Below, one piece after another: positions 1 to 64,000 of a stretch of 64,000 nt of DNA. The translations under genes were made by a program, and so were the position numbers. The notes below the pieces were generated by a model. That model was given only the letters and a program-made list of their open reading frames with translations, searched no databases and was not told where the DNA came from. Origin of the DNA: Flavobacteriales bacterium (lineage in GTDB: Bacteria; Bacteroidota; Bacteroidia; Palsa-965). The stretch's first letter is position 1; each line of letters starts with the position of its first letter. The stretch is taken from positions 77,780-141,779 of the forward strand of contig JBEIPA010000014.1 in assembly GCA_040377305.1 (NCBI GenBank), in the 5' to 3' direction.

Positions 1-226
1 AGAGTTTGAAAAAACGCCACATCGCATTTTGACTGCAGATCAGCGCAAGATGTATACAACCTTTGGTGGTACTCCGTTTCTGGATGGATCTTACACCGTG
101 TTTGGTGAAGTGGTATCAGGCATGGATGCAGTTGATGTAATTGCTTCTCAACCAAAAGACAAAAATGATCGTCCGTTCCGCGATGTGAAGATGACGGTGA
201 AATTGAATACTGGTAAGGCTAAGTAA
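1..226 (+). CDS. Cyclophilin-type peptidyl-prolyl isomerase, C-terminal part (5' truncated by window)
   Basis: GGTPFLDGSYTVFGEVVSGMDAVD is the cyclophilin signature. Confidence 0.9.
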   Translation, partial: EFEKTPHRILTADQRKMYTTFGGTPFLDGSYTVFGEVVSGMDAVDVIASQPKDKNDRPFRDVKMTVKLNTGKAK

Positions 227-234
227 AAAGACGG

Positions 235-1242
235 ATGCGCGATAGAATAGAAGAACTGTTCAAAGAAGTTGAGGAATTTTCAGCGAAGACGAAAGAACAC
301 GCTGAGGAATTCCGTCTGAAATATCTTAGCCGCAAGGGAAAAATTTCTGAGCTCTTTGATGAATTCAAAAATGTTTCTCCCGAGCTTAAGAAGGATGTGG
401 GGCAGATGCTCAACAAGCTCAAAGTAAAAGCTCAGGAAAAACTCGATGGTGCGAAAGGTGATGCTGATGAATCGTCTGCTTCAACGGGAGAAGATCTCAC
501 ACGTCCTGTTGCTGAATGGAAAGGATCACGTCACCCGATTTCAATCGTACGAAAAAACATTCTTGATATTTTCACGCGTCTTGGATTCACCGTTGAGGAA
601 GGTCCGGAGATCGAAGACGACTGGCATAACTTCACGGCACTGAATTTCCCGGAAGAACATCCTGCACGTGATATGCAAGACACGTTCTTCATTGGAAATG
701 AAATTGCATTGCGCACACACACTTCAAGTGTACAGGTTCGCATTCTTGAAAAAACAAAACCGCCCGTGCGCATTATGATGCCGGGCAGAGTTTATCGCAA
801 CGAAGCTGTTTCTGCGCGCGCACATTGTTTCTTCCACCAGGTAGAAGGATTGTATGTAGACAAAGGCGTTTCATTCGCAGATCTGAAGCAAACACTTTTG
901 TATTTCGCTCAGGAGATGTTCGGATCGGAAACTAAAATTCGTTTGCGTCCCTCCTACTTTCCGTTTACAGAGCCGAGTGCTGAGATGGATATCTCGTGCA
1001 CAATCTGTCACGGAAAAGGATGCAACGTTTGCAAACACTCCGGCTGGGTTGAAATTCTCGGTTGCGGAATGGTTGATCCGGCTGTACTTACGAACTGCAA
1101 AATCGATCCGGAAGTTTATTCGGGATTTGCATTCGGAATGGGCATCGAGCGTATCACTATGCTGAAGTACGGCGTGAATGATTTGCGTTTGTTCTCGGAG
1201 AACGACGTACGTTTCCTCGCTCAGTTCGAATCAGAAATCTAG
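235..1242 (+). CDS. pheS: Phenylalanine-tRNA ligase alpha subunit
   Basis: HPARDMQDTF, LRTHTSSVQ, FPFTEPS and GFAFGMGIER motifs. Confidence 0.98.
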   Translation: MRDRIEELFKEVEEFSAKTKEHAEEFRLKYLSRKGKISELFDEFKNVSPELKKDVGQMLNKLKVKAQEKLDGAKGDADESSASTGEDLTRPVAEWKGSRHPISIVRKNILDIFTRLGFTVEEGPEIEDDWHNFTALNFPEEHPARDMQDTFFIGNEIALRTHTSSVQVRILEKTKPPVRIMMPGRVYRNEAVSARAHCFFHQVEGLYVDKGVSFADLKQTLLYFAQEMFGSETKIRLRPSYFPFTEPSAEMDISCTICHGKGCNVCKHSGWVEILGCGMVDPAVLTNCKIDPEVYSGFAFGMGIERITMLKYGVNDLRLFSENDVRFLAQFESEI

Positions 1243-1293
1243 ATCGAGGCTGTTTTCTGCTACAAAGCTCACTAAGTTCACTAAGCTAAAATC

Positions 1294-1611
1294 ATGACTG
1301 TTTCGCGGCTTGATCAATTGCAGCAAATGTTGACCGAAGAACCAGGCGATTCTTTTCTACAATACGCTGTAGCAGTAGAATATGCAGTCGCTGGAAATAT
1401 TTCAGAAGCCATCTCAAGAATAGAAACGTTGATCGCCGACAAGCCGGATTATCTCGGTGCTTACTACAAACTCGGACAACTTCACGAACAAGTCGGTGCT
1501 ACTGAAAAAGCCATTGATGTTTACCGCAGAGGTGCGGAAGTTGCGAAGAAGCAGAATAATGTTAAGACGTTGGGTGAGTTGAATACGGCGATTCTGTTGC
1601 TCGAAGATTGA
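1294..1611 (+). CDS. Tetratricopeptide repeat protein
   Basis: TPR pattern PDYLGAYYKLGQLHEQVG...KAIDVY. Confidence 0.8.
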   Translation: MTVSRLDQLQQMLTEEPGDSFLQYAVAVEYAVAGNISEAISRIETLIADKPDYLGAYYKLGQLHEQVGATEKAIDVYRRGAEVAKKQNNVKTLGELNTAILLLED

Positions 1612-1619
1612 CTACGGAC

Positions 1620-1656
1620 GATGTGCAGATTTGCAAATGTGAAGATGTGCAAATGC
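1620..1656. repeat. Tandem 8-mer (ATGTGCAG-like) arm, inverted partner of 2202-2237
   Basis: gatgtgcagatttgcaaatgtgaagatgtgcaaatg is near reverse complement of catctgcacatttgcaaatctgcacatctgcacat. Confidence 0.75.
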
Positions 1657-1675
1657 GAAACTCAGATTGTAACAA

Positions 1676-2179
1676 TCAAAGCTGCGGCTCTAAGGTTCCC
1701 ATCGTGACCACCGAATCAAGAATCAAGAGTTCGGTGTCAAACTTTTCCGTCTGCCTCAAGCGCATCATGTAATCCGCTAGCGAATCGTACGCAACATTTA
1801 CAAAACTTGAGTCGCGTAGAATAAATCTAAATGAATAATACGCAGGCGGTTCGGAACCTTCAAAACATGAATCGAGGGAAACTTTAGAAAACATTCCGGG
1901 ATTAGGATTTCTCAGCTCCCGAGAATAACCCTTCGCCATGATTGTTTGTCCATCAATCTCCATCCATTCTATCAATTCACCATTCTCAAAAATATATTCT
2001 CCGCGATGCCGTGCACCAGTGTGCCTGATGATCGTAAATTCACCTTCCATTAGTTCTCCCTGGTAATAGCACTTGCCATTCTTCGTCGCAATTTCATTAG
2101 ACCCAATATCTTTCGGGCCACACGAACAACAGCACACGCACAGGAGACAAATAAAAATGAAGGTGCCTGTATTACACAT
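1676..2179 (-). CDS. Hypothetical lipoprotein
   Basis: ORF with hydrophobic N-terminus and Cys lipobox-like segment; start uncertain. Confidence 0.55.
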   Translation of the reverse strand: MCNTGTFIFICLLCVCCCSCGPKDIGSNEIATKNGKCYYQGELMEGEFTIIRHTGARHRGEYIFENGELIEWMEIDGQTIMAKGYSRELRNPNPGMFSKVSLDSCFEGSEPPAYYSFRFILRDSSFVNVAYDSLADYMMRLRQTEKFDTELLILDSVVTMGTLEPQL

Positions 2180-2201
2180 TTTTTGAGAGAAAATAAATTC
2201 A

Positions 2202-2237
2202 GCATCTGCACATTTGCAAATCTGCACATCTGCACAT
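2202..2237. repeat. Tandem 8-mer (CTGCACAT-like) arm, inverted partner of 1620-1656
   Basis: Direct reading of the sequence. Confidence 0.75.
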
Positions 2238-2242
2238 ATACC

Positions 2243-3688
2243 CTACTCGACTTGTGTCAGCTTAATCATGTTCGTCTTCCCTTTCTCGCTGATCGGAATA
2301 CTCGCGATGTTAACCAGGAAATCGTCTTTCATGATGTGTCCTGCCTTTTTCAGGATGAACTTGATGTCGGCGATCGTATGATCAGTGCTGATGTCGCGAT
2401 CGTAGTATAGGCCACGTACGCCCCACACGAGAGAAAGTTGTGTAAGAATTCTATAGTTATCCGTGAAGACAAAAATGTTTGCTTTCGGACGATACGATGA
2501 AACTTTAAAGGCCGTGTATCCCGAATGCGTCATGGTAACGATTGCAACTGCATCGACTTGTTTTGCGAGTTGTGTAGCGCCAAAACAAATGTGATCGGAA
2601 AGATAACGCTGCGGATCAGAAATTTCGCTGCTGATTTCGGAATAGTACAAATCACTTTCTTCTTCTACCTGCGCAATAATTTTCGACATTGCTCCCACAA
2701 CTTTGTGCGGATGACGTCCGACAGAAGTTTCTCCGCTCAGCATTACTGCATCTGCACCTTCCATTACCGAATTAGCAACGTCGCTTACTTCAGCACGTGA
2801 AGGAGAAATGTTCGTGATCATGCTTTCCATCATTTGCGTAGCAATGATTACGGGAATTGCAGCACGGCGACATTTACGCACGAGCATTTTCTGAATAACA
2901 GGAACGCGCTGCATCGGAACCTCAACACCGAGATCGCCACGCGCAACCATGATAGCATCCGTTTGTGCGAGAATTGCATCAATGTCCATCACCGCTTCCG
3001 GCTTTTCAATCTTCGCAATAACTTTCGCTTTGCATCCCGGATCAAGAGTCTGGATGATTGATTTTAATTCGATGATGTCGGTAGAATTTCGCACAAACGA
3101 CAATCCGATCCAATCGAAATTGTGTTTCAAAGCGAACTCAAGATCTTTCAGATCCTTTTCGGTAAGACAAGGCAAAGAGATTTTCGTATTCGGAAGGTTC
3201 ACTCCCTTTTTCGAAGAGAGAATTCCTCCGTGCAGAATTGTGGCCACGACTTCATTTACTCCGTTCGTACTGTCGACGTTCAGTACCAGTTTCCCATCGT
3301 CGACCAGAATATTTTCACCGGCTTGTACATCCTTCGGAAACTGCGGATAGGTGATGAATACTTTCGAAGCATTCCCGATCATTTTCTCTGTGGTGAAAAT
3401 GATCTTCGCACCCTCTACGAGTTCTACACCATTGTTCTCCACTTCACCAATACGCAATTTCGGACCCTGCAAATCGCCAAGAATTCCGACGTGAGAGCCG
3501 AGCTTACGATTCACTGCGTAAATATTATTGAGCTGTGCTTCCACCGCAGAATAATCTCCGTGAGAAAAATTGATTCTGAAAATATCAGCGCCTGCCTTTA
3601 CCATTTCCTCCAGCATCTCGGGTGAAGAAGATGCGGGGCCCAGCGTTGCAACAATTTTCGTGCGGTTGAATTGTAAACGTTCACTCAT
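2243..3688 (-). CDS. pyk: Pyruvate kinase
   Basis: RTKIVATLGP, FRINFSHG, IAKIEKPE, MVARGDLGVE, ATQMMESM motifs. Confidence 0.98.
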   Translation of the reverse strand: MSERLQFNRTKIVATLGPASSSPEMLEEMVKAGADIFRINFSHGDYSAVEAQLNNIYAVNRKLGSHVGILGDLQGPKLRIGEVENNGVELVEGAKIIFTTEKMIGNASKVFITYPQFPKDVQAGENILVDDGKLVLNVDSTNGVNEVVATILHGGILSSKKGVNLPNTKISLPCLTEKDLKDLEFALKHNFDWIGLSFVRNSTDIIELKSIIQTLDPGCKAKVIAKIEKPEAVMDIDAILAQTDAIMVARGDLGVEVPMQRVPVIQKMLVRKCRRAAIPVIIATQMMESMITNISPSRAEVSDVANSVMEGADAVMLSGETSVGRHPHKVVGAMSKIIAQVEEESDLYYSEISSEISDPQRYLSDHICFGATQLAKQVDAVAIVTMTHSGYTAFKVSSYRPKANIFVFTDNYRILTQLSLVWGVRGLYYDRDISTDHTIADIKFILKKAGHIMKDDFLVNIASIPISEKGKTNMIKLTQVE

Positions 3689-3692
3689 GTCT

Positions 3693-4118
3693 TTAGAAAA
3701 TCAGATTTTGTTTAGACTTCAGCACCTGAGGGTCGATGCGGTAAGCCATTAATATAAACGGAACTCCGCGCATACCGGCAATCATTTGCTGTTCATCTTC
3801 CTGCGTGAACGGCCCTTGTGCGAGGAGAAAATAATCGGCTTGATGTTGTTCAGGCACTAGCAAGCCATGTGTGCCTTTATTGCTGAGCAAAGTGTAGGTT
3901 GCTTCGAAATCGGGGTGATCCCAGGAGTACTGCGTAAAATCGGAAGTAGGTTCGCCCTTCTTCAATGCAAGACTGTACGGTTCTGTTTTCGCCAAATCAA
4001 TTTCAAGTGATGTATTCAATCCCCATGCAACACGGTGTGATTTTTCGTGAGATGATATTCCTACGAGAATAAAATCATACTCGTATTCTACTTCCAGCTT
4101 ATGGCGTTGGATGGGCAT
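3693..4118 (-). CDS. IPExxxVDY-family protein (Bacteroidetes conserved)
   Basis: LLVPEQHQADYFL motif; adjacent to pyk. Confidence 0.75.
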   Translation of the reverse strand: MPIQRHKLEVEYEYDFILVGISSHEKSHRVAWGLNTSLEIDLAKTEPYSLALKKGEPTSDFTQYSWDHPDFEATYTLLSNKGTHGLLVPEQHQADYFLLAQGPFTQEDEQQMIAGMRGVPFILMAYRIDPQVLKSKQNLIF

Positions 4119-4255
4119 TCCGGTAAAGTTAGTCATTGCCTGTGTTCTGCAAGTTATGATTACCTGCTGTTACCAACAACCCCTTGTGAACCGTTTTAAA
4201 CACATAGCATCATAGTCCTTTGTTTTCTTGCCGGGCGAAAGGAATTCATAGCTCA

Positions 4256-4298
4256 CAAGAGAATATCGCTAAGCGATATTTCTCCTGTGTTCTATGAT
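4256..4298. repeat. Dispersed palindromic repeat, copy 1 (copy 2 at 44792-44834)
   Basis: caagagaatatcgctaagcgatatttctc-tgtgttctatgat is nearly identical at both sites. Confidence 0.75.
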
Positions 4299-4342
4299 CG
4301 CGGTGCACATTAGCACCTAACGAAACCTATGATACTATGTGG

Positions 4343-4903
4343 TTAGAGTTCCGTTCGAAGTCCCGAAGCAACCGCAATGACAACAGGAATTCCGGGAAGA
4401 ATATTGGTTGACCAGTCGAGCGTTTCCGTAATCGGATAGTTGTATTCAATCTCCCCACCGTGCCACACAAATTTTTTCTGCCATTTTCCGGAAGGTGAAA
4501 GCTTGAAGTAGCCATCGTCTTCGTATCCTGAAATATTGAACCACGAACGTCGATAATACCAGAATGGCCCGAGCCCGGCGCTTATGTCGCCCGCATCGCC
4601 CATGTCAATTGTGCCGCGTAAATTAATCATCGTCATTCCGGCAAATTTTCCTGCACAGTCGCGAAAACCCGATTGGCTGGCTTTCACAGAAAAGAAGCTG
4701 TTGATTTTGTATTCACAGGTTACTGCCAATCCAAAGTGAAATGCAACCCGATTCTTCTTTCCGATCGCAGTTTTGTAGAGATGGCCGTTGAAATTGTTGT
4801 CGGTGTGAATAGAAACTCCCATGAATTTGACGCCGACGTACCACTGCGCGTAATTCTGCAAAGCGAATAAAAGAAAGGCAAACAGGAGTATCGTTCGCTT
4901 CAT
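4343..4903 (-). CDS. Hypothetical secreted/outer-membrane beta-barrel protein
   Basis: Signal peptide, alternating beta-strand pattern. Confidence 0.6.
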   Translation of the reverse strand: MKRTILLFAFLLFALQNYAQWYVGVKFMGVSIHTDNNFNGHLYKTAIGKKNRVAFHFGLAVTCEYKINSFFSVKASQSGFRDCAGKFAGMTMINLRGTIDMGDAGDISAGLGPFWYYRRSWFNISGYEDDGYFKLSPSGKWQKKFVWHGGEIEYNYPITETLDWSTNILPGIPVVIAVASGLRTEL

Positions 4904-4958
4904 AAGCTTGCTGTAAATCTACACGTAAATGTTCTATTTTCGTTGCAAGAACTCTGCC

Positions 4959-6197
4959 ATGAAGAACATTCTCCTGTTGTTTGCATTTGTAATCGGTTTC
5001 GCATCGTGCGGAACGAAAGAAGATCCGTTCACCCGAGAACAAAAAGAAATTGATGAATATCTTTCTTCCGATGGACTGAATGTTTACAAAGCATTCAAGG
5101 TTTCTATTCGCGGCACGAAAGCGGCAGGACAAGATCCGGAATTCGATAAAGCACGTGCACAGTTGTTTCTGCTAACCGGATATCTGCTGCAACAGGCGAC
5201 AGACACCACGCACGAAGTAGATGCGTTTGAAGTTTACGAAACTGTTACCGAAGCAAAACCTGCAATCGATGAACTAATCAAGAAAGACGAAGACAGTCTT
5301 CCAACGGTGATGGAAAATATTTCATTCGTGGTAGGGCCAACAAGCGGGGAAGATCCGTTGGCCGGTATGTTTACAGAGAGTGAAGAACATCTTATCCTAA
5401 GCGGACTTTGGTTTGCTGGTGCACATGCACATCCGGACCTTGCGCTGTACGAATTGAATCGCGTGCAATCTGCAGACATTCGCGATCCTCAATTCAAGTG
5501 TCTTGCTGAAATGACGCGTTCACTATTGTATCTCACGAACAACTGGCCGTATCATGCTGAGAAAAGTGCGGATGATTTTCTCGCAGTTACTGAATCAGAA
5601 AAAGCGGCACTGATTGCGAGTCCATGGCCGATGGTCGATGCAAACGGTAACGAAGTGACACCGGAACAATCATGGCATCAGTTACGTGCGATCGGATATG
5701 TATTGCGCGGTGTTGCCCGTGAGAAATGCGAAGAGGATGAAAAGAAAGAACAGGGTATTGAAGATTTTGAAACCTTCATAACGGAAGCAGAAGCCGGCGG
5801 ACTAGATCACAAAGTTGTGGATCTGGTAGGTTTGCTGGTTGCACTGGAGAAAAAAGATGCCGACAGGGCGAACAGCTACATTGTGAAACTCGAAGCACGT
5901 CCTGATCTGACTCAGGAAGAAAAAGATCTGATTGCGGAAATCAAACCACTCGTTGCAGAAATGAAAGCGGAAGAAGCAAAGGATGCAATTGGTGAGAACA
6001 ATTTACTCCCCTCTTTCGCGACCAACCTGTTTGCAGAACAGTTCATGAATCTACAGGTTGTGAAAGATCTGAAAGCATCGGAAGGCGGAAAGAAATTCAT
6101 TGGCATAACCGAAATCAAAGCTCAAGAGCTGATTCCGACCGATGCCATCGACAGCCTCAAAAAGGATGCTGAAGGATTGTTTGAGAAAGTTCTCTAG
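4959..6197 (+). CDS. Hypothetical acidic helical lipoprotein
   Basis: MKNILLLFAFVIGFASC lipobox; long ORF. Confidence 0.7.
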   Translation: MKNILLLFAFVIGFASCGTKEDPFTREQKEIDEYLSSDGLNVYKAFKVSIRGTKAAGQDPEFDKARAQLFLLTGYLLQQATDTTHEVDAFEVYETVTEAKPAIDELIKKDEDSLPTVMENISFVVGPTSGEDPLAGMFTESEEHLILSGLWFAGAHAHPDLALYELNRVQSADIRDPQFKCLAEMTRSLLYLTNNWPYHAEKSADDFLAVTESEKAALIASPWPMVDANGNEVTPEQSWHQLRAIGYVLRGVAREKCEEDEKKEQGIEDFETFITEAEAGGLDHKVVDLVGLLVALEKKDADRANSYIVKLEARPDLTQEEKDLIAEIKPLVAEMKAEEAKDAIGENNLLPSFATNLFAEQFMNLQVVKDLKASEGGKKFIGITEIKAQELIPTDAIDSLKKDAEGLFEKVL

Positions 6198-6520
6198 TAC
6201 GGATTCTTCATCGTTTCGCCCGCAACAGATCCGTTCTGATCAATGCACTGACCCTCTTTCAATGAAAAGCGTACGCCGTCTTTAGAGATGACCGTACCAT
6301 CGGGTTTGATTGTGCTTCCGTTTTTCAGGAATACATCTCCCGTGATTTCTTTCCCGTCGAAAAGGACAACCATTTTTCCGTCTCGCATTCTCGCACAATA
6401 TTGTCCTGGCTCGTCTGCAGAGAACTCGGTTTTAACAACTCGAGTATTCGCATCGTATGCGTAAGCCGCACCTGTTGAAAGCATTGCTCCTAATGACCAA
6501 ATGAATAATCGATTTTTCAT
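6194..6520 (-). CDS. Small secreted protein (DUF6799-like)
   Basis: Signal peptide; LKNGSTIKPDGTV..KDG..LKEGQCID pattern. Confidence 0.6.
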   Translation of the reverse strand: MKNRLFIWSLGAMLSTGAAYAYDANTRVVKTEFSADEPGQYCARMRDGKMVVLFDGKEITGDVFLKNGSTIKPDGTVISKDGVRFSLKEGQCIDQNGSVAGETMKNPY

Positions 6521-6646
6521 GACCGTTTTGCTTTAGTTTGTACTTGTAATGGTCGCAAAATCGTGCCGTAAGAAAAAGGAGGGAAAACGTTCGGTAACAA
6601 GGGGTTTTTCGCTTCCTGTCGTGCAGGAGTGTTGACCTTACTCCAC

Positions 6647-6684
6647 AAAAAAAGCGTCCCGTCAGTTTAAATTGCCGGGACGCC
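6647..6684 (-). terminator. Intrinsic terminator
   Basis: gcgtcccg/cgggacgc stem with T-run on minus strand after 6707 ORF. Confidence 0.7.
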
Positions 6685-6706
6685 TTAATTGTAATTATCG
6701 TGAAGA

Positions 6707-7276
6707 CTATTCGTAAGGCTCTTCGAAGTAAATCAGGATGTAACCTGCTTCGCTGTCGATCATGCGCTGAGTAGTAACTTCTGTTTTTTGTCCGCCGATT
6801 TCAGCAGTCCAGAGGTACTCTTCCCAATCTTTGTCATCAGTGCGTTTACCTTTGCCATATTTCGCATCGAAATTTGCAACGATGTCTTTGTACAGCTCTT
6901 CACCTGATTGTGCGTCAGGCATAGTGATGTCCAAATGCACTTTCCAGACCTTCTTTGTGTCTGAATCATAAGCGTACTCGAGCATATACTCGTGATCGTA
7001 CTCTTCAGTTCCCAGCTTGTATAGGTAAGTGAGGTAACCGTCTTCGTCGCTGTCAGCAACTTCACTTCCGTGTTTTTTGCGGACATCATCGATAGACATA
7101 CCTATAACAGCGCCATTCTCAAGAATAGTTGTGTTGCTGAAATGTAGTTTAGCGAAATCTGCAGATTTAGCTGCTGGAACTGTTACCGTGCTCTCTTCAG
7201 CATCTCCGGTTTTTTCGCCGCTTCCGCCGCATGCGATCAATGCGCAAAGTGGAAGTGCAAGTAGTAGATTTTTCAT
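6707..7276 (-). CDS. Hypothetical lipoprotein
   Basis: MKNLLLALPLCALIAC lipobox. Confidence 0.7.
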   Translation of the reverse strand: MKNLLLALPLCALIACGGSGEKTGDAEESTVTVPAAKSADFAKLHFSNTTILENGAVIGMSIDDVRKKHGSEVADSDEDGYLTYLYKLGTEEYDHEYMLEYAYDSDTKKVWKVHLDITMPDAQSGEELYKDIVANFDAKYGKGKRTDDKDWEEYLWTAEIGGQKTEVTTQRMIDSEAGYILIYFEEPYE

Positions 7277-7584
7277 TTTCGGTTTTGATTTTGCTGCAAA
7301 TGTACGAGCCACCACGACATACGCCAATATTTATTCATAAATGGGTTCGCTTGATTGACCGTTACTGCTGCACATTTAACAAATGAAATTGCCAATTCGC
7401 CCATTTTGAAAGACTTGGGGTGAATCCAGATAACCGTAGTCCCAAAGGCTGGCACCTTGTATTCATGTTTATTCCGCTGATTTCAAAAGGAACCGGGCTG
7501 ATGATTCCTTTAATCTCGCTGCATGCGGGTGGATTGTTCAGCATTTCCTGGGATTTCAATCTGAGGTTTTATCCAGTGATCGTC

Positions 7585-8103
7585 CTATTCAAGTTTCTCG
7601 ATGCGCGCTACTTTGAAAATATAAAGCATGCGGTCATCCCACACTTTTCCGGTTACACGCACCTTATCACCATGAACGATTTCGTTCCCACTATTGTCGT
7701 AAATCAATAGATCCTTGTCTTCGTAATCTTCCGGAATGGGTGCCATGGTGTTTTCGCAATCGCCTTCCCAAATCATCATGGTTACGTAGTCTCCTTCCAT
7801 TGTTGAATCCTGTTTAAGATTCACGAGATACGTTCCGCTGTTCAGGTAAGTCATATTAGGCATTTCCGCATAACCTTCGAAGGTTACAAGTTCTTCCTTC
7901 GCAGGATAATTTGCGGCCGTATCCCATTCGAGTGGCGTGCCGTGTGCAACCTTTGCAGGGCCTCCAGGACAAACTTCTTCTTCAGGCGTCTTGTGTACAG
8001 CAGGTTTGTCGTTGCAGTTTGCCCAGATTAAACCCGTTGTAATTCCACCAACAACGATCAATGCCATGATAAATCGGACGATAGCTTGTGCTTTGCTTTC
8101 CAT
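7585..8103 (-). CDS. Hypothetical membrane-anchored protein
   Basis: N-terminal TM segment, possible OB-like C-terminus. Confidence 0.6.
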   Translation of the reverse strand: MESKAQAIVRFIMALIVVGGITTGLIWANCNDKPAVHKTPEEEVCPGGPAKVAHGTPLEWDTAANYPAKEELVTFEGYAEMPNMTYLNSGTYLVNLKQDSTMEGDYVTMMIWEGDCENTMAPIPEDYEDKDLLIYDNSGNEIVHGDKVRVTGKVWDDRMLYIFKVARIEKLE

Positions 8104-8124
8104 ATTCCAGATATTTAGTTTGTT

Positions 8125-8640
8125 CTACTGTTCAGTACCATGAAGCCAGAATCGCGATACTGGTTTACTGCCGCGTTCATCTATATTTTTGTCTATCTCT
8201 TCGTCAAAGAAATAATAAATTCTGTTTCCGGGAAGCGAAAAACTTTGGCAGGACCATGCTTGAATTGGAATTACTTCACTGCTTCCGCTATTCCCACTTA
8301 GTGTGTAAATGATTTCCTCCAGCAAAAGCGTGTTGAATGAATTATTGATAATCATCACCGAATCGGAATCATAGGTTTTTGTTATCTCGTTTCCATCGGC
8401 GAGCATATAACTGAAAGTTCCGAAAGCGCGGTAAGTAGAAACTTCATTCTCTGCGTCAACAATATACAGTCGCCCGACTCCGAACATCAGTCCCGCAAAC
8501 AATACACCTGCAAGAAATAGTCCGACCACAAAACCCTGGCGGCTTTTCATTTTTGTCCGGATGAACCACGAAACACCCCAGAAAATTGCGATGGTAAAAA
8601 GTGAGACGAGAATAGTGTAAATGATATTGTTGATCAGCAT
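8125..8640 (-). CDS. Hypothetical membrane protein
   Basis: Two N-terminal TM segments. Confidence 0.6.
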   Translation of the reverse strand: MLINNIIYTILVSLFTIAIFWGVSWFIRTKMKSRQGFVVGLFLAGVLFAGLMFGVGRLYIVDAENEVSTYRAFGTFSYMLADGNEITKTYDSDSVMIINNSFNTLLLEEIIYTLSGNSGSSEVIPIQAWSCQSFSLPGNRIYYFFDEEIDKNIDERGSKPVSRFWLHGTEQ

Positions 8641-8702
8641 GCAGGCAAAAGGTATAAAAAAAGGTCCAGACAACACCAGGTCATCCGGACTCTTTTCATT
8701 CT

Positions 8703-10106
8703 TTACCCATCCATTCGCACGATACGCGGACTGAACTTTCCTACGATGTCGACTAAATCAACTTGCGCCTCCATCACCTGAAAAATGTCTTTGTACGCAT
8801 GTGGCGATTCATCCAGACCACCACCGATTAACGTCACGTTATTTTCTTTCAGCACAGATTTCATCTCTGCATTCGTTACGTTTTTCATTGCTGCTGTACG
8901 CGACATTTTACGTCCCGCTCCATGAGAAGCAGAGTTGATGGAAATGCTCGCACCTTTTCCGCGTACAATGAATCCCGGTGCAGTCATCGATCCCGGAATA
9001 ATTCCGAGAACGCCTTTGCCGGCAGGTGTTGCACCTTTACGATGCACGATTACATCTTTGCCGTTGAATTTTTCTTTCCATGCAAAGTTGTGGTGGTTTT
9101 CTACCATCGCGATGGGTTCAACACCAAGCGCAGCTGCAATCTTCTCGTGAATTTTGTGATGACACGCCGAAGCATAATCACCAGCGAGATTCATTGCAAG
9201 CCAATACTCTTGTCCTTCCTGAGTTGAAAGATCAAGCCACGCAAGATGTTTTGCTTCCTGCGGCAAACGACATTTCTCCATTGCCACTTTCGTGTAATGG
9301 TTCGCAATCGTTGCGCCAAGTCCGCGCGAACCGGAATGCGACAACAACGCGAGGTATCGACCTAATGGAAGATTGAACTCGTTGTTCTCATCGCTGATAT
9401 CAACAACTCCGAATTCCACAAAGTGATTTCCCGAACCGGATGTTCCCATTTGCTTCACTGCTTTCAGCTGCAGACCTTTCAGCAATGGAATTTCATCGAA
9501 CAACTTTCGGTCAGTCACTTCAAACTCTTTGTTCTCCTTGAACTCTTGTCCTGAACCAAAGAGTGTATTATCCGTAAGCACTTTGTAAAGTCCGCGCGAG
9601 TCGGTGTCGATGATCTCGTGCGGAGTCGGAAAAATACTCAGGCACATTCGGCAACCGATGTCGACGCCAACTCCATAAGGAATAATTGCGTTTTCCGTAG
9701 CGAGTACACCACCGATCGGCAATCCATAACCCTGATGCGCATCCGGCATCAAAGCACCGGCAACTGCAACCGGCAAACGAATTGCCACATCCATTTGTTT
9801 ACGCGCACCATCTTCGATCTGATCTCCACCGTAAATTGCGTAAGATCCTTGTTCGATGCGCAATGCAATTTCGGGACCTTCCGCTTCTTTCGGCTTTTCC
9901 GTCAACGCATCCGCAATCGCAGCGAGGTTCGTGTCGTCGAGATAATCCGCAGGTGCAGCAAGAATATTTTTCAGCATCTCCATCACATCTTCACGTGATG
10001 ATTTGCGGTAATACTTTTCAATGATGTTGAGGGCAATTCCCACAACGCGTCCTTGTTTGTATCCAAGTTCGCGAAGGTGATCTCCGGTGATGTTTAATTT
10101 GTTCAT
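8703..10106 (-). CDS. rtcB: RNA-splicing/repair ligase RtcB
   Basis: MPDAHQGYGLPIGG, VGVDIGC, GSGNHF, HSGSRG, HRKGAT, SASHGAGR, ESPHAYK motifs. Confidence 0.96.
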   Translation of the reverse strand: MNKLNITGDHLRELGYKQGRVVGIALNIIEKYYRKSSREDVMEMLKNILAAPADYLDDTNLAAIADALTEKPKEAEGPEIALRIEQGSYAIYGGDQIEDGARKQMDVAIRLPVAVAGALMPDAHQGYGLPIGGVLATENAIIPYGVGVDIGCRMCLSIFPTPHEIIDTDSRGLYKVLTDNTLFGSGQEFKENKEFEVTDRKLFDEIPLLKGLQLKAVKQMGTSGSGNHFVEFGVVDISDENNEFNLPLGRYLALLSHSGSRGLGATIANHYTKVAMEKCRLPQEAKHLAWLDLSTQEGQEYWLAMNLAGDYASACHHKIHEKIAAALGVEPIAMVENHHNFAWKEKFNGKDVIVHRKGATPAGKGVLGIIPGSMTAPGFIVRGKGASISINSASHGAGRKMSRTAAMKNVTNAEMKSVLKENNVTLIGGGLDESPHAYKDIFQVMEAQVDLVDIVGKFSPRIVRMDG

Positions 10107-10735
10107 TTTACTAATTGTATTTCTTGTGTAACATAAATTCGAGGTTGTTCAACTTTATTTGTTGACTCGAATTTCATAGCGATGATTTCTTCGCAAGCGC
10201 GAGTAATGTGCACAACCATTTCATCGACATTAATATTTAATATCCCGTCTGCACGAAGAATTGTACCTCCACCTTGCGCATGTGAAAACCTGAGTTTGCC
10301 CTTTGGGGCAAAACAGTGAACTAAGCCGCATCGCATTTCATCATATAGATCAAATGTTCCATTGGATTCTGCTTTTAAATACGCTCGATAATCCTTAAGA
10401 GATGCGAGATTCCGAATGGAGCGCTCAAAGTCCTCACGAACAGTGCCCGATTTATCCCAAACTGTTGGGGAATTTTCATTTATACACTTTCCGAAGAATT
10501 CAATTGCCGAACTCATGCAAATTGCCCCGAGCCATGGCGATACTTTAACCACAGCTTGCATTTCGTCAATAAGTACAGTCCGCATAAATTGCTTAGTTGG
10601 AATGGGCATCTGCACAACAAAATGTGATTTATCATCAGTAAAGCCAAAGACAACATTTTTCATTTGTTCATCCGTGAAAAGGTGCTTTCGTTGAAACTCT
10701 TGAAGGATCGATTGAACTGATATTTCTTTCATCAT
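10103..10735 (-). CDS. HEPN-like protein (R-X4-H motif), stop overlaps rtcB start
   Basis: DLYDEMRCGLVH; ATGA overlap with rtcB. Confidence 0.6.
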   Translation of the reverse strand: MMKEISVQSILQEFQRKHLFTDEQMKNVVFGFTDDKSHFVVQMPIPTKQFMRTVLIDEMQAVVKVSPWLGAICMSSAIEFFGKCINENSPTVWDKSGTVREDFERSIRNLASLKDYRAYLKAESNGTFDLYDEMRCGLVHCFAPKGKLRFSHAQGGGTILRADGILNINVDEMVVHITRACEEIIAMKFESTNKVEQPRIYVTQEIQLVK

Positions 10736-10773
10736 GATTATTCTATACTAATCAATTTACAAAATTTGTTTTG

Positions 10774-10844
10774 ACGACCGACAGGGATTCGAACCCCGAT
10801 CCTCAGATTCGTATTCTGAGATTCTTCCGTTGAACTATCGATCG
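10774..10844 (-). tRNA. tRNA-Arg(ACG)
   Basis: Cloverleaf; TCAGA-ATACGAA-TCTGA anticodon arm; GGTTCGAATCC. Confidence 0.85.
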
Positions 10845-10876
10845 AAATACAGTGTCGGGATACGATCCCGACACCT

Positions 10877-11010
10877 CACAGGCAAAAAGCGAAAAGAGAC
10901 TGTTTGCATTGCTCTACCACTGAGCTACACACAACTTTCGCTATGTGGCCGGATTCGAACCGGCGTCCCATGGATTGGAAGTCGAAGTAACTCTTTTCTA
11001 CGGCACTGTT
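10877..11010 (-). ncRNA. Y-RNA-like RNA A (YrlA-like, circularly permuted tRNA cargo)
   Basis: Scaffold TGCCGTA-GAAAAGAG-TTACTTC...CTCTTTTC-GCTTTTTGC; T-arm precedes GAAA-capped acceptor stem, then D-arm. Confidence 0.85.
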
Positions 11011-11015
11011 CATTG

Positions 11016-11089
11016 GGTGTTAGATCGGTTTCGATCCGATTACCTCTTGCTTCACAAGCAAGCGCTCTCCCGAGTGAGCTACAAACACC
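11016..11089 (-). tRNA. tRNA-His(GTG) with G-1
   Basis: CTTGC-TTGTGAA-GCAAG; G-1:C73; atypical T-loop ATCGAAA. Confidence 0.85.
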
Positions 11090-11094
11090 GTGTT

Positions 11095-11178
11095 CAGTAG
11101 GCAGTTTGGCAGTAGTGCAGTTGGCAGTCAAAATATAATTCTCTGACTGCCTACTGCCCAACTGCTTACTGCCTACTG
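11095..11178. repeat. REP/REPIN-like GCAGTAG-unit inverted repeat
   Basis: Tandem cagtaggcagt units facing actgcctactg units; other copies 12557-12642, 18606-18676, 18865-18946, 19126-19201, 55773-55852. Confidence 0.85.
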
Positions 11179-11184
11179 TTCTTG

Positions 11185-11258
11185 TACTCTGTGTGGGATT
11201 CGAACCCACGTGATCTGGTCGAAAACCAGATATACTAGACCAACTATATGAACAGAGC
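11185..11258 (-). tRNA. tRNA-Glu(TTC)
   Basis: TCTGG-TTTTCGA-CCAGA; GTGGGTTCGAATCCCAC. Confidence 0.85.
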
Positions 11259-11343
11259 CTGATTGATTTGCGGATGACGCGCCGGGTTCTCTCCTTTGGA
11301 GAGTTAGAGAGGCGCGGCGCGTAATCCGCAAATCAATCTTCAG

Positions 11344-11417
11344 TCGCGACAGCAGGATTCGAACCTACATCTTCTCCAGTCCAAGTGGAGAGGCTTAGCC
11401 AATTAGCCGACCTCGCG
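11344..11417 (-). tRNA. tRNA-Pro(TGG)
   Basis: CTCCA-CTTGGAC-TGGAG; C1-G72, A73. Confidence 0.85.
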
Positions 11418-11505
11418 ATGTTGATTAGCTGATTTTTAATTTCTGATTTCTGATGCTGAAAGGTGTTACCCCAAGAGCTAATCAAAAATCAGCTAATCCT
11501 ATTTA

Positions 11506-11612
11506 TTGTGAGGAAAAAATCACAGAAAAGACGAAAGCGCCATCTTTCGATGTCAGGATTCGAACCTGTTTCTTCCTGCCACGAAGTATCTCTTCTGTTA
11601 CGTCACTCACAA
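11506..11612 (-). ncRNA. Y-RNA-like RNA B (T-arm plus mini acceptor hairpin cargo)
   Basis: TTGTGAG/CTCACAA terminal stem; TGACGTA-ACAGAAGAG-ATACTTCG; CAGGTTCGAATCCTG; CATC-GAAA-GATG. Confidence 0.8.
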
Positions 11613-11639
11613 ACTCAAAGAACAAATTCAATTTCAAAA

Positions 11640-11734
11640 TAAGCGGGCAAAAGTCAATCAGAGTCTGCCGGGATTTGAACCCGCGTCTTTCGACTTTCTA
11701 CCAAAGAAGTATCTCTGATTTACGGCACCGTTTA
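11640..11734 (-). ncRNA. Y-RNA-like RNA C (T-arm, tmRNA 3'-end-like cargo)
   Basis: TAAACGG/CCGCTTA stem; TGCCGTA-AATCAGAG-ATACTTC...CTCTGATT-GACTTTTGC; GACGCGGGTTCAAATCCCG. Confidence 0.8.
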
Positions 11735-11744
11735 CTTTTAACTA

Positions 11745-12272
11745 TTATCTCGTCGGGATCTTCAATCCCATTTTCTTCATCGCAAGCAATGCTTCTGCAT
11801 TTCCGATTGCGTCGTTGACCGGGTTGTGATCATGACGCGTTTTGCGAAACAATCGCTTCCACTCGCTGTTCAGTCCTCCATCCATTTTCATTCCACAATA
11901 CAGATCACCGATTCGTCTGCCTGAAAATCCAAACGGATTTTTTCCCAGGTAGAAATGGAAGTAATAATTAATCCACTGCCAATCGAACGCGAGGTTATCG
12001 CTGATGAATATTGCTTTGCCGTCGGATGTTGCGTTCAACCATTCGGAGAAACGTTTCATCACTTCGGCGGGCTCCTCGAACGACTCGTGTTGCCCGCGTG
12101 TGAAACCACTTACTGCAAGTGCATCCGGAATCCATTCTTTGGAAATTGGTTGCGTCTTTCCGTAGAATGTTTTCGCGAGTGTGGGTTCTATCACCACTGC
12201 ACCGAAGCAAACCATCGAATATTTATTTGGGATGGGCCCATCGGCCTCTACATCCACTACTATGTAACTCAT
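11745..12272 (-). CDS. DEDD 3'-5' exoribonuclease (RNase AS/Rv2179c-like)
   Basis: VDVEADGP, DNLAFDW, HNPVNDA motifs. Confidence 0.85.
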   Translation of the reverse strand: MSYIVVDVEADGPIPNKYSMVCFGAVVIEPTLAKTFYGKTQPISKEWIPDALAVSGFTRGQHESFEEPAEVMKRFSEWLNATSDGKAIFISDNLAFDWQWINYYFHFYLGKNPFGFSGRRIGDLYCGMKMDGGLNSEWKRLFRKTRHDHNPVNDAIGNAEALLAMKKMGLKIPTR

Positions 12273-12304
12273 TTTGTTTTTGTTTTTAATCAATTTAATA
12301 ATTT

Positions 12305-12377
12305 AAGCTGGCAACAAACTCGCAGAGGTTTTGGTCTAATTAACAGTTAGAAGTAACTCTGCAATACGGCACAGCTT
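12305..12377 (-). ncRNA. Y-RNA-like RNA D (isolated Asn anticodon stem-loop cargo)
   Basis: AAGCTG/CAGCTT stem; TGCCGTA-TTGCAGAG-TTACTTC...CTCTGCGA-GTTTGTTGC; TCTAA-CTGTTAA-TTAGA. Confidence 0.8.
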
Positions 12378-12435
12378 GCCGATGTGCCGATTTCCAATAT
12401 GCCAATATGCCGATTGGAAATACCTCAATAAAATT

Positions 12436-12553
12436 CGGAAGCAAAAAACGATTCGGGTGGGGCGTCGCAATGAGGATTTGCACCTCTTCCTGGTTTTTAC
12501 ATCAGGACCCTTGCCCCCTGTCGAGCGAAGTATCCCGGCTCTACGGCATTCCG
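12436..12553 (-). ncRNA. Y-RNA-like RNA E (D-armless tRNA-like cargo)
   Basis: CGGAA/TTCCG stem; TGCCGTA-GAGCCGGG-ATACTTCG...CCCGAATC-GTTTTTTGC; GGGGC/GCCCC stem with two hairpins. Confidence 0.75.
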
Positions 12554-12556
12554 TTT

Positions 12557-12642
12557 CAGTAGGCCGTTTGGCAGGCGTTCAGTAGGCAGTCAAAATTTAT
12601 TCCTAATGACTGCCGACTGCACTACCGCACTACTGCCTACTG
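12557..12642. repeat. REP/REPIN-like GCAGTAG-unit inverted repeat
   Basis: Same unit family as 11095-11178. Confidence 0.8.
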
Positions 12643-12647
12643 ATTAA

Positions 12648-12867
12648 ACAACGGTAACTGGCAACAAGTCTGCTTTCTGCTTTCACAGAATACGGCCGTC
12701 CTATTTCTGTATTGCTACAGACAGTTGACTGGTAATCATCATCCGCATGGTGTCAGGATCTGAAATCCTGATACTGCGCACTCAGATTAACGTTCGCGAA
12801 CCACAGTTACCCGTGCATCACTACCTTAGGACCGTTATCGAAGTATGACCCGTTTACGACACGTTGT
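12648..12867 (-). ncRNA. Y-RNA-like RNA F (about 220 nt, 23S rRNA H69-like cargo)
   Basis: ACAACG/CGTTGT stem; TGTCGTA-AACGGGTC-ATACTTCG...GACTTGTT-GCCAGTTAC; contains ATAACGGTCCTAAGGTAG. Confidence 0.75.
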
Positions 12868-12987
12868 GTGATGTCAGGATCCTATCCTGACAGTGCACAT
12901 AATTTTTTCAAAGAACGTTTGTACTAACCAAGCCGTCGGGCGACCTCTCCTTCAGTGCAATTTCCGAAGGAGAGGCGTAGCCGTAAA

Positions 12988-14502
12988 CTACAACTCGAGT
13001 TGTTTTATCATCGCGATTGCATCTGTACCGTTTTCTGCAGCATACAATACGTCGAACACTTTATCTGACCAGCCCGCGATGAGTGTTACATCGTCGCGCT
13101 GCACACTGATTGGTGTGTTACCGTAACCTGCGAGGTCGAACAAGTACAGTTTCGCCATTGGCGCAATCTGTTTGTATTCTTTCCACGCCGTCTGCAACGA
13201 ATCACCGTCAGCTTTGGTATTCCACATCTGGCAGTCAGTGAACATCATCACTTTGTCCATCACAACATTGCGCTGAACAAGATCTTTGATCACCAGGTAA
13301 CCATTTGTGGCGTAACCAACTTCACCTTCCCGCTTGTAGTACTCATCAACATTCGCAAGTACTCCACGGTTAGGCATGTTGATTACCTTCCAGCGATCTC
13401 CGAACATTCCGGAAACCACTCGTTCACACTTGCTCTGCATCAGCATACCCAGTACCAGACCGATATCGAACAAATACACTTTGCTCTTCGCCGAGATTGG
13501 TTTCTGCATTGAACCCGAAACGTCACACGCAATCAACACACGTGTTTTGTAATCGAATCCGCTGATGTTTTTCGCTGAAGCTACAATTGCATCTTCCAGC
13601 GCGTTAAGTATCATCGACACGTAATCAGCTTTCAGCACTTTCACTTCACGGTATGCAGACAGGAAACGGAATGGCAACTGCTTCGATTTCGCAACCTGGT
13701 TTGCATCAGAAAGCGTATCACACACTTTTTTGATTGCATCCCATGATACACCCGCTTCAATCATGTTACGGATGTTACGCAACATCGCCATGTATCCCAG
13801 CTTACCGCTGAAGATCAGTTCTTCCCATTTCGCACGAACCGCAAGCTCTTTTGCTTTTGCATCAGCGAATTTTTGCTGACCCAAAGCAGAAAGTTCAGTT
13901 TCCCAGGTATAAGCAACAGACAGCTCTTTCGCAGCGATCTTGTTGAAGACTGCTTGCTGTTCATCACTTTTCGCTTTCGGGTGAACAAGGAACAATGCAT
14001 CACGCAACGTTACTGCCGCTTCACGGTTGTATTTCGAGAACTGGTATTCATCAAAACGATTGAACGCCTTTGCGAGTCCTTTCTGTACCTGTTTCGAAAG
14101 CTTGTTCAGTTTCTTAGTTCCCGAACGGTTGTTCGCCAGTTGGTAGTAAGCCAGAAGCTCAGTGATCTCATCAGCACGCTGAACGACACCGTTCACCGCT
14201 TTGGATACAACTATATTTCCGGAGTTACGTTTTGCAAGTTCGACTGCAAGCACCTGTGGAATAGAACGCATGTACATTTTGTTACGTGCATACACCGCAA
14301 GCTTCGCCACGAATTCAGCATCTGTCTTCTCCATGAGATCCACGATACGTTGAAGACGCTCGTTTCCTTTCTCATAGAACGAATCGCTCAGTCCTGCGGT
14401 TACTACCGCTGAATACAGTTCGAGCTCAGGAGTCATTGCGAATGCTTTTGCGCCTTCGTAATTAGTGACTGCTGTTTTACGTTTGAAGATGTTGAATTTC
14501 AT
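12988..14502 (-). CDS. Ro60/Rsr TROVE-domain RNA-binding protein with vWA domain
   Basis: NYEGAKAF N-terminus, LRDALFLVHPK, AMLRNI, LPFRFLSAY, DVSGSM (MIDAS), FTD. Confidence 0.93.
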   Translation of the reverse strand: MKFNIFKRKTAVTNYEGAKAFAMTPELELYSAVVTAGLSDSFYEKGNERLQRIVDLMEKTDAEFVAKLAVYARNKMYMRSIPQVLAVELAKRNSGNIVVSKAVNGVVQRADEITELLAYYQLANNRSGTKKLNKLSKQVQKGLAKAFNRFDEYQFSKYNREAAVTLRDALFLVHPKAKSDEQQAVFNKIAAKELSVAYTWETELSALGQQKFADAKAKELAVRAKWEELIFSGKLGYMAMLRNIRNMIEAGVSWDAIKKVCDTLSDANQVAKSKQLPFRFLSAYREVKVLKADYVSMILNALEDAIVASAKNISGFDYKTRVLIACDVSGSMQKPISAKSKVYLFDIGLVLGMLMQSKCERVVSGMFGDRWKVINMPNRGVLANVDEYYKREGEVGYATNGYLVIKDLVQRNVVMDKVMMFTDCQMWNTKADGDSLQTAWKEYKQIAPMAKLYLFDLAGYGNTPISVQRDDVTLIAGWSDKVFDVLYAAENGTDAIAMIKQLEL

Positions 14503-14547
14503 GACTGTTTGTTTTAATTGTTATTGACGCTGCAAATGTTTTACTCA

Positions 14548-14571
14548 TCTACGCAATGGTCTTGCGCAGTT
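14548..14571. promoter_or_regulatory. Putative WYL-regulator operator upstream of Ro60 gene
   Basis: TCTACGCAATGGTCTTGCGCAGTT, 20/24 identical to reverse complement of 15709-15732. Confidence 0.75.
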
Positions 14572-14655
14572 CGATTTATTTTAACTTTTTGTTTTAATCG
14601 CCTGATTTTCAGTTGGCATTAATTCGTTTTTTCAATCGCAACATTTATTGCGGCG

Positions 14656-14728
14656 TTGGAAAGGAAGGGCTCGAACCTTCGACCTTGTGCGTATAAGGCA
14701 CGTGCTCTTACCACTGAGCTACTCTCCA
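14656..14728 (-). tRNA. tRNA-Ile(TAT)
   Basis: CGTGC-CTTATAC-GCACA; canonical D and T arms; A73. Confidence 0.85.
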
Positions 14729-14735
14729 AGTCTTG

Positions 14736-14807
14736 CGGCGCGGATTGGACTTGAACCAATATAATCTCCCTTAACAGGGGAGAGCTCTACCATTGAGCTA
14801 CCAGGCC
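14736..14807 (-). tRNA. tRNA-Asn(GTT)
   Basis: CTCCC-CTGTTAA-GGGAG; G73. Confidence 0.88.
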
Positions 14808-14812
14808 ATTTG

Positions 14813-14885
14813 CGGTAACGATGGGATTCGAACCCACAACTTTCCGATAGACAATCGGACGCTCTAGCCGTTGAACTACGCTACC
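14813..14885 (-). tRNA. tRNA-Asp(GTC)
   Basis: TCCGA-TTGTCTA-TCGGA; G73. Confidence 0.88.
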
Positions 14886-14890
14886 ATTTG

Positions 14891-14963
14891 TGGACAAGGA
14901 AGGAATTGAACCTTCATCTTCTGATCTTCAGTCAGCCGCATTCACCGCGTTTGCTACCTGTCC
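14891..14963 (-). tRNA. tRNA-Phe(GAA)
   Basis: CTGA-CTGAAGA-TCAG; A73. Confidence 0.82.
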
Positions 14964-14969
14964 GTTTTG

Positions 14970-15043
14970 TTGACCCACCAGGGCTCGAACCTGGAACCCC
15001 CACTTTAAAAGAGCGGTGCATCTAACCATTGAGCTATGGATCA
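14970..15043 (-). tRNA. tRNA-Lys(TTT)
   Basis: CCGCT-CTTTTAA-AGTGG; A73. Confidence 0.85.
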
Positions 15044-15055
15044 ATATTTCTTCGC

Positions 15056-15111
15056 TTGTCCTCCTTCGGCAAAGCCTGTGCTGAGCGAAGTCGAAGTGCT
15101 CAGTCTGACAA
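15056..15111. repeat. REP-like element (CTGAGCGAAGTCGAAG family); partner arm at 15201-15232
   Basis: ctgagcgaagtcgaag versus cttcgactacgctcag flanking tRNA-Gln. Confidence 0.65.
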
Positions 15112-15115
15112 GTCG

Positions 15116-15186
15116 TTGTCGGAAATGGATTTGAACCACTATAGCCAGATTCAAACTCTGGTGTCCTACCATTAGACGATCCGACA
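15116..15186 (-). tRNA. tRNA-Gln(TTG)
   Basis: CCAGA-GTTTGAA-TCTGG; U1-A72. Confidence 0.85.
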
Positions 15187-15231
15187 TTCAGTGTGTTTTC
15201 TTGTCATTCTTCGACTACGCTCAGTATGACA

Positions 15232-15262
15232 ATAAAAAAACCCGGTCGTGTGCGGACCGGGT
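15232..15262 (-). terminator. Attenuator terminator 2 (directly before tRNA-Gln)
   Basis: ACCCGGTC/GACCGGGT stem followed by T-run. Confidence 0.85.
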
Positions 15263-15285
15263 CTAACAAATCAGTTCAACTGATT

Positions 15286-15375
15286 TCAGTTATGACAACA
15301 TCGGTCCACGAATTTTCCTTTCTGAAAATCTCGTTCGCTAAAATTGGGCAAGGCTATATAACTATGTTTCTTCAT
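15286..15375 (-). CDS. Leader peptide MKKHSYIALPNFSERDFQKGKFVDRCCHN (29 aa)
   Basis: Translated by hand; its GTGGACCG can pair with terminator arm CGGTCCGC. Confidence 0.7.
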   Translation of the reverse strand: MKKHSYIALPNFSERDFQKGKFVDRCCHN

Positions 15376-15473
15376 GGTGTTTCTTTCTCTTCAACTTTTT
15401 TATTGTCAGGCCGAGTAGTCATTGCAGTCTGCGGAGCAACTTGTGCTTGAAGATCGACGTACCGAGGTCGGGC

Positions 15474-15504
15474 AATAAAAAAGCCCCGAATCTCTCCGGG
15501 GCTT
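15474..15504 (-). terminator. Attenuator terminator 1
   Basis: AAGCCCCG/CGGGGCTT stem followed by T-run. Confidence 0.85.
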
Positions 15505-15528
15505 TACTTCAGTTATATCCTAAAGCAA

Positions 15529-15606
15529 TTACACCCCGTGCAACAGACGATCTCCTTCGAGATTTATCTGTTTGCGTGTTTGCGGATATGTAAAATGCTT
15601 TTTCAT
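15529..15606 (-). CDS. Leader peptide MKKHFTYPQTRKQINLEGDRLLHGV (25 aa)
   Basis: Translated by hand; its CGGGGT can pair with terminator arm GCCCCG. Confidence 0.7.
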   Translation of the reverse strand: MKKHFTYPQTRKQINLEGDRLLHGV

Positions 15607-15625
15607 TTTTCTTCTTATTCTGCGA

Positions 15626-15658
15626 CAAATATATTGTAAAGAAATAATGCGATCCAAA
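15626..15658 (-). promoter_or_regulatory. Bacteroidetes sigma-A promoter for leader/tRNA operon
   Basis: TTTG-N21-TATATTTG matches the -33/-7 consensus. Confidence 0.75.
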
Positions 15659-15708
15659 TTATTCTGCAATTATTTTTCATGATTTGCAGTATTTACTTCA
15701 CTTTGTCC

Positions 15709-15732
15709 AACTGCGCAAATACATTGCGCAGA
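15709..15732. promoter_or_regulatory. Putative WYL-regulator operator (autoregulatory)
   Basis: CTGCGCAA-N5-TTGCGCAG perfect inverted repeat just upstream of WYL gene. Confidence 0.75.
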
Positions 15733-15766
15733 TAATTCTATCTTAGATGAGCCAATCACGCACATC

Positions 15767-16795
15767 ATGCCGATAAACAAACTCGCACTCATCCGCTACA
15801 AGACAATTGATAACTGTCTGCAGAACCGTTTCCGCAAATGGACACTTGACGATCTAGTGGATGCATGCTCGCGTACACTGGAAGAGTTCGAAGGAATTAC
15901 ACAAGGAGTAAGCAAGCGTACTGTTCAGCTCGATATTCAGACGATGCGCAGTGAAAAGCTAGGATACAATGCTCCTATTGTGGTCAGCGACAAGAAGTAT
16001 TATTCGTACGAAGACAAGAATTACAGCATCACGAATATTCCGTTGACGAGTCAGGATTTAGGAACGCTCACGGAAGTTGTAGATATTCTACGCCAGTTTA
16101 AAGGGTTCGGTTACTTCGAAGAGCTCAGCACAATGGTGAACAAGCTCGAGGACAAAGTGCAGTCTCAGAAGAACAAAGGTCGCTCGTATATACACTTTGA
16201 GAAAAATGATTTGCTAAAAGGTCTCGAGTACATCGAATCATTGCACAAGGCGATCATTCGTCAGAAAACGATTGACGTATTATATCAGTCGTTCAAAGCA
16301 CGTGAAGCGACAAGCATCATTTTTCATCCTTATCTGCTCAAGGAATACCGCAACCGCTGGTTTGTGATCGGCTCAACGCAAAAGAAAACAATTCTTACTC
16401 TGGCACTGGATAGAATTTTTTCTGTGAAAGAAGTCGGTGGAGAGAAATACATCAAGAATACCTTCTTTGATGTTGACTCGTACTTTGATGATACGATTGG
16501 CGTTACGAAGAATCTCGGGATTCGACCACAATTGGTCGTGATGAAAATTGATCGTACGAATGCGCCATACGTAATCACAAAACCGATTCACCACACGCAG
16601 AAGATTCTGAAGACAGAACCCGACGGAATGATTTTCAGTATTAACGTGACGTGGAATTTTGAGTTGGAAAGAGAAATCCTTGGGTTTGGTGAACAGATAA
16701 AGGTGTTATCGCCAAAGAGATTGCAGAATAAGATTAGCTGGAGGGTGAAGAGGATGGTGGAGAGGTATGAGGAACTTCAACCAAATGAACGATGA
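15767..16795 (+). CDS. WYL-domain transcriptional regulator (wHTH-WYL-WCX)
   Basis: VSKRTVQLDIQTMR HTH; HPYLLKEYRNRWFVIG, LALDRI, ILGFGEQIKVLSP. Confidence 0.92.
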   Translation: MPINKLALIRYKTIDNCLQNRFRKWTLDDLVDACSRTLEEFEGITQGVSKRTVQLDIQTMRSEKLGYNAPIVVSDKKYYSYEDKNYSITNIPLTSQDLGTLTEVVDILRQFKGFGYFEELSTMVNKLEDKVQSQKNKGRSYIHFEKNDLLKGLEYIESLHKAIIRQKTIDVLYQSFKAREATSIIFHPYLLKEYRNRWFVIGSTQKKTILTLALDRIFSVKEVGGEKYIKNTFFDVDSYFDDTIGVTKNLGIRPQLVVMKIDRTNAPYVITKPIHHTQKILKTEPDGMIFSINVTWNFELEREILGFGEQIKVLSPKRLQNKISWRVKRMVERYEELQPNER

Positions 16796-17880
16796 GCGGC
16801 AAAGTAAATTCATTTCACGAAGCAGTTCGAACGAGACCTGGCATGTATATTGGCAGATTGGGTCCCGCTGGTTTCGGTTATCTTGTCAGCGAACTGATTA
16901 GAGATTTTGCTGCTGACCTGCAAGCAAAAGAAGCGCATGTGAGGATCGACATAAAAGGGAAGGTCACAATTAAATTTCCCGAAATAAATTGCACTCAGGC
17001 TGACCTTTATACTTTAATAAAAAATGGTCGGATGAGTCGCAGTTCTTCATTTTGGAGGACATCACTTGCCATTATCCCGCCGTTATCAAAAGCGACCACG
17101 CTCAAAATCGGAAGCACTAAGTATACTGTCAGCCGCAACGCTAAACTTAATCCTCACTTCGAGTCCGATACCGCTAAAGCTATTTCACGATTTGAAATAA
17201 CCTTTCAACCGGATGCAGGTATTCTCAAAGCCAAAGCGCCTGAAATACTTACTTTATGTGCTCGCTTGCATGAGCTCACGGTGGTTTGTCCCGGATTAAA
17301 AATCACTTACCGTGATGACAATACAAAACCATTTACGCAAATGGTCTGGCATACTCCTGAAGGAATACGCACACTATTGGCGCCGGCACGAAATATGTTT
17401 TATGAAAAGAAATTAGAAGGAGGTTTTTCCTTTAACGAAAAAGGACTACGCGGTGAGGTGTACTGGTTATGTGCAAACGGGGGATGTGATCCTATCTATT
17501 CATTTGCTAACGGTGAACGTACTGTGAAAGGCGGATCGCATGTGAAAGGATGCGTACAAGGTATACTGGACGCGTTGAAGGATTTAGTCAAAGGAAATGG
17601 CGAGAAATATGACTTCAGTGTGTCTCGTGCAATCCGACATCAATGTCTCGTAGTTTCCGTTTGGGGAAACGGCCTAAGCTATGCGGGCAGTACAAAAGAA
17701 TGTCTGGAACATAAACCTACAAACCAAATTCTCCGCAAACTTGTTGGTGCGCACATGGAGCAGCTGTGTGCGTCGAATCCAAAGGATGCTATACAACTTA
17801 CGTATCGGTTGCAGAAATGGAATCTTGCGGAGATGTATCCTGAATTGTATTCCGGAAAATCAAGGAAAAAGAAGAAGTAA
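16792..17880 (+). CDS. Stand-alone degenerate GyrB/ParE N-terminal (GHKL plus transducer)-like protein
   Basis: AVRTRPGMYIG, SFANGERTVKGGSH, YAGSTKECL; no TOPRIM domain. Confidence 0.7.
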   Translation: MSGKVNSFHEAVRTRPGMYIGRLGPAGFGYLVSELIRDFAADLQAKEAHVRIDIKGKVTIKFPEINCTQADLYTLIKNGRMSRSSSFWRTSLAIIPPLSKATTLKIGSTKYTVSRNAKLNPHFESDTAKAISRFEITFQPDAGILKAKAPEILTLCARLHELTVVCPGLKITYRDDNTKPFTQMVWHTPEGIRTLLAPARNMFYEKKLEGGFSFNEKGLRGEVYWLCANGGCDPIYSFANGERTVKGGSHVKGCVQGILDALKDLVKGNGEKYDFSVSRAIRHQCLVVSVWGNGLSYAGSTKECLEHKPTNQILRKLVGAHMEQLCASNPKDAIQLTYRLQKWNLAEMYPELYSGKSRKKKK

Positions 17881-17881
17881 G

Positions 17882-18514
17882 ATGAAAATCATAGCCATTT
17901 CAGATACACACGGTCAGCATGGGAAGGTTGTGCTACCGGAAGGTGATGCGATTATTCACGCTGGTGATGTTTCCGTACGTGGAACTGAATCGCAGATCGT
18001 CGATTTCATCAACTGGTTTTCGGGACTGAACTATCGGTACAAGATTTTCATTGCGGGCAATCATGACTTCTTCTTCGAAAGAGAGTCACAGGAGAAAATC
18101 AAATCTCTGATTCCCGAGAACGTTATATACCTGAACGATTCCGGTATTGAACTAGAAGGAATCAAAATCTGGGGCTCGCCGATTCAACCCTGGTTTCAGG
18201 ACTGGGCGTTTAATCGGCAGAGAGGAATTGATATTCGTAAACACTGGGACATGATTCCGGGTGACACGGATATACTCATCACTCACGGGCCAGCGAAAGG
18301 AATTCTCGATCGCTTGGTTTACGGAGAAGAAGTTGGTTGTGTTGATCTTCTTGACGCGGTTAACAGAATCAATCCCGCCTTTCATGTCTTCGGCCACATT
18401 CATGAAGGATACGGAGAGCATCAAGAAGGGAAAACTAAATTCATTAACGCTGCCGTTCTCAATGAAGATTATTTCCTCGCGAATTCACCAATAGCATTTG
18501 AGTTCCTAAAATAA
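17882..18514 (+). CDS. Metallophosphoesterase (MPPED/calcineurin-like)
   Basis: SDTH, HAGD, AGNHD, THGP, FGHIHE motifs. Confidence 0.92.
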   Translation: MKIIAISDTHGQHGKVVLPEGDAIIHAGDVSVRGTESQIVDFINWFSGLNYRYKIFIAGNHDFFFERESQEKIKSLIPENVIYLNDSGIELEGIKIWGSPIQPWFQDWAFNRQRGIDIRKHWDMIPGDTDILITHGPAKGILDRLVYGEEVGCVDLLDAVNRINPAFHVFGHIHEGYGEHQEGKTKFINAAVLNEDYFLANSPIAFEFLK

Positions 18515-18515
18515 G

Positions 18516-18601
18516 TTGGGTAGGCCGGATTCGAACCGACATGTTTAGCACGTGGCAGCAGATTTACAGTCTGCCCCCTTCACCAGTTTGGATACTACCC
18601 A
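18516..18601 (-). tRNA. tRNA-Tyr(GTA) copy 1
   Basis: GCAGA-CTGTAAA-TCTGC; long variable arm. Confidence 0.88.
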
Positions 18602-18682
18602 GTTTCAGTAAGCAGTTGTGCAGTTGGCGGTATCATAATTTGACTGCTTGCTGCCAGGCTGCACTACTGCCTACTGTTTCAG

Positions 18683-18765
18683 CGGAAGATATAGGAGTCG
18701 AACCCTGTCCTTTCGGACCGCCCCAGATTTCAAGTCTGGTTGACCACCATCGGTCGCTATCTTCC
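18683..18765 (-). tRNA. tRNA-Ser(TGA), imperfect T-stem
   Basis: CCAGA-CTTGAAA-TCTGG; variable arm; G73. Confidence 0.75.
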
Positions 18766-18773
18766 AATAATTG

Positions 18774-18861
18774 CGGAGAACATTGGAATTGAACCAATAG
18801 TTCACTTTCGCGAACGCACATTAGCAGTGTGCTGCAACGAGCCAATAGTTGCCTGCTCTCC
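18774..18861 (-). tRNA. tRNA-Ser(GCT)
   Basis: GCACA-CTGCTAA-TGTGC; long variable arm; G73. Confidence 0.85.
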
Positions 18862-18952
18862 TTACAGTAGGCAGTTGGGCAGTCGTTCAGTAGTCAGTCA
18901 AGTATTTTTTTGACTGCCTACTGCCAAACTGCATTACTGCTTACTGGCAAAG

Positions 18953-19026
18953 TACTCCGAAGCAGATTCGAACTGCTACTTAACGGGGCTTAACGCCGTT
19001 GTCTCTTCCAGTTGGACTACCGGAGT
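18953..19026 (-). tRNA. tRNA-Leu(TAA) lacking long variable arm
   Basis: ACGGC-GTTAAGC-CCCGT; 5-nt variable loop; A73. Confidence 0.75.
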
Positions 19027-19035
19027 AAAAATTAG

Positions 19036-19121
19036 TTGGGTAGACAGGATTCGAACCTGTACGTTTAGCACATGGCAGCAGATTTACAGTCTGCCCCCTT
19101 CACCAGTTTGGATACTACCCA
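19036..19121 (-). tRNA. tRNA-Tyr(GTA) copy 2
   Basis: Near-identical to 18516-18601. Confidence 0.88.
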
Positions 19122-19208
19122 GTTTCAGTAGGCAGTAAGCAGTTGTGCAGTTGGCAGTATCATAATTTGACTGCTTACTGCACACTGCACTGCTGCCTAC
19201 TTCTTTCG

Positions 19209-19281
19209 TAGCGATAAAGAGATTCGAACTCTTACTGAACGGTTTCTAAGACCGTTGCCTCTGCCGTTGGGCTACATCGCT
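19209..19281 (-). tRNA. tRNA-Leu(TAG) lacking long variable arm
   Basis: ACGGT-CTTAGAA-ACCGT; 5-nt variable loop; A73. Confidence 0.82.
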
Positions 19282-19340
19282 ATTTTTTACACAACACTCT
19301 TCCACCTCCACATCGCGAATATTTTTTCGCAACATGAACT

Positions 19341-19375
19341 AAAAACAAAAAGCCTCCTGATGTTTTCAGGAGGCT
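19341..19375 (-). terminator. Attenuator terminator before Leu/Tyr/Ser tRNA cluster
   Basis: AGCCTCCTGA/TCAGGAGGCT stem followed by TTTTTGTTTTT. Confidence 0.88.
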
Positions 19376-19400
19376 CTCGTATACTGTATGATATTACAGA

Positions 19401-19481
19401 TTACACAATACAATCCTCCCTGTCATTCGTGAGTGAATAACTGCTCAATAAGAGGAGAGAATATGTGTTTACTGTTTTCAT
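19401..19481 (-). CDS. Leader peptide MKTVNTYSLLLLSSYSLTNDREDCIV (26 aa)
   Basis: Run of 11 Tyr/Ser/Leu codons; CAGGGAGG complementary to terminator arm CCTCCTG. Confidence 0.8.
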   Translation of the reverse strand: MKTVNTYSLLLLSSYSLTNDREDCIV

Positions 19482-19584
19482 TCTGATGCAAAGGTGAAAC
19501 TTTTTTTCAATCGCTCCGACATGAAGTGGAAAATATTTTTTTGATGCGTGAAAACTAAAACTACATTTGCCGTGAAAGACAACC

Positions 19585-19623
19585 ATGAAGGAAGTCTTCA
19601 ACCATCAACCGCTTCACTCTTGA
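19585..19623 (+). CDS. Putative leader peptide MKEVFNHQPLHS upstream of RNA ligase operon
   Basis: Follows TACATTTG -7 box (19562-19569); followed by CACAGTC/GACTGTG-closed structure. Confidence 0.4.
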   Translation: MKEVFNHQPLHS

Positions 19624-19727
19624 AGTCATGTAATGCCACAGTCATAACCGGTTCGCGCCGGTAATATCATCTGCCTCTTCCTGAGCGCGGACTGTGATTT
19701 TATTATCTTTTCTTAATTCAAATTACC

Positions 19728-20426
19728 ATGGCTATTTCAAGAAAATACGGCCGTACATACCATTATCCATTTTCTCCCGGAACTACAAGCGATGATCGCA
19801 TCAGCCACGACTACTGGAATGATGTGACAAAAATTGCTTCGCTGATTCACACGGAAAAACTGGACGGTGAAAACAATTGCCTTAATCGTTATGGTGTTTT
19901 TGCGCGTTCGCATGCGGCCCCATCGCAATCGCCGTGGACGGCATGGTTGCGTGAACGTTGGGAGTTACTGAAACATGATCTCGGTGATCTGGAAATATTC
20001 GGCGAGAATCTTTACGCAATACATTCAATCGAATACGCGAAGCTGGAAAATCATTATTATGTTTTCGGTGTGCGGCGCGAAGATCATTGGTTGTCGTGGG
20101 AGGAAACTAAGTTCTATGCGAGTATGCTGGACTTTCCGACTGTACCTGAGATTCAACTTATTTCGACACCCATCGACCGGAAAGTATTCGAAGCCGATGT
20201 GCTTTCGATTGTTTCGCAGGAAAGTAAAATGGGAAGCCTCGATGCTTTCACCGGCAAAGTCTGCACGATGGAAGGAATTGTAACCCGCAACACCGGCGAA
20301 TATGCCGTAACTGATTTCGCGCATCATGTTTTCAAATACGTGCGAAAAAGTCACGTGAAAACAGATGCACACTGGACACGTAACTGGAGAAGATCAAAAC
20401 TGATCTGGGAACGAGCCGGCGACTAA
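19728..20426 (+). CDS. ATP-dependent RNA ligase family protein
   Basis: KYGRTYHYPFSPG, TEKLDGEN (KxDG), FGENLYA, EGIV, FKYVR. Confidence 0.88.
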   Translation: MAISRKYGRTYHYPFSPGTTSDDRISHDYWNDVTKIASLIHTEKLDGENNCLNRYGVFARSHAAPSQSPWTAWLRERWELLKHDLGDLEIFGENLYAIHSIEYAKLENHYYVFGVRREDHWLSWEETKFYASMLDFPTVPEIQLISTPIDRKVFEADVLSIVSQESKMGSLDAFTGKVCTMEGIVTRNTGEYAVTDFAHHVFKYVRKSHVKTDAHWTRNWRRSKLIWERAGD

Positions 20427-20444
20427 CTAACAATTTCAAAATGA

Positions 20445-21557
20445 ATGTTTATGTGGACAATTTCGGATATAAAGCAATGGCAAACGCTCTACGACAAGTT
20501 CGACTGGGTGCGCGATATGCGTGGCGTTCCCCAGGATCGCGTGCATCATGCAGAAGGTGATGTGGAAGTACATACGCGCATGGTACTTGATGCGTTGGAA
20601 AATCTTCCAGACTATCAGCAACTGAATGAACAGGACAGAGAAATTCTTTGGGCTTCTGCTTTGCTGCACGATGTAGAAAAACGATCAACTACTATTCACA
20701 ATGAAGACGGACGTATATCTTCTCCCAATCACGCAAAAAAGGGTGCAGCTACAACGCGCAGTTTGTTGTACCGCAACATTCCCGCACCGTTTCATATTCG
20801 CGAAGCTGTGGTGAAGCTCGTGCGTTATCACGGCTTACCGCTGTGGGTATTCCATAAACCTGATCCGGCAAAAGCGCTAATTGCGGCAAGTCTTTCCGTG
20901 AATACGCATCACCTTAGTCTGCTCGCTGAAGCAGATGTGCTTGGAAGAGAATGCGCGGATCGTAATGAACTTCTTTATCGTGTGGAAATGTTTCGGGAAC
21001 TATGCAAAGAACAGCTCGCGTATGGAAAAGCAAAATCCTTTCCATCTGAACTCAGCAAGATGAACTATTTCCGGAAAGAAGACGGTTCGCCGGACTATGA
21101 ACCATTCGACGTTACGCAATGTGAAGTAGTTTTACTTTCAGGTTTGCCGGGATCAGGAAAAGACAATTATCTGCGGAAATATCTGAAAGAGTGGCCGGTG
21201 GTAAGCATCGATGACATTCGAAAGAAAAATAAAATCTCCCCGACGGATAAAAAAGGAAATGGCCAGGCGATACAGATGGCGAAGGAACAGGCGCGAGTAT
21301 ACCTGCGAAGCAAAACTTCATTCGTGTGGAATGCAACGAACATCACGCGATCTATGCGAGGGCAGTTGATTGATCTGTTTCTCACTTACAAAGCGAAAGT
21401 GAAGATCGTGTACGTAGAGGTTCCTTACGCCACATTGCGTAGACAAAACCGCGAACGTGAACACGTGGTTCCGGCAGCTGCATTGGAGAAATTAATCGAT
21501 AAGCTGGAGGTTCCAACGCCGGACGAAGCGCATGAGATCATATATGAAATAAAATAG
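20445..21557 (+). CDS. HD phosphohydrolase fused to P-loop polynucleotide-kinase-like domain
   Basis: HHAEGDV..HT, LLHDVEK, GLPGSGKD, WNATN. Confidence 0.88.
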   Translation: MFMWTISDIKQWQTLYDKFDWVRDMRGVPQDRVHHAEGDVEVHTRMVLDALENLPDYQQLNEQDREILWASALLHDVEKRSTTIHNEDGRISSPNHAKKGAATTRSLLYRNIPAPFHIREAVVKLVRYHGLPLWVFHKPDPAKALIAASLSVNTHHLSLLAEADVLGRECADRNELLYRVEMFRELCKEQLAYGKAKSFPSELSKMNYFRKEDGSPDYEPFDVTQCEVVLLSGLPGSGKDNYLRKYLKEWPVVSIDDIRKKNKISPTDKKGNGQAIQMAKEQARVYLRSKTSFVWNATNITRSMRGQLIDLFLTYKAKVKIVYVEVPYATLRRQNREREHVVPAAALEKLIDKLEVPTPDEAHEIIYEIK

Positions 21558-21652
21558 TGCCCGGACAATCAATTGCAGATGTTCCTTTTTTTAAATATCC
21601 ATTAAACATGACACTTTTTATTGCATCTTAGCTGCTCAACAAATGCATTCTT

Positions 21653-22204
21653 ATGTCCGCTATTTATGATTCCTACGCCATCTTCGGCGAATTTACCGGT
21701 AAAGATCTCGGCACCGAAGAAATGAAAATGGGATTAGCAAACCGCGTCTTCAATCGTACAGAGGCGCTTCACGGTGACGCAATTTCACTCGTCAAAAAAT
21801 CCAATCATGAACGCATCCGTCTGAAACGGGGAGTGTACCGCATTACGGCAACTTCTTTTTTAACCATGCTCACTGCGGGAGTTCCGCCGGTACCTCCGGT
21901 GAAGACAGAATTTCTCTCCGATGTGTACCCCGGCTACTGTATGTTGTATGATGCAAACGATCCTCCTACCGAAGCGGACATGTCTAAGATGCTTTATCCC
22001 GGAACCATGGGAACGGCTTATGATGGCGTTCCAAGTCTTCTCGATTGTGTGCTCAAAGTAAAAGACAAACACATGGACATTTCACTCGGCCACCAGTGCA
22101 GCTACGATGGACCTAAGGGAGATCTCCGGCCAAAAGTTTATCTGCGTATCGGCGGTTCAGACTTCCACGTATGCGCACGCATTTCCATTTTTAAGATCGC
22201 TTAA
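21653..22204 (+). CDS. Hypothetical protein
   Basis: 183-aa ORF with ATG start and A-rich upstream. Confidence 0.65.
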   Translation: MSAIYDSYAIFGEFTGKDLGTEEMKMGLANRVFNRTEALHGDAISLVKKSNHERIRLKRGVYRITATSFLTMLTAGVPPVPPVKTEFLSDVYPGYCMLYDANDPPTEADMSKMLYPGTMGTAYDGVPSLLDCVLKVKDKHMDISLGHQCSYDGPKGDLRPKVYLRIGGSDFHVCARISIFKIA

Positions 22205-22226
22205 AACAACCACAATTCTGAGCTGT

Positions 22227-23000
22227 ATGAAAATATTTCTTGCACCTGTTGCATTGGGTCTGCTGCTGCTCACATGCAGTTCACCGAAAGAAAGTAATCA
22301 CGCCGTTGATTCCGCTGCTGTTGACACAACGAAAAACGACACCCCGTTAGTCAGCGGCAATGGAGCTGCATTTGTCTACGGCATCGACATCTCTTCCTAC
22401 CAGGGCGACGAGATCGATTTTCTTAACAGCAAACAGGATACACTTTCGTTTGTAATCTGCAGAGCAACACTCGGTATTACGGTTACCGACACCGACTTTA
22501 AGAACAACTGGAGCCTCATTCCACAAAAGGGATTTATCCGCGGGGCTTATCACTTTTATGAATGTAACGACGATCCAACCGAACAGGCGCAACATTATCT
22601 CGACATTGTTGGTACTCTTGCTGCCGGAGATCTTCCTCCTATTCTTGATTTTGAACAGGCGGGCCTCGCCGACATTATAGACAAGCAGAAAATTCAGAGT
22701 GACCTACTGACTTTTCTCAGCACAGTGGAAAGCGCAACCGGGAGAACACCTTTGATTTATGTAAGTCCGGACTTTGCGAATGTGTATCTGACTGATCCGG
22801 CATTTGCGAAGTATCCCTTGTACGTTGCCGACTACAACGGACAACAGAAGCCATCCGTTCCGACGGTGTGGAAATCGGAGCAATGGACGCTCTGGCAAAA
22901 AACGGACACCGTTCACGTGAACGGAAATCAAAATGACTACGACATGTTCAATGGTAGCGCAGAAGCCTTACAGGCATTCATTAACGGAACCGGCAAGTAA
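22227..23000 (+). CDS. GH25 muramidase lipoprotein
   Basis: GIDISSYQG, RGAYHF, PPILDFE motifs; lipobox. Confidence 0.88.
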   Translation: MKIFLAPVALGLLLLTCSSPKESNHAVDSAAVDTTKNDTPLVSGNGAAFVYGIDISSYQGDEIDFLNSKQDTLSFVICRATLGITVTDTDFKNNWSLIPQKGFIRGAYHFYECNDDPTEQAQHYLDIVGTLAAGDLPPILDFEQAGLADIIDKQKIQSDLLTFLSTVESATGRTPLIYVSPDFANVYLTDPAFAKYPLYVADYNGQQKPSVPTVWKSEQWTLWQKTDTVHVNGNQNDYDMFNGSAEALQAFINGTGK

Positions 23001-23008
23001 AATTATTG

Positions 23009-23623
23009 TCAGAGCGGCTCGCGTATTATTTTACCCGCATTTCCCCTCTGCAACGAATGGTGCTCCAGCCATTGCGACCTTTGTTGCGCGTTCAATTCAT
23101 CGACATGCATACCGAGCAGTTTATTCTTCAAACGTTCAGTAGCTGCTTTTTTATTCAACATCTGCGAACGTTCCTCTGAAGCCGTAACACTGATTCCGCT
23201 TGGAACATGCGTAGCACGAACTGCTGATTCCGTTTTGTTCACATGCTGTCCACCGGGACCTGATGCGCGCATGGTTTGATACGTAACGTCTTTCTCTTTC
23301 CATTCAGGAAAAACGGATACATCATAAACGTGGATGCCCGCAAACCAATTTTTTCGTTTGTGGTTTTTCCGGAACGGACTCTGCGCAATCCACTGCACGG
23401 TTCCTTCCCACTCTATATAGAACGAAGACACGTTTTCTCCTCTGATCCGGATCAGTGCCGACAACAACGTATCATCCGGCTTCCCGGGAACAAGCTCAAT
23501 GATTTCCACACCGAGCTGTTCCCGTTCTGCCGCTTTCGTAATCTTCTTAAGAAGAAGCGCCACAACTCTTTCGCATTCTGCCGGACCTTTGCCGGAAGTT
23601 ATCTGCATGATTTTTTCTTTCAT
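23009..23623 (-). CDS. prfH: Peptide chain release factor H
   Basis: QITSGKGPAEC, GTVQWIAQSPFR..HKRKNWF, SGPGGQHVNKTESAVR. Confidence 0.95.
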   Translation of the reverse strand: MKEKIMQITSGKGPAECERVVALLLKKITKAAEREQLGVEIIELVPGKPDDTLLSALIRIRGENVSSFYIEWEGTVQWIAQSPFRKNHKRKNWFAGIHVYDVSVFPEWKEKDVTYQTMRASGPGGQHVNKTESAVRATHVPSGISVTASEERSQMLNKKAATERLKNKLLGMHVDELNAQQRSQWLEHHSLQRGNAGKIIREPL

Positions 23624-23628
23624 CGTTT

Positions 23629-25035
23629 CTATTCTTTATTCATGCGTACAATCTTCGGCGTAAACTTTCCGTGAACCTCCACGAGATCCTGCTGTGCCTT
23701 CATCACGTCATCGATGTCTTTGTATGCAAGAGGCGATTCTTCAGAACTTCCTCCGACCATCGTTACATCTGCAGCATTCAGCATTTGTCGTAATCCGGAA
23801 TTCGTAATAGATTCCTTCGCTTTTTTACGCGACATTTTTCTGCCCGCTCCATGCGAAGCAGAGTTTAGTGATTCCGGAACTCCTTTGCCACACACGAGAT
23901 ATCCACCGTGAATCATGTTACCAGGAATAATTCCAAGCTCGCCTTTGTGCGCCGGCGTAGCACCTTTACGATGAACAATCATCTCTGCTCCATCTTCCAT
24001 CGTCTCTTTCCATGCAAAGTTGTGATGATTCTCTACTTTCGCAACTGGTTTAATTCCGAGTGCACGAGAGAGATTGATGTGAATCCTGTCGTGACACGCT
24101 TTCGCGTAATCGCCTGCAAGATTCATACTCAGCCAATATTCCTGTCCTTCCGCGCTGGTGAGATCAAGCCACGCCATGTGTTGTGCATTGCGCGGAAGCT
24201 TGCACACGTCCATCGCAACATCCGTGTAGTGCTTTGCGATTGTTGCACCCAATCCGCGTGAACCGGAATGCGACAAGAGTGCAACATAATTTCCTGCCGC
24301 CATGCCCAGTGTATTTTCCTCATTGAGTTCAATCACACCAAACTCTACGAAGTGATTTCCTCCACCCGATGATCCCAGCTGTCTGACTGCTTTACCATGC
24401 AATTTTTTCAGCAGTTGCGTTTCATTGAACGACGGATCATCAAGCACATCATGATCCTGCGCGAATTCCAGACATCCTTCCATTCCGAAGTGCGTGTAAT
24501 CTTTCAGCGCCATTTTCAATTCGTGCCGGTTATGTTCAAGATACTTTTCCGGCAAATCAAAAATGGAAAGCGCCATGCGACAACCAATGTCAACACCAAC
24601 TCCAAATGGAATTACTGCATTCTCCGCAGCAAGCACACCTCCAATCGGCAAACCGAATCCGCTGTGCGCATCAGGCATCAGCGCTCCTCGTCTGCTTACC
24701 GGTAAGCTCAACGCAATTTCCATTTGCTGAATTGCTGAGTACTCGATGTGTTGACGTCCGTAGATTTTCACCGGAGCCAACTCGCTGAGCAATTCATGCG
24801 TGCGATACTTTTTGTCGGGTAATCTTTCCATGAACGTAGACGCCAGTTTCGACAACACTCCATCGCCCAGAAATTCTTCCGGATTTGCTTTCACCTCACA
24901 GAACAATTTCAGCACCTCTTCCTTTGCAGTGTGCTTGAAATGTTGCGACGCGATGATCACTGCCAGACTTTTCGATGTATTGTGATGAAAGCCCATGCGA
25001 TCGAGATCTTTACTTTTAACTTTATTCTTACTCAT
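23629..25035 (-). CDS. rtcB: RtcB-family ligase coupled to PrfH (second copy)
   Basis: MPDAH, GVDIGC, GNHF, HSGSRG, HRKGATP, SHGAGR; likely start MSKNKV. Confidence 0.93.
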   Translation of the reverse strand: MSKNKVKSKDLDRMGFHHNTSKSLAVIIASQHFKHTAKEEVLKLFCEVKANPEEFLGDGVLSKLASTFMERLPDKKYRTHELLSELAPVKIYGRQHIEYSAIQQMEIALSLPVSRRGALMPDAHSGFGLPIGGVLAAENAVIPFGVGVDIGCRMALSIFDLPEKYLEHNRHELKMALKDYTHFGMEGCLEFAQDHDVLDDPSFNETQLLKKLHGKAVRQLGSSGGGNHFVEFGVIELNEENTLGMAAGNYVALLSHSGSRGLGATIAKHYTDVAMDVCKLPRNAQHMAWLDLTSAEGQEYWLSMNLAGDYAKACHDRIHINLSRALGIKPVAKVENHHNFAWKETMEDGAEMIVHRKGATPAHKGELGIIPGNMIHGGYLVCGKGVPESLNSASHGAGRKMSRKKAKESITNSGLRQMLNAADVTMVGGSSEESPLAYKDIDDVMKAQQDLVEVHGKFTPKIVRMNKE

Positions 25036-25192
25036 TTGTTTCTTCGTTGTTGAATTTAAGTTCTTTGAATTCTCTTCCCACTGTAAGCCGAATCCGTTGC
25101 TTCTCCTCTTGTGTCTTTCGGATCTGAGTTCTTCTTCGTTTTGTTCTGAACCTTCCGGACAAGACATAGGAATCCCATGTGGCTGTTGCCAT
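25028..25192 (-). CDS. Small Arg/Lys-rich protein (54 aa), stop overlaps rtcB start
   Basis: MATATWDSYVLSGRFRTKRRRTQIRKTQEEKQRIRLTVGREFKELKFNNEETNE; A-rich start context; ATGAGTAA overlap. Confidence 0.6.
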   Translation of the reverse strand: MATATWDSYVLSGRFRTKRRRTQIRKTQEEKQRIRLTVGREFKELKFNNEETNE

Positions 25193-25344
25193 TGTTTTTT
25201 GTTGTGTTGAATAAACAGTGAATTATTCCGATGAATCAGAAGACCTGCAAATGCAACCACGGGCCACAGAAATTCTGTAGTTAGTCAGCGCCGACTATGA
25301 AAACTTTATTCGTAAAAAATGGAAATAGAATTCAAAGCCGCGCT

Positions 25345-25389
25345 TTACGCGGAGAACTGCAGAGGTGATATGTTCGCTTGTTCTTTCAT
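25345..25389 (-). CDS. Putative leader peptide MKEQANISPLQFSA with perfect Shine-Dalgarno
   Basis: TAAGGAGG at 25396-25403, 6 nt before ATG; promoter-like TTTG-N21-CATATTTG at 25432-25464. Confidence 0.6.
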   Translation of the reverse strand: MKEQANISPLQFSA

Positions 25390-25503
25390 GATGCTCCTCC
25401 TTACTTGTTAGAAGAGATTTGAATTCTGTGGCAAATATGATGAAATAAATAAATCACTTCCAAATTTATTTTCATAAAATAATTTTGGAAGTGCGTGGAC
25501 TCT

Positions 25504-26403
25504 CTACGGGTAGTCCGTATTAGCTTTATTTATCCATCCCATAATGTGCGTACAACGGCTTGTAGAATCATAGGTCATTACGCGTAACCAGTTGCGTCCG
25601 TCGACAACCTTTTCTTCATAGACACCAAGTTGTGTATGCTCATTCACACGTATTGTTCCATAATAGTAAGTGCGCGTATGGGTACTCTTTAATGGAAACG
25701 GATGCATGTTCGTGCCGTGAACAACATGCGTAAGACCCAACAATGTGAGCTTCGACATGGTTTGCGTTCTTTTCGATACACAGGTACGTAGCTCAATAGA
25801 GAATCCTTCGTTTGTAACACGTATATCATTATACGTGTCGTAAGGATAATCGCAGCATGCCGGGTATCTGCATCTGATGGAGACGATGCGCCCTTGCATA
25901 TACTCCAGATGAGTTACGTTTGCGCCGGTGGTGCCGAAATAACTAAACCTGTTTTGTTTCACCACAAAATATATGCAGGCGTTATCGTCGGCGCCGTTGT
26001 TGTACCGAACAACGAGATCGTCGGTGGTGTCTCCGTTAAAGTCGAAAATGAATATTTCAGCACGCCCGTTTCCTTTAATCCATTTCCCGGTAGAATCGGT
26101 GTATGATTCTTCATACGTGTGCAACGATGTGCTGTCACTGAAATTTGTTTCCAGAAACGCAAGCGGATTTATTTTGAGCACGCCGGATTCGCTAATGGCC
26201 TTTCTCAGAAGTGTTATTCGCTCTTGTATCGCTAGTGGTTTTTTATCGAACCGTGAGAAAGAAACCGTGTCGTGCGAAAAATAATTGCTGTCCAGCACTG
26301 CGGGAAAATTATCTGTGCCGCTCTCCGTTGGAAACTCTGCATTTTGAAAAGAAGTGCAGGCGATTATAATTCCTGCAATGAGTAGTCTGCCAGCAAATTT
26401 CAT
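25504..26403 (-). CDS. Hypothetical lipoprotein
   Basis: Signal/lipobox IIIAC; DFNGDTTDD loop. Confidence 0.6.
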   Translation of the reverse strand: MKFAGRLLIAGIIIACTSFQNAEFPTESGTDNFPAVLDSNYFSHDTVSFSRFDKKPLAIQERITLLRKAISESGVLKINPLAFLETNFSDSTSLHTYEESYTDSTGKWIKGNGRAEIFIFDFNGDTTDDLVVRYNNGADDNACIYFVVKQNRFSYFGTTGANVTHLEYMQGRIVSIRCRYPACCDYPYDTYNDIRVTNEGFSIELRTCVSKRTQTMSKLTLLGLTHVVHGTNMHPFPLKSTHTRTYYYGTIRVNEHTQLGVYEEKVVDGRNWLRVMTYDSTSRCTHIMGWINKANTDYP

Positions 26404-26516
26404 CCTCGAATATAATAGAAAAGCCCCGAAGATATTTTCTTCAGGGCTTTTAGGAATTCCGATTTGTTATTCGAATAAAGTATTCGTTTATTTTCATGAT
26501 ACAACGCCATCAGGTA

Positions 26517-27227
26517 TCAGCCTTCCATCCTTTTCAAAAAATCACTCTTCCTGCGTCGCGACAACAAAACTGTTTTCCCGTTGCGTAACTCGATGGTGCC
26601 ACCGTCGTTGTTCGAAAGCTTTACAACGTGTGAACAATTCACAAGCCACGATTTGTGCACGCGAAAAAATCCGTGCGACGATAATTCCTCTTCGAACTCG
26701 CCAATGTTTCTGGTTACGAGTTGTTGCTTCCCGTCGGATAAGTACAAAGTGGAATAACGCCCCTCTCCTTCAATGCCAATGATGCTATTCGCCGGAACAA
26801 ACTGAATGCCCGCCGTGGCACTGAGCCGAACGCGATAGTCTGAGTGCAATGCAACTTCTTTGTCTCTGCGCACCGCAGCACGAGCAACGGCAACACGAAG
26901 CTCTTTGTATGACACCGGCTTCAGCAAGTAGTGAATTGCTTCGACTGTAAACGCGCGCTGTGCGTAATCAGCATGGCCGGTAACAAAAACAAGTGACGCT
27001 CCTGTAGACGCGGCAATTTCTGCGAGATCAAATCCCGTGCCCTCGGAAAGTTCCACATCCAAAAAAGCGATGTCGGGTTTCACCGAGAGAATTTGCGGAA
27101 CAGCCTCCTTAATTGAAGAAGCGGTTCCGATCACATCGACTTCGGGACAATACAATTTGAGTAGCTCGCGTAATCCGTCAATTGCGTGCTGTTCGTCATC
27201 AACGATTAATGCTCTCAGCTTTTTCAT
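26517..27227 (-). CDS. LytTR-family response regulator
   Basis: IVDDE, FLDVEL, YLLKP, FFRVHKSWLVN. Confidence 0.92.
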   Translation of the reverse strand: MKKLRALIVDDEQHAIDGLRELLKLYCPEVDVIGTASSIKEAVPQILSVKPDIAFLDVELSEGTGFDLAEIAASTGASLVFVTGHADYAQRAFTVEAIHYLLKPVSYKELRVAVARAAVRRDKEVALHSDYRVRLSATAGIQFVPANSIIGIEGEGRYSTLYLSDGKQQLVTRNIGEFEEELSSHGFFRVHKSWLVNCSHVVKLSNNDGGTIELRNGKTVLLSRRRKSDFLKRMEG

Positions 27228-30207
27228 ACGTCGCGGGTTTGTTGGTTGTATACGGAAGAGTGAGCCGAACAAGTGTGCCCGACGCTTCTTTAGTCGATGG
27301 ATTTATCTTGTCAATTATTTCGAATGTGTAATTTTCGTTGTACATCTGACCCAGAACCCGAAGGCGATCGCGTGTAATGTCAGTTCCGGCCGACGTATGT
27401 CCTTTCTTGTTCTGAGAAGACGCGGCTCTTCCGATTCCGTTGTCTTCCACTTCGCAAATTAGTCGTATGCCCTGCAAACTTAAACGAATTACCACCTCAC
27501 CTCCGCCTTCCTTTCTTCGTAATCCATGAACGAGTGCATTCTCTACGAGAGGTTGAATAAGCATGGCGGGTACAGACAGCTTTTCCACTTCAACATCCTT
27601 TCCAAGAATAAATTGATAACTAAGACTTCCCTCGAATCTCACTTCTTCGAGTTCAAAGTACATGGCGAGAATGCGCAGTTCTTCTTCCAGTGGAATATAT
27701 CGTTCCGTCGAATTGTGTAAGCTTTTGCGGAGGAGTGTTGCAAATGTGGAAAACATGTCCAACGCTTTCGTTTTTTCCTCCTTAAGAACCAAAGCCTGAA
27801 TGGTGTTCAATGTATTAAAAACGAAATGCGGATTCATTTGTGAGGCCAACGCTTGCTGACGAAAGATCAGGACTTGTTCACGTAACAAATGTCGGCGGCG
27901 AATCATTCGGATACGCATAACAATGACCATATACATCAGAAGTCCCCCAACTACAATACACCCGGCGATAAACCACCACGTATTCCAGAATGGAGGTACA
28001 ATTGTAAATGCGAAAATCGCGGGTTGAGAAGACCACTCTCCCGATTCATTTTGCGCCAACACTTCAAACATATAATCACCCGCTGCGAGCGCCGCAAACT
28101 CTACCGTATTTTGCTTTGTGTAAATCCAGTCTTCCCCGGTGCCAGCCAGCCGGTAACGATACTGCACGTTTCCCCTCATCCTATATGCGATTCCGCAGAA
28201 ACTAATGCGCAATGAGTTTTGATCATGCCTGAGTTCCGATTTCCTGTCTGTCTGCAATGCGCTATCCCCCAATGCTACGCCGGTAATATGAACACGCGGA
28301 GCTACTGAATTTGTCGAAAGCGATGTATTGAATGTGATCACCTGATTTCCGTCACACAACCACAATTGATCTTGCGCGGGAAGATACCCCGGCTTGCCTC
28401 CCTGGGTGAGAATACTTCTAATAACAAGTTGCTCCTTAAATGTTATGCCAGTGGAAGTACATGATATTTCAAATACACCGTCTTGTGTAGAACACCAGAC
28501 GGTGTTACCGGCACCGGTAACAATTCCATAAATGTGATCACACGGAAATCCATCGGCCTGTGAAAGGGTGCGCACCTCAGAGTTGCTCATAAACACAATC
28601 CCATTGCTCTGCGTTGCAACTACTAATGTCGAATCAGCAAGCTCACATATCCCGGCAATTCTTCTCGTAAGCAAATCACTGCTGGCACCGACATAGATCA
28701 TTGATGTATCAACTACTTTGTACAATCCATCAAGTGCACCAACCCAGATGGCACCGCTGCAATCTTCAAATAAAACATCAGGTCTGTGCCTGACTTTGTG
28801 GTCGCCGAAAATAAATACTGTTCCGTCTGCATCCACGTTGAACAAATTCCACGATTGACCTACATACGTTTTGTCATCTTTACAAATAATACTGTTTGTC
28901 GAGGCCCTAAATATTATTCGATGATTCCCGGTGGAGGCAACATATTCATAAGCGCCTTGTGTAGTCCCGATCATAAGCGCATCGTGTTTCTCAGTCCAGA
29001 CGAGTGCGTTGTACGCTATCACATCCGGAATCGGAGGATAAATTGTTGCAGTATCATTGAAAATTGAAACCAAACCGTGATCGCGCCACAATACATACAT
29101 TCCTCCGGAAGTGTCCGGAAGAAATTCACGCGCTTCATCATTATCAAAAAAGCTCCACGCTCTGATCGCAACGTTTGGCACAAAGAAAAGACCGTGGTGA
29201 TGCGTTGCTACCCAGAATGAGCCTTCAGCGTCTTGCTGTATTGAGGTAATTATTTCGCTTTCATAAAATCGTTCATAGCTTGCGCCCGCTATTCTGGCAC
29301 CGGGTGCATACTTGTAAATACCCGCTCCGTTGGTGCCCATCCAAATGCAACCGGCCTGGTCCTCCATCACGCTGAGGATATTGATTGGCAATTCGGTTTT
29401 AGTTGTCCGTCCTGAAACATCAATTTCGTAAACTTTTCGTCCTACGCAAAACAAGATGCTACCATCGCTTCGCTTCAGTCCCGACAAATCATAATGTGGT
29501 GGAATACCTGCTAACGAGTCCAGCGTAATGGTCTTATCATTCGTAAACTGGACCAGAACTGCGCCGCCTTTTTTGTAGGCCGTGCTAGACCCTATGAGAA
29601 ATTTTCCCGAACGACTCATCTTTGCCCAGAATAATCGATCAATGCTATTCTTTGTGGTTGTGCGTTCCAACTTTCCGGATGCACTTATTCTAACATCACC
29701 GTACGACAAGAATCCGATTTCGAGCGCACCGGAAGAATCAACATCCATTGTCCGCACAATGCGAACTCCCGGCAAATATTTTTCAATTGTATCGTTATAC
29801 TGGTAACTAGTTACTTTGTTGTTCTCAATGTAACACAGTTCACCATTAAAGGGCATGAGCCAGATTCGTCCACGAACATCTTCGTGCAATCGAAAAACAG
29901 TATTGTCTGTTAATCCTTGAGCTGTAGTGAATGGTTGAAAAGTATAGCCATCAAAGCGGAAAACACCGCGATCGCCAGCCACCCAGATAAAGCCCAACTT
30001 GTCCTGGTGAACATCGTAAATCTCTTCGCATGTTAAACCTTGCTGCTTGGTGTAACAGAAGTACGCCGGAGATTGTGCCGAAACTAATATTGCAAGGAAG
30101 AGTAGAATTAATGACGAAACAACCTGCCGTTGGAAGCAGTTAAATTTCGCGAAGGATAATTTTTGTTTCCCCCAATAAATAAAGGTCATGCACAGGTTTG
30201 TGCACAT
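27199..30207 (-). CDS. LytS-type histidine kinase with beta-propeller/Y_Y_Y sensor
   Basis: SQMNPHFVFNTLN, IQPLVENA, EDNGIGR; propeller repeats; start uncertain. Confidence 0.9.
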   Translation of the reverse strand: MCTNLCMTFIYWGKQKLSFAKFNCFQRQVVSSLILLFLAILVSAQSPAYFCYTKQQGLTCEEIYDVHQDKLGFIWVAGDRGVFRFDGYTFQPFTTAQGLTDNTVFRLHEDVRGRIWLMPFNGELCYIENNKVTSYQYNDTIEKYLPGVRIVRTMDVDSSGALEIGFLSYGDVRISASGKLERTTTKNSIDRLFWAKMSRSGKFLIGSSTAYKKGGAVLVQFTNDKTITLDSLAGIPPHYDLSGLKRSDGSILFCVGRKVYEIDVSGRTTKTELPINILSVMEDQAGCIWMGTNGAGIYKYAPGARIAGASYERFYESEIITSIQQDAEGSFWVATHHHGLFFVPNVAIRAWSFFDNDEAREFLPDTSGGMYVLWRDHGLVSIFNDTATIYPPIPDVIAYNALVWTEKHDALMIGTTQGAYEYVASTGNHRIIFRASTNSIICKDDKTYVGQSWNLFNVDADGTVFIFGDHKVRHRPDVLFEDCSGAIWVGALDGLYKVVDTSMIYVGASSDLLTRRIAGICELADSTLVVATQSNGIVFMSNSEVRTLSQADGFPCDHIYGIVTGAGNTVWCSTQDGVFEISCTSTGITFKEQLVIRSILTQGGKPGYLPAQDQLWLCDGNQVITFNTSLSTNSVAPRVHITGVALGDSALQTDRKSELRHDQNSLRISFCGIAYRMRGNVQYRYRLAGTGEDWIYTKQNTVEFAALAAGDYMFEVLAQNESGEWSSQPAIFAFTIVPPFWNTWWFIAGCIVVGGLLMYMVIVMRIRMIRRRHLLREQVLIFRQQALASQMNPHFVFNTLNTIQALVLKEEKTKALDMFSTFATLLRKSLHNSTERYIPLEEELRILAMYFELEEVRFEGSLSYQFILGKDVEVEKLSVPAMLIQPLVENALVHGLRRKEGGGEVVIRLSLQGIRLICEVEDNGIGRAASSQNKKGHTSAGTDITRDRLRVLGQMYNENYTFEIIDKINPSTKEASGTLVRLTLPYTTNKPATYEKAESINR

Positions 30208-30269
30208 AAATCAGCAGAGTGGTCGCCAGGGAGCGTGGGCGGGTTTGTTCTCTAAATATAAGAACAATC

Positions 30270-30863
30270 TTATTTCGCTACACCTTGTTTGGTCTCTACA
30301 GTTGCATGCTCCCTTACACTCTTCATGGCCTGGCCCCATTCCGTAACCTGGTCGAATAATTTTTCCACCGACTTCAGGTGACGTTCTCTGGGTTTGAAGC
30401 GAAAACTGTCTTCGAAATCTTCGGACAATGAAAGGATGACCTGTGCGCGCACATCGGCAATCATCAGTGCGCCCATTATTACGCGCAAATGTTCTACGGA
30501 ACGCACCCCTCCCTCGCTTCCGTAGCTCACAAATCCAGCCGCTTTGTTATTCCACTCTTTAAACAAATAGTCCAATGAATTTTTCAGTGCAGCGTTAATG
30601 CCGTGATTGTATTCTGGAACAACGAATACAAATGCATCATATTGTGAAATCTTCGCCGACCAATCTTTGGTGTGCTGGTGTGTGTACTTACCTTTCGCTG
30701 CTGGGAGCGGTTCGTCAAGTAGCGGAAGCTTCCAGTCCAACAAGTCTACCAAATCGACTTGCGCGTCTGTGCGCTTGCGGGCTTGTTCGTAAACCCATTT
30801 GCCAACTGCGTCGCCGTTGCGGTTCGGACGCGTACTGCCAATAATAACTGCAATTCTGATCAT
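30270..30863 (-). CDS. NADPH-dependent FMN reductase
   Basis: IGSTRPNR, PEYNHG, LKNSLD, KAAGFVSYG. Confidence 0.92.
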   Translation of the reverse strand: MIRIAVIIGSTRPNRNGDAVGKWVYEQARKRTDAQVDLVDLLDWKLPLLDEPLPAAKGKYTHQHTKDWSAKISQYDAFVFVVPEYNHGINAALKNSLDYLFKEWNNKAAGFVSYGSEGGVRSVEHLRVIMGALMIADVRAQVILSLSEDFEDSFRFKPRERHLKSVEKLFDQVTEWGQAMKSVREHATVETKQGVAK

Positions 30864-30877
30864 ACGCTCGAAAGGAT

Positions 30878-31402
30878 TTAGTGTGTTGATTTGTAATTCT
30901 CGCGCATCGACCCAACAAAAAGCACAATCTTCTTCACATCGTCTCTCGAGAGTTGATCTTCTTTGAATGCCGGCATATCGCCCATGCCCTGACGTACCTG
31001 AAAGTGGACCAAAAAATCAGGGAGAGGCTTGTCAATTAAGGATGGTCCGGTGCCTTTATTTCCTCCGGGATGACATTGGTTACAGTGTGTCATGAACAAC
31101 TGCATTCCCGCATACTCGCCGTGTGTCATGCGTATGTTGAGTGAATCCGGTTCTTCGTCTTCAATATTTTCGATATCATTCTTCTGAATGTAAACCGTGT
31201 AATTGTCCGTCGACAAAACAGTATCACTACCGTCAGTCTCATCCGCTTTATCTCCGCCGCACGATGCGACAAGTGTAATGGAGAATACGACCAACAGAAT
31301 TGAAATAGATTTCTTCAGGATTTCTCCGTTTGTTCGCGATCGGAGAAACAATGCTGCACCGGTTATAAATGTAACCACTGCAATAAGTAGTTTCAACTCC
31401 AT
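30878..31402 (-). CDS. Membrane-anchored cytochrome c
   Basis: CNQCH heme motif, GPSL, MPAF. Confidence 0.85.
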   Translation of the reverse strand: MELKLLIAVVTFITGAALFLRSRTNGEILKKSISILLVVFSITLVASCGGDKADETDGSDTVLSTDNYTVYIQKNDIENIEDEEPDSLNIRMTHGEYAGMQLFMTHCNQCHPGGNKGTGPSLIDKPLPDFLVHFQVRQGMGDMPAFKEDQLSRDDVKKIVLFVGSMRENYKSTH

Positions 31403-31472
31403 GAGGAATGCTGTGTTGTGTGTAAAAGATAGAAGGGAGTGAAACATTCACTCCCTTCGTGATTTATGATCG

Positions 31473-31646
31473 TCACTTCTTGTCCTTGAACAACGCTGCA
31501 CCAAACAATAATGTCAGTACCAGCATTACCAGGAAAACGAAGAAGATCACTTTTGCTACCGACGCCGCGCCAGCTGCAATTCCGGTGAAACCGAAAATAG
31601 CCGCTACAATTGCGATGACGAAAAATATGGCTGCCCATCTTAACAT
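31473..31646 (-). CDS. DUF1328/UPF0391 small membrane protein
   Basis: [39 protein letters not shown], translated by hand. Confidence 0.9.
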
Positions 31647-31672
31647 GACCGTACGTTTTAAGTTGTTATTGA

Positions 31673-32200
31673 CTAGGATGATATAGTGTGTTCGCTCAAT
31701 TGCGAATCATTGTTTTTATTTTTTGAACGTCGCTCCTTTTTATCCCCACTCTTCTTCGCATGCCAGGATTCGGCTTCTTCGATGGAATGTGACTCTTGCA
31801 GATTCTCCGCGTGCTTGGACATCTCTGCGAGCTTGCGGTAATACTTCTGCAATACATTCAGTTCTTCTTCCGTGAGATCTTCAACACTTACAAGACGGTT
31901 ACTCGCGAGTTCATAAGATGCTACAAGTTCATTCAATTTGAGATGGAGCGCGACTGACTCCTTGTTTTGTGCACGCTGAATCACAAACACCATCAGAAAC
32001 GTAATGATCGTTGTGCCTGTGTTAATGACTAACTGCCATTCCGATGAGAAATTGAAAATCGGACCCAGTGCAGCCCACACTACCACTGCGGCTGCCGCTG
32101 CAATAAAAGCAGGAGTACTTCCACTTGCTTTGCTCACCCACATTGAAAATTTTTCAAAGATCGTGTGGCGCTTGCTGCCTATCTTATGGTGAGTCTCCAT
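31673..32200 (-). CDS. Low-affinity iron permease (Fet4-like)
   Basis: [34 protein letters not shown]. Confidence 0.9.
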
Positions 32201-32381
32201 ACAGCATAACCAGAGCAAACCCCAGACCAGTTGGTTTTCCTTGGGGAAATGCAGTCTTTTTGTACCGAATGTGTAGAACTTAATGCCCGTTTCGTGGCAG
32301 TGTCGCGCAAGTGTCGGAAACTGCTCGCGGCACTTTCCAGATGAAATTCAACCCCGGAATAGTTGTTGGTCTTTATGCAGT

Positions 32382-32867
32382 ATGAACTTACTAATCTCAC
32401 TATTTATGATTGCTACCCTGAATACTGCAGCCACCGAAAATAAACCCGTGAGCAAAATTGACCCTTTGAAATATGCAGGCAAATGGTATGTGATCGGGTG
32501 GATCCCCACAAAGTTTGATCGGAGTTGGGAAAACACAACTGAAACGTATACACTCAACGACAAAGGCAACTACGACATCTTCTCCGCGTACACCAGAGAT
32601 GGAAAAAATAAATCGGTTCGTTCCAAAGGATTTCCTGATGAGAAACTCGGCAATGCTAGCTGGAAAGTTCAGTTTGTGTGGCCAATACGGGCCGACTATT
32701 GGGTGATAGAAATGGGTGAAGACTATTCATACACCGTTGTAGGACATCCCAAGAATAAATTTCTATACATCATGTCACGTCAACCGCAAATGAGCGATTC
32801 ACTATATGGTGCAATCACCGCCCGATGCGATGCAAAAGGATATAACACCGATAAACTTCGGAAGTAA
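32382..32867 (+). CDS. Lipocalin (Blc-like)
   Basis: KYAGKWYVI, DYWVIEM..DYSYTVVG. Confidence 0.88.
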   Translation: MNLLISLFMIATLNTAATENKPVSKIDPLKYAGKWYVIGWIPTKFDRSWENTTETYTLNDKGNYDIFSAYTRDGKNKSVRSKGFPDEKLGNASWKVQFVWPIRADYWVIEMGEDYSYTVVGHPKNKFLYIMSRQPQMSDSLYGAITARCDAKGYNTDKLRK

Positions 32868-32877
32868 TCACAAGCTG

Positions 32878-34152
32878 CTAATCAGTAATCCGGGATGTCT
32901 TCTTCGTGTCTCGCATAAAGAAATACACGAGAAGTGAAATGAATATACATCCGGTGACGTACCAGTAGTAATACGATTCGTGGTTCGCATCCTTGAACAG
33001 AAGCGCGATTGACTCTGCCGTTCCACCGAATATTGCAACCGTAACTGCATACGGAAATCCAACGCCCAGTGCCCGTATTTCTGCAGGGAACAATTCGGCT
33101 TTCACGACTGCATTGATGGAAGTGTAGCCGCTCACAATCAGCAACGCGCACATCATCAAACCAAATGCTTCCCATTGTCCGCTTGCATGACTCAATGCCG
33201 TAAGCAGCGGCACTGTTGCAATTGTTCCGAGCACACCAAAGCCAATCAGTAGTGGTCGTCGCCCGATCTTGTCGGAGAGCAATCCGAACAGCGGTTGTAA
33301 GCAGGCATATATCAGCAATGACAGGAATGTGAGCAGGGTCGATTGATCTTTCGTGAGATGCACCGTATTCACCAAAAACTTCTGCATGTAGGTGGTATAT
33401 GTGTAGAAAGCAATCGTTCCTCCCAGCGTGAGTCCAACCACGATCGCCACTGCTCGCGGATGCTTCATGAGTTCACGAATTGTTCCTGACTTTTTCGCTT
33501 TGGTTTCGTGGGCGTGTTTGAACGCTTCTGTTTCATCCATCTGTGAACGCAGATACAATGCAGTTACAGACAACATCGCGCCTATTACAAAAGGTATTCT
33601 CCATCCCCATGCACTCAGTTCTTCCGGTGTGAGAATGAATTTCTGGAGAACCAGCTGAACACCCAACGCAAGTAATTGTCCGCCAATGAGGGTTACATAC
33701 TGAAAGCTCGAATAAAATCCGCGTCGGTCGGATGTTGCCATTTCACTCAGGTACGTGGCTGATGTACCGTACTCTCCGCCTACACTCAATCCCTGCAACA
33801 AACGGGCGAGCAATAAGAGTACTGGCGCTGCATAACCAATGCTTGCAAATCCAGGTGTACAGGCAATGAGTAATGAACCCAACGACATGAGTAACACAGA
33901 GAGTGTCATTGCTTGCTTTCGCCCGACCCGATCAGCGATACTTCCGAAAAGCCAACCACCTACAGGACGCATCAGAAATCCTACAGCGAATATTCCCGCT
34001 GAGTTAAGCAACTGCGCAGTCGGACTACTGTTCGGGAAAAATACCGGAGCGAAATAAAGTGAGAATGCTGAATACGCATACCAGTCGTACCACTCTACGA
34101 GGTTGCCGACAGAACCGGAAAAAATTGCTTTAAGTCGTGCGCGCTGTTCCAC
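32878..34152 (-). CDS. MFS metabolite:H+ symporter (KgtP-like)
   Basis: GNLVEWYDW, ARLLQGLSVGGEYG, KAELFPAEIRALGVG. Confidence 0.92.
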   Translation of the reverse strand: MEQRARLKAIFSGSVGNLVEWYDWYAYSAFSLYFAPVFFPNSSPTAQLLNSAGIFAVGFLMRPVGGWLFGSIADRVGRKQAMTLSVLLMSLGSLLIACTPGFASIGYAAPVLLLLARLLQGLSVGGEYGTSATYLSEMATSDRRGFYSSFQYVTLIGGQLLALGVQLVLQKFILTPEELSAWGWRIPFVIGAMLSVTALYLRSQMDETEAFKHAHETKAKKSGTIRELMKHPRAVAIVVGLTLGGTIAFYTYTTYMQKFLVNTVHLTKDQSTLLTFLSLLIYACLQPLFGLLSDKIGRRPLLIGFGVLGTIATVPLLTALSHASGQWEAFGLMMCALLIVSGYTSINAVVKAELFPAEIRALGVGFPYAVTVAIFGGTAESIALLFKDANHESYYYWYVTGCIFISLLVYFFMRDTKKTSRITD

Positions 34153-34301
34153 GAAACGTGAGTTTCCGTAAATGTATTAATGAATCGTCGCAAACGATAC
34201 GGCGGAAGAAAAACATTCGTCGCCATTGCACCCTGTAAACGCAGACAGCGGACTAAATTTCTTTAGTCCGCTGTCGTAATTATAGTAATCCGTAGTGCCT
34301 G

Positions 34302-35318
34302 TTACTGCTTGAACAACTTAACTGTTGTTTTAGCTTCCCCTGCTCTAACTTCCAGCAGATACGCTCCTGAAGGATAATTTTCAAAGTTCATTTGAATAGT
34401 CGTTCCTTTCGGCGCATTGTATTGCTTGCTCTCGAGCAGTTTACCTGTCACGTCGAACAGTGTAACCCACATAACTTGTCCTTCTACATGACCCACTTCA
34501 ATGTTCGCTACATTGTTAATCGGGTTAGGATAAACGTGAAGGTAAATGCCCGCCGCGTTTGACTCAATTCCTGTAGGAGAAGTCACGACAATAGTATCCA
34601 TGATTGTACAACCTTGCGCATCAGTAGCTGTGACAGTATAAGAACCTGCAGTGAGATTGGTCGCAGTCTGAGTGGTTTGACCACTTGGTGTCCACAAGTA
34701 CGAATAGCTGGGAGTACCGCCACCAACGTTTGCAGATGCACTACCGTCTGTACACGCCTGGCAAGATGTAGGAACTGCTGACGTAGTAATTGTCATTGCG
34801 AGTGGTTGTGTTACTGTTGCTGCATTTGTTGTTGTGCAACCATTTGCATCTGTTACTAATACCGTGTAAGTTCCAGGGCATAGAGCTGAAGCGGTAGCTG
34901 TGATCTGATTTGCTGCTGTAGAGTCCCAGTCGAACTGGTAAGGCTGTGTTCCGCCAGAAGGAAGTACAGTCGCGTCTCCATCACAATCACCGTAGCAGGA
35001 AACTGCATTCGAAGAAGTTGTAGAAGTAAGGACCGCTGGCTCAGTGATCGTAACCGTTTCAGTTGTCTGACATGAGTTCGCGTCAGTCATTGTTACGGTG
35101 TGCGTTCCAGGACAAAGGTCCGTTGGATTCTGTACTGTTTGTCCGCCTGGTGCCCAGCTGAACGTGTATGGAGGAAATCCAACACCAGTTGCAGTTGCTT
35201 GTCCGTCGCATGCACCATTACACGTAACGTTTTGCACGCTGTTAATAATAATGGAGCACTGAGAATATGCTGCTGATCCAATCAGGAGCATTGAAAATAA
35301 AGTGTAGATCTTTTTCAT
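34302..35318 (-). CDS. SprB-repeat protein with T9SS C-terminal domain
   Basis: GGTQPY..W..L.PGTYTV.VTDANGC repeats; VYPNP CTD. Confidence 0.88.
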   Translation of the reverse strand: MKKIYTLFSMLLIGSAAYSQCSIIINSVQNVTCNGACDGQATATGVGFPPYTFSWAPGGQTVQNPTDLCPGTHTVTMTDANSCQTTETVTITEPAVLTSTTSSNAVSCYGDCDGDATVLPSGGTQPYQFDWDSTAANQITATASALCPGTYTVLVTDANGCTTTNAATVTQPLAMTITTSAVPTSCQACTDGSASANVGGGTPSYSYLWTPSGQTTQTATNLTAGSYTVTATDAQGCTIMDTIVVTSPTGIESNAAGIYLHVYPNPINNVANIEVGHVEGQVMWVTLFDVTGKLLESKQYNAPKGTTIQMNFENYPSGAYLLEVRAGEAKTTVKLFKQ

Positions 35319-35506
35319 GTTGTCGTTTTTTGGGTTTTGTTTTAGACGTACGATGTGTTTCGACTAATTTGTCGGTACATATTTAACGCTATAAAGGAGG
35401 GCAGGTCGCGCGAATTCGATACTTAGCAGAATGGTGTCGACTTCTTGTAAGAAAAAGAGCCACTTCCTAAATCAGGAAGTGGCTCAAAACTCAGTATTTG
35501 GATTGC

Positions 35507-37120
35507 TTACCAACCGATGATTCGGCCGGTCTGCGTAATTTCTTCTCCTTCATAAATAGTATAGACATAAACTCCTGATGGCAGGCCGCTGGTGTTAACT
35601 GTAGTCGTAGTCGCAGTAATTGGAATACACATTACTACTTCGCCCAACGTATTGTGCATGACAAAGGTTGTCGTGTTCATCACATTTTGCATCGTTACAG
35701 AAACCGATCCGTTAAATGGATTTGGGAATACCGTAGCAACGGATGCATTTTGTGAGTTGTTACTAATATCGAGTGACAGACAATTCCCCGGGATCATTGG
35801 TGCGTTTGCAGTGGCAGCAGTTGTTGTCAAAGCGCCTACTGTAGTTAACGCGCGGCCATCGAATAATACTCCAGTGTTCAAAGCGCCAAGTGCGCCGTTA
35901 TTGCACACGAGTGTTCCGCGGAATATTGAATAGTCGTCGATGTCTACTGCACCGTTAACAATCCAGTACACGTTTTTAGATTGCGCGCCGTTGATCAAAA
36001 TAACATTGGAATAAGTACTTGTTGAAAACGCTCCGTACACCTGAATGACAAATGTAGCATTGGGATTTCCCTGTGCATTGAGATAAACCGAGTCGGTAAA
36101 TGTTACCGCACCATTCATTACATATGTGTGGGGCGTAAGTACAAGACTGTTTCCAAATTGCGCGGGATACAACAATTCAATATCAGGCGAGAGTGCATTA
36201 AGGTAACTTGTTACAGACGTAAGGTCAGAAGCACATTGTGCAGTTGAGCCATCGGGTGTGAGGTGAATTGTTCCATTAACATTAAGTGAATTGAATCCAG
36301 TTGTTAAACCATTGTTAGTTCCTACATCACCTGTAACATACGTGGTTCCTGTGTTCGAAACGGGTCCGTTAGAGGAGAAGAGCGCATAACACGCTGTCGC
36401 ACCAAGAAACGGTGCGAGAGGGCCTGTAAGTATTGGACTTCCGCAACCTACTGGCGTATACGCTAAGATTCCATCAATACTAACTGCACCGGCAGTAGTC
36501 ATTGCACGACCTTCTAATGTGTCGTTCGTGCTCAGATTTACAGCAGCATTATTTGCGATAATTGTGCCGCGCATAAATACACCTGCTGCAAGACTAACGA
36601 GTCCTTCAACTTTCCAGTATACATTGCATGCCTTGGCTCCGTTAAGAAGCATAACTTTTGCATTTGCATTCGCGGATAATGATGCTTGAATCTGAAAGAT
36701 GAACACCGCATTGGTGTCGCCCTGTGCATTCAGATTAAGAATATCATTGATGACAGTTGCACCGCTGATTTCGTAAACTCCTTCAACAAGTGTTTGTCCA
36801 TTGCCGAGTAATGCAGCAGGGAAATAATTGGGTACGGTTGCATTCAGTTGGTTGTATGCAATCAGCAAATCGACTGCAGCCTGCGAACTTTCAGGACCAC
36901 CATCATGCATGTTGCCGTCCACGTTTCCGAAGCCGGTACTTGATCCGTTGTTCGTTCCGACATTTCCCGTAAGGTGAGAGATGCCAGTATTGGTTACAGA
37001 ACCGTTTGTTGAAAATAGTACAAACGATGCAGTAGATCCAAGATTGGGTTGTGCTTGTAATGTTGCTGAAATCGTGAGCAATGAAAATGCGGCTAACGTA
37101 GTAAATATATGGGTCTTCAT
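35507..37120 (-). CDS. Ice-binding (DUF3494)-family protein, two domains plus T9SS CTD
   Basis: Two copies of LNAQG..NA.F..Q..V.L.NGA...NVYW.V; VFPNP CTD. Confidence 0.85.
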   Translation of the reverse strand: MKTHIFTTLAAFSLLTISATLQAQPNLGSTASFVLFSTNGSVTNTGISHLTGNVGTNNGSSTGFGNVDGNMHDGGPESSQAAVDLLIAYNQLNATVPNYFPAALLGNGQTLVEGVYEISGATVINDILNLNAQGDTNAVFIFQIQASLSANANAKVMLLNGAKACNVYWKVEGLVSLAAGVFMRGTIIANNAAVNLSTNDTLEGRAMTTAGAVSIDGILAYTPVGCGSPILTGPLAPFLGATACYALFSSNGPVSNTGTTYVTGDVGTNNGLTTGFNSLNVNGTIHLTPDGSTAQCASDLTSVTSYLNALSPDIELLYPAQFGNSLVLTPHTYVMNGAVTFTDSVYLNAQGNPNATFVIQVYGAFSTSTYSNVILINGAQSKNVYWIVNGAVDIDDYSIFRGTLVCNNGALGALNTGVLFDGRALTTVGALTTTAATANAPMIPGNCLSLDISNNSQNASVATVFPNPFNGSVSVTMQNVMNTTTFVMHNTLGEVVMCIPITATTTTVNTSGLPSGVYVYTIYEGEEITQTGRIIGW

Positions 37121-37309
37121 GTGTTTGGTTTTGGTAAAAGGAATTGTTCCTAATAGCAAATGTCATCCATGAGCAGACCTATTCCGTTACATAACGAACT
37201 CAATCCGTTACATCATTCACTCTTTACCACTCAGAAGCTCTTAAGGTCAGCCTACTGGAGAATAATTTGGCGGTAAGGTTGAGACCGAATTCAATCAATA
37301 TCGCCGCAA

Positions 37310-37786
37310 TTAATGCACAGCGATTCGTCCGTCACATAGCATACGCAATATTTTCCGGACAGAATCATACGCCACCACATCGCGTACCATATAGTACGTG
37401 TCATCGTCTTCTGTGAGCAACGCATCGTCAACTTTGCGTTTACCTGAGACAATTACAACAGGAACGTAGCCATTCTCCTTTCTGATGCTTCGGAGTAACC
37501 GCGCACCACACAAGGATCCATTCCCCTGAGAAGCGAGATACTGATCCATGATAATTAGCTGAGGTTCCAACCAAAGATGCTTCACGCACTCTTCTCCGGT
37601 TGCAAAGCAATGAACATGATAGTTGTGGAATGGATTTTCCTTCGTCAATCGATAACCCAGCGCCATTAACGATGATTCCTCGTCGTCAACAATGAATACG
37701 TTGAAGTTTTCCTGTCGGGCCAACTCTCTCTTTCCGGAAATATGAATCGCGCCAAACATGATCAGATAGTTTAAGGTATTTGTCAA
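37310..37786 (-). CDS. Response regulator receiver protein
   Basis: FIVDDE, IIMDQ, VVIVSG. Confidence 0.75.
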   Translation of the reverse strand: MTNTLNYLIMFGAIHISGKRELARQENFNVFIVDDEESSLMALGYRLTKENPFHNYHVHCFATGEECVKHLWLEPQLIIMDQYLASQGNGSLCGARLLRSIRKENGYVPVVIVSGKRKVDDALLTEDDDTYYMVRDVVAYDSVRKILRMLCDGRIAVH

Positions 37787-38481
37787 TCAATCCACTTCCC
37801 GTTTTGAATGTACTCCATTGTTTGAATCTGACCGGAATCTATACGCGAGGTGTTTACCCAGGTACGAATAACAATAACGCCACAAGCTATGCTGAGACCG
37901 AACCATAACCAATTCCACCAATCACGAAACCCTCCCGTGTCTGCGACGATTGTTCCCGTTACAATTACCGCTATACTGAGAACTCCCATCGCAATCCATT
38001 TTGCTACTTTCGATTCCTGTCGTCTAACCTGAATTTTAATAGATGCCTTACGCACCTGATTGAGCAAACGAGCCAATCCGTTTTTATCCTTCGCAATAAA
38101 ATCTACAGCACCCGCTTTGATCGCAGTTACCGCAACTTCTGTATTCGCAGTTCCACTGAGGAAGATCACAGTTGCCTGATCATTCACCTGTCGAACTTTG
38201 CGGAGGACTTCAATCCCATTCATCACACCTCCACTTCCGTCTGCACAGAGTCTGTAATCAAGAACAAAAATGTCGGGCTTTGATGTATGATAATTTTTGA
38301 AGCACTCCTCTCCCGATTGATAACCGAGGACGCGACTGCCAGGAACTTTTTTAAGAGAGACTTCTATTGCCTGACGATACATCATGTCGTCATCGACAAC
38401 TGCAATGCAAATACTTTCAGCTGGTGGTGGACTTGCCTTCCCGCCCGCATTTGGTTTCCGAAGTTGCTGAAGAGCTTTCAT
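37783..38481 (-). CDS. Response regulator with C-terminal TM helices
   Basis: VVDDD, VLDY, GAVDFIAK plus two hydrophobic segments. Confidence 0.8.
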   Translation of the reverse strand: MKALQQLRKPNAGGKASPPPAESICIAVVDDDMMYRQAIEVSLKKVPGSRVLGYQSGEECFKNYHTSKPDIFVLDYRLCADGSGGVMNGIEVLRKVRQVNDQATVIFLSGTANTEVAVTAIKAGAVDFIAKDKNGLARLLNQVRKASIKIQVRRQESKVAKWIAMGVLSIAVIVTGTIVADTGGFRDWWNWLWFGLSIACGVIVIRTWVNTSRIDSGQIQTMEYIQNGKWID

Positions 38482-38701
38482 GGTGATGGTGCATTATCTA
38501 CAAAGGTAGATGGGCGCTGATTCACCGTCCCTTCGTTTCGATAACTGACTCAAAGCGTCAGGTAATCCGTCAAAAAGCACAACTCATTGGGGATAGATGT
38601 CGAATAATCGAAACAAACAGAGGATCAACGGGGTTATTTGATAACCTTTGTTTACCGTAACGGGTATAACTTCCGGAGCGGTGAAAGAAGCCAGGATAAT
38701 T

Positions 38702-41700
38702 ATGGCAGGATTTTCATTCATTAAGTGGTTTCGAAATGTCTCCATTGCGAAGAAGCTTTACTTCACGATGGGCATCATGGCAGTACTCATTGCAATCGAG
38801 CTTGTAACGCTTGGATTCGCAATAAGAACACTATCCTCTGTTCGTGCATTTGTTGGAGGTGAAGGTTTGTGGTCAAAGGCGCAGAAAGATGCGATCTATC
38901 ATCTCGAACGTTACGGACACTCGCGCAACGAATCCGAATATTTGCTCTATCAGGAATTCATGAAAGTCCCCGATGGCGACTACAAGGCGCGTGTTGAACT
39001 TGAAAAACCAGAACCGAATCTCGAAATTGTTTATGACGGATTCAAACAAGGACGAAACCACGAAGACGACGTGGAAGGGATGGCGTGGCTCTTCCGCAAT
39101 TTCTATTGGGTCAGTTACATCGGCGATGCAATTCAAATCTGGAGCGAAGCCGACAACCTGCGCATGCAACTCCTTCCAATTGCTGATAAGCTTCACAACA
39201 CGATTCAGTCAGGAACCGCAACGCAGGAAGAGATCGATGCAATTCTTCACGAGATCGCTCCAATCAATAATCAGCTAACCCGTGTAGAAGACAACTTCTC
39301 CTTTACGCTTGGTGAGGGTTCTCGTTGGCTCGAGAATCTCATCATGAAAATTTTGTTGTCACTCGCGCTTACTGTCGAAGTCAGCGGATTGTTGCTCACC
39401 ATTTCTGTCACACGGCGAATGCAGAAAGGCCTGAACGAGATTATTATCACATCCGAGAAAATTTCTCAGGGAGATGCATATGCACGTGCACGTGTGTTCT
39501 CGAAAGATGAAATTGGTCAGCTTGCAGAGTCATTCAACACCATGACCGATGAGCTTCAGCAAAATATTTATGCTCTTGGTGCCTCGCAGGCTATGTTAAA
39601 AACGAGCGAGGAAAGAATGGGCCTGCTCGTCGACAATATCAAGGACTACGCAATTGTAATGCTCGATCCGGAAGGAAATATTCTCAGTTGGAACGAAGGC
39701 GCATCGGGAATCAGCGGTTACAAATCGGAAGAAATTGTTGGGAAGCACGTTTCGACCTTCTACACACAGGAAGATATTAGCAAGGGCATTCCTGTTGATA
39801 ATCTTCTGGCGTCGAGTGAGCGTGGTGAAATGCAAACAGAAGGCTGGCAGCGACGAAAAGACGGTACGCTATTCTGGGCACACGTAACGATTACGCGATT
39901 AGTGGACGAAGAGAAGAAGATGCGCGGGTATGTGCAAATTACACGCGACATCACCGAACAGATGCGTGCAGAAACTGCAGTTCGGCAGAGTCGTGCCCAA
40001 CTCGCCATGTCGCAACAACTTGCGCACATCGGATCATGGGAATTGGATCTTGAAACAAAATCGCTCAACTGGTCAGATGAGTTGTACCACATCTACGGAC
40101 AAACTCACGAGGAAATTAAGTTTGATCGTATGTTTTTGCTTACGCATCCTGCCGATCGTGAATTTGTGATGAATACGATTCTCGATGCTGTTAACAAACA
40201 TTCGTCGTTCGATTTCCGCAGAAGAATTATCCGGACCGATGGCGCTGTGCGTACGTTGCATTCATTGGGAGAAGTAATTTACAATGAATCCGGAACCGCC
40301 GTGAAAATGATTGGGGCTGATCAGGACATCACCGATCGTATACACGAAGAGGAAATGGAAAAGTTAGCGATGGCGGCAACGAAATCGTTCAACTCCGTAA
40401 TCATTGCGAACAATGAAGGAAAAATTGAGTGGGTAAACGAAGGGTTCACCAAGCTCACGGGATATACATTTGAAGAGGTTCAGAATACACACGGAGAGCT
40501 GCTTCGTCGTGGTGGACTTACGGGCTTGTCCCGCGAAATGATTGATTACCAAAAATTACTTCAGGACAATAAGCCCGTAGTTTACGAGAGCAAAAATTAT
40601 TCGAAGAACGGGCACGAGTATTGGGTGATCACTACCTTGACTCCTGTAATTGGTCATGACGGAAAAATCGAACGTATCATCGCAATTGATTCTGACATTT
40701 CCGAGCGCAAAAAGGTCGAAGAAGATCTTATTCTGTCCAACCGGATTGCCGAACACTCACTGAAAAAAGGGAACAAAGCACTTACTGATTTGCTGCGTGC
40801 TAAGAAAGAGCTCGAAGAATCGATGACTGTGAAGGAGCAATTCCTCGCGAAAATGAGTCACGAGATCCGAACGCCAATGAACGCAATTGTAGGCTTGTCG
40901 GATATTCTCATGGAATCTCCTCTCACTTCGGAACAGCATGAGTGCATGGATGCGATTCGTCTTTCATCGCATAACCTGCTTTCTATTATCAATGACATTC
41001 TGGACTTCTCCCGACTGAGTTCCGGTAAAATGGATCTCGAATCACTTCCATTCCGACCAACAGAAGTCGCACAGGGAGTATTGCGCACGGTTGGTTTCTC
41101 TGCTACGCAAAAGGGAATTGAACTTTCTGTTGAGGCCGATGAAGTGAAACTCCCGGAATACGTTGTGGGCGACAGTGTACGTCTCAGGCAGATTCTGATT
41201 AATCTCGTTGGCAATGCAATTAAGTTTACTGAAAAAGGCAAAATCACTATCCGTGTAAAAGTTCTGGAAGAGTTTGACGGAAAAATCACCTTGCAGTTTA
41301 CGGTTAGTGATACGGGAATCGGAATTCCGAAAGACCGACTCGATACAATTTTCGACAGCTTTACACAAGCGAGCAACGAAACTTCCCGGAAGTATGGTGG
41401 AAGTGGACTGGGGCTAACTATTGTAAAACAGCTTGCAGAGCTACACAACGGTTCTGTGAGTGTGGAGAGCACCATTGGCAGCGGTTCTATGTTCATGGTG
41501 AATCTTCAATACGCTATTTCCGGAGCAATGCCATTCGGACCGGAAGAACAGCATCAATCAGTTCAGGAATCTTCGCTCGATGGAAAACGCATTCTTCTCG
41601 CGGAAGACAATGAAATGAACCAGATGCTTGCGCGCCGGGTATTTGAGAAATGGAACTTTACACTTGAAATTGCAGGCAACGGCAAGATTGCTGTTGAACG

Positions 41701-42355
41701 TCTTGCGAAAGAACATTTTGATCTGGTTCTGATGGATGTTCAGATGCCTGAGATGGACGGATACACAACCACGCAATATATCCGCACCCAAATGCCGAAA
41801 GAAAAATCAGGCATTCCTATTATTGCGATGACCGCGCACGCCATTGTTGGTGAAGCAGAAAAATGTATTTCACTAGGCATGAACGATTACATTTCGAAAC
41901 CATTCAATCGGAATGTTCTCTACGAAAAGATCTGCGCATTACTGAAGCAACAACCTGCAGAAGAAGCGAAGAGCGAAGAAAAAACGGTGACGAGAAAATC
42001 CTCCTACGAAGTAATCGATCTCTCCTACCTAACTGAGCTCGCAGAAGGCAGCGAGGTTTTTATACAGAAAATGATTCGGGCTTTTCTGTTGCAGACTCCA
42101 CAACTCATTCAACAAATGAAACAGGGTGTTGCACTCAACAACTGGCAGGAAGTTCGCGCGGCGGCACACAAGATGAAACCGTCCATGGATTTTATTGGCA
42201 TACACTCCCTCAGATCCGTTGTTGCGGACATTGAGAACGATGCACACAGTGAAGAAAATCTCGACAAGATTCCCACTATGGTTGCAGAAGTTGAAACCGT
42301 GTGCGACAAAGCAATGCAGGAATTGGAATCTATGCTTGCCACAGAGCACAAGTAA
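38702..42355 (+). CDS. Hybrid histidine kinase (HAMP-PAS-HisKA-HATPase-REC-HPt)
   Basis: MSHEIRTPMN, GGSGLGL, LMDVQMP, AAHKMK. Confidence 0.93.
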   Translation: MAGFSFIKWFRNVSIAKKLYFTMGIMAVLIAIELVTLGFAIRTLSSVRAFVGGEGLWSKAQKDAIYHLERYGHSRNESEYLLYQEFMKVPDGDYKARVELEKPEPNLEIVYDGFKQGRNHEDDVEGMAWLFRNFYWVSYIGDAIQIWSEADNLRMQLLPIADKLHNTIQSGTATQEEIDAILHEIAPINNQLTRVEDNFSFTLGEGSRWLENLIMKILLSLALTVEVSGLLLTISVTRRMQKGLNEIIITSEKISQGDAYARARVFSKDEIGQLAESFNTMTDELQQNIYALGASQAMLKTSEERMGLLVDNIKDYAIVMLDPEGNILSWNEGASGISGYKSEEIVGKHVSTFYTQEDISKGIPVDNLLASSERGEMQTEGWQRRKDGTLFWAHVTITRLVDEEKKMRGYVQITRDITEQMRAETAVRQSRAQLAMSQQLAHIGSWELDLETKSLNWSDELYHIYGQTHEEIKFDRMFLLTHPADREFVMNTILDAVNKHSSFDFRRRIIRTDGAVRTLHSLGEVIYNESGTAVKMIGADQDITDRIHEEEMEKLAMAATKSFNSVIIANNEGKIEWVNEGFTKLTGYTFEEVQNTHGELLRRGGLTGLSREMIDYQKLLQDNKPVVYESKNYSKNGHEYWVITTLTPVIGHDGKIERIIAIDSDISERKKVEEDLILSNRIAEHSLKKGNKALTDLLRAKKELEESMTVKEQFLAKMSHEIRTPMNAIVGLSDILMESPLTSEQHECMDAIRLSSHNLLSIINDILDFSRLSSGKMDLESLPFRPTEVAQGVLRTVGFSATQKGIELSVEADEVKLPEYVVGDSVRLRQILINLVGNAIKFTEKGKITIRVKVLEEFDGKITLQFTVSDTGIGIPKDRLDTIFDSFTQASNETSRKYGGSGLGLTIVKQLAELHNGSVSVESTIGSGSMFMVNLQYAISGAMPFGPEEQHQSVQESSLDGKRILLAEDNEMNQMLARRVFEKWNFTLEIAGNGKIAVERLAKEHFDLVLMDVQMPEMDGYTTTQYIRTQMPKEKSGIPIIAMTAHAIVGEAEKCISLGMNDYISKPFNRNVLYEKICALLKQQPAEEAKSEEKTVTRKSSYEVIDLSYLTELAEGSEVFIQKMIRAFLLQTPQLIQQMKQGVALNNWQEVRAAAHKMKPSMDFIGIHSLRSVVADIENDAHSEENLDKIPTMVAEVETVCDKAMQELESMLATEHK

Positions 42356-42519
42356 TCCGCGTAGCCAGAAATGTTGTCGGGTTGCACCGATAACTTGAGT
42401 TCCCAGTGTAGAACTCTTGGTTGCACCCCCGTATTACTACGGGATATTGCGCAGGTATGCAACTTCACATTTTGTTTTTCGTACTACAAAACGGCAGTAG
42501 TATTCACACCAAACACACT

Positions 42520-43212
42520 ATGAATTGTCTCATAATTGACGACGACGACCTAAGCCGTATTGACCTTGAGAAAAAAGTTGCGAAAGTTTCTTTCCTTAAG
42601 CTCGTAGGTTCTTGCGTTTCTGCGTCAGGTGCACCTGATATTCTGCTGAACAATCGTGTTGACTTGCTCATACTTGACGTGATGATGCCCGGAATTTCCG
42701 GAATTCAGTTTCTCGAGAACTTAACTGAGCGTACATTGCAGGTGATACTTGTATCCAGCGATATGCGTTATGCGGTCAACGGTTTCGATCATTCTGTCGC
42801 CGATTTTCTTGTGAAACCAATCACCGACGAGCGTTTTCTCAAAGCAGCGATGCGTTCCTATTCTTTACATCATAAACCCAATGGTAAAGAAACATTTCAG
42901 AAAGATCATCTCTTCGTGAAATCGAACGGAGTTCATGTTCGCGTTATGACCAGTTCCATTTTCTACATTGAAGCGCAGCCCGATCATCTCGACATTGTAA
43001 CTGAATCCGGAGTATATAAAGTACACGCGACTTTGAAAAGTGTTGCAGAAAGCATTCCGCTCGATCAGTTTTTTCGCGTACATAATTCCTTCATCGTTAA
43101 TCTTCAGAAAATTTCAGGCCTTGATGGAAATTTTGTGCTGATCGGGAAGAAGACTATTCCGGTTAGCAGATCGCGTCAAAAAGAACTGCTAAACAGGATC
43201 AATATGATCTGA
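42520..43212 (+). CDS. LytTR-family response regulator
   Basis: IIDDD, LDVMMP, FFRVHNSFIVN. Confidence 0.9.
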   Translation: MNCLIIDDDDLSRIDLEKKVAKVSFLKLVGSCVSASGAPDILLNNRVDLLILDVMMPGISGIQFLENLTERTLQVILVSSDMRYAVNGFDHSVADFLVKPITDERFLKAAMRSYSLHHKPNGKETFQKDHLFVKSNGVHVRVMTSSIFYIEAQPDHLDIVTESGVYKVHATLKSVAESIPLDQFFRVHNSFIVNLQKISGLDGNFVLIGKKTIPVSRSRQKELLNRINMI

Positions 43213-43402
43213 TCTTATACAGATACACAGGTTTTTCAGCAAAGCACCGACACTTCACGTCTATACATCGACTGGTCCTTTACCTTCCTTAGCACTCCCC
43301 GTATAAGGATCAACAGATATACACCTACAGGTAAATATCGGTTAGGAATAATCAAAATAAATGGTGAAGTTGAAAGTGAGGAATCAAATGGAGGGTGCAA
43401 AC

Positions 43403-43768
43403 ATGAATGTACTAATTGTGGATGATGATCCAATGATCATCGAACTGCTAACGTTCAAGCTCAGCGAACAGGGCTATACTGTCGACTCAGTTACAAATGG
43501 CTGGGGCGCATTATTAAAACTTTCAAAGAATAAATACGATCTGCTCGTCACTGATCTGATGATGCCGGATATTTCGGGATTAACATTGCTTAGCCTGCTT
43601 AAGAATTACACGTTCGAAAGCATTCCTATTATTATCATCTCCAGCCTGGATCACTCCACGACTATTCTGTCGGGGTTCGGTCTTGGTGCCGCAGAGTATT
43701 TCGTGAAACCAATCAATATGGATCTCTTCCTCAATACGGTGGGCAAATTAACGAGCAAGGCTGGTTAG
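43403..43768 (+). CDS. Single-domain response regulator
   Basis: IVDDD, TDLMMP, FVKP. Confidence 0.88.
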   Translation: MNVLIVDDDPMIIELLTFKLSEQGYTVDSVTNGWGALLKLSKNKYDLLVTDLMMPDISGLTLLSLLKNYTFESIPIIIISSLDHSTTILSGFGLGAAEYFVKPINMDLFLNTVGKLTSKAG

Positions 43769-43821
43769 CATCCCCGGCGAATTGTGGTGGAGGATAATTG
43801 CCCTGCGTAAAAACTACAGGT

Positions 43822-44718
43822 ATGAAACTTGAAATCAGAAAAATATTAGTCCCTGTCGATTTTTCGGAGACGAGTGAGAATGCAATAGAACATGCGGCAT
43901 GGCTGGCAGCAACTACGCAAGCTGAACTTTATCTGGTTCACGTGCTGCCGCAGAATCAGTTCCGCGCTGATGCTGCAGAGCCATTGGTGCTCTCCGATGA
44001 TACCGTTCAATCTCAGCGCGAAACGGAAGAAAAACTTCGCATTGTTGCGCAGGATCTATTGGCCAGGTTCAATGTAGCCGCACGGACCCGCGTACTACAT
44101 GGGAAAATTTCAGCTGCACTTATCGATCTTGTGACTGCAGAAAGTATCGATCTCATTTTGATGGGAACACATGGCGCCAAAGGCCTTGAGGAAATTCTCA
44201 TCGGCAGTAATGCACAACACCTGGTTTCGCTTGCGTCGTGCCCTGTTATCACTTTTCAGAAAGAGAAACTGAAGCCCGGATTTTCGAACATCGTATTACC
44301 TATCGATCGTTCGCGCCATTCACGTGAGAAGGTGAGTGTCGCAATGGATATTGCACTGTTGTGCAATTCGAAAATTCACATTGTGGGACTTCTCGACAGT
44401 GCCGACGAAGGCGAATACCAAAAGTTGCAGGTTGTACTCGATCAGGTAACAATAGCAGTTGACAGCGCAGAGATTCCATACACGCGTCACACCGTGAAAG
44501 GTGACAACATCGCTGTGGAAGCCATTAAGTACGCGCGTTCCATTAACGCAGATCTGATTCTCATTCTTACTGAAGATGAATCGGTGATGGGTAAACTCGA
44601 TCTTGGTCCATTGTCGCGACACATTGTCAACCACAGTCCTATTCCGGTGTTGAGCATGAATTCGCATTACGGAAATTTTGAAGCGCTCGATCTGAGCGGT
44701 GCGTCTCGCGCCTATTGA
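43822..44718 (+). CDS. Universal stress protein (tandem Usp)
   Basis: ILVPVDFS, MGTHG...IGSNA. Confidence 0.9.
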   Translation: MKLEIRKILVPVDFSETSENAIEHAAWLAATTQAELYLVHVLPQNQFRADAAEPLVLSDDTVQSQRETEEKLRIVAQDLLARFNVAARTRVLHGKISAALIDLVTAESIDLILMGTHGAKGLEEILIGSNAQHLVSLASCPVITFQKEKLKPGFSNIVLPIDRSRHSREKVSVAMDIALLCNSKIHIVGLLDSADEGEYQKLQVVLDQVTIAVDSAEIPYTRHTVKGDNIAVEAIKYARSINADLILILTEDESVMGKLDLGPLSRHIVNHSPIPVLSMNSHYGNFEALDLSGASRAY

Positions 44719-44791
44719 ACTTCACCCCATAGGAACATAGCCTTCCGCCGCGGCAGGGTTTTCTTGTTGGGCGATAGAGTTACATAGTGCG

Positions 44792-44834
44792 CAAGAGAAT
44801 ATCGCTTAGCGATATTTCTCATGTGTTCTATGAT
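44792..44834. repeat. Dispersed palindromic repeat, copy 2 (copy 1 at 4256-4298)
   Basis: Near-identical 43-mer. Confidence 0.75.
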
Positions 44835-44878
44835 TGCGTAGCTCTTTAACACCCGGCGAAAACTATGATTCTATGCGT

Positions 44879-45487
44879 TTAAAACACGTATCCGGTTCCA
44901 TAGAACAGCCCGAACGCATTTATTCCGAAAGAATAACTCGAGCCGATATACATAATGAAGTCTTCCCGCTTGAGAAAACGGAATCGTCCGGCAATGAGTG
45001 GTGCCATACGAACCTGTCCTCCTTTGTCGAAGAGAAAACTTGCGAGTGGTCCAACCTCAAATTCAATTCCGGAATTTGATCCGAAGTTTTTTCGGAAGAC
45101 TTTGTACTCCAGTCCTGCGCCGAATGTGGGCGACGCGCGTTCACTTACCAGATTTCCGTCTAGAATAAATTGTTTCGGTCCTGTTGCAAGACTGAAGAAG
45201 ACAGGAATACGTAAACGCTTCTGAGGGCGAAACTCGGCGAAGAAAAGAATGGCATTCGTAGGGACAACAATCGCTTCATCGACATTAAATGCTGAATCCC
45301 GCGCGCTAGTGATAAACAACTTCGACTGACCAAAGCTCAACTCAAAGAGCTGACGATTCTTTTTCTTCGTCGTCGTATCCTGACTCGATTCAGCGACCGT
45401 CTGAGCCTGAAGCGTAGACAAGCCAAGTGTGAACAGAAAGAAGAACAACATCTTCATTCCCGTGATTATTGTGCGGGGGTACATCAT
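44879..45487 (-). CDS. Hypothetical outer-membrane beta-barrel protein
   Basis: Signal peptide; terminal GYVF; start uncertain. Confidence 0.65.
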   Translation of the reverse strand: MMYPRTIITGMKMLFFFLFTLGLSTLQAQTVAESSQDTTTKKKNRQLFELSFGQSKLFITSARDSAFNVDEAIVVPTNAILFFAEFRPQKRLRIPVFFSLATGPKQFILDGNLVSERASPTFGAGLEYKVFRKNFGSNSGIEFEVGPLASFLFDKGGQVRMAPLIAGRFRFLKREDFIMYIGSSYSFGINAFGLFYGTGYVF

Positions 45488-45580
45488 AATGAGTGCTGAT
45501 TGTGCGTTTTAGTAAGACCTTCTGGATTAGTTGTAATTCACCAAGGCATTACTCGCAAAAATTACATAAATTTCATGACT

Positions 45581-47032
45581 ATGAAGGTTGTCATCTCCTT
45601 CGCCGCTGGATTACTTCTATGCATGCAGGCTTACAGTCAGAACCTACTCGGGTACGGACATAGCAATTATGCAGGTATTTCAGGTGCGTCGTACAATCCT
45701 GCTTCTCTCGCCGACAGTCGTTTTAGCATGGACATTCAGGCTTTTGGCTTTGGTGTTGAAGTCGCGAACAATTATGTAGGTGCGAAACGCATCGATATGT
45801 TTCGTTCAGATTTTGACGTGAGCTATCTTAAACTTCGCACGCGCGACACGAAGAAATCGGTATTCTTCCGGAATGAAATACTGCTTCCGGGTATCATGTT
45901 CTCCAATGAAAAATTCGGTTGGGGTGTCGATCTGAAAATTCGTTCCTACGCAAACGTGGATGGAGTTGAAAGTGAACTCGCTCACATCTTCGTAATGGAA
46001 ATGAAAGATGCGCCAACTTACAACCAGGCTATGTACAATAAGCATATTGGTATACAAGCCATGAGCTGGATGGAAATTGGCGGAACGTATGCACAAACCA
46101 TCTGGACAGGTGCAGAACACTTCGTCGCAATTGGTGCGCGACCTAAATTTTTGCTCGGACTCGGCGCTATGTATGCGTTTGTGAATGATGCTGGTTACAG
46201 TTTTCGCGATGACACGACACTGAATCTTGTTCGCGGCGATGTTGAATTCGGACATTCGAACAATTTCGCTTTCGATGGAGGATTTGGAATGCAATACAGC
46301 ATGGGATTCAATCCTGGCTTTGGTGTTGACTTCGGATTGGTTTACGAATTCCGTCCTGATGCAATGCAGGAAGAGAATAAAGAAAATAAAGAGAAAAAAT
46401 GGCCGGGATATCGCGAACGTCCGACATACAAATACAGAATTGGCGCTTCAATTACCGATTTAGGATTCGTGCATTTCCGACACGGCGAATTCAGCGATCA
46501 TTATACCGTGAATGCCAATATGTGGAATTACGATGACGAAACATTCGATGCTTCATCGCCGAACTCATTGCACAATACCTTCGAATTGCGTCAGGGCGGA
46601 TCGAAAGAAGGCAAAGGTTTCTTCATGCGTTTACCACCTGCGCTCAATCTGCAGTACGACTACTACTGGAAGCATAACATCTACTTCAACGCAACTTCGT
46701 TCACAGGAATTTATGCTCGAAACTGGGATGGCAAACGTGTTCACGAATTAACACGCGTCAGCATAACGCCGCGTTGGGAAAAACGTTGGTTCGCGGTGTG
46801 GGCTCCGGTTTCTTTCACGCGCATGGGAGTAGTTTCCCTCGGAGGTGGTCTTCGTCTGGGACCCGTCGCAATCGGCACCACAGATATTCTCAATCTCGTT
46901 CTTCGCAAAAAAACAATCTACAATGCCGATGTGTACTTCGTTGTGAAAGTTCCATTGTTCCCAACGAAAAAAGGGCAAGCGAAGAAAGGCAAATCGAAGA
47001 CGGGTGGACCGATTGACGACTGTCCGGATTAG
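45581..47032 (+). CDS. DUF5723-like outer membrane protein
   Basis: SNYAG...NPASLADSR, GFGVDFGLVYE, GASITDLG. Confidence 0.75.
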   Translation: MKVVISFAAGLLLCMQAYSQNLLGYGHSNYAGISGASYNPASLADSRFSMDIQAFGFGVEVANNYVGAKRIDMFRSDFDVSYLKLRTRDTKKSVFFRNEILLPGIMFSNEKFGWGVDLKIRSYANVDGVESELAHIFVMEMKDAPTYNQAMYNKHIGIQAMSWMEIGGTYAQTIWTGAEHFVAIGARPKFLLGLGAMYAFVNDAGYSFRDDTTLNLVRGDVEFGHSNNFAFDGGFGMQYSMGFNPGFGVDFGLVYEFRPDAMQEENKENKEKKWPGYRERPTYKYRIGASITDLGFVHFRHGEFSDHYTVNANMWNYDDETFDASSPNSLHNTFELRQGGSKEGKGFFMRLPPALNLQYDYYWKHNIYFNATSFTGIYARNWDGKRVHELTRVSITPRWEKRWFAVWAPVSFTRMGVVSLGGGLRLGPVAIGTTDILNLVLRKKTIYNADVYFVVKVPLFPTKKGQAKKGKSKTGGPIDDCPD

Positions 47033-47172
47033 ACGGCAGACAGTTGACGACAGACGGGAGAGATTGACCCGGGAAATAATTAGTTGATGTGCGGATTAGT
47101 CAATTAGTTGATTCCTTTGTTTTCTAACTTAGGGCATGAACTAATTTGCACATAAACTAATTAACTATTTGC

Positions 47173-47979
47173 ATGAGCAAGCACAATTGGGCAACCGAAG
47201 TCCAGCCTCTTCTGAAAAAATACGCCGGCAAACCACATCCGCTGGAATACAAAAATCTGTACCAATTGTTGGTGATGGTTGTGCTTTCTGCTCAAGACTC
47301 CGACAAGAATATCAACAATCGGGCTCCTGCGCTCTTCGACGTGTATCCGAATATGGAAGCGCTTTCAAATGCGACCGAAGAAACGCTCGCTCCGTTTTTG
47401 AGAAGTATCCGCAGCGGACGCAACAAAGGCAATTGGTTGGTGCGAATTGCTCAGCAAATCAAAAACGACAAGAACATTCCGCTCTCACAAGAGGAACTCA
47501 CAAAGCTTCCCGGCATTGGCAGAAAGTCGGCAAATGTCATCATGCGCGAAGCAAAAGCGAACGCAGGAGGTGTGATCGTTGACCTGCATGTTGTGCGTGT
47601 TGCTCCGCGACTCGGCATTTCAAAAAACGAGGATCCGAAAAAAATTGAAGCCGACATCATGGCTGTTGTTCCGCAAAAGGATTGGGGCGAAATCGGAATG
47701 GCTATTTCTTTTCTGGGAAGAGAAATTTGTCGTCCGAAAGATCCCCTGCACAGTGAATGTCCGATGAATTCGGTTTGTGATTTATACGCACAGGTGAAAT
47801 CAGGGAAAGTGCAATCGCCAGCGAAGAAAGCGACGTTGAAGAAAATTGCGACAACGAAAGAAGTCACAAAGACTGTCAAGAAAACTGGAGCGAAGAAATC
47901 AGTGGCTGTGAAAAAAGCTAAAGCACCTGTGAAAAAGAAGGTCGCTGCGAAGAAGAAAACCGTAAAGAAGCGTAAGTAG
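47173..47979 (+). CDS. nth: Endonuclease III with Lys/Ala-rich tail
   Basis: VLSAQ, LPGIGRKSANV (HhH), VDLHV. Confidence 0.88.
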   Translation: MSKHNWATEVQPLLKKYAGKPHPLEYKNLYQLLVMVVLSAQDSDKNINNRAPALFDVYPNMEALSNATEETLAPFLRSIRSGRNKGNWLVRIAQQIKNDKNIPLSQEELTKLPGIGRKSANVIMREAKANAGGVIVDLHVVRVAPRLGISKNEDPKKIEADIMAVVPQKDWGEIGMAISFLGREICRPKDPLHSECPMNSVCDLYAQVKSGKVQSPAKKATLKKIATTKEVTKTVKKTGAKKSVAVKKAKAPVKKKVAAKKKTVKKRK

Positions 47980-47986
47980 CATACGT

Positions 47987-48517
47987 CTACCGCTTAACAA
48001 GCCACATTGTAGGAACAATTTCATAAGCCCAAGGTCGATCCAATCTTCCCGGAAAACTTTGAGACCAGTAAGTCAGATCCTGTAATTGAGTTTGTCGCCT
48101 ACATTCATTTTCACAGAGCCATAATTGCAAATCGGAATACGTTTTTCCGTTTCTAAATAGCACCTGGATCGTGGTATCTCCGCACACTTTGATTCTTTCT
48201 ATTCCATAGGACATAGCAAGCGTCAAGCTGTCCAGACTTAATTGTTTTATCGGTTGATCCGAAGTTAAAGGTTCCAGGTAAGCCTCATTATTCTTCCAAT
48301 GCCAGCTCACCGTATAATCCCCTTCAAGGCCCAATGCGCGTGTATTTCTCCAAATGGAACCAACATCCCATTGCCCCGACGTATAGTCCTCTTTGAAATC
48401 TTCAATCTTAGTTTCCGGGGAATAAATCTGTTGATTTTGGAATATCACGAAGTACAATAGGACACCAACAGCTCCCAAAGCTATTCTCTTAAATAACCTG
48501 CTTCGATCATGCATCAA
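47987..48517 (-). CDS. Hypothetical membrane-anchored protein
   Basis: N-terminal TM; 176-aa ORF. Confidence 0.55.
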   Translation of the reverse strand: MMHDRSRLFKRIALGAVGVLLYFVIFQNQQIYSPETKIEDFKEDYTSGQWDVGSIWRNTRALGLEGDYTVSWHWKNNEAYLEPLTSDQPIKQLSLDSLTLAMSYGIERIKVCGDTTIQVLFRNGKTYSDLQLWLCENECRRQTQLQDLTYWSQSFPGRLDRPWAYEIVPTMWLVKR

Positions 48518-48631
48518 TCTCGAAAGTACAAATTGATTGTAATTGAATGTCGAACACCAGAACTGCCCTACTGAGGTGAAAAGACAACGTGCATCCGGGC
48601 TGTACGTTTAGCACATTAACCGATTAGCAAA

Positions 48632-49039
48632 TTACTCGCGTCCCTTATCCGCCTGCACTCTAATCGTTCTCGCCAGCGCAACGCACAAATCCGTAAACGA
48701 ATCGGGCTTCGTAAGATAATCGGCAGCACCTAAAGCTTTCGTGTCGTCCTTATCCTGCTGGGCATTCGATGTGGAATAAATGACCACCGGAATATTTTTG
48801 TAACGCTCCGAAGCTTTCAGTCGCTCGAGTGTTTCGCGCCCATTCAGTTTGGGCATGTTGAGATCAAGAAAAATTACATCCGGCAATAAATCGAGTGCAT
48901 CCAATCGCGCCAACGCATCTTCTCCGTTTTTCGCTTTGTAGCATCCCATTCCCTTGTCAATCTCATTCACAGCCTCTACGAAAAGGTTGATATCATCCTC
49001 ATCATCGTCGACGATGAACAGTACTTTATTCTTATGCAT
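48632..49039 (-). CDS. Single-domain response regulator
   Basis: IVDDDEDD, FLDLNMP, YLTKP. Confidence 0.92.
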   Translation of the reverse strand: MHKNKVLFIVDDDEDDINLFVEAVNEIDKGMGCYKAKNGEDALARLDALDLLPDVIFLDLNMPKLNGRETLERLKASERYKNIPVVIYSTSNAQQDKDDTKALGAADYLTKPDSFTDLCVALARTIRVQADKGRE

Positions 49040-49320
49040 TTGTTGGATTTAGCGTGAACAATATTAGGTATTATTCGTGGTGGTACCATTACTTTTCCAT
49101 CATACAACCCCGCCAATCTGAGACCAAAACGGTTTAACGAAATAATGTGCTCGATTATCAACCAATTGCGCCACCCAACACCTATTTTTCATTGGCAAAT
49201 CGCATTTTGGCATGCCCAAATAAATTTTAATATGGGGAATATATTCTACACACTTTCGGGAACGTAGAAACTAATTTTGTTAGACTGAGAATATTGGTCA
49301 ACCAACCCAAATAAGCTCCC

Positions 49321-52300
49321 ATGAAGAGTCAAAAGCTACTTTCCGCAAAAGGCGGGACTGGAAAAACTGTCCACAAAAGTGTCAAGACAGCCCCACGAAA
49401 AAAGAAGATTGTTACCAAGCGAGTTACTCCGGCAAACGGAACTAACGGCAACGGAAATCACGCCATTGAAGTCGATGAAATTGATCAGCAACTTGCCGGT
49501 CATTTCGACAGCCGCGAATTGCTGCGCGTACTTTCTGCAGTAAAGAATGGCGACTTCAGTGTTCGCATGCCACTCGATCAGGTTGGTGTCAGCGGAAAAA
49601 TAAGCGACACGCTCAACGAAATCATTTCTCTCAATGAGAAAATGATCAACGAGTTCACAAGAGCTGGCAATACAATTGGTAAGCAAGGAAAACTTACCCA
49701 ACGAATCGAGCTTCCTGCTGCACGCGGGTCATGGCGACGTGGTACTGAAGCACTGAATGAGCTCATCTCTGATCTTGTTCACCCGACCATTGAAATTGCA
49801 CACGTAATTTCTTCCGTTGCGAAAGGAAATCTCTCGCAACAAATGTCGCGCAGCATTGGTGACCACGAATTGCAAGGTGAGTTTGCCCGTATTGCCAAAG
49901 AAGTAAACGACATGGTTAAGCAGCTCAATCTGTTTTCCATGGAGGTAACGCGTGTTGCACGTGAGGTAGGTTCGGAAGGAAAACTCGGTGGACAAGCGAA
50001 AGTAAAAGGCGTTGGTGGTGTATGGAAAGATTTGACCGACTCTGTAAACCAGATGGGATCGAACCTTACTGCACAGGTACGAAACATCGCCGAAGTAACA
50101 ACAGCCGTTGCGAAAGGTGACTTATCGAAGAAAATTACGGTTGACGTAAAAGGAGAAATTCTCGAGCTCAAGAACACGATCAACACGATGGTGGATCAGC
50201 TCAACTCATTCTCTTCTGAGGTTACGCGTGTAGCGTTGGAAGTTGGTACAGAAGGAAAGCTCGGTGGACAAGCACAGGTAAAAGGTGTTGCAGGTACATG
50301 GAAAGATTTGACGGATTCTGTAAACCAGATGGCGTCGAACTTAACAGGACAAGTTCGAAACATTGCCGAAGTAACAACCGCGGTTGCGAAAGGTGACTTA
50401 TCACGTAAAATTACCGTAGACGTAAAAGGAGAAATTCTTGAGCTCAAGAACACGATCAACACGATGGTGGATCAGCTCAACTCATTCTCTGTCGAAGTAA
50501 CGCGTGTAGCACGTGAGGTAGGTTCCGAAGGAAAACTCGGTGGACAAGCGAAGGTAAAAGGTGTTGGTGGTGTATGGAAAGATTTGACCGATTCTGTAAA
50601 CCAGATGGGATCGAACCTTACCGCACAGGTACGAAACATCGCCGAAGTAACAACAGCAATTGCGAAGGGTGACTTGTCGCGAAAAATTACAGTAGATGTA
50701 AAAGGAGAAATTCTTGAGCTGAAAAGTACGATTAACACACTGGTAGATCAGCTGAACTCATTCTCTTCTGAGGTAACACGTGTTGCATTGGAAGTGGGTA
50801 CAGAAGGAAAACTCGGAGGACAAGCAACGGTAAAAGGTGTTGCAGGTGCGTGGAAAGATTTGACCGATTCTGTAAACCAGATGGCGTCGAACTTAACAGG
50901 TCAGGTACGTAACATAGCCGAAGTAACAACTGCGGTTGCGAAAGGTGACTTATCACGTAAGATTACGGTAGACGTAAAAGGAGAAATCCTTGAGCTGAAG
51001 AATACAATCAATACTATGGTGGACCAATTGAATTCATTTGGTTCAGAAGTTACGCGCGTTGCACGTGAGGTTGGTTCAGAAGGGAAGCTCGGTGGTCAAG
51101 CCGATGTACCGGGGGTTGGTGGTACATGGAAAGACTTAACTGATTCAGTGAATAAGATGGCATCTAACCTCACGTCGCAGGTGCGTAACATTGCCGAGGT
51201 AACAACAGCGGTTGCGAATGGTGATTTGAGTCGCAAAATTACAGTAGACGTACAAGGAGAAATTCTTGAGTTGAAGATCACAATCAACACGATGGTGGAT
51301 CAGCTCAACTCGTTCGGTTCCGAAGTAACGCGTGTTGCGCGTGAGGTAGGTTCTGAAGGAAAACTCGGTGGACAAGCAACAGTAGAAGGTGTTGGTGGTG
51401 TATGGAAAGATTTGACCGACTCTGTAAATCAGATGGGATCGAATCTTACAGCACAGGTTCGAAACATCGCCGAAGTAACAACAGCCGTTGCGAAAGGTGA
51501 CTTGTCACGAAAAATTACCGTAGATGTAAAAGGAGAAATCCTGGAGTTGAAAAACACGATCAACACGATGGTGGATCAGCTCAACGCATTCGGTTCCGAA
51601 GTAACACGCGTAGCACGTGAGGTAGGCTCCGAAGGAAAACTCGGTGGACAAGCCGACGTGCCGGGTGTTGCGGGTACATGGAAAGATTTGACTGACTCTG
51701 TAAACAAGATGGCGTCGAACTTAACATCGCAGGTACGTAACATTGCCGAAGTAACAACGGCGGTTGCGAACGGTGACTTGAGTCGTAAAATTGCCGTTGA
51801 CGTTAAAGGTGAGATCCTCGAGTTGAAAAATACGATCAACACGATGGTAGATCAGCTTCGTGGTTTCGCATCCGAAGTAACGCGTGTTGCACGTGAGGTT
51901 GGTACCGAAGGAAAACTCGGTGGACAAGCGAACGTACCGGGTGTTGCGGGAACATGGAAAGATTTGACTGACTCTGTAAACCAGATGGCCGGTAACCTCA
52001 CTGACCAGGTTCGTAACATTGCGGAAGTTGCGATTGCCGTTGCGAACGGTGATATGTCGAAGAAAATTACGGTAGACGTTCGCGGGGAAATTCTCCAGCT
52101 GAAAGAAACCCTGAACACGATGGTGGATCAGCTCCGTGCATTTGCATCCGAAGTAACGCGTGTTGCACGTGAGGTAGGAACAGATGGTAAGCTCGGCGGA
52201 CAAGCTTTCGTACCGGGTGTTGCGGGAACGTGGAAAGATTTGACCGACTCTGTAAACCAGATGACCGGTAACCTTACTGCGCAGGTTCGTAACATCGCCG

Positions 52301-55300
52301 AAGTAACGAAAGCGGTTGCATCGGGTGACTTATCGAAGACAGTTGCGATTGACGTAAAAGGAGAAATCCTCGATTTGAAAAATACAATTAACACGATGGT
52401 GGAGCAGCTCAACTCCTTCGCCTTCGAGGTAACGCGTGTTGCACGTGAGGTTGGTACCGAAGGAAAACTCGGTGGACAAGCTGAAGTGCGTGGTGTTGCA
52501 GGTACCTGGAAAGATTTGACTGACTCCGTGAACATGATGGCGTCTAACCTTACGTCACAGGTACGTGGAATTGCAAAAGTTGTAACATCAGTAGCAACCG
52601 GTAACCTTCGTCAGAAACTTTCAATCAATGCGAAAGGTGAGGTGGCGCAATTGACAGATACAATCAACGAGATGATTGATACACTCGCAACATTTGCCGA
52701 TCAGGTAACGAACGTAGCGCGTGAAGTAGGTGTTGATGGTCGTCTCGGTGGACAAGCAAACGTACCGGGTGCGTCAGGTATCTGGAAAAACCTTACCGAG
52801 AACGTAAACCAGCTCGCTCAGAACTTAACAACACAAGTACGTGCGATTTCTGAAGTAGCATCTGCGGTAACGAAAGGTGACTTAACACGTAACATTCGTG
52901 TAGAAGCGAAAGGTGAGGTAGAGTCACTCAAGGATACGATTAACCAGATGATCATGAACCTGCGCGAAACAACATTGCGTAACCAGGAGCAGGATTGGCT
53001 GAAGTCTAACCTTGCGAAGTTTACACAGATGTTGCAGGGACAAAAAGATCTGCAAACGGTAACGAAACGAATTCTGTCTGAGCTTGCACAGGTTGTAACG
53101 GCTCACTACGGTGCGTTCTACATTCTCACAGCAGATGATGAGTCGCAAAAAGTAAAACTGAAACTCTTCTCCTCTTACGCTTACAAGCCGGAGAAAAATA
53201 TTCCGAAAGAATTTGCAATCGGCGAAGGACTCGTTGGTCAGTGTGCATACGAGAAAGAACGTATCATTCTCTCGAATGTACCGGGCGATTACATCAAGAT
53301 CAGTAGCGGTCTCGGAAAAATGAAGCCGTTTAACCTCATCGTTCTTCCGGTATTGTTTGAGAACAATGTAAAAGCAGTAATCGAACTTGCGTCACTCGAT
53401 GCGTTCAATGAAACACACTTAGACTTCCTGTCTCAACTTACAGAATCAATCGGTATCGTAATTAACACCATCGAGACTAACACGCGTACCGAAGAACTTC
53501 TCTCACAGTCTCAGTCGCTTGCGGGCGAGTTGAAGATTCAGCAGGAAGAGCTCAAGCGTACAAACGACGAACTTCAGGACAAAGCATTCCTCCTTGTGAA
53601 ACAGAAGAACGAGGTGGAGGCGAAAAACAAGGAAGTGGAAGAAGCACGTCGCTCACTCGAAGAAAAAGCGGAACAGCTTACGCTTACTTCGAAGTACAAA
53701 TCGGAGTTCCTTGCGAACATGTCGCACGAGTTGCGTACGCCGCTTAACTCACTCCTCATTCTTGCGCAACAACTTTACGAGAATCAGGAAGGAAACCTTA
53801 CCGACAAGCAAATCCGTTACGCGAAAACGATTCACTCGTGTGGTGATGACCTGATCCAGTTGATCAACGACATCCTTGACCTTTCGAAAATCGAATCCGG
53901 ATTTATCACCGCGAACATTTCGTCTGTGCGCGTGCTCGATATCACCAACTTCGTGGAAACAACCTTCAAGCCCATTTCAGAGGCCAAGTTCCTCAAGTTC
54001 CACATCGAACAGGATACAAACCTGCCACTTGCACTCGAAACGGATACGCAACGTCTCAATCAAATTCTCAAAAACCTGCTCTCGAACTCATTCAAGTTTA
54101 CAGAGAAAGGTCACGTTTCATTGCGCATTTACGAAGCGAAACAAGGCGACTTCAAATACGGTACACCTTCTCTCGACAACGCGAAACAAGTTGTTGCGTT
54201 TGCAATCAGCGATACCGGTATCGGAATTCCACAAGACAAACAGAACATCATATTCGAAGCATTCCAGCAGGCCGAAGGTTCTACTTCACGTAAGTACGGC
54301 GGAACAGGTCTCGGACTTTCTATCTCCCGCGGTCTTGCAGAACTTCTTGGCGGAACAATTGAACTGGAATCAATACCAGGTAAAGGAAGCACGTTCACAC
54401 TCTTCATTCCTACCGATTTCATCAACGGTGTCGGAACAATCACCGAAGCGAGATCAACAACGTACGAACAAGGTCCGGACGGAATTGACACCCTGCTCAA
54501 CTCCATTCATCTTCGCGAAGACGGTGTAGAGAAACGCGGTCTTGTTAACGAAATGATCAATGAAACAGGTGACGATCGCGCCACACTCAAGGCATCCGAC
54601 AAAACCGTACTTGTGGTTGAAGATGATTTGCGTTTCGCGAAAATCCTCATCGACACCGCGCATGCGAATGGAATGAAAGCCGTGGTTGCAACCAACTACA
54701 TCGAAGTGTTTGATTTTATCAATCGCTACTCTCCGGTTTCAATTACGCTCGATGTAAAACTTCCGGATACCAGCGGATGGAAGGTGCTCGATCTGTTGCG
54801 AAACGATCTGAACTACCGTCACATTCCGATTCACTTAATTTCCGGTGAAGAAAATCGTGTGCTCGCCTTGAAGCGCGGCGCACGAAGCTTCTCCCTGAAG
54901 CCACTGTCTATCGAACAGCTCAGTGCGCTCTTCAAAGACATCAAGACCTTCAATGAAAAAGACAGGAAGGAGCTTCTTGTTGTGGAAGACAACGAATTGG
55001 ATTCTTCGCAAATGGTGAAAATGCTCGCTGGCGATAACATCAACGTGACCATTGCAAGTACAGGCAAAGGAGCGCTGGATATTATTTCGCACAAGCAATT
55101 CGATTGCATCATTCTCGATTATACGTTACCGGATATTCCAGGAGCAGAATTAGTAACGCGCATTTCTGAAATCAAAGGTGAACTTACGCCAATGATCATT
55201 TACTCAGCGAAAGATTTCACAAAAGCCGAATTGAAAGTCCTCAACAGCAATTCGAACAGCATTCTCCTCAAAGGAGTAAATTCTCTCGAACATCTGCTGG

Positions 55301-55767
55301 AAGAAACAATTCTGCATGTGCGTATCAACCACAAACTACTTGCGCCTGAGAAACGTAAAATCATTGAGAATATCCGAAGCAAAGATGATATCCTCACCGG
55401 CAAGAATGTATTGGTAGTCGATGATGATGTGCGAAACCTTTTTGCGTTGACTACTGTGTTTGAGCGTTACAACATCAACGTGATCACTGCAGAAAGCGGA
55501 CAGGAATCGATTGATATTCTCAATGACAATCCGGATATCGACATGGTGCTCATGGATATCATGATGCCGGAGATGGACGGATACGAAACCACGCAGAAGA
55601 TTCGCCGTGAGCACAAGAACAATTCACTTCCAATAATTGCCGTAACCGCGAAAGCGATGAAAGGCGACCGGGAAAAATGCATTGAAGCAGGAGCATCAGA
55701 TTATATTACCAAACCGGTGAAGATCGATCAGCTGTTGACTTTAATGAGAGTTTGGTTCTATAAATAA
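49321..55767 (+). CDS. Poly-HAMP hybrid histidine kinase (group III/OsaA-like): about 12 x 92-aa repeats, GAF, HK, 3 REC
   Basis: Ten WKDLTDSVN repeats plus two divergent ones; [10 protein letters not shown]; GGTGLGL. Confidence 0.95.
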
Positions 55768-55772
55768 CAGAA

Positions 55773-55852
55773 CAGTAGGCAGTAAGCAGTAGGGCAGTTG
55801 GCAGTTAAACATTATTATGGACTGCCTACTGCACTACTGCCAGACTGCCTAC
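55773..55852. repeat. REP/REPIN-like GCAGTAG-unit inverted repeat
   Basis: Same family as island copies. Confidence 0.8.
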
Positions 55853-55908
55853 CAGGAGTATTGTATTATTTACAACGATCTAAAATAACAGCCACCCCCC
55901 TGCTGCTG

Positions 55909-57183
55909 ATGCAACAAAAAATTCTACTGGTCGATGACCGCGACGATAACCTTTTTTCTCTTGAGACAATTCTCGAGGCAGACGGTTACGTGTTCCGCAA
56001 GGCAAGTTCAGGGCGTCAGGCTCTGAAAATTCTGTTGAGTGAATTTGATTTCGCCATCATTCTCATGGATGTGCAGATGCCAACTCTTAATGGTTTTGAA
56101 ACTGCTGCGTTAATTTATGAACGGGAGAAGCTCAAACACATTCCCATTATTTTCATTACCGCGAATAATTATGGTGAAGAAAACGTCTTCAAAGGATATC
56201 GCACCGGTGCTGTGGACTACATCTACAAACCGATCAATCCTGAACTGCTGCGTACAAAAGTGGCCGTCTTCGTTGAGCTCTTCGAAAAAACGCGACAGCT
56301 TCGCTTGCAGGAGCAGACGCTCACTGCAATGAACAAGAAACTGCAGGATGAAATCAAAGAACGTGAAGCGCGCGAAATTCAGATCCGCGAACTGAACGAT
56401 GAGTTGTTGCAGAACATTTCTCATCTCGAAAACGCCAATCAGGAGCTCGATCGTTTTGCATTCATGGCTTCGCACGATTTGCAGGAGCCGCTTCGGAAAA
56501 TCAGAATGTTCAGTGATCTGGTTGCAACGCGTAACGAAACGAATCTTTCAGACACAGCAAAAGATCAGCTGAAAAAAATTCAGAAGGCTGCTGCACGCAT
56601 GCAAACGCTCATTCAGGATATTCTGATGTTCTCCCGCATTTCGACAATCAAAGAACCGTTTACGGAAACTGATCTCAATGCCTTGTTCGAAGATGTGCGC
56701 AACGATCTGAAAGATTCCATCCAGGAAAAGAATGCCGAGTTTATTGTCGACAAGCTTCCAACCATTCGCTGCAACGCACGATTGATTTCCTTGTTGTTTC
56801 AGAATCTCATCAACAACGCACTCAAATACGCGCGGAAAGATATTTCGCCCGTAATCCGCATCACAACCGAAATCAGTAATACCAAATCGCAGAAGATTCA
56901 TTCTCCGAGCGAAAAACACTGCCGCATTTTCTTCGAAGACAACGGCATAGGTTTCGATCAGCAGTACGCCGATCAGATTTTCCAGATGTTCAAACGCCTG
57001 CATCACCACACCGATTATCCCGGCACCGGAATCGGACTCACACTCTGCAAACGAATTGCAGAAGTACACAGCGGTTCCATCACTGCACGAAGCAAACTCG
57101 GAAAAGGCTCGACGTTTATTGTGAGCTTACCCGTGAATGGTGCTGCAGTTGGTGAAGAGGTGGATGCGGTGGCGGCGGAGTAG
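55909..57183 (+). CDS. REC-histidine kinase hybrid
   Basis: ILLVDDR, ASHDLQEPLRKI, GTGIGL. Confidence 0.92.
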   Translation: MQQKILLVDDRDDNLFSLETILEADGYVFRKASSGRQALKILLSEFDFAIILMDVQMPTLNGFETAALIYEREKLKHIPIIFITANNYGEENVFKGYRTGAVDYIYKPINPELLRTKVAVFVELFEKTRQLRLQEQTLTAMNKKLQDEIKEREAREIQIRELNDELLQNISHLENANQELDRFAFMASHDLQEPLRKIRMFSDLVATRNETNLSDTAKDQLKKIQKAAARMQTLIQDILMFSRISTIKEPFTETDLNALFEDVRNDLKDSIQEKNAEFIVDKLPTIRCNARLISLLFQNLINNALKYARKDISPVIRITTEISNTKSQKIHSPSEKHCRIFFEDNGIGFDQQYADQIFQMFKRLHHHTDYPGTGIGLTLCKRIAEVHSGSITARSKLGKGSTFIVSLPVNGAAVGEEVDAVAAE

Positions 57184-57279
57184 GAAAAACGCGCTTCTCA
57201 AGAGTTTCCCGGCAGTGGCTTAATATTCAAGAATTAATTATCTTGAGTTCCATTGGAAGCCAATAGCTCTAAACCGTTG

Positions 57280-58350
57280 ATGAGAATCATTCCCATTTTC
57301 CTAATGTTACTTTCCGGAATTGCCGGAGCGCAGAACCTTGTGATCAATCCTGATTTCGAGAGCCAAAACGGGCCTGCTGTTAAGAACTTTCTAACCAACG
57401 ACAGCTTTCTGGTGTACGGTGCAAATGGCTGGAGCAACCCAACTGATGGCAGCGGAAAACCCAAGAATGACGTGATGGACCATTCGTTCGGCACTCCTGA
57501 TTATTACGACACAACCAAGCCTCATTTCAGATCAAAACTTGCTACCTCGACACTAGTTCCACATTCCGGAAAAGCGTTTTGCGGTATTGTAACTTATTGG
57601 GATGACCAGGCTCTTTATCGCGAATTTATTCAGGGACAGTTGTCATCTGAATTAATCAAAGGAAGAACATATACTATTTCGATGTGGCTGGCCCTTCACA
57701 AATTTAGTTCCTATGAAGCAACCGCTATTGGTATTTACTTCTCGGGTTCAATATTGCAATTTGGGCAGAACGACAGAGTCAAAACAGTAAAGCCGCAAGT
57801 CTATATTCAGACCAAAGGTATTTTCAGGCAGAAAGATTTGTGGACTCAGGTTACCGCATCGTTTGTCGCGAACGGAACTGAAAAATATTTTATCGTCGGA
57901 AATTTTGGAGACACTGCAGCACCAAAACCAGAAAGTCAGCACATATTCTATTCGTACAATTATATTGATGACATCAGCATAACTCCCGTCAATGAAACGT
58001 GCGGAGATAGAGTTGCGCAGGGGAAGAAAATGATATGCAATGATGTCAACTTTGTTTCGAATGACACTTCATTACCCTTAGAAATGCGCAACATGCTTGA
58101 TAAAGTGGTGTCATGTATGAAAGAATCAGCGCAACTGAATGTTTTAATTGTAGGCCACACAGACACGGTTGGTACCAAAGAGGCCAATCTTAATCTTTCC
58201 GTTGCTCGTGCTTTAGCTGTTCGGATGTATTTAGTAAATGCCGGTATTGCTGAGAAGAGAATTTCCACGTCTGGCGCAGGAGAATCAGAACCAATAAGCA
58301 GCAACAATTCGATTAATCGTCGGGTAGAATTGAAATTCTCGAGTAAGTAG
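57280..58350 (+). CDS. OmpA-domain protein
   Basis: VGHTD..G....NLNLSVARA, NRRVE. Confidence 0.88.
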   Translation: MRIIPIFLMLLSGIAGAQNLVINPDFESQNGPAVKNFLTNDSFLVYGANGWSNPTDGSGKPKNDVMDHSFGTPDYYDTTKPHFRSKLATSTLVPHSGKAFCGIVTYWDDQALYREFIQGQLSSELIKGRTYTISMWLALHKFSSYEATAIGIYFSGSILQFGQNDRVKTVKPQVYIQTKGIFRQKDLWTQVTASFVANGTEKYFIVGNFGDTAAPKPESQHIFYSYNYIDDISITPVNETCGDRVAQGKKMICNDVNFVSNDTSLPLEMRNMLDKVVSCMKESAQLNVLIVGHTDTVGTKEANLNLSVARALAVRMYLVNAGIAEKRISTSGAGESEPISSNNSINRRVELKFSSK

Positions 58351-58433
58351 ATATACTACTGACTCTTGAGCTCCTCCTCTGCCATATTCTTCGGATCGAG
58401 GAAAATCAGGCGCCTACAGTAATTCCATTCTCA

Positions 58434-60215
58434 CTAATTAAACTGATCCTGATTATTCCTGATCAGCTTATCGCGATAGCCCGAGAAAATACTCGACTTC
58501 GAAATAAATCCTGCGTACTTGCCGTCTGAAATTACAGGGAGATTCCATGCGCCGGTTTCGTCGAACTTCTTCATCACTTCGTGCATGTGTTCATCGGGGT
58601 GAACAATTGCCGCAGGTTGCCGCATAATTTCCGCGCAGTTGAGCTGGTTGTAAAGTTCGTTGCGGAACATCACATCACGGATCTGATCGAGAATAATTAT
58701 TCCTTCCAGATTGCCGTCAGCTGCAACAACCGGAAATATATTTCGCTTCGATTTTGAAATCAGGTTCACGAGTTCGCCCAGCGTTTGTTCTGGTGTAACA
58801 ATCTGAAAATCGGTTTCGACTACGCGGGAAACTTTCATCGTACTCAGAATGTTCTTGTCTTTATCGTGCGTGAAAATCTGTCCTTTCTTCGCGAGTGCTT
58901 TCACATCCATGGAGAAGGGCTCAAAGTATTTCACGATCACGTAACTGACTGCCGAAACAATCATCAGCGGAATCATCAATTCATATCCGCCTGTAATTTC
59001 TGCGATCAGAAATATTCCGGTGAGCGGCGAATGAAAAATTCCGGTGAGAATTCCCGCCATGGCCACAATCGTGAAGTTCGCAATGGGAAGTGTGCTGATT
59101 CCGGTGATGTTGAGTCCGTATGAGAATACAAATCCGAGATACGCACCCACAAATAGCGACGGTGCAAAATTGCCTCCATTTCCTCCGCTGCCGATGGTGA
59201 TTCCCGTTGCCAAAACTTTGATCAGCATAATGACTGTTACGAATGCAAGCACGTACAGCGGATTTTCAGCAACCGATTCGAACAAACTGTTTTGCAGTAA
59301 TTTTTCGGGGTGACCTTCTGCGAGTTGTTTGATGCTCTCGTAACCTTCTCCATACAAGGAAGGAAAACACCAGATGAGCAGACTGAGCATCGCACCGCCA
59401 ATAACGGCATTCATCCACGGAAACTTTTTTCTCTTTTTGAAAAACCCGGTGATGCGCGGAAACACGCGTGAGTAATAAACCGAAACGAGTCCTGCTACAA
59501 TTCCCAGAAGCAGATACCACCCAACGTTGTGATAGTCGAATGCCTGTTGCATCCTGAATTCCAATCGCATGGTTTCGTCCATCAGCATCAACGACAGAAT
59601 CGCTCCGGCCGCGGATGCAATCATGACAGGAATAAACAGTGATATCGTTACATCCGCAAGTAAAACTTCCAATGCAAAAAGGACTCCTGCAATTGGCGCA
59701 TTGAAGGCTGCAGCAATTCCTGCGGCTGCACCACATGCGAGCAGAAGCGTACGATCCTTGTACGTGAGCTTATAGGTACGCCCGTAGTTAGAACCAATTG
59801 CCGCACCGGTTGTAACCATGGGCGACTCCAATCCTGCAGAACCACCGAAGCCCACCGTGAGTGCGCTCGTTATCACATGAGAATACATTTGATCGGCTGG
59901 TAGTCTGGAACCTTTTTTTGCAATGGCGTGCAACACGTTTGCGTTTCCGCGACCAAGTTTTCCCTTCAGATGTTTTTGTACGAAAAACACAGTGAGCACA
60001 ATTCCGACAACAGGTAAAATGATTGGTAGTACGCCCTTGAACGCGAAATCGTAATCATTCGTAACTGCTCGGTGAAAAAAGTGCACAAGCATTTTCAGAA
60101 CCACCGCAGCAAGTCCTGCCGTGAGCCCTACCAATACACTGGAAAGAATCAGGAATTGTTTCTTGTCGAGGCGGCTGTGCAACCACTCAATGAAACGTTC
60201 AAATATGCGGATCAT
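58434..60215 (-). CDS. ClC chloride channel with CBS domains
   Basis: GGSAGLESP, AAFNAPIAG, GGNFAPSL. Confidence 0.92.
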   Translation of the reverse strand: MIRIFERFIEWLHSRLDKKQFLILSSVLVGLTAGLAAVVLKMLVHFFHRAVTNDYDFAFKGVLPIILPVVGIVLTVFFVQKHLKGKLGRGNANVLHAIAKKGSRLPADQMYSHVITSALTVGFGGSAGLESPMVTTGAAIGSNYGRTYKLTYKDRTLLLACGAAAGIAAAFNAPIAGVLFALEVLLADVTISLFIPVMIASAAGAILSLMLMDETMRLEFRMQQAFDYHNVGWYLLLGIVAGLVSVYYSRVFPRITGFFKKRKKFPWMNAVIGGAMLSLLIWCFPSLYGEGYESIKQLAEGHPEKLLQNSLFESVAENPLYVLAFVTVIMLIKVLATGITIGSGGNGGNFAPSLFVGAYLGFVFSYGLNITGISTLPIANFTIVAMAGILTGIFHSPLTGIFLIAEITGGYELMIPLMIVSAVSYVIVKYFEPFSMDVKALAKKGQIFTHDKDKNILSTMKVSRVVETDFQIVTPEQTLGELVNLISKSKRNIFPVVAADGNLEGIIILDQIRDVMFRNELYNQLNCAEIMRQPAAIVHPDEHMHEVMKKFDETGAWNLPVISDGKYAGFISKSSIFSGYRDKLIRNNQDQFN

Positions 60216-60251
60216 CTTCGCCAAGGAGCAAAGATAGTCACTTCTCTGTCT

Positions 60252-61568
60252 TTACTTCTTCTGATTTTTCAGCTCCTCATTCGCCATAAATTGCGCGTCG
60301 AGAAAAATCATGGAGTCCAATGGGATTTTGTTCTCTTCTGCCTTGCCCTGGATATTTTTCATCCATACTGCATCCATCCGGATCATTGATTCGTACTTCT
60401 CAATAAGCACGTCTTCTGCGCTCTGGATTTTGTGCAGCACAAAATGATCGTATGCATCATTGATGAAGCCCCAACCTATCCCCCAAATCGTACACTCGGT
60501 TGCCATAATCACCAACACATCATGACCTTCCGCGTCCTTCATGGTGGTTGTTGTAGTCGCTGTTGTCATTGGTTGACCGTCGGTATGATGGACTTCTTTA
60601 TTGTAATAGTAGAACGAAACTTTAGAGAGTGAATTCGGTGCCAGACGGGTGTCGAACATGCTCCAGAAAAAACTGTCGGAGATGGTCATCATCGACGTCT
60701 TGTCTTTTCCGGTAGTGTCTTCGAAGTGATACACCGGGTAGCCCATCGGGTAACCTTTGATATCGCAGAGCAAGTTCATCCCTTTTGCAATGTCATCATC
60801 GGGCGATTGTAACGAATCACTGAGTATTGTGCGTTCCCAGATTACATTCGGCAGATCAACGTTGCGTTTGTGTTCAACATAACCGAGAAGAGAATCAATC
60901 GCGAGCAAAGAACCGTAACGACTCCAGTGTACACCTGTTTTCGGATAGAGCGGGTATTCGGTTTTGCCTTTCATGTTCATGAACCACTTATTGAAATCGA
61001 TATGGTTGATGCTGTCTTTTGCAAGCAACTGAGCAAACACTTTGTAATTCGTACTGTCGGATGCAGTGCCATATTCATCCGGAATATATTCCGGGAAGAA
61101 CGAGGCTTTTCCTGGTGCGAGGCAAATCAGTAGTGTTACGTTTTTTTTCGCCAACGAATCCTGAAGCACTCTAAGACGCTCCGCCATTACGTTCAATTGC
61201 TCGTAGCCGATGTAGTCCTCTCCGGTATATGCTTTAATGTAATTCAGCTCGTACAGGTAATCATCTTTTCCTACGATCACGCCGTTTGCCTTTACCTCGC
61301 CGAAGATCGAATAACCGAGCTGATTATACACGCGCACTAATTCCGGACGGAATCCAAAATTTTCATTGTGCCAGTTGTTGTACGTTTCCTGGTACCATCC
61401 GCTCCACCAACCCTCCAATGAAAACCATGCCGGCTCTGCAGGCGCCTGAAATCCTTTCAACGGAGTAGATTCATAGAACCTCAGATGCTGCTGCGCCAAC
61501 GGAACCAGCAGCACCAGCAGAATGAATGCCAGCAAAACTTTTTTCAGGAGTGTGTGTTTGTTTTCCAT
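60252..61568 (-). CDS. AlgJ/AlgX-like SGNH O-acetyltransferase
   Basis: IVGKDDYLY, APGK, TGVHWS, SDSF; adjacent to MBOAT. Confidence 0.8.
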   Translation of the reverse strand: MENKHTLLKKVLLAFILLVLLVPLAQQHLRFYESTPLKGFQAPAEPAWFSLEGWWSGWYQETYNNWHNENFGFRPELVRVYNQLGYSIFGEVKANGVIVGKDDYLYELNYIKAYTGEDYIGYEQLNVMAERLRVLQDSLAKKNVTLLICLAPGKASFFPEYIPDEYGTASDSTNYKVFAQLLAKDSINHIDFNKWFMNMKGKTEYPLYPKTGVHWSRYGSLLAIDSLLGYVEHKRNVDLPNVIWERTILSDSLQSPDDDIAKGMNLLCDIKGYPMGYPVYHFEDTTGKDKTSMMTISDSFFWSMFDTRLAPNSLSKVSFYYYNKEVHHTDGQPMTTATTTTTMKDAEGHDVLVIMATECTIWGIGWGFINDAYDHFVLHKIQSAEDVLIEKYESMIRMDAVWMKNIQGKAEENKIPLDSMIFLDAQFMANEELKNQKK

Positions 61569-63022
61569 CAGAACCTGAAATATATAAATGGATTAAACCC
61601 GCTTCCGGTTACGTAGCTCAAAGAAACGATGAACAACAGCACAGAGCAAAGTGTCATTGCAACATGTCCGCGCGCTCCCAGCGTAGGAATGCCGTATACT
61701 TTGTCCTGCAGATTTTGTCCGACGCGTAAGAGTACGAAGAATGAAAACAACAGCGCCACAATCAGTGTAACCTTCCATTCAAGATCAGGATACGATGCGA
61801 TTTCACCGGTTCCTGCTCCGAACATCGCTTTGATATATTGCCATCCCGGTTTCAGATGTTCTACTCTGAATAGTACCCAGCCGAGTACAACAATGAACAT
61901 GGTTAGAATGACACGCGGAATTTTTCCAATGTACTTCGTCAACTTCAGCAGGAACAAGCGCTCGACCACAAGGAACAATCCATGCCACGCGCCCCACAAA
62001 ACAAAATTCCAGGAAGCGCCGTGCCATAATCCCGACAACAAAAACACGAGCCACAGGTTGAAGTACAAGCGCAGATCACTCACCCGATTTCCTCCAAGCG
62101 AAATGTAGAGGTAGTTTCTCATCCACGATCCGAGTGTAATATGCCAGCGCCGCCAGAAGTCGGTAATGCTTTGCGCGGTGTATGGATTGTTGAAGTTCTC
62201 CGGAAAGCGGAAACCGATCATTCTTCCCAAACCAATTGCCATGTCGGAATAACCGGAGAAGTCGAAATAAATCTGGAGCGTGTATGCAATTGCAGCGAAC
62301 CAGGCTGTCCCAGTTGTGACTAACGTAGGATCCAGCATGCCTTCTGCTGTTACCGGATCTCCGTAGACACTATCTGCAAACCCCGCCATGGTATTTGCGA
62401 TGAGCACTTTCTTCCCGAGGCCGAGACAAAAGCGATAGAAGCCCATGAGTTTTTCGTCGACATTGTCGCGCGAGCTACGATCCGGAATCTGGTCAGCAAT
62501 TTCGTGGTAGCGAATGATTGGTCCTGCAATCAGCTTCGGGAAGAGAATGATGTACAGCTGATAGTCCCAGAAATTCTTCAGCGGCTTGTGTACACCACGA
62601 TACACGTCAATTACATACGTGAGTGTTTCGAATGTGTAGAATGAAATTCCGATGGGCAACACGAGTTTGGTCCACGTGATTGTTCCTTTTGAACCCATCG
62701 CATGCAGCAAGTCGTTCACATTGTCGATGAAGAAATTGCAGTACTTGAAATAGAACAGCAATCCTACGTTCATGGACACCGACAATAACAGGAAGAATAT
62801 CCGCGTGGCTTTCTTCTTGTTCATGTCGAGCATCTTCACGAAGAAGAAGTCGAGAATGGTTGTGCCGATGATTACGAACACAAACTTCGGCGCGCCCCAT
62901 GCGTAGAAAAACACGCTGGCTCCTAGCAGAATAAAATTCTTGTATTTCCTGTCTGTGAGATAATACAGAATCAGGAACAAGGGCAGGAAGAAACAAAGGA
63001 AAATGCTGCTCGAGAAGATCAT
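61568..63022 (-). CDS. MBOAT O-acyltransferase (AlgI/DltB-like)
   Basis: LPIGISFYTF, YFDFSGYSDMAIG, FWRRWHITL, SGLWHGA. Confidence 0.95.
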   Translation of the reverse strand: MIFSSSIFLCFFLPLFLILYYLTDRKYKNFILLGASVFFYAWGAPKFVFVIIGTTILDFFFVKMLDMNKKKATRIFFLLLSVSMNVGLLFYFKYCNFFIDNVNDLLHAMGSKGTITWTKLVLPIGISFYTFETLTYVIDVYRGVHKPLKNFWDYQLYIILFPKLIAGPIIRYHEIADQIPDRSSRDNVDEKLMGFYRFCLGLGKKVLIANTMAGFADSVYGDPVTAEGMLDPTLVTTGTAWFAAIAYTLQIYFDFSGYSDMAIGLGRMIGFRFPENFNNPYTAQSITDFWRRWHITLGSWMRNYLYISLGGNRVSDLRLYFNLWLVFLLSGLWHGASWNFVLWGAWHGLFLVVERLFLLKLTKYIGKIPRVILTMFIVVLGWVLFRVEHLKPGWQYIKAMFGAGTGEIASYPDLEWKVTLIVALLFSFFVLLRVGQNLQDKVYGIPTLGARGHVAMTLCSVLLFIVSLSYVTGSGFNPFIYFRF

Positions 63023-63072
63023 TGTGCGGAGCGAAGATAAATAATAGTAGGCAGTCACGCCCGCATGTCGCA

Positions 63073-63198
63073 GGCTGAAGCCGACGGTTATCAGCTGCTT
63101 TATATATGTTGGGTGTGCAAGTGAGAAAAATGGCTAAGCCATTTTTCTCACTTGCACCTATTCCCATATATGTCAGCTGATAACCTTGGGCTTCAGCC
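63073..63198. repeat. Long palindromic REP/MITE-like element; partial arm also at 63920-63940
   Basis: ggctgaagcc..gttatcagctg / cagctgataac..ggcttcagcc with inner tgcaagtgagaaaaatggc hairpin. Confidence 0.65.
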
Positions 63199-63266
63199 CA
63201 TGGAGGTATAGCCGAATTTAATCAGCGTGCCGTGGAAAGCGCCGCAGACATCCCTACATTTGGTTT

Positions 63267-63905
63267 ATGAAGAAAGTAGGCATTTTAGGTTCAGGCATAG
63301 TCGCAAAAGTTCTCGGCTCCGGATTTATCAAAAACGGTTACGAAGTAATGCTCGGTACCAGCAACACCCAGAAGCTCGAAGACTGGAAAGCTGTTTCCGG
63401 TGGGAAAGTCGGATCGTTTGAAGAGGCTGCTGCGTTCGGAGAATTGCTTGTACTTGCTGCGAAAGGTTCTGTGGCGCATGAAGTGTTGCAATCTGCACGG
63501 GAGAAAAACTTCAACGGGAAAACAATCATCGATGCAACGAATCCTATTTCAGGTGCACCAATGCATGGAGTTCTTCCCTACTTCACCGATTACAACGAAT
63601 CGCTGATGGAGCGTTTACAAAAACAATTTCCGGAAGCGAATTTTGTCAAAGCTTACAACAGCGTAGGCAATGCGCACATGGTTAATCCGTCATTCGGCGA
63701 TATACAACCAACGATGTTCATCTGTGGCAACAACGAGGCTGCTAAGAAAACAGTTCGCGACGTTAACACCATGTTCGGATGGGAAACAGAAGATCTCGGT
63801 ACCGCAGAAGCCGCTCGGGCGATTGAACCACTTTGTATGCTCTGGTGCATTCCGGGATTTTTGGGTGGTGGATGGAATTATGCTTTTAAGCTACTCAGAA
63901 AATAG
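63267..63905 (+). CDS. NAD(P)-dependent oxidoreductase (F420-dependent NADP reductase-like)
   Basis: GILGSGIVA, IIDATNP, VKAYNS, ICGN. Confidence 0.88.
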   Translation: MKKVGILGSGIVAKVLGSGFIKNGYEVMLGTSNTQKLEDWKAVSGGKVGSFEEAAAFGELLVLAAKGSVAHEVLQSAREKNFNGKTIIDATNPISGAPMHGVLPYFTDYNESLMERLQKQFPEANFVKAYNSVGNAHMVNPSFGDIQPTMFICGNNEAAKKTVRDVNTMFGWETEDLGTAEAARAIEPLCMLWCIPGFLGGGWNYAFKLLRK

Positions 63906-64000
63906 TTCTCGGTGCCGCTGGCTAAAGCCGAGCGGTTATCACTATTCTATTTATGAAAAACGGGCGAGGGGTAAAAAATGTCGTCGACATATTTTAACCC

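Follow-up and report, generated by a model that had tools for sequence, protein, structure and literature searches.

In the 64,000-nt stretch of DNA analysed here (the window), six tRNA genes for Leu, Ser and Tyr follow a short open reading frame (ORF) with an uninterrupted run of Leu, Ser and Tyr codons, raising the question of whether translation of this leader controls transcription of the tRNAs. tRNA calling confirmed the gene order Leu(TAG), Tyr(GTA), Leu(TAA), Ser(GCT), Ser(TGA) and Tyr(GTA) given in the initial annotation (Table 1). As ordinary long-arm Leu, Ser and Tyr tRNAs are encoded elsewhere in the genome, the six array tRNAs are spares. We consider it probable that these spare genes are gated by a ribosome-stalling transcription attenuator.

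Table 1. Features of the Leu/Ser/Tyr cassette and of the companion attenuators of the second tRNA operon. Positions refer to the window.
Feature	Position	Strand	Remarks
Predicted promoter, -7 box CACCTTTG	19489..19496	-	7 nt upstream of the leader ATG; first base off-consensus
Leader peptide ORF, 26 codons, MKTVNTYSLLLLSSYSLTNDREDCIV	19401..19481	-	ORF translation; length and stop position the same in G015 and G013 (same genus)
Putative sensing run, codons 7-17, Leu/Ser/Tyr only	19431..19463	-	5' part UUCUCUCCUC doubles as region 1 of the 1:2 hairpin
Region 2, CAGGGAGG	19415..19422	-	Constrained folding: pairs with region 1 or terminator 5' arm
Intrinsic terminator, 13-bp stem and U tract	19340..19378	-	Stem 19378-19348; stem core invariant in relatives
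tRNA-Leu(TAG), 74 nt	19208..19281	-	Short variable loop (type I body), A73
tRNA-Tyr(GTA), 87 nt	19035..19121	-	
tRNA-Leu(TAA), 75 nt	18952..19026	-	Short variable loop
tRNA-Ser(GCT), 89 nt, divergent	18773..18861	-	Under Rfam gathering score
tRNA-Ser(TGA), 84 nt, divergent	18682..18765	-	Short T-stem, extended acceptor pairing
Second tRNA-Tyr(GTA), 87 nt	18515..18601	-	Convergent metallophosphoesterase gene, whose stop codon borders the 3' end
Companion attenuator 2a of the second array, leader MKKHFTYPQTRKQINLEGDRLLHGV and terminator	15529..15606	-	13/18 window codons cognate; background 0.46
Companion attenuator 2b, leader MKKHSYIALPNFSERDFQKGKFVDRCCHN and terminator	15286..15375	-	13/18 window codons cognate; background 0.46

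The leader peptide, starting from the ATG at 19481, reads MKTVNT YSLLLLSSYSL TNDREDCIV*, and its codons 7-17 (TAT TCT CTC CTC TTA TTG AGC AGT TAT TCA CTC) are exactly the 11 consecutive Leu/Ser/Tyr codons that had been claimed for the 26-codon ORF at 19481-19401. They comprise eight different codons and cover all five codon boxes. By analytic calculation, 25 codons would contain 11 or more such codons in a row with a probability of 1.7e-7 to 1.9e-5 (for a Leu/Ser/Tyr fraction of 0.19-0.30). No other short ATG ORF of the genome has a run of 10 or more (0/37,035), the longest being 9, which places the leader beyond chance relative to this background. The leader itself is excluded from the background set, its frame being open to an upstream ATG at 19586; this in-frame ATG is absent from the same-genus genome G015. 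Both ORFs that reach 9 lack an attenuator context, one lying antisense in a coding region and the other in an rRNA spacer. The further claim that run and array share the same five codon boxes holds at the level of boxes, but CTC (3 of the 11 codons) is normally read by the host Leu(GAG) and would require four-way wobble by the array Leu(TAG).

The promoter of Bacteroidota has the -7 consensus TAnnTTTG. A motif scan against this consensus placed a -7 box directly upstream of the leader, which is invariant in G015 and G013 and from which the start site is predicted; its position would give a nearly leaderless transcript. An internal promoter downstream of the terminator had been named as a refuting observation, and the same scan found no TAnnTTTG-like box between the terminator and the tRNAs (18400-19488, same strand), the only box being that at 19496. 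A scan for sigma-70 promoters stayed at chance level, this consensus being unsuited to the lineage. The strong terminator postulated between leader and tRNAs is borne out by a fold of -21.1 kcal/mol (z -6.4), with 0/200 shuffles as stable. Scanning the whole genome for a -7 box followed by a short ORF and a terminator yielded nine matches, including the Leu/Ser/Tyr leader, leader 2a of the second tRNA operon, and a His-rich leader ahead of hisG. The layout of box, ORF and terminator at hisG is identical to that of the Leu/Ser/Tyr leader, and the hisG leader serves within this genome as a positive control for attenuation of the classical kind.

The switch itself is predicted by folding. The free full-length RNA forms the terminator and a 1:2 hairpin (z -5.8), in which the codon run pairs with AGGGAGGA and TCT CTC CTC of the run is part of region 1. 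Constrained folding also predicts the proposed pairing of CAGGGAGG (19422-19415) with the terminator arm: region 2 and the terminator 5' arm form an antiterminator, which is lengthened by a UUGUAU/AUACGA helix. With a modelled ribosome on the nascent RNA, stalls up to codon 16 leave 6-7 of the 8 bases of the terminator 5' arm sequestered. The number falls to 4 for codon 17 and to 0-2 for codons 18-20, so that the predicted switch point coincides with the end of the codon run (codon 17/18). This pattern is kept for ribosome footprints of 9-15 nt, moving by one codon at 9 or 15 nt, and among 300 codon-shuffled leaders 6 have an equally large switch and 14 equal arm sequestration. In all eight contiguous-run leaders that were modelled (8/8), with terminator arms placed by hand after automatic hairpin finding had mis-located 3 of 14, the sensing window closes 0-2 codons from the end of the cognate run. 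The reading as a trp/his-type attenuator is well supported computationally, with predicted alternative folds that switch where the codon run ends. The antiterminator by itself is modest (z -1.57, 14/200 shuffles as stable). Antitermination is also predicted for stalls at any of codons 2-16, including codons 2-6 (K, T, V, N, T), and in the folding model nascent RNA without a ribosome sequesters 5.7 of 7 arm bases, suggesting that the codon specificity of the switch may be partial and that amino-acid starvation, synthetase inhibitors and ribosome antibiotics could also act as triggers.

We infer translation of the leader, induction of the array and its trigger along the following lines. RNA polymerase would start at the -7 promoter just before the ATG, with a ribosome following on the nearly leaderless mRNA. 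As long as the Leu/Ser/Tyr codons are decoded fast, the ribosome would reach codon 18 or beyond and cover CAGGGAGG, the terminator would form, and the spares would stay silent. With any host isoacceptor absent, blocked or uncharged, the ribosome would be held at codons 7-16 and CAGGGAGG would capture the terminator 5' arm, allowing read-through into the tRNAs; the newly made tRNAs would then relieve the stall and close the loop. Judging from its codon diversity, the run may audit the supply of each host Leu/Ser/Tyr isoacceptor. The leaders of biosynthetic operons use biased codons (PMC1183508), whereas the eight different codons of this run point to tRNA supply, not amino-acid supply, as the quantity that is sensed. 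The likeliest triggers would be toxins or defence nucleases removing or blocking Leu/Ser/Tyr tRNAs, as this fits the RNA-repair island around the array, which encodes two RtcB, PrfH, a TROVE/Ro60 protein, a WYL regulator, an RNA ligase, an HD/AAA_33 protein, a metallophosphoesterase and a 3'-5' exoribonuclease. In a study on whiB7 (PMC10287673), tRNase toxins stall ribosomes at cognate codons, and such stalling at hungry codons is tied to uORF-mediated attenuation; together with the RNA-repair neighbours, this makes it plausible that the leader would be a direct sensor of tRNA damage, as had been proposed initially.

Both Ser tRNA genes of the array are divergent, since they score below the Rfam gathering score and Ser(TGA) was called by ARAGORN only with a lowered threshold. 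Ser(TGA) (18682-18765) has an 8-bp acceptor pairing and a 3-4-bp T-stem, a geometry that we take to recall the 8/4 or 9/3 tRNAs, and a 97% identical copy is present in the related genome G007. Both spare Leu tRNAs (74-75 nt) lack the long variable arm. As the LeuRS of Escherichia coli charges only type II and not type I tRNA-Leu (PMC6614811), they may stay uncharged in this host. A natural short-arm tRNA-Leu that is charged by a bacterial LeuRS is the type I tRNA-Leu(CAA) of Streptomyces coelicolor, described in the same source (PMC6614811), from which the present pair differs in comprising TAG and TAA isoacceptors within a predicted gated spare cassette. The spacers between the tRNAs contain REP-like inverted repeats of ~80 nt (CAGTAGGCAG ... 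CTGCCTACTG) at 19127-19207, 18865-18945, 18600-18680 and 11093-11176, with copies on other contigs.

Among 60 relatives searched for the leader, it was found in two genomes of the same genus, G015 and G013, both of which retain the 26-codon length, the -7 box and the terminator core. The run reads YSLLLLSSYSL in G015 and YYLLSLSSYSL in G013. Three run codons are changed in G015 and five in G013, and all eight (6 distinct changes) stay within Leu/Ser/Tyr, while only 29 of the 99 possible single-base changes of the run would do so and the flanking residues do vary in both genomes. In one case (AGC to TCA in G013), all three bases differ and the codon still encodes Ser. In a further related strain, the one change in the leader lies outside the run, and so little variation is not informative. 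The fit between leader and array is loose in the two relatives, which counts against a tight match: only Leu and Tyr tRNAs lie behind the leader in G013, and the array of G015 breaks off inside Tyr; in both, the Ser codons are kept and the Ser tRNAs are missing. Two other genomes (G007 and G022) carry only the distal Ser/Tyr genes of the array.

Searches beyond the genus used the short-arm tRNA-Leu as a query. A class-wide pattern search for short-arm Leu(TAG) found 2 of 401 genomes, one being G000 and the other carrying a mixed array. A genome-contig scan for the same tRNA found at least 119 loci, which with the two loci of the class-wide search gave 121 examined. A Leu/Ser/Tyr run of at least 8 within 300 nt upstream of the tRNA occurs in 3 of the 121 loci listed, i.e. 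the window and L106 and L130 (genome G426) of the Trueperaceae, and all three precede Leu/Ser/Tyr-only arrays. The remaining 118 listed loci have runs of at most 5, the 300-nt stretch often lying among other tRNAs in mixed arrays. Among the matches listed, most are stand-alone Leu(TAG) genes of Actinomycetota without a leader. Stand-alone short-arm genes of this kind in Streptosporangiaceae, Pseudonocardiaceae and other groups (L027-L145) lie downstream of a peroxiredoxin-like gene, presumably bcp, and may represent a housekeeping type I tRNA-Leu. The Trueperaceae cassette (G425/G426) has a TTGACA-17-TAACCT promoter, the leader MFAH-LSYLSSYL with the run LSYLSSYL, a terminator and a Leu/Ser/Tyr-only array. 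In G530, the array is kept and the 5' half of the leader is replaced; searches at the level of the Deinococcota order and family revealed nothing new beyond this genome (2/151 and 3/128). Three metagenome loci matched a pattern for short-arm Leu(TAA), none of them Leu/Ser/Tyr-only.

Matches between leaders and tRNAs are also seen in phages. Among 101 viral loci examined, L246 has a run of 11, and its source, the phage record G667, contains three tRNA blocks, each with its own promoter, leader and terminator. A block of Lys/Arg/Gly/Glu/Met/Ile/Val/Ala tRNAs follows the leader VIIAGRGAERIVK, a block of Leu/Leu/Ser/Ser/Tyr tRNAs (the second Ser identified by eye) follows a leader with the run YLLSYLSSLSY, and a block of Pro/Asp/Asn/Thr/Phe/Gln/His/Trp tRNAs follows NNWHNTFNNFTPDQQD. 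The three-block design recurs in the phage records L213 and L221, which are possibly kin, each leader again matching its own tRNAs (Leu/Ser/Tyr runs LSYSSLYLL and LLSYYSSSLLL). An automatic screen of 297 loci recovered 59 tRNA blocks behind a terminator, 39 of them with a leader ORF. Five of the seven Leu/Ser/Tyr-only rows have runs of 8-11, the other two being the G667 block, for which the script took the wrong frame, and all non-Leu/Ser/Tyr rows (32/32) have runs of at most 4. Matched leaders also precede viral blocks of other make-up, such as His/Ala/Ser (L319), His/Ser/Arg/Gln/Thr/Leu/Ile (L185/L225) and Phe/Leu/His/Cys/Ser/Gln (L226); many automatically called leader-block pairs are unmatched (e.g. 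L053, L065, L229 and L297). When leaders were permuted among 32 blocks, the observed summed cognate run of 201 compared with 107.6 +/- 13.4 and was reached in 0 of 20,000 permutations, a significance that is overstated, as some rows are related to one another and the window is among them. The permuted set was what remained after seven near-duplicate rows had been dropped (L097, L130, L221 x3, L225 and L246), and block 2 of L331 was kept as a miss, a longer out-of-frame ORF having been called for L246/L331. The comparative test that had been suggested, co-variation of leader codons with array anticodons, had a positive outcome both between phyla and inside individual phage genomes, with G013, G015 and G530 as exceptions.

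The strongest of the other explanations makes the leader a whiB7-type attenuator that answers to translation stress in general: any slowing of the ribosome (antibiotics, rRNA damage) would open the switch, and the Leu/Ser/Tyr match would merely tune it. We regard it as improbable. It would agree with the antitermination predicted for stalls at codons 2-6 and for ribosome-free nascent RNA, with PrfH and RtcB in the same island, with the persistence of Ser codons where Ser tRNAs were lost, and with the induction of a cyanobacterial trn operon by general translational stress (PMC8421152). However, a general sensor would not need the block-specific matching seen within single genomes (G667, L213, L221 and the window), nor would it explain that the runs stop where the sensing window stops. 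The whiB7 uORF attenuator, proposed to respond to VapC5 cleavage of tRNA-Ser(CGA) (PMC10287673), differs from the present leader in being a general stall sensor that drives a transcription factor and has no codon match to a tRNA output.

Less credible is a sensor of Leu/Ser/Tyr starvation or synthetase inhibition instead of tRNA loss. Extra tRNA is no cure for an amino-acid shortage, no biosynthetic gene lies downstream, the run samples eight codons across all isoacceptors, and the three amino acids share no biosynthetic pathway. What speaks for starvation is that classical attenuators sense uncharged tRNA (PMC1183508) and that the proposed mechanism would be blind to the difference between uncharged and absent tRNA. 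Least credible of all, and largely refuted by conservation and co-variation, is that the run merely follows from the need for a pyrimidine-rich RNA that pairs with the purine-rich region 2, or that the ORF arose by chance before an ordinary terminator: TCT CTC CTC does make up region 1 of the 1:2 hairpin, but Phe and Pro codons are absent from the run, AGC, AGT, TAT and TCA are not pyrimidine-rich, the change from AGC to TCA in G013 keeps Ser, the leaders of other blocks form the same folds with other amino acids, and the 32/32 blocks of other make-up have runs of no more than 4.

If a tRNA-sensing attenuator is accepted, the question remains of why Leu, Ser and Tyr are grouped. These are the amino acids with type II tRNAs (PMC6614811), and it is conceivable, if somewhat doubtful, that the leader audits the long-variable-arm families and releases replacements from a stand-alone class II rescue cassette, including Leu tRNAs that have lost the long arm and thereby escape an arm-recognising toxin or anti-phage effector. 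A class II-specific attacker is hinted at by the fact that Leu, Ser and Tyr have long-arm tRNAs while both spare Leu tRNAs lack the arm. Leu/Ser/Tyr-only blocks recur in the genus, in Trueperaceae and in the phage contigs G667 and L213/L221, always with a short-arm Leu, and a second long spare array was not seen in G425/G426 among the candidates scored (150/268 and 150/480). Precedents exist in MenT3, which requires tRNA-Ser's variable loop (PMC11541572), and in AbiEii, which "likely" prefers class II tRNAs, as judged by size only (preprint 10.64898/2026.01.19.700257). One AbiEii-family gene is present in this genome, but such genes are common (3/14 control genomes). The tRNAs are also split differently in the phages L185, L226 and L319, short-arm Leu(TAG) genes that have no leader are common, and the Leu/Ser/Tyr grouping may merely reflect that their 14 codons fill one sensing window, all of which weakens a class II-specific reading. 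Schlafen proteins were rejected as candidate attackers: the bacterial Schlafens tested cut other or most tRNAs, with no class II preference in the available text of PMC13056530 and PMC13462974, and the available part of a further Schlafen preprint (10.64898/2026.05.29.728809) gives no target. If the class II reading is true, a widespread and undescribed attack directed specifically at class II tRNAs would be marked by these cassettes, which occur in phages and in chromosomes of the Bacteroidota type and of Trueperaceae.

Attenuators of the his, trp and leu type are well known, as are the multivalent leaders of thr and ilv. With the biosynthetic leader-peptide attenuators covered in PMC1183508, the Leu/Ser/Tyr leader shares a short ORF with a run of putative regulatory codons and an intrinsic terminator, and its predicted alternative folds correspond to their 1:2, 2:3 and 3:4 scheme. 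It differs in preceding tRNA genes instead of enzyme genes and in using eight codons for three unrelated amino acids. It matches no Rfam leader family and no T-box. In view of the missing Rfam match and the tRNA output, the leader resembles a multivalent leader-peptide attenuator but is outside every biosynthetic leader family. A paper on TrcR is reportedly linked to another relevant system, the L-array or trn operon of Anabaena PCC 7120. The trn operon is also a spare, divergent tRNA array linked to rtcB, and Bacteroidetes are named among the phyla carrying long tRNA arrays (PMC8421152). The Leu/Ser/Tyr cassette and the second operon described below fit the L-array layout, with clustered tRNAs that are redundant with housekeeping copies and with rtcB and TROVE adjacent. 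In Anabaena, control is exerted via direct repeats in the promoter, whereas the blocks considered here carry matched leaders; attenuation, leaders and class II go unmentioned in the portion of the L-array paper available (PMC8421152). Among the mostly open-access papers listed in literature searches, none describes an attenuator of a tRNA operon. If true, our reading would extend the logic of attenuation from the supply of amino acids to the supply of tRNAs, in a feedback loop by which the ribosome checks, one codon after another, the tRNA pool on which it depends. An old question also becomes testable, namely whether the function of spare and phage tRNAs is to stand in for host tRNAs that toxins and defence systems have destroyed. 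Which tRNAs an element expects to lose could be read from its leader codons, and the 140-nt unit could act as a ready-made reporter for tRNA-targeting effectors.

The Leu/Ser/Tyr cassette is not the only spare array of this genome. Contig C7 contains 16 tRNAs in three clusters, ten of them outside the cassette in two clusters, and housekeeping copies of all its array anticodons except Ile(TAT) are present elsewhere in the genome. The second operon (15186-14655, 11417-10773) encodes Gln, Lys, Phe, Asp, Asn and Ile(TAT), followed by TROVE and then by Pro, Glu, His and Arg, all behind the tandem leaders 2a and 2b (Table 1), which possibly constitute an AND gate. This tandem-attenuator operon is conserved in G013 and G015, where 19/21 and 12/15 codons of leader 2b, respectively, are cognate. 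Its tRNA-Ile(TAT) (14655-14728) is the sole Ile tRNA of the genome with a TAT anticodon and could bypass lysidine-dependent AUA decoding; ATA codons are present in both leaders.

Several further elements were observed in the island. The genome has just two copies of the palindrome CT(A/G)CGCAA-N5-TTGCGCAG, one at 15710-15730 before the WYL gene and one at 14549-14569 before TROVE. This palindrome is likely the operator of the WYL regulator; it is absent from the Leu/Ser/Tyr promoter. A similar pair of palindromes lies upstream of the WYL gene in G051. Downstream of TROVE, we found a YrlA-like RNA below the gathering score (10880-10997, E 4e-6) and three more tRNA-like elements (about 12450-12560, 11655-11730 and 11540-11610) with a motif of the type 'GATACTTC ... 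GGTTC(G/A)AATCC'; these are probably Y RNAs. A 362-aa truncated GyrB/ParE-like protein (16792-17880), encoded between the WYL and metallophosphoesterase genes and overlapping the WYL gene stop, is absent from this position in G013. Finally, the divergent RNA ligase/HD-AAA operon (19562-19625, + strand) and the rtcB-prfH operon (25439-25345, - strand) each show a perfect or near -7 box, behind which lies an ORF of 12-14 codons with no clear intrinsic terminator.
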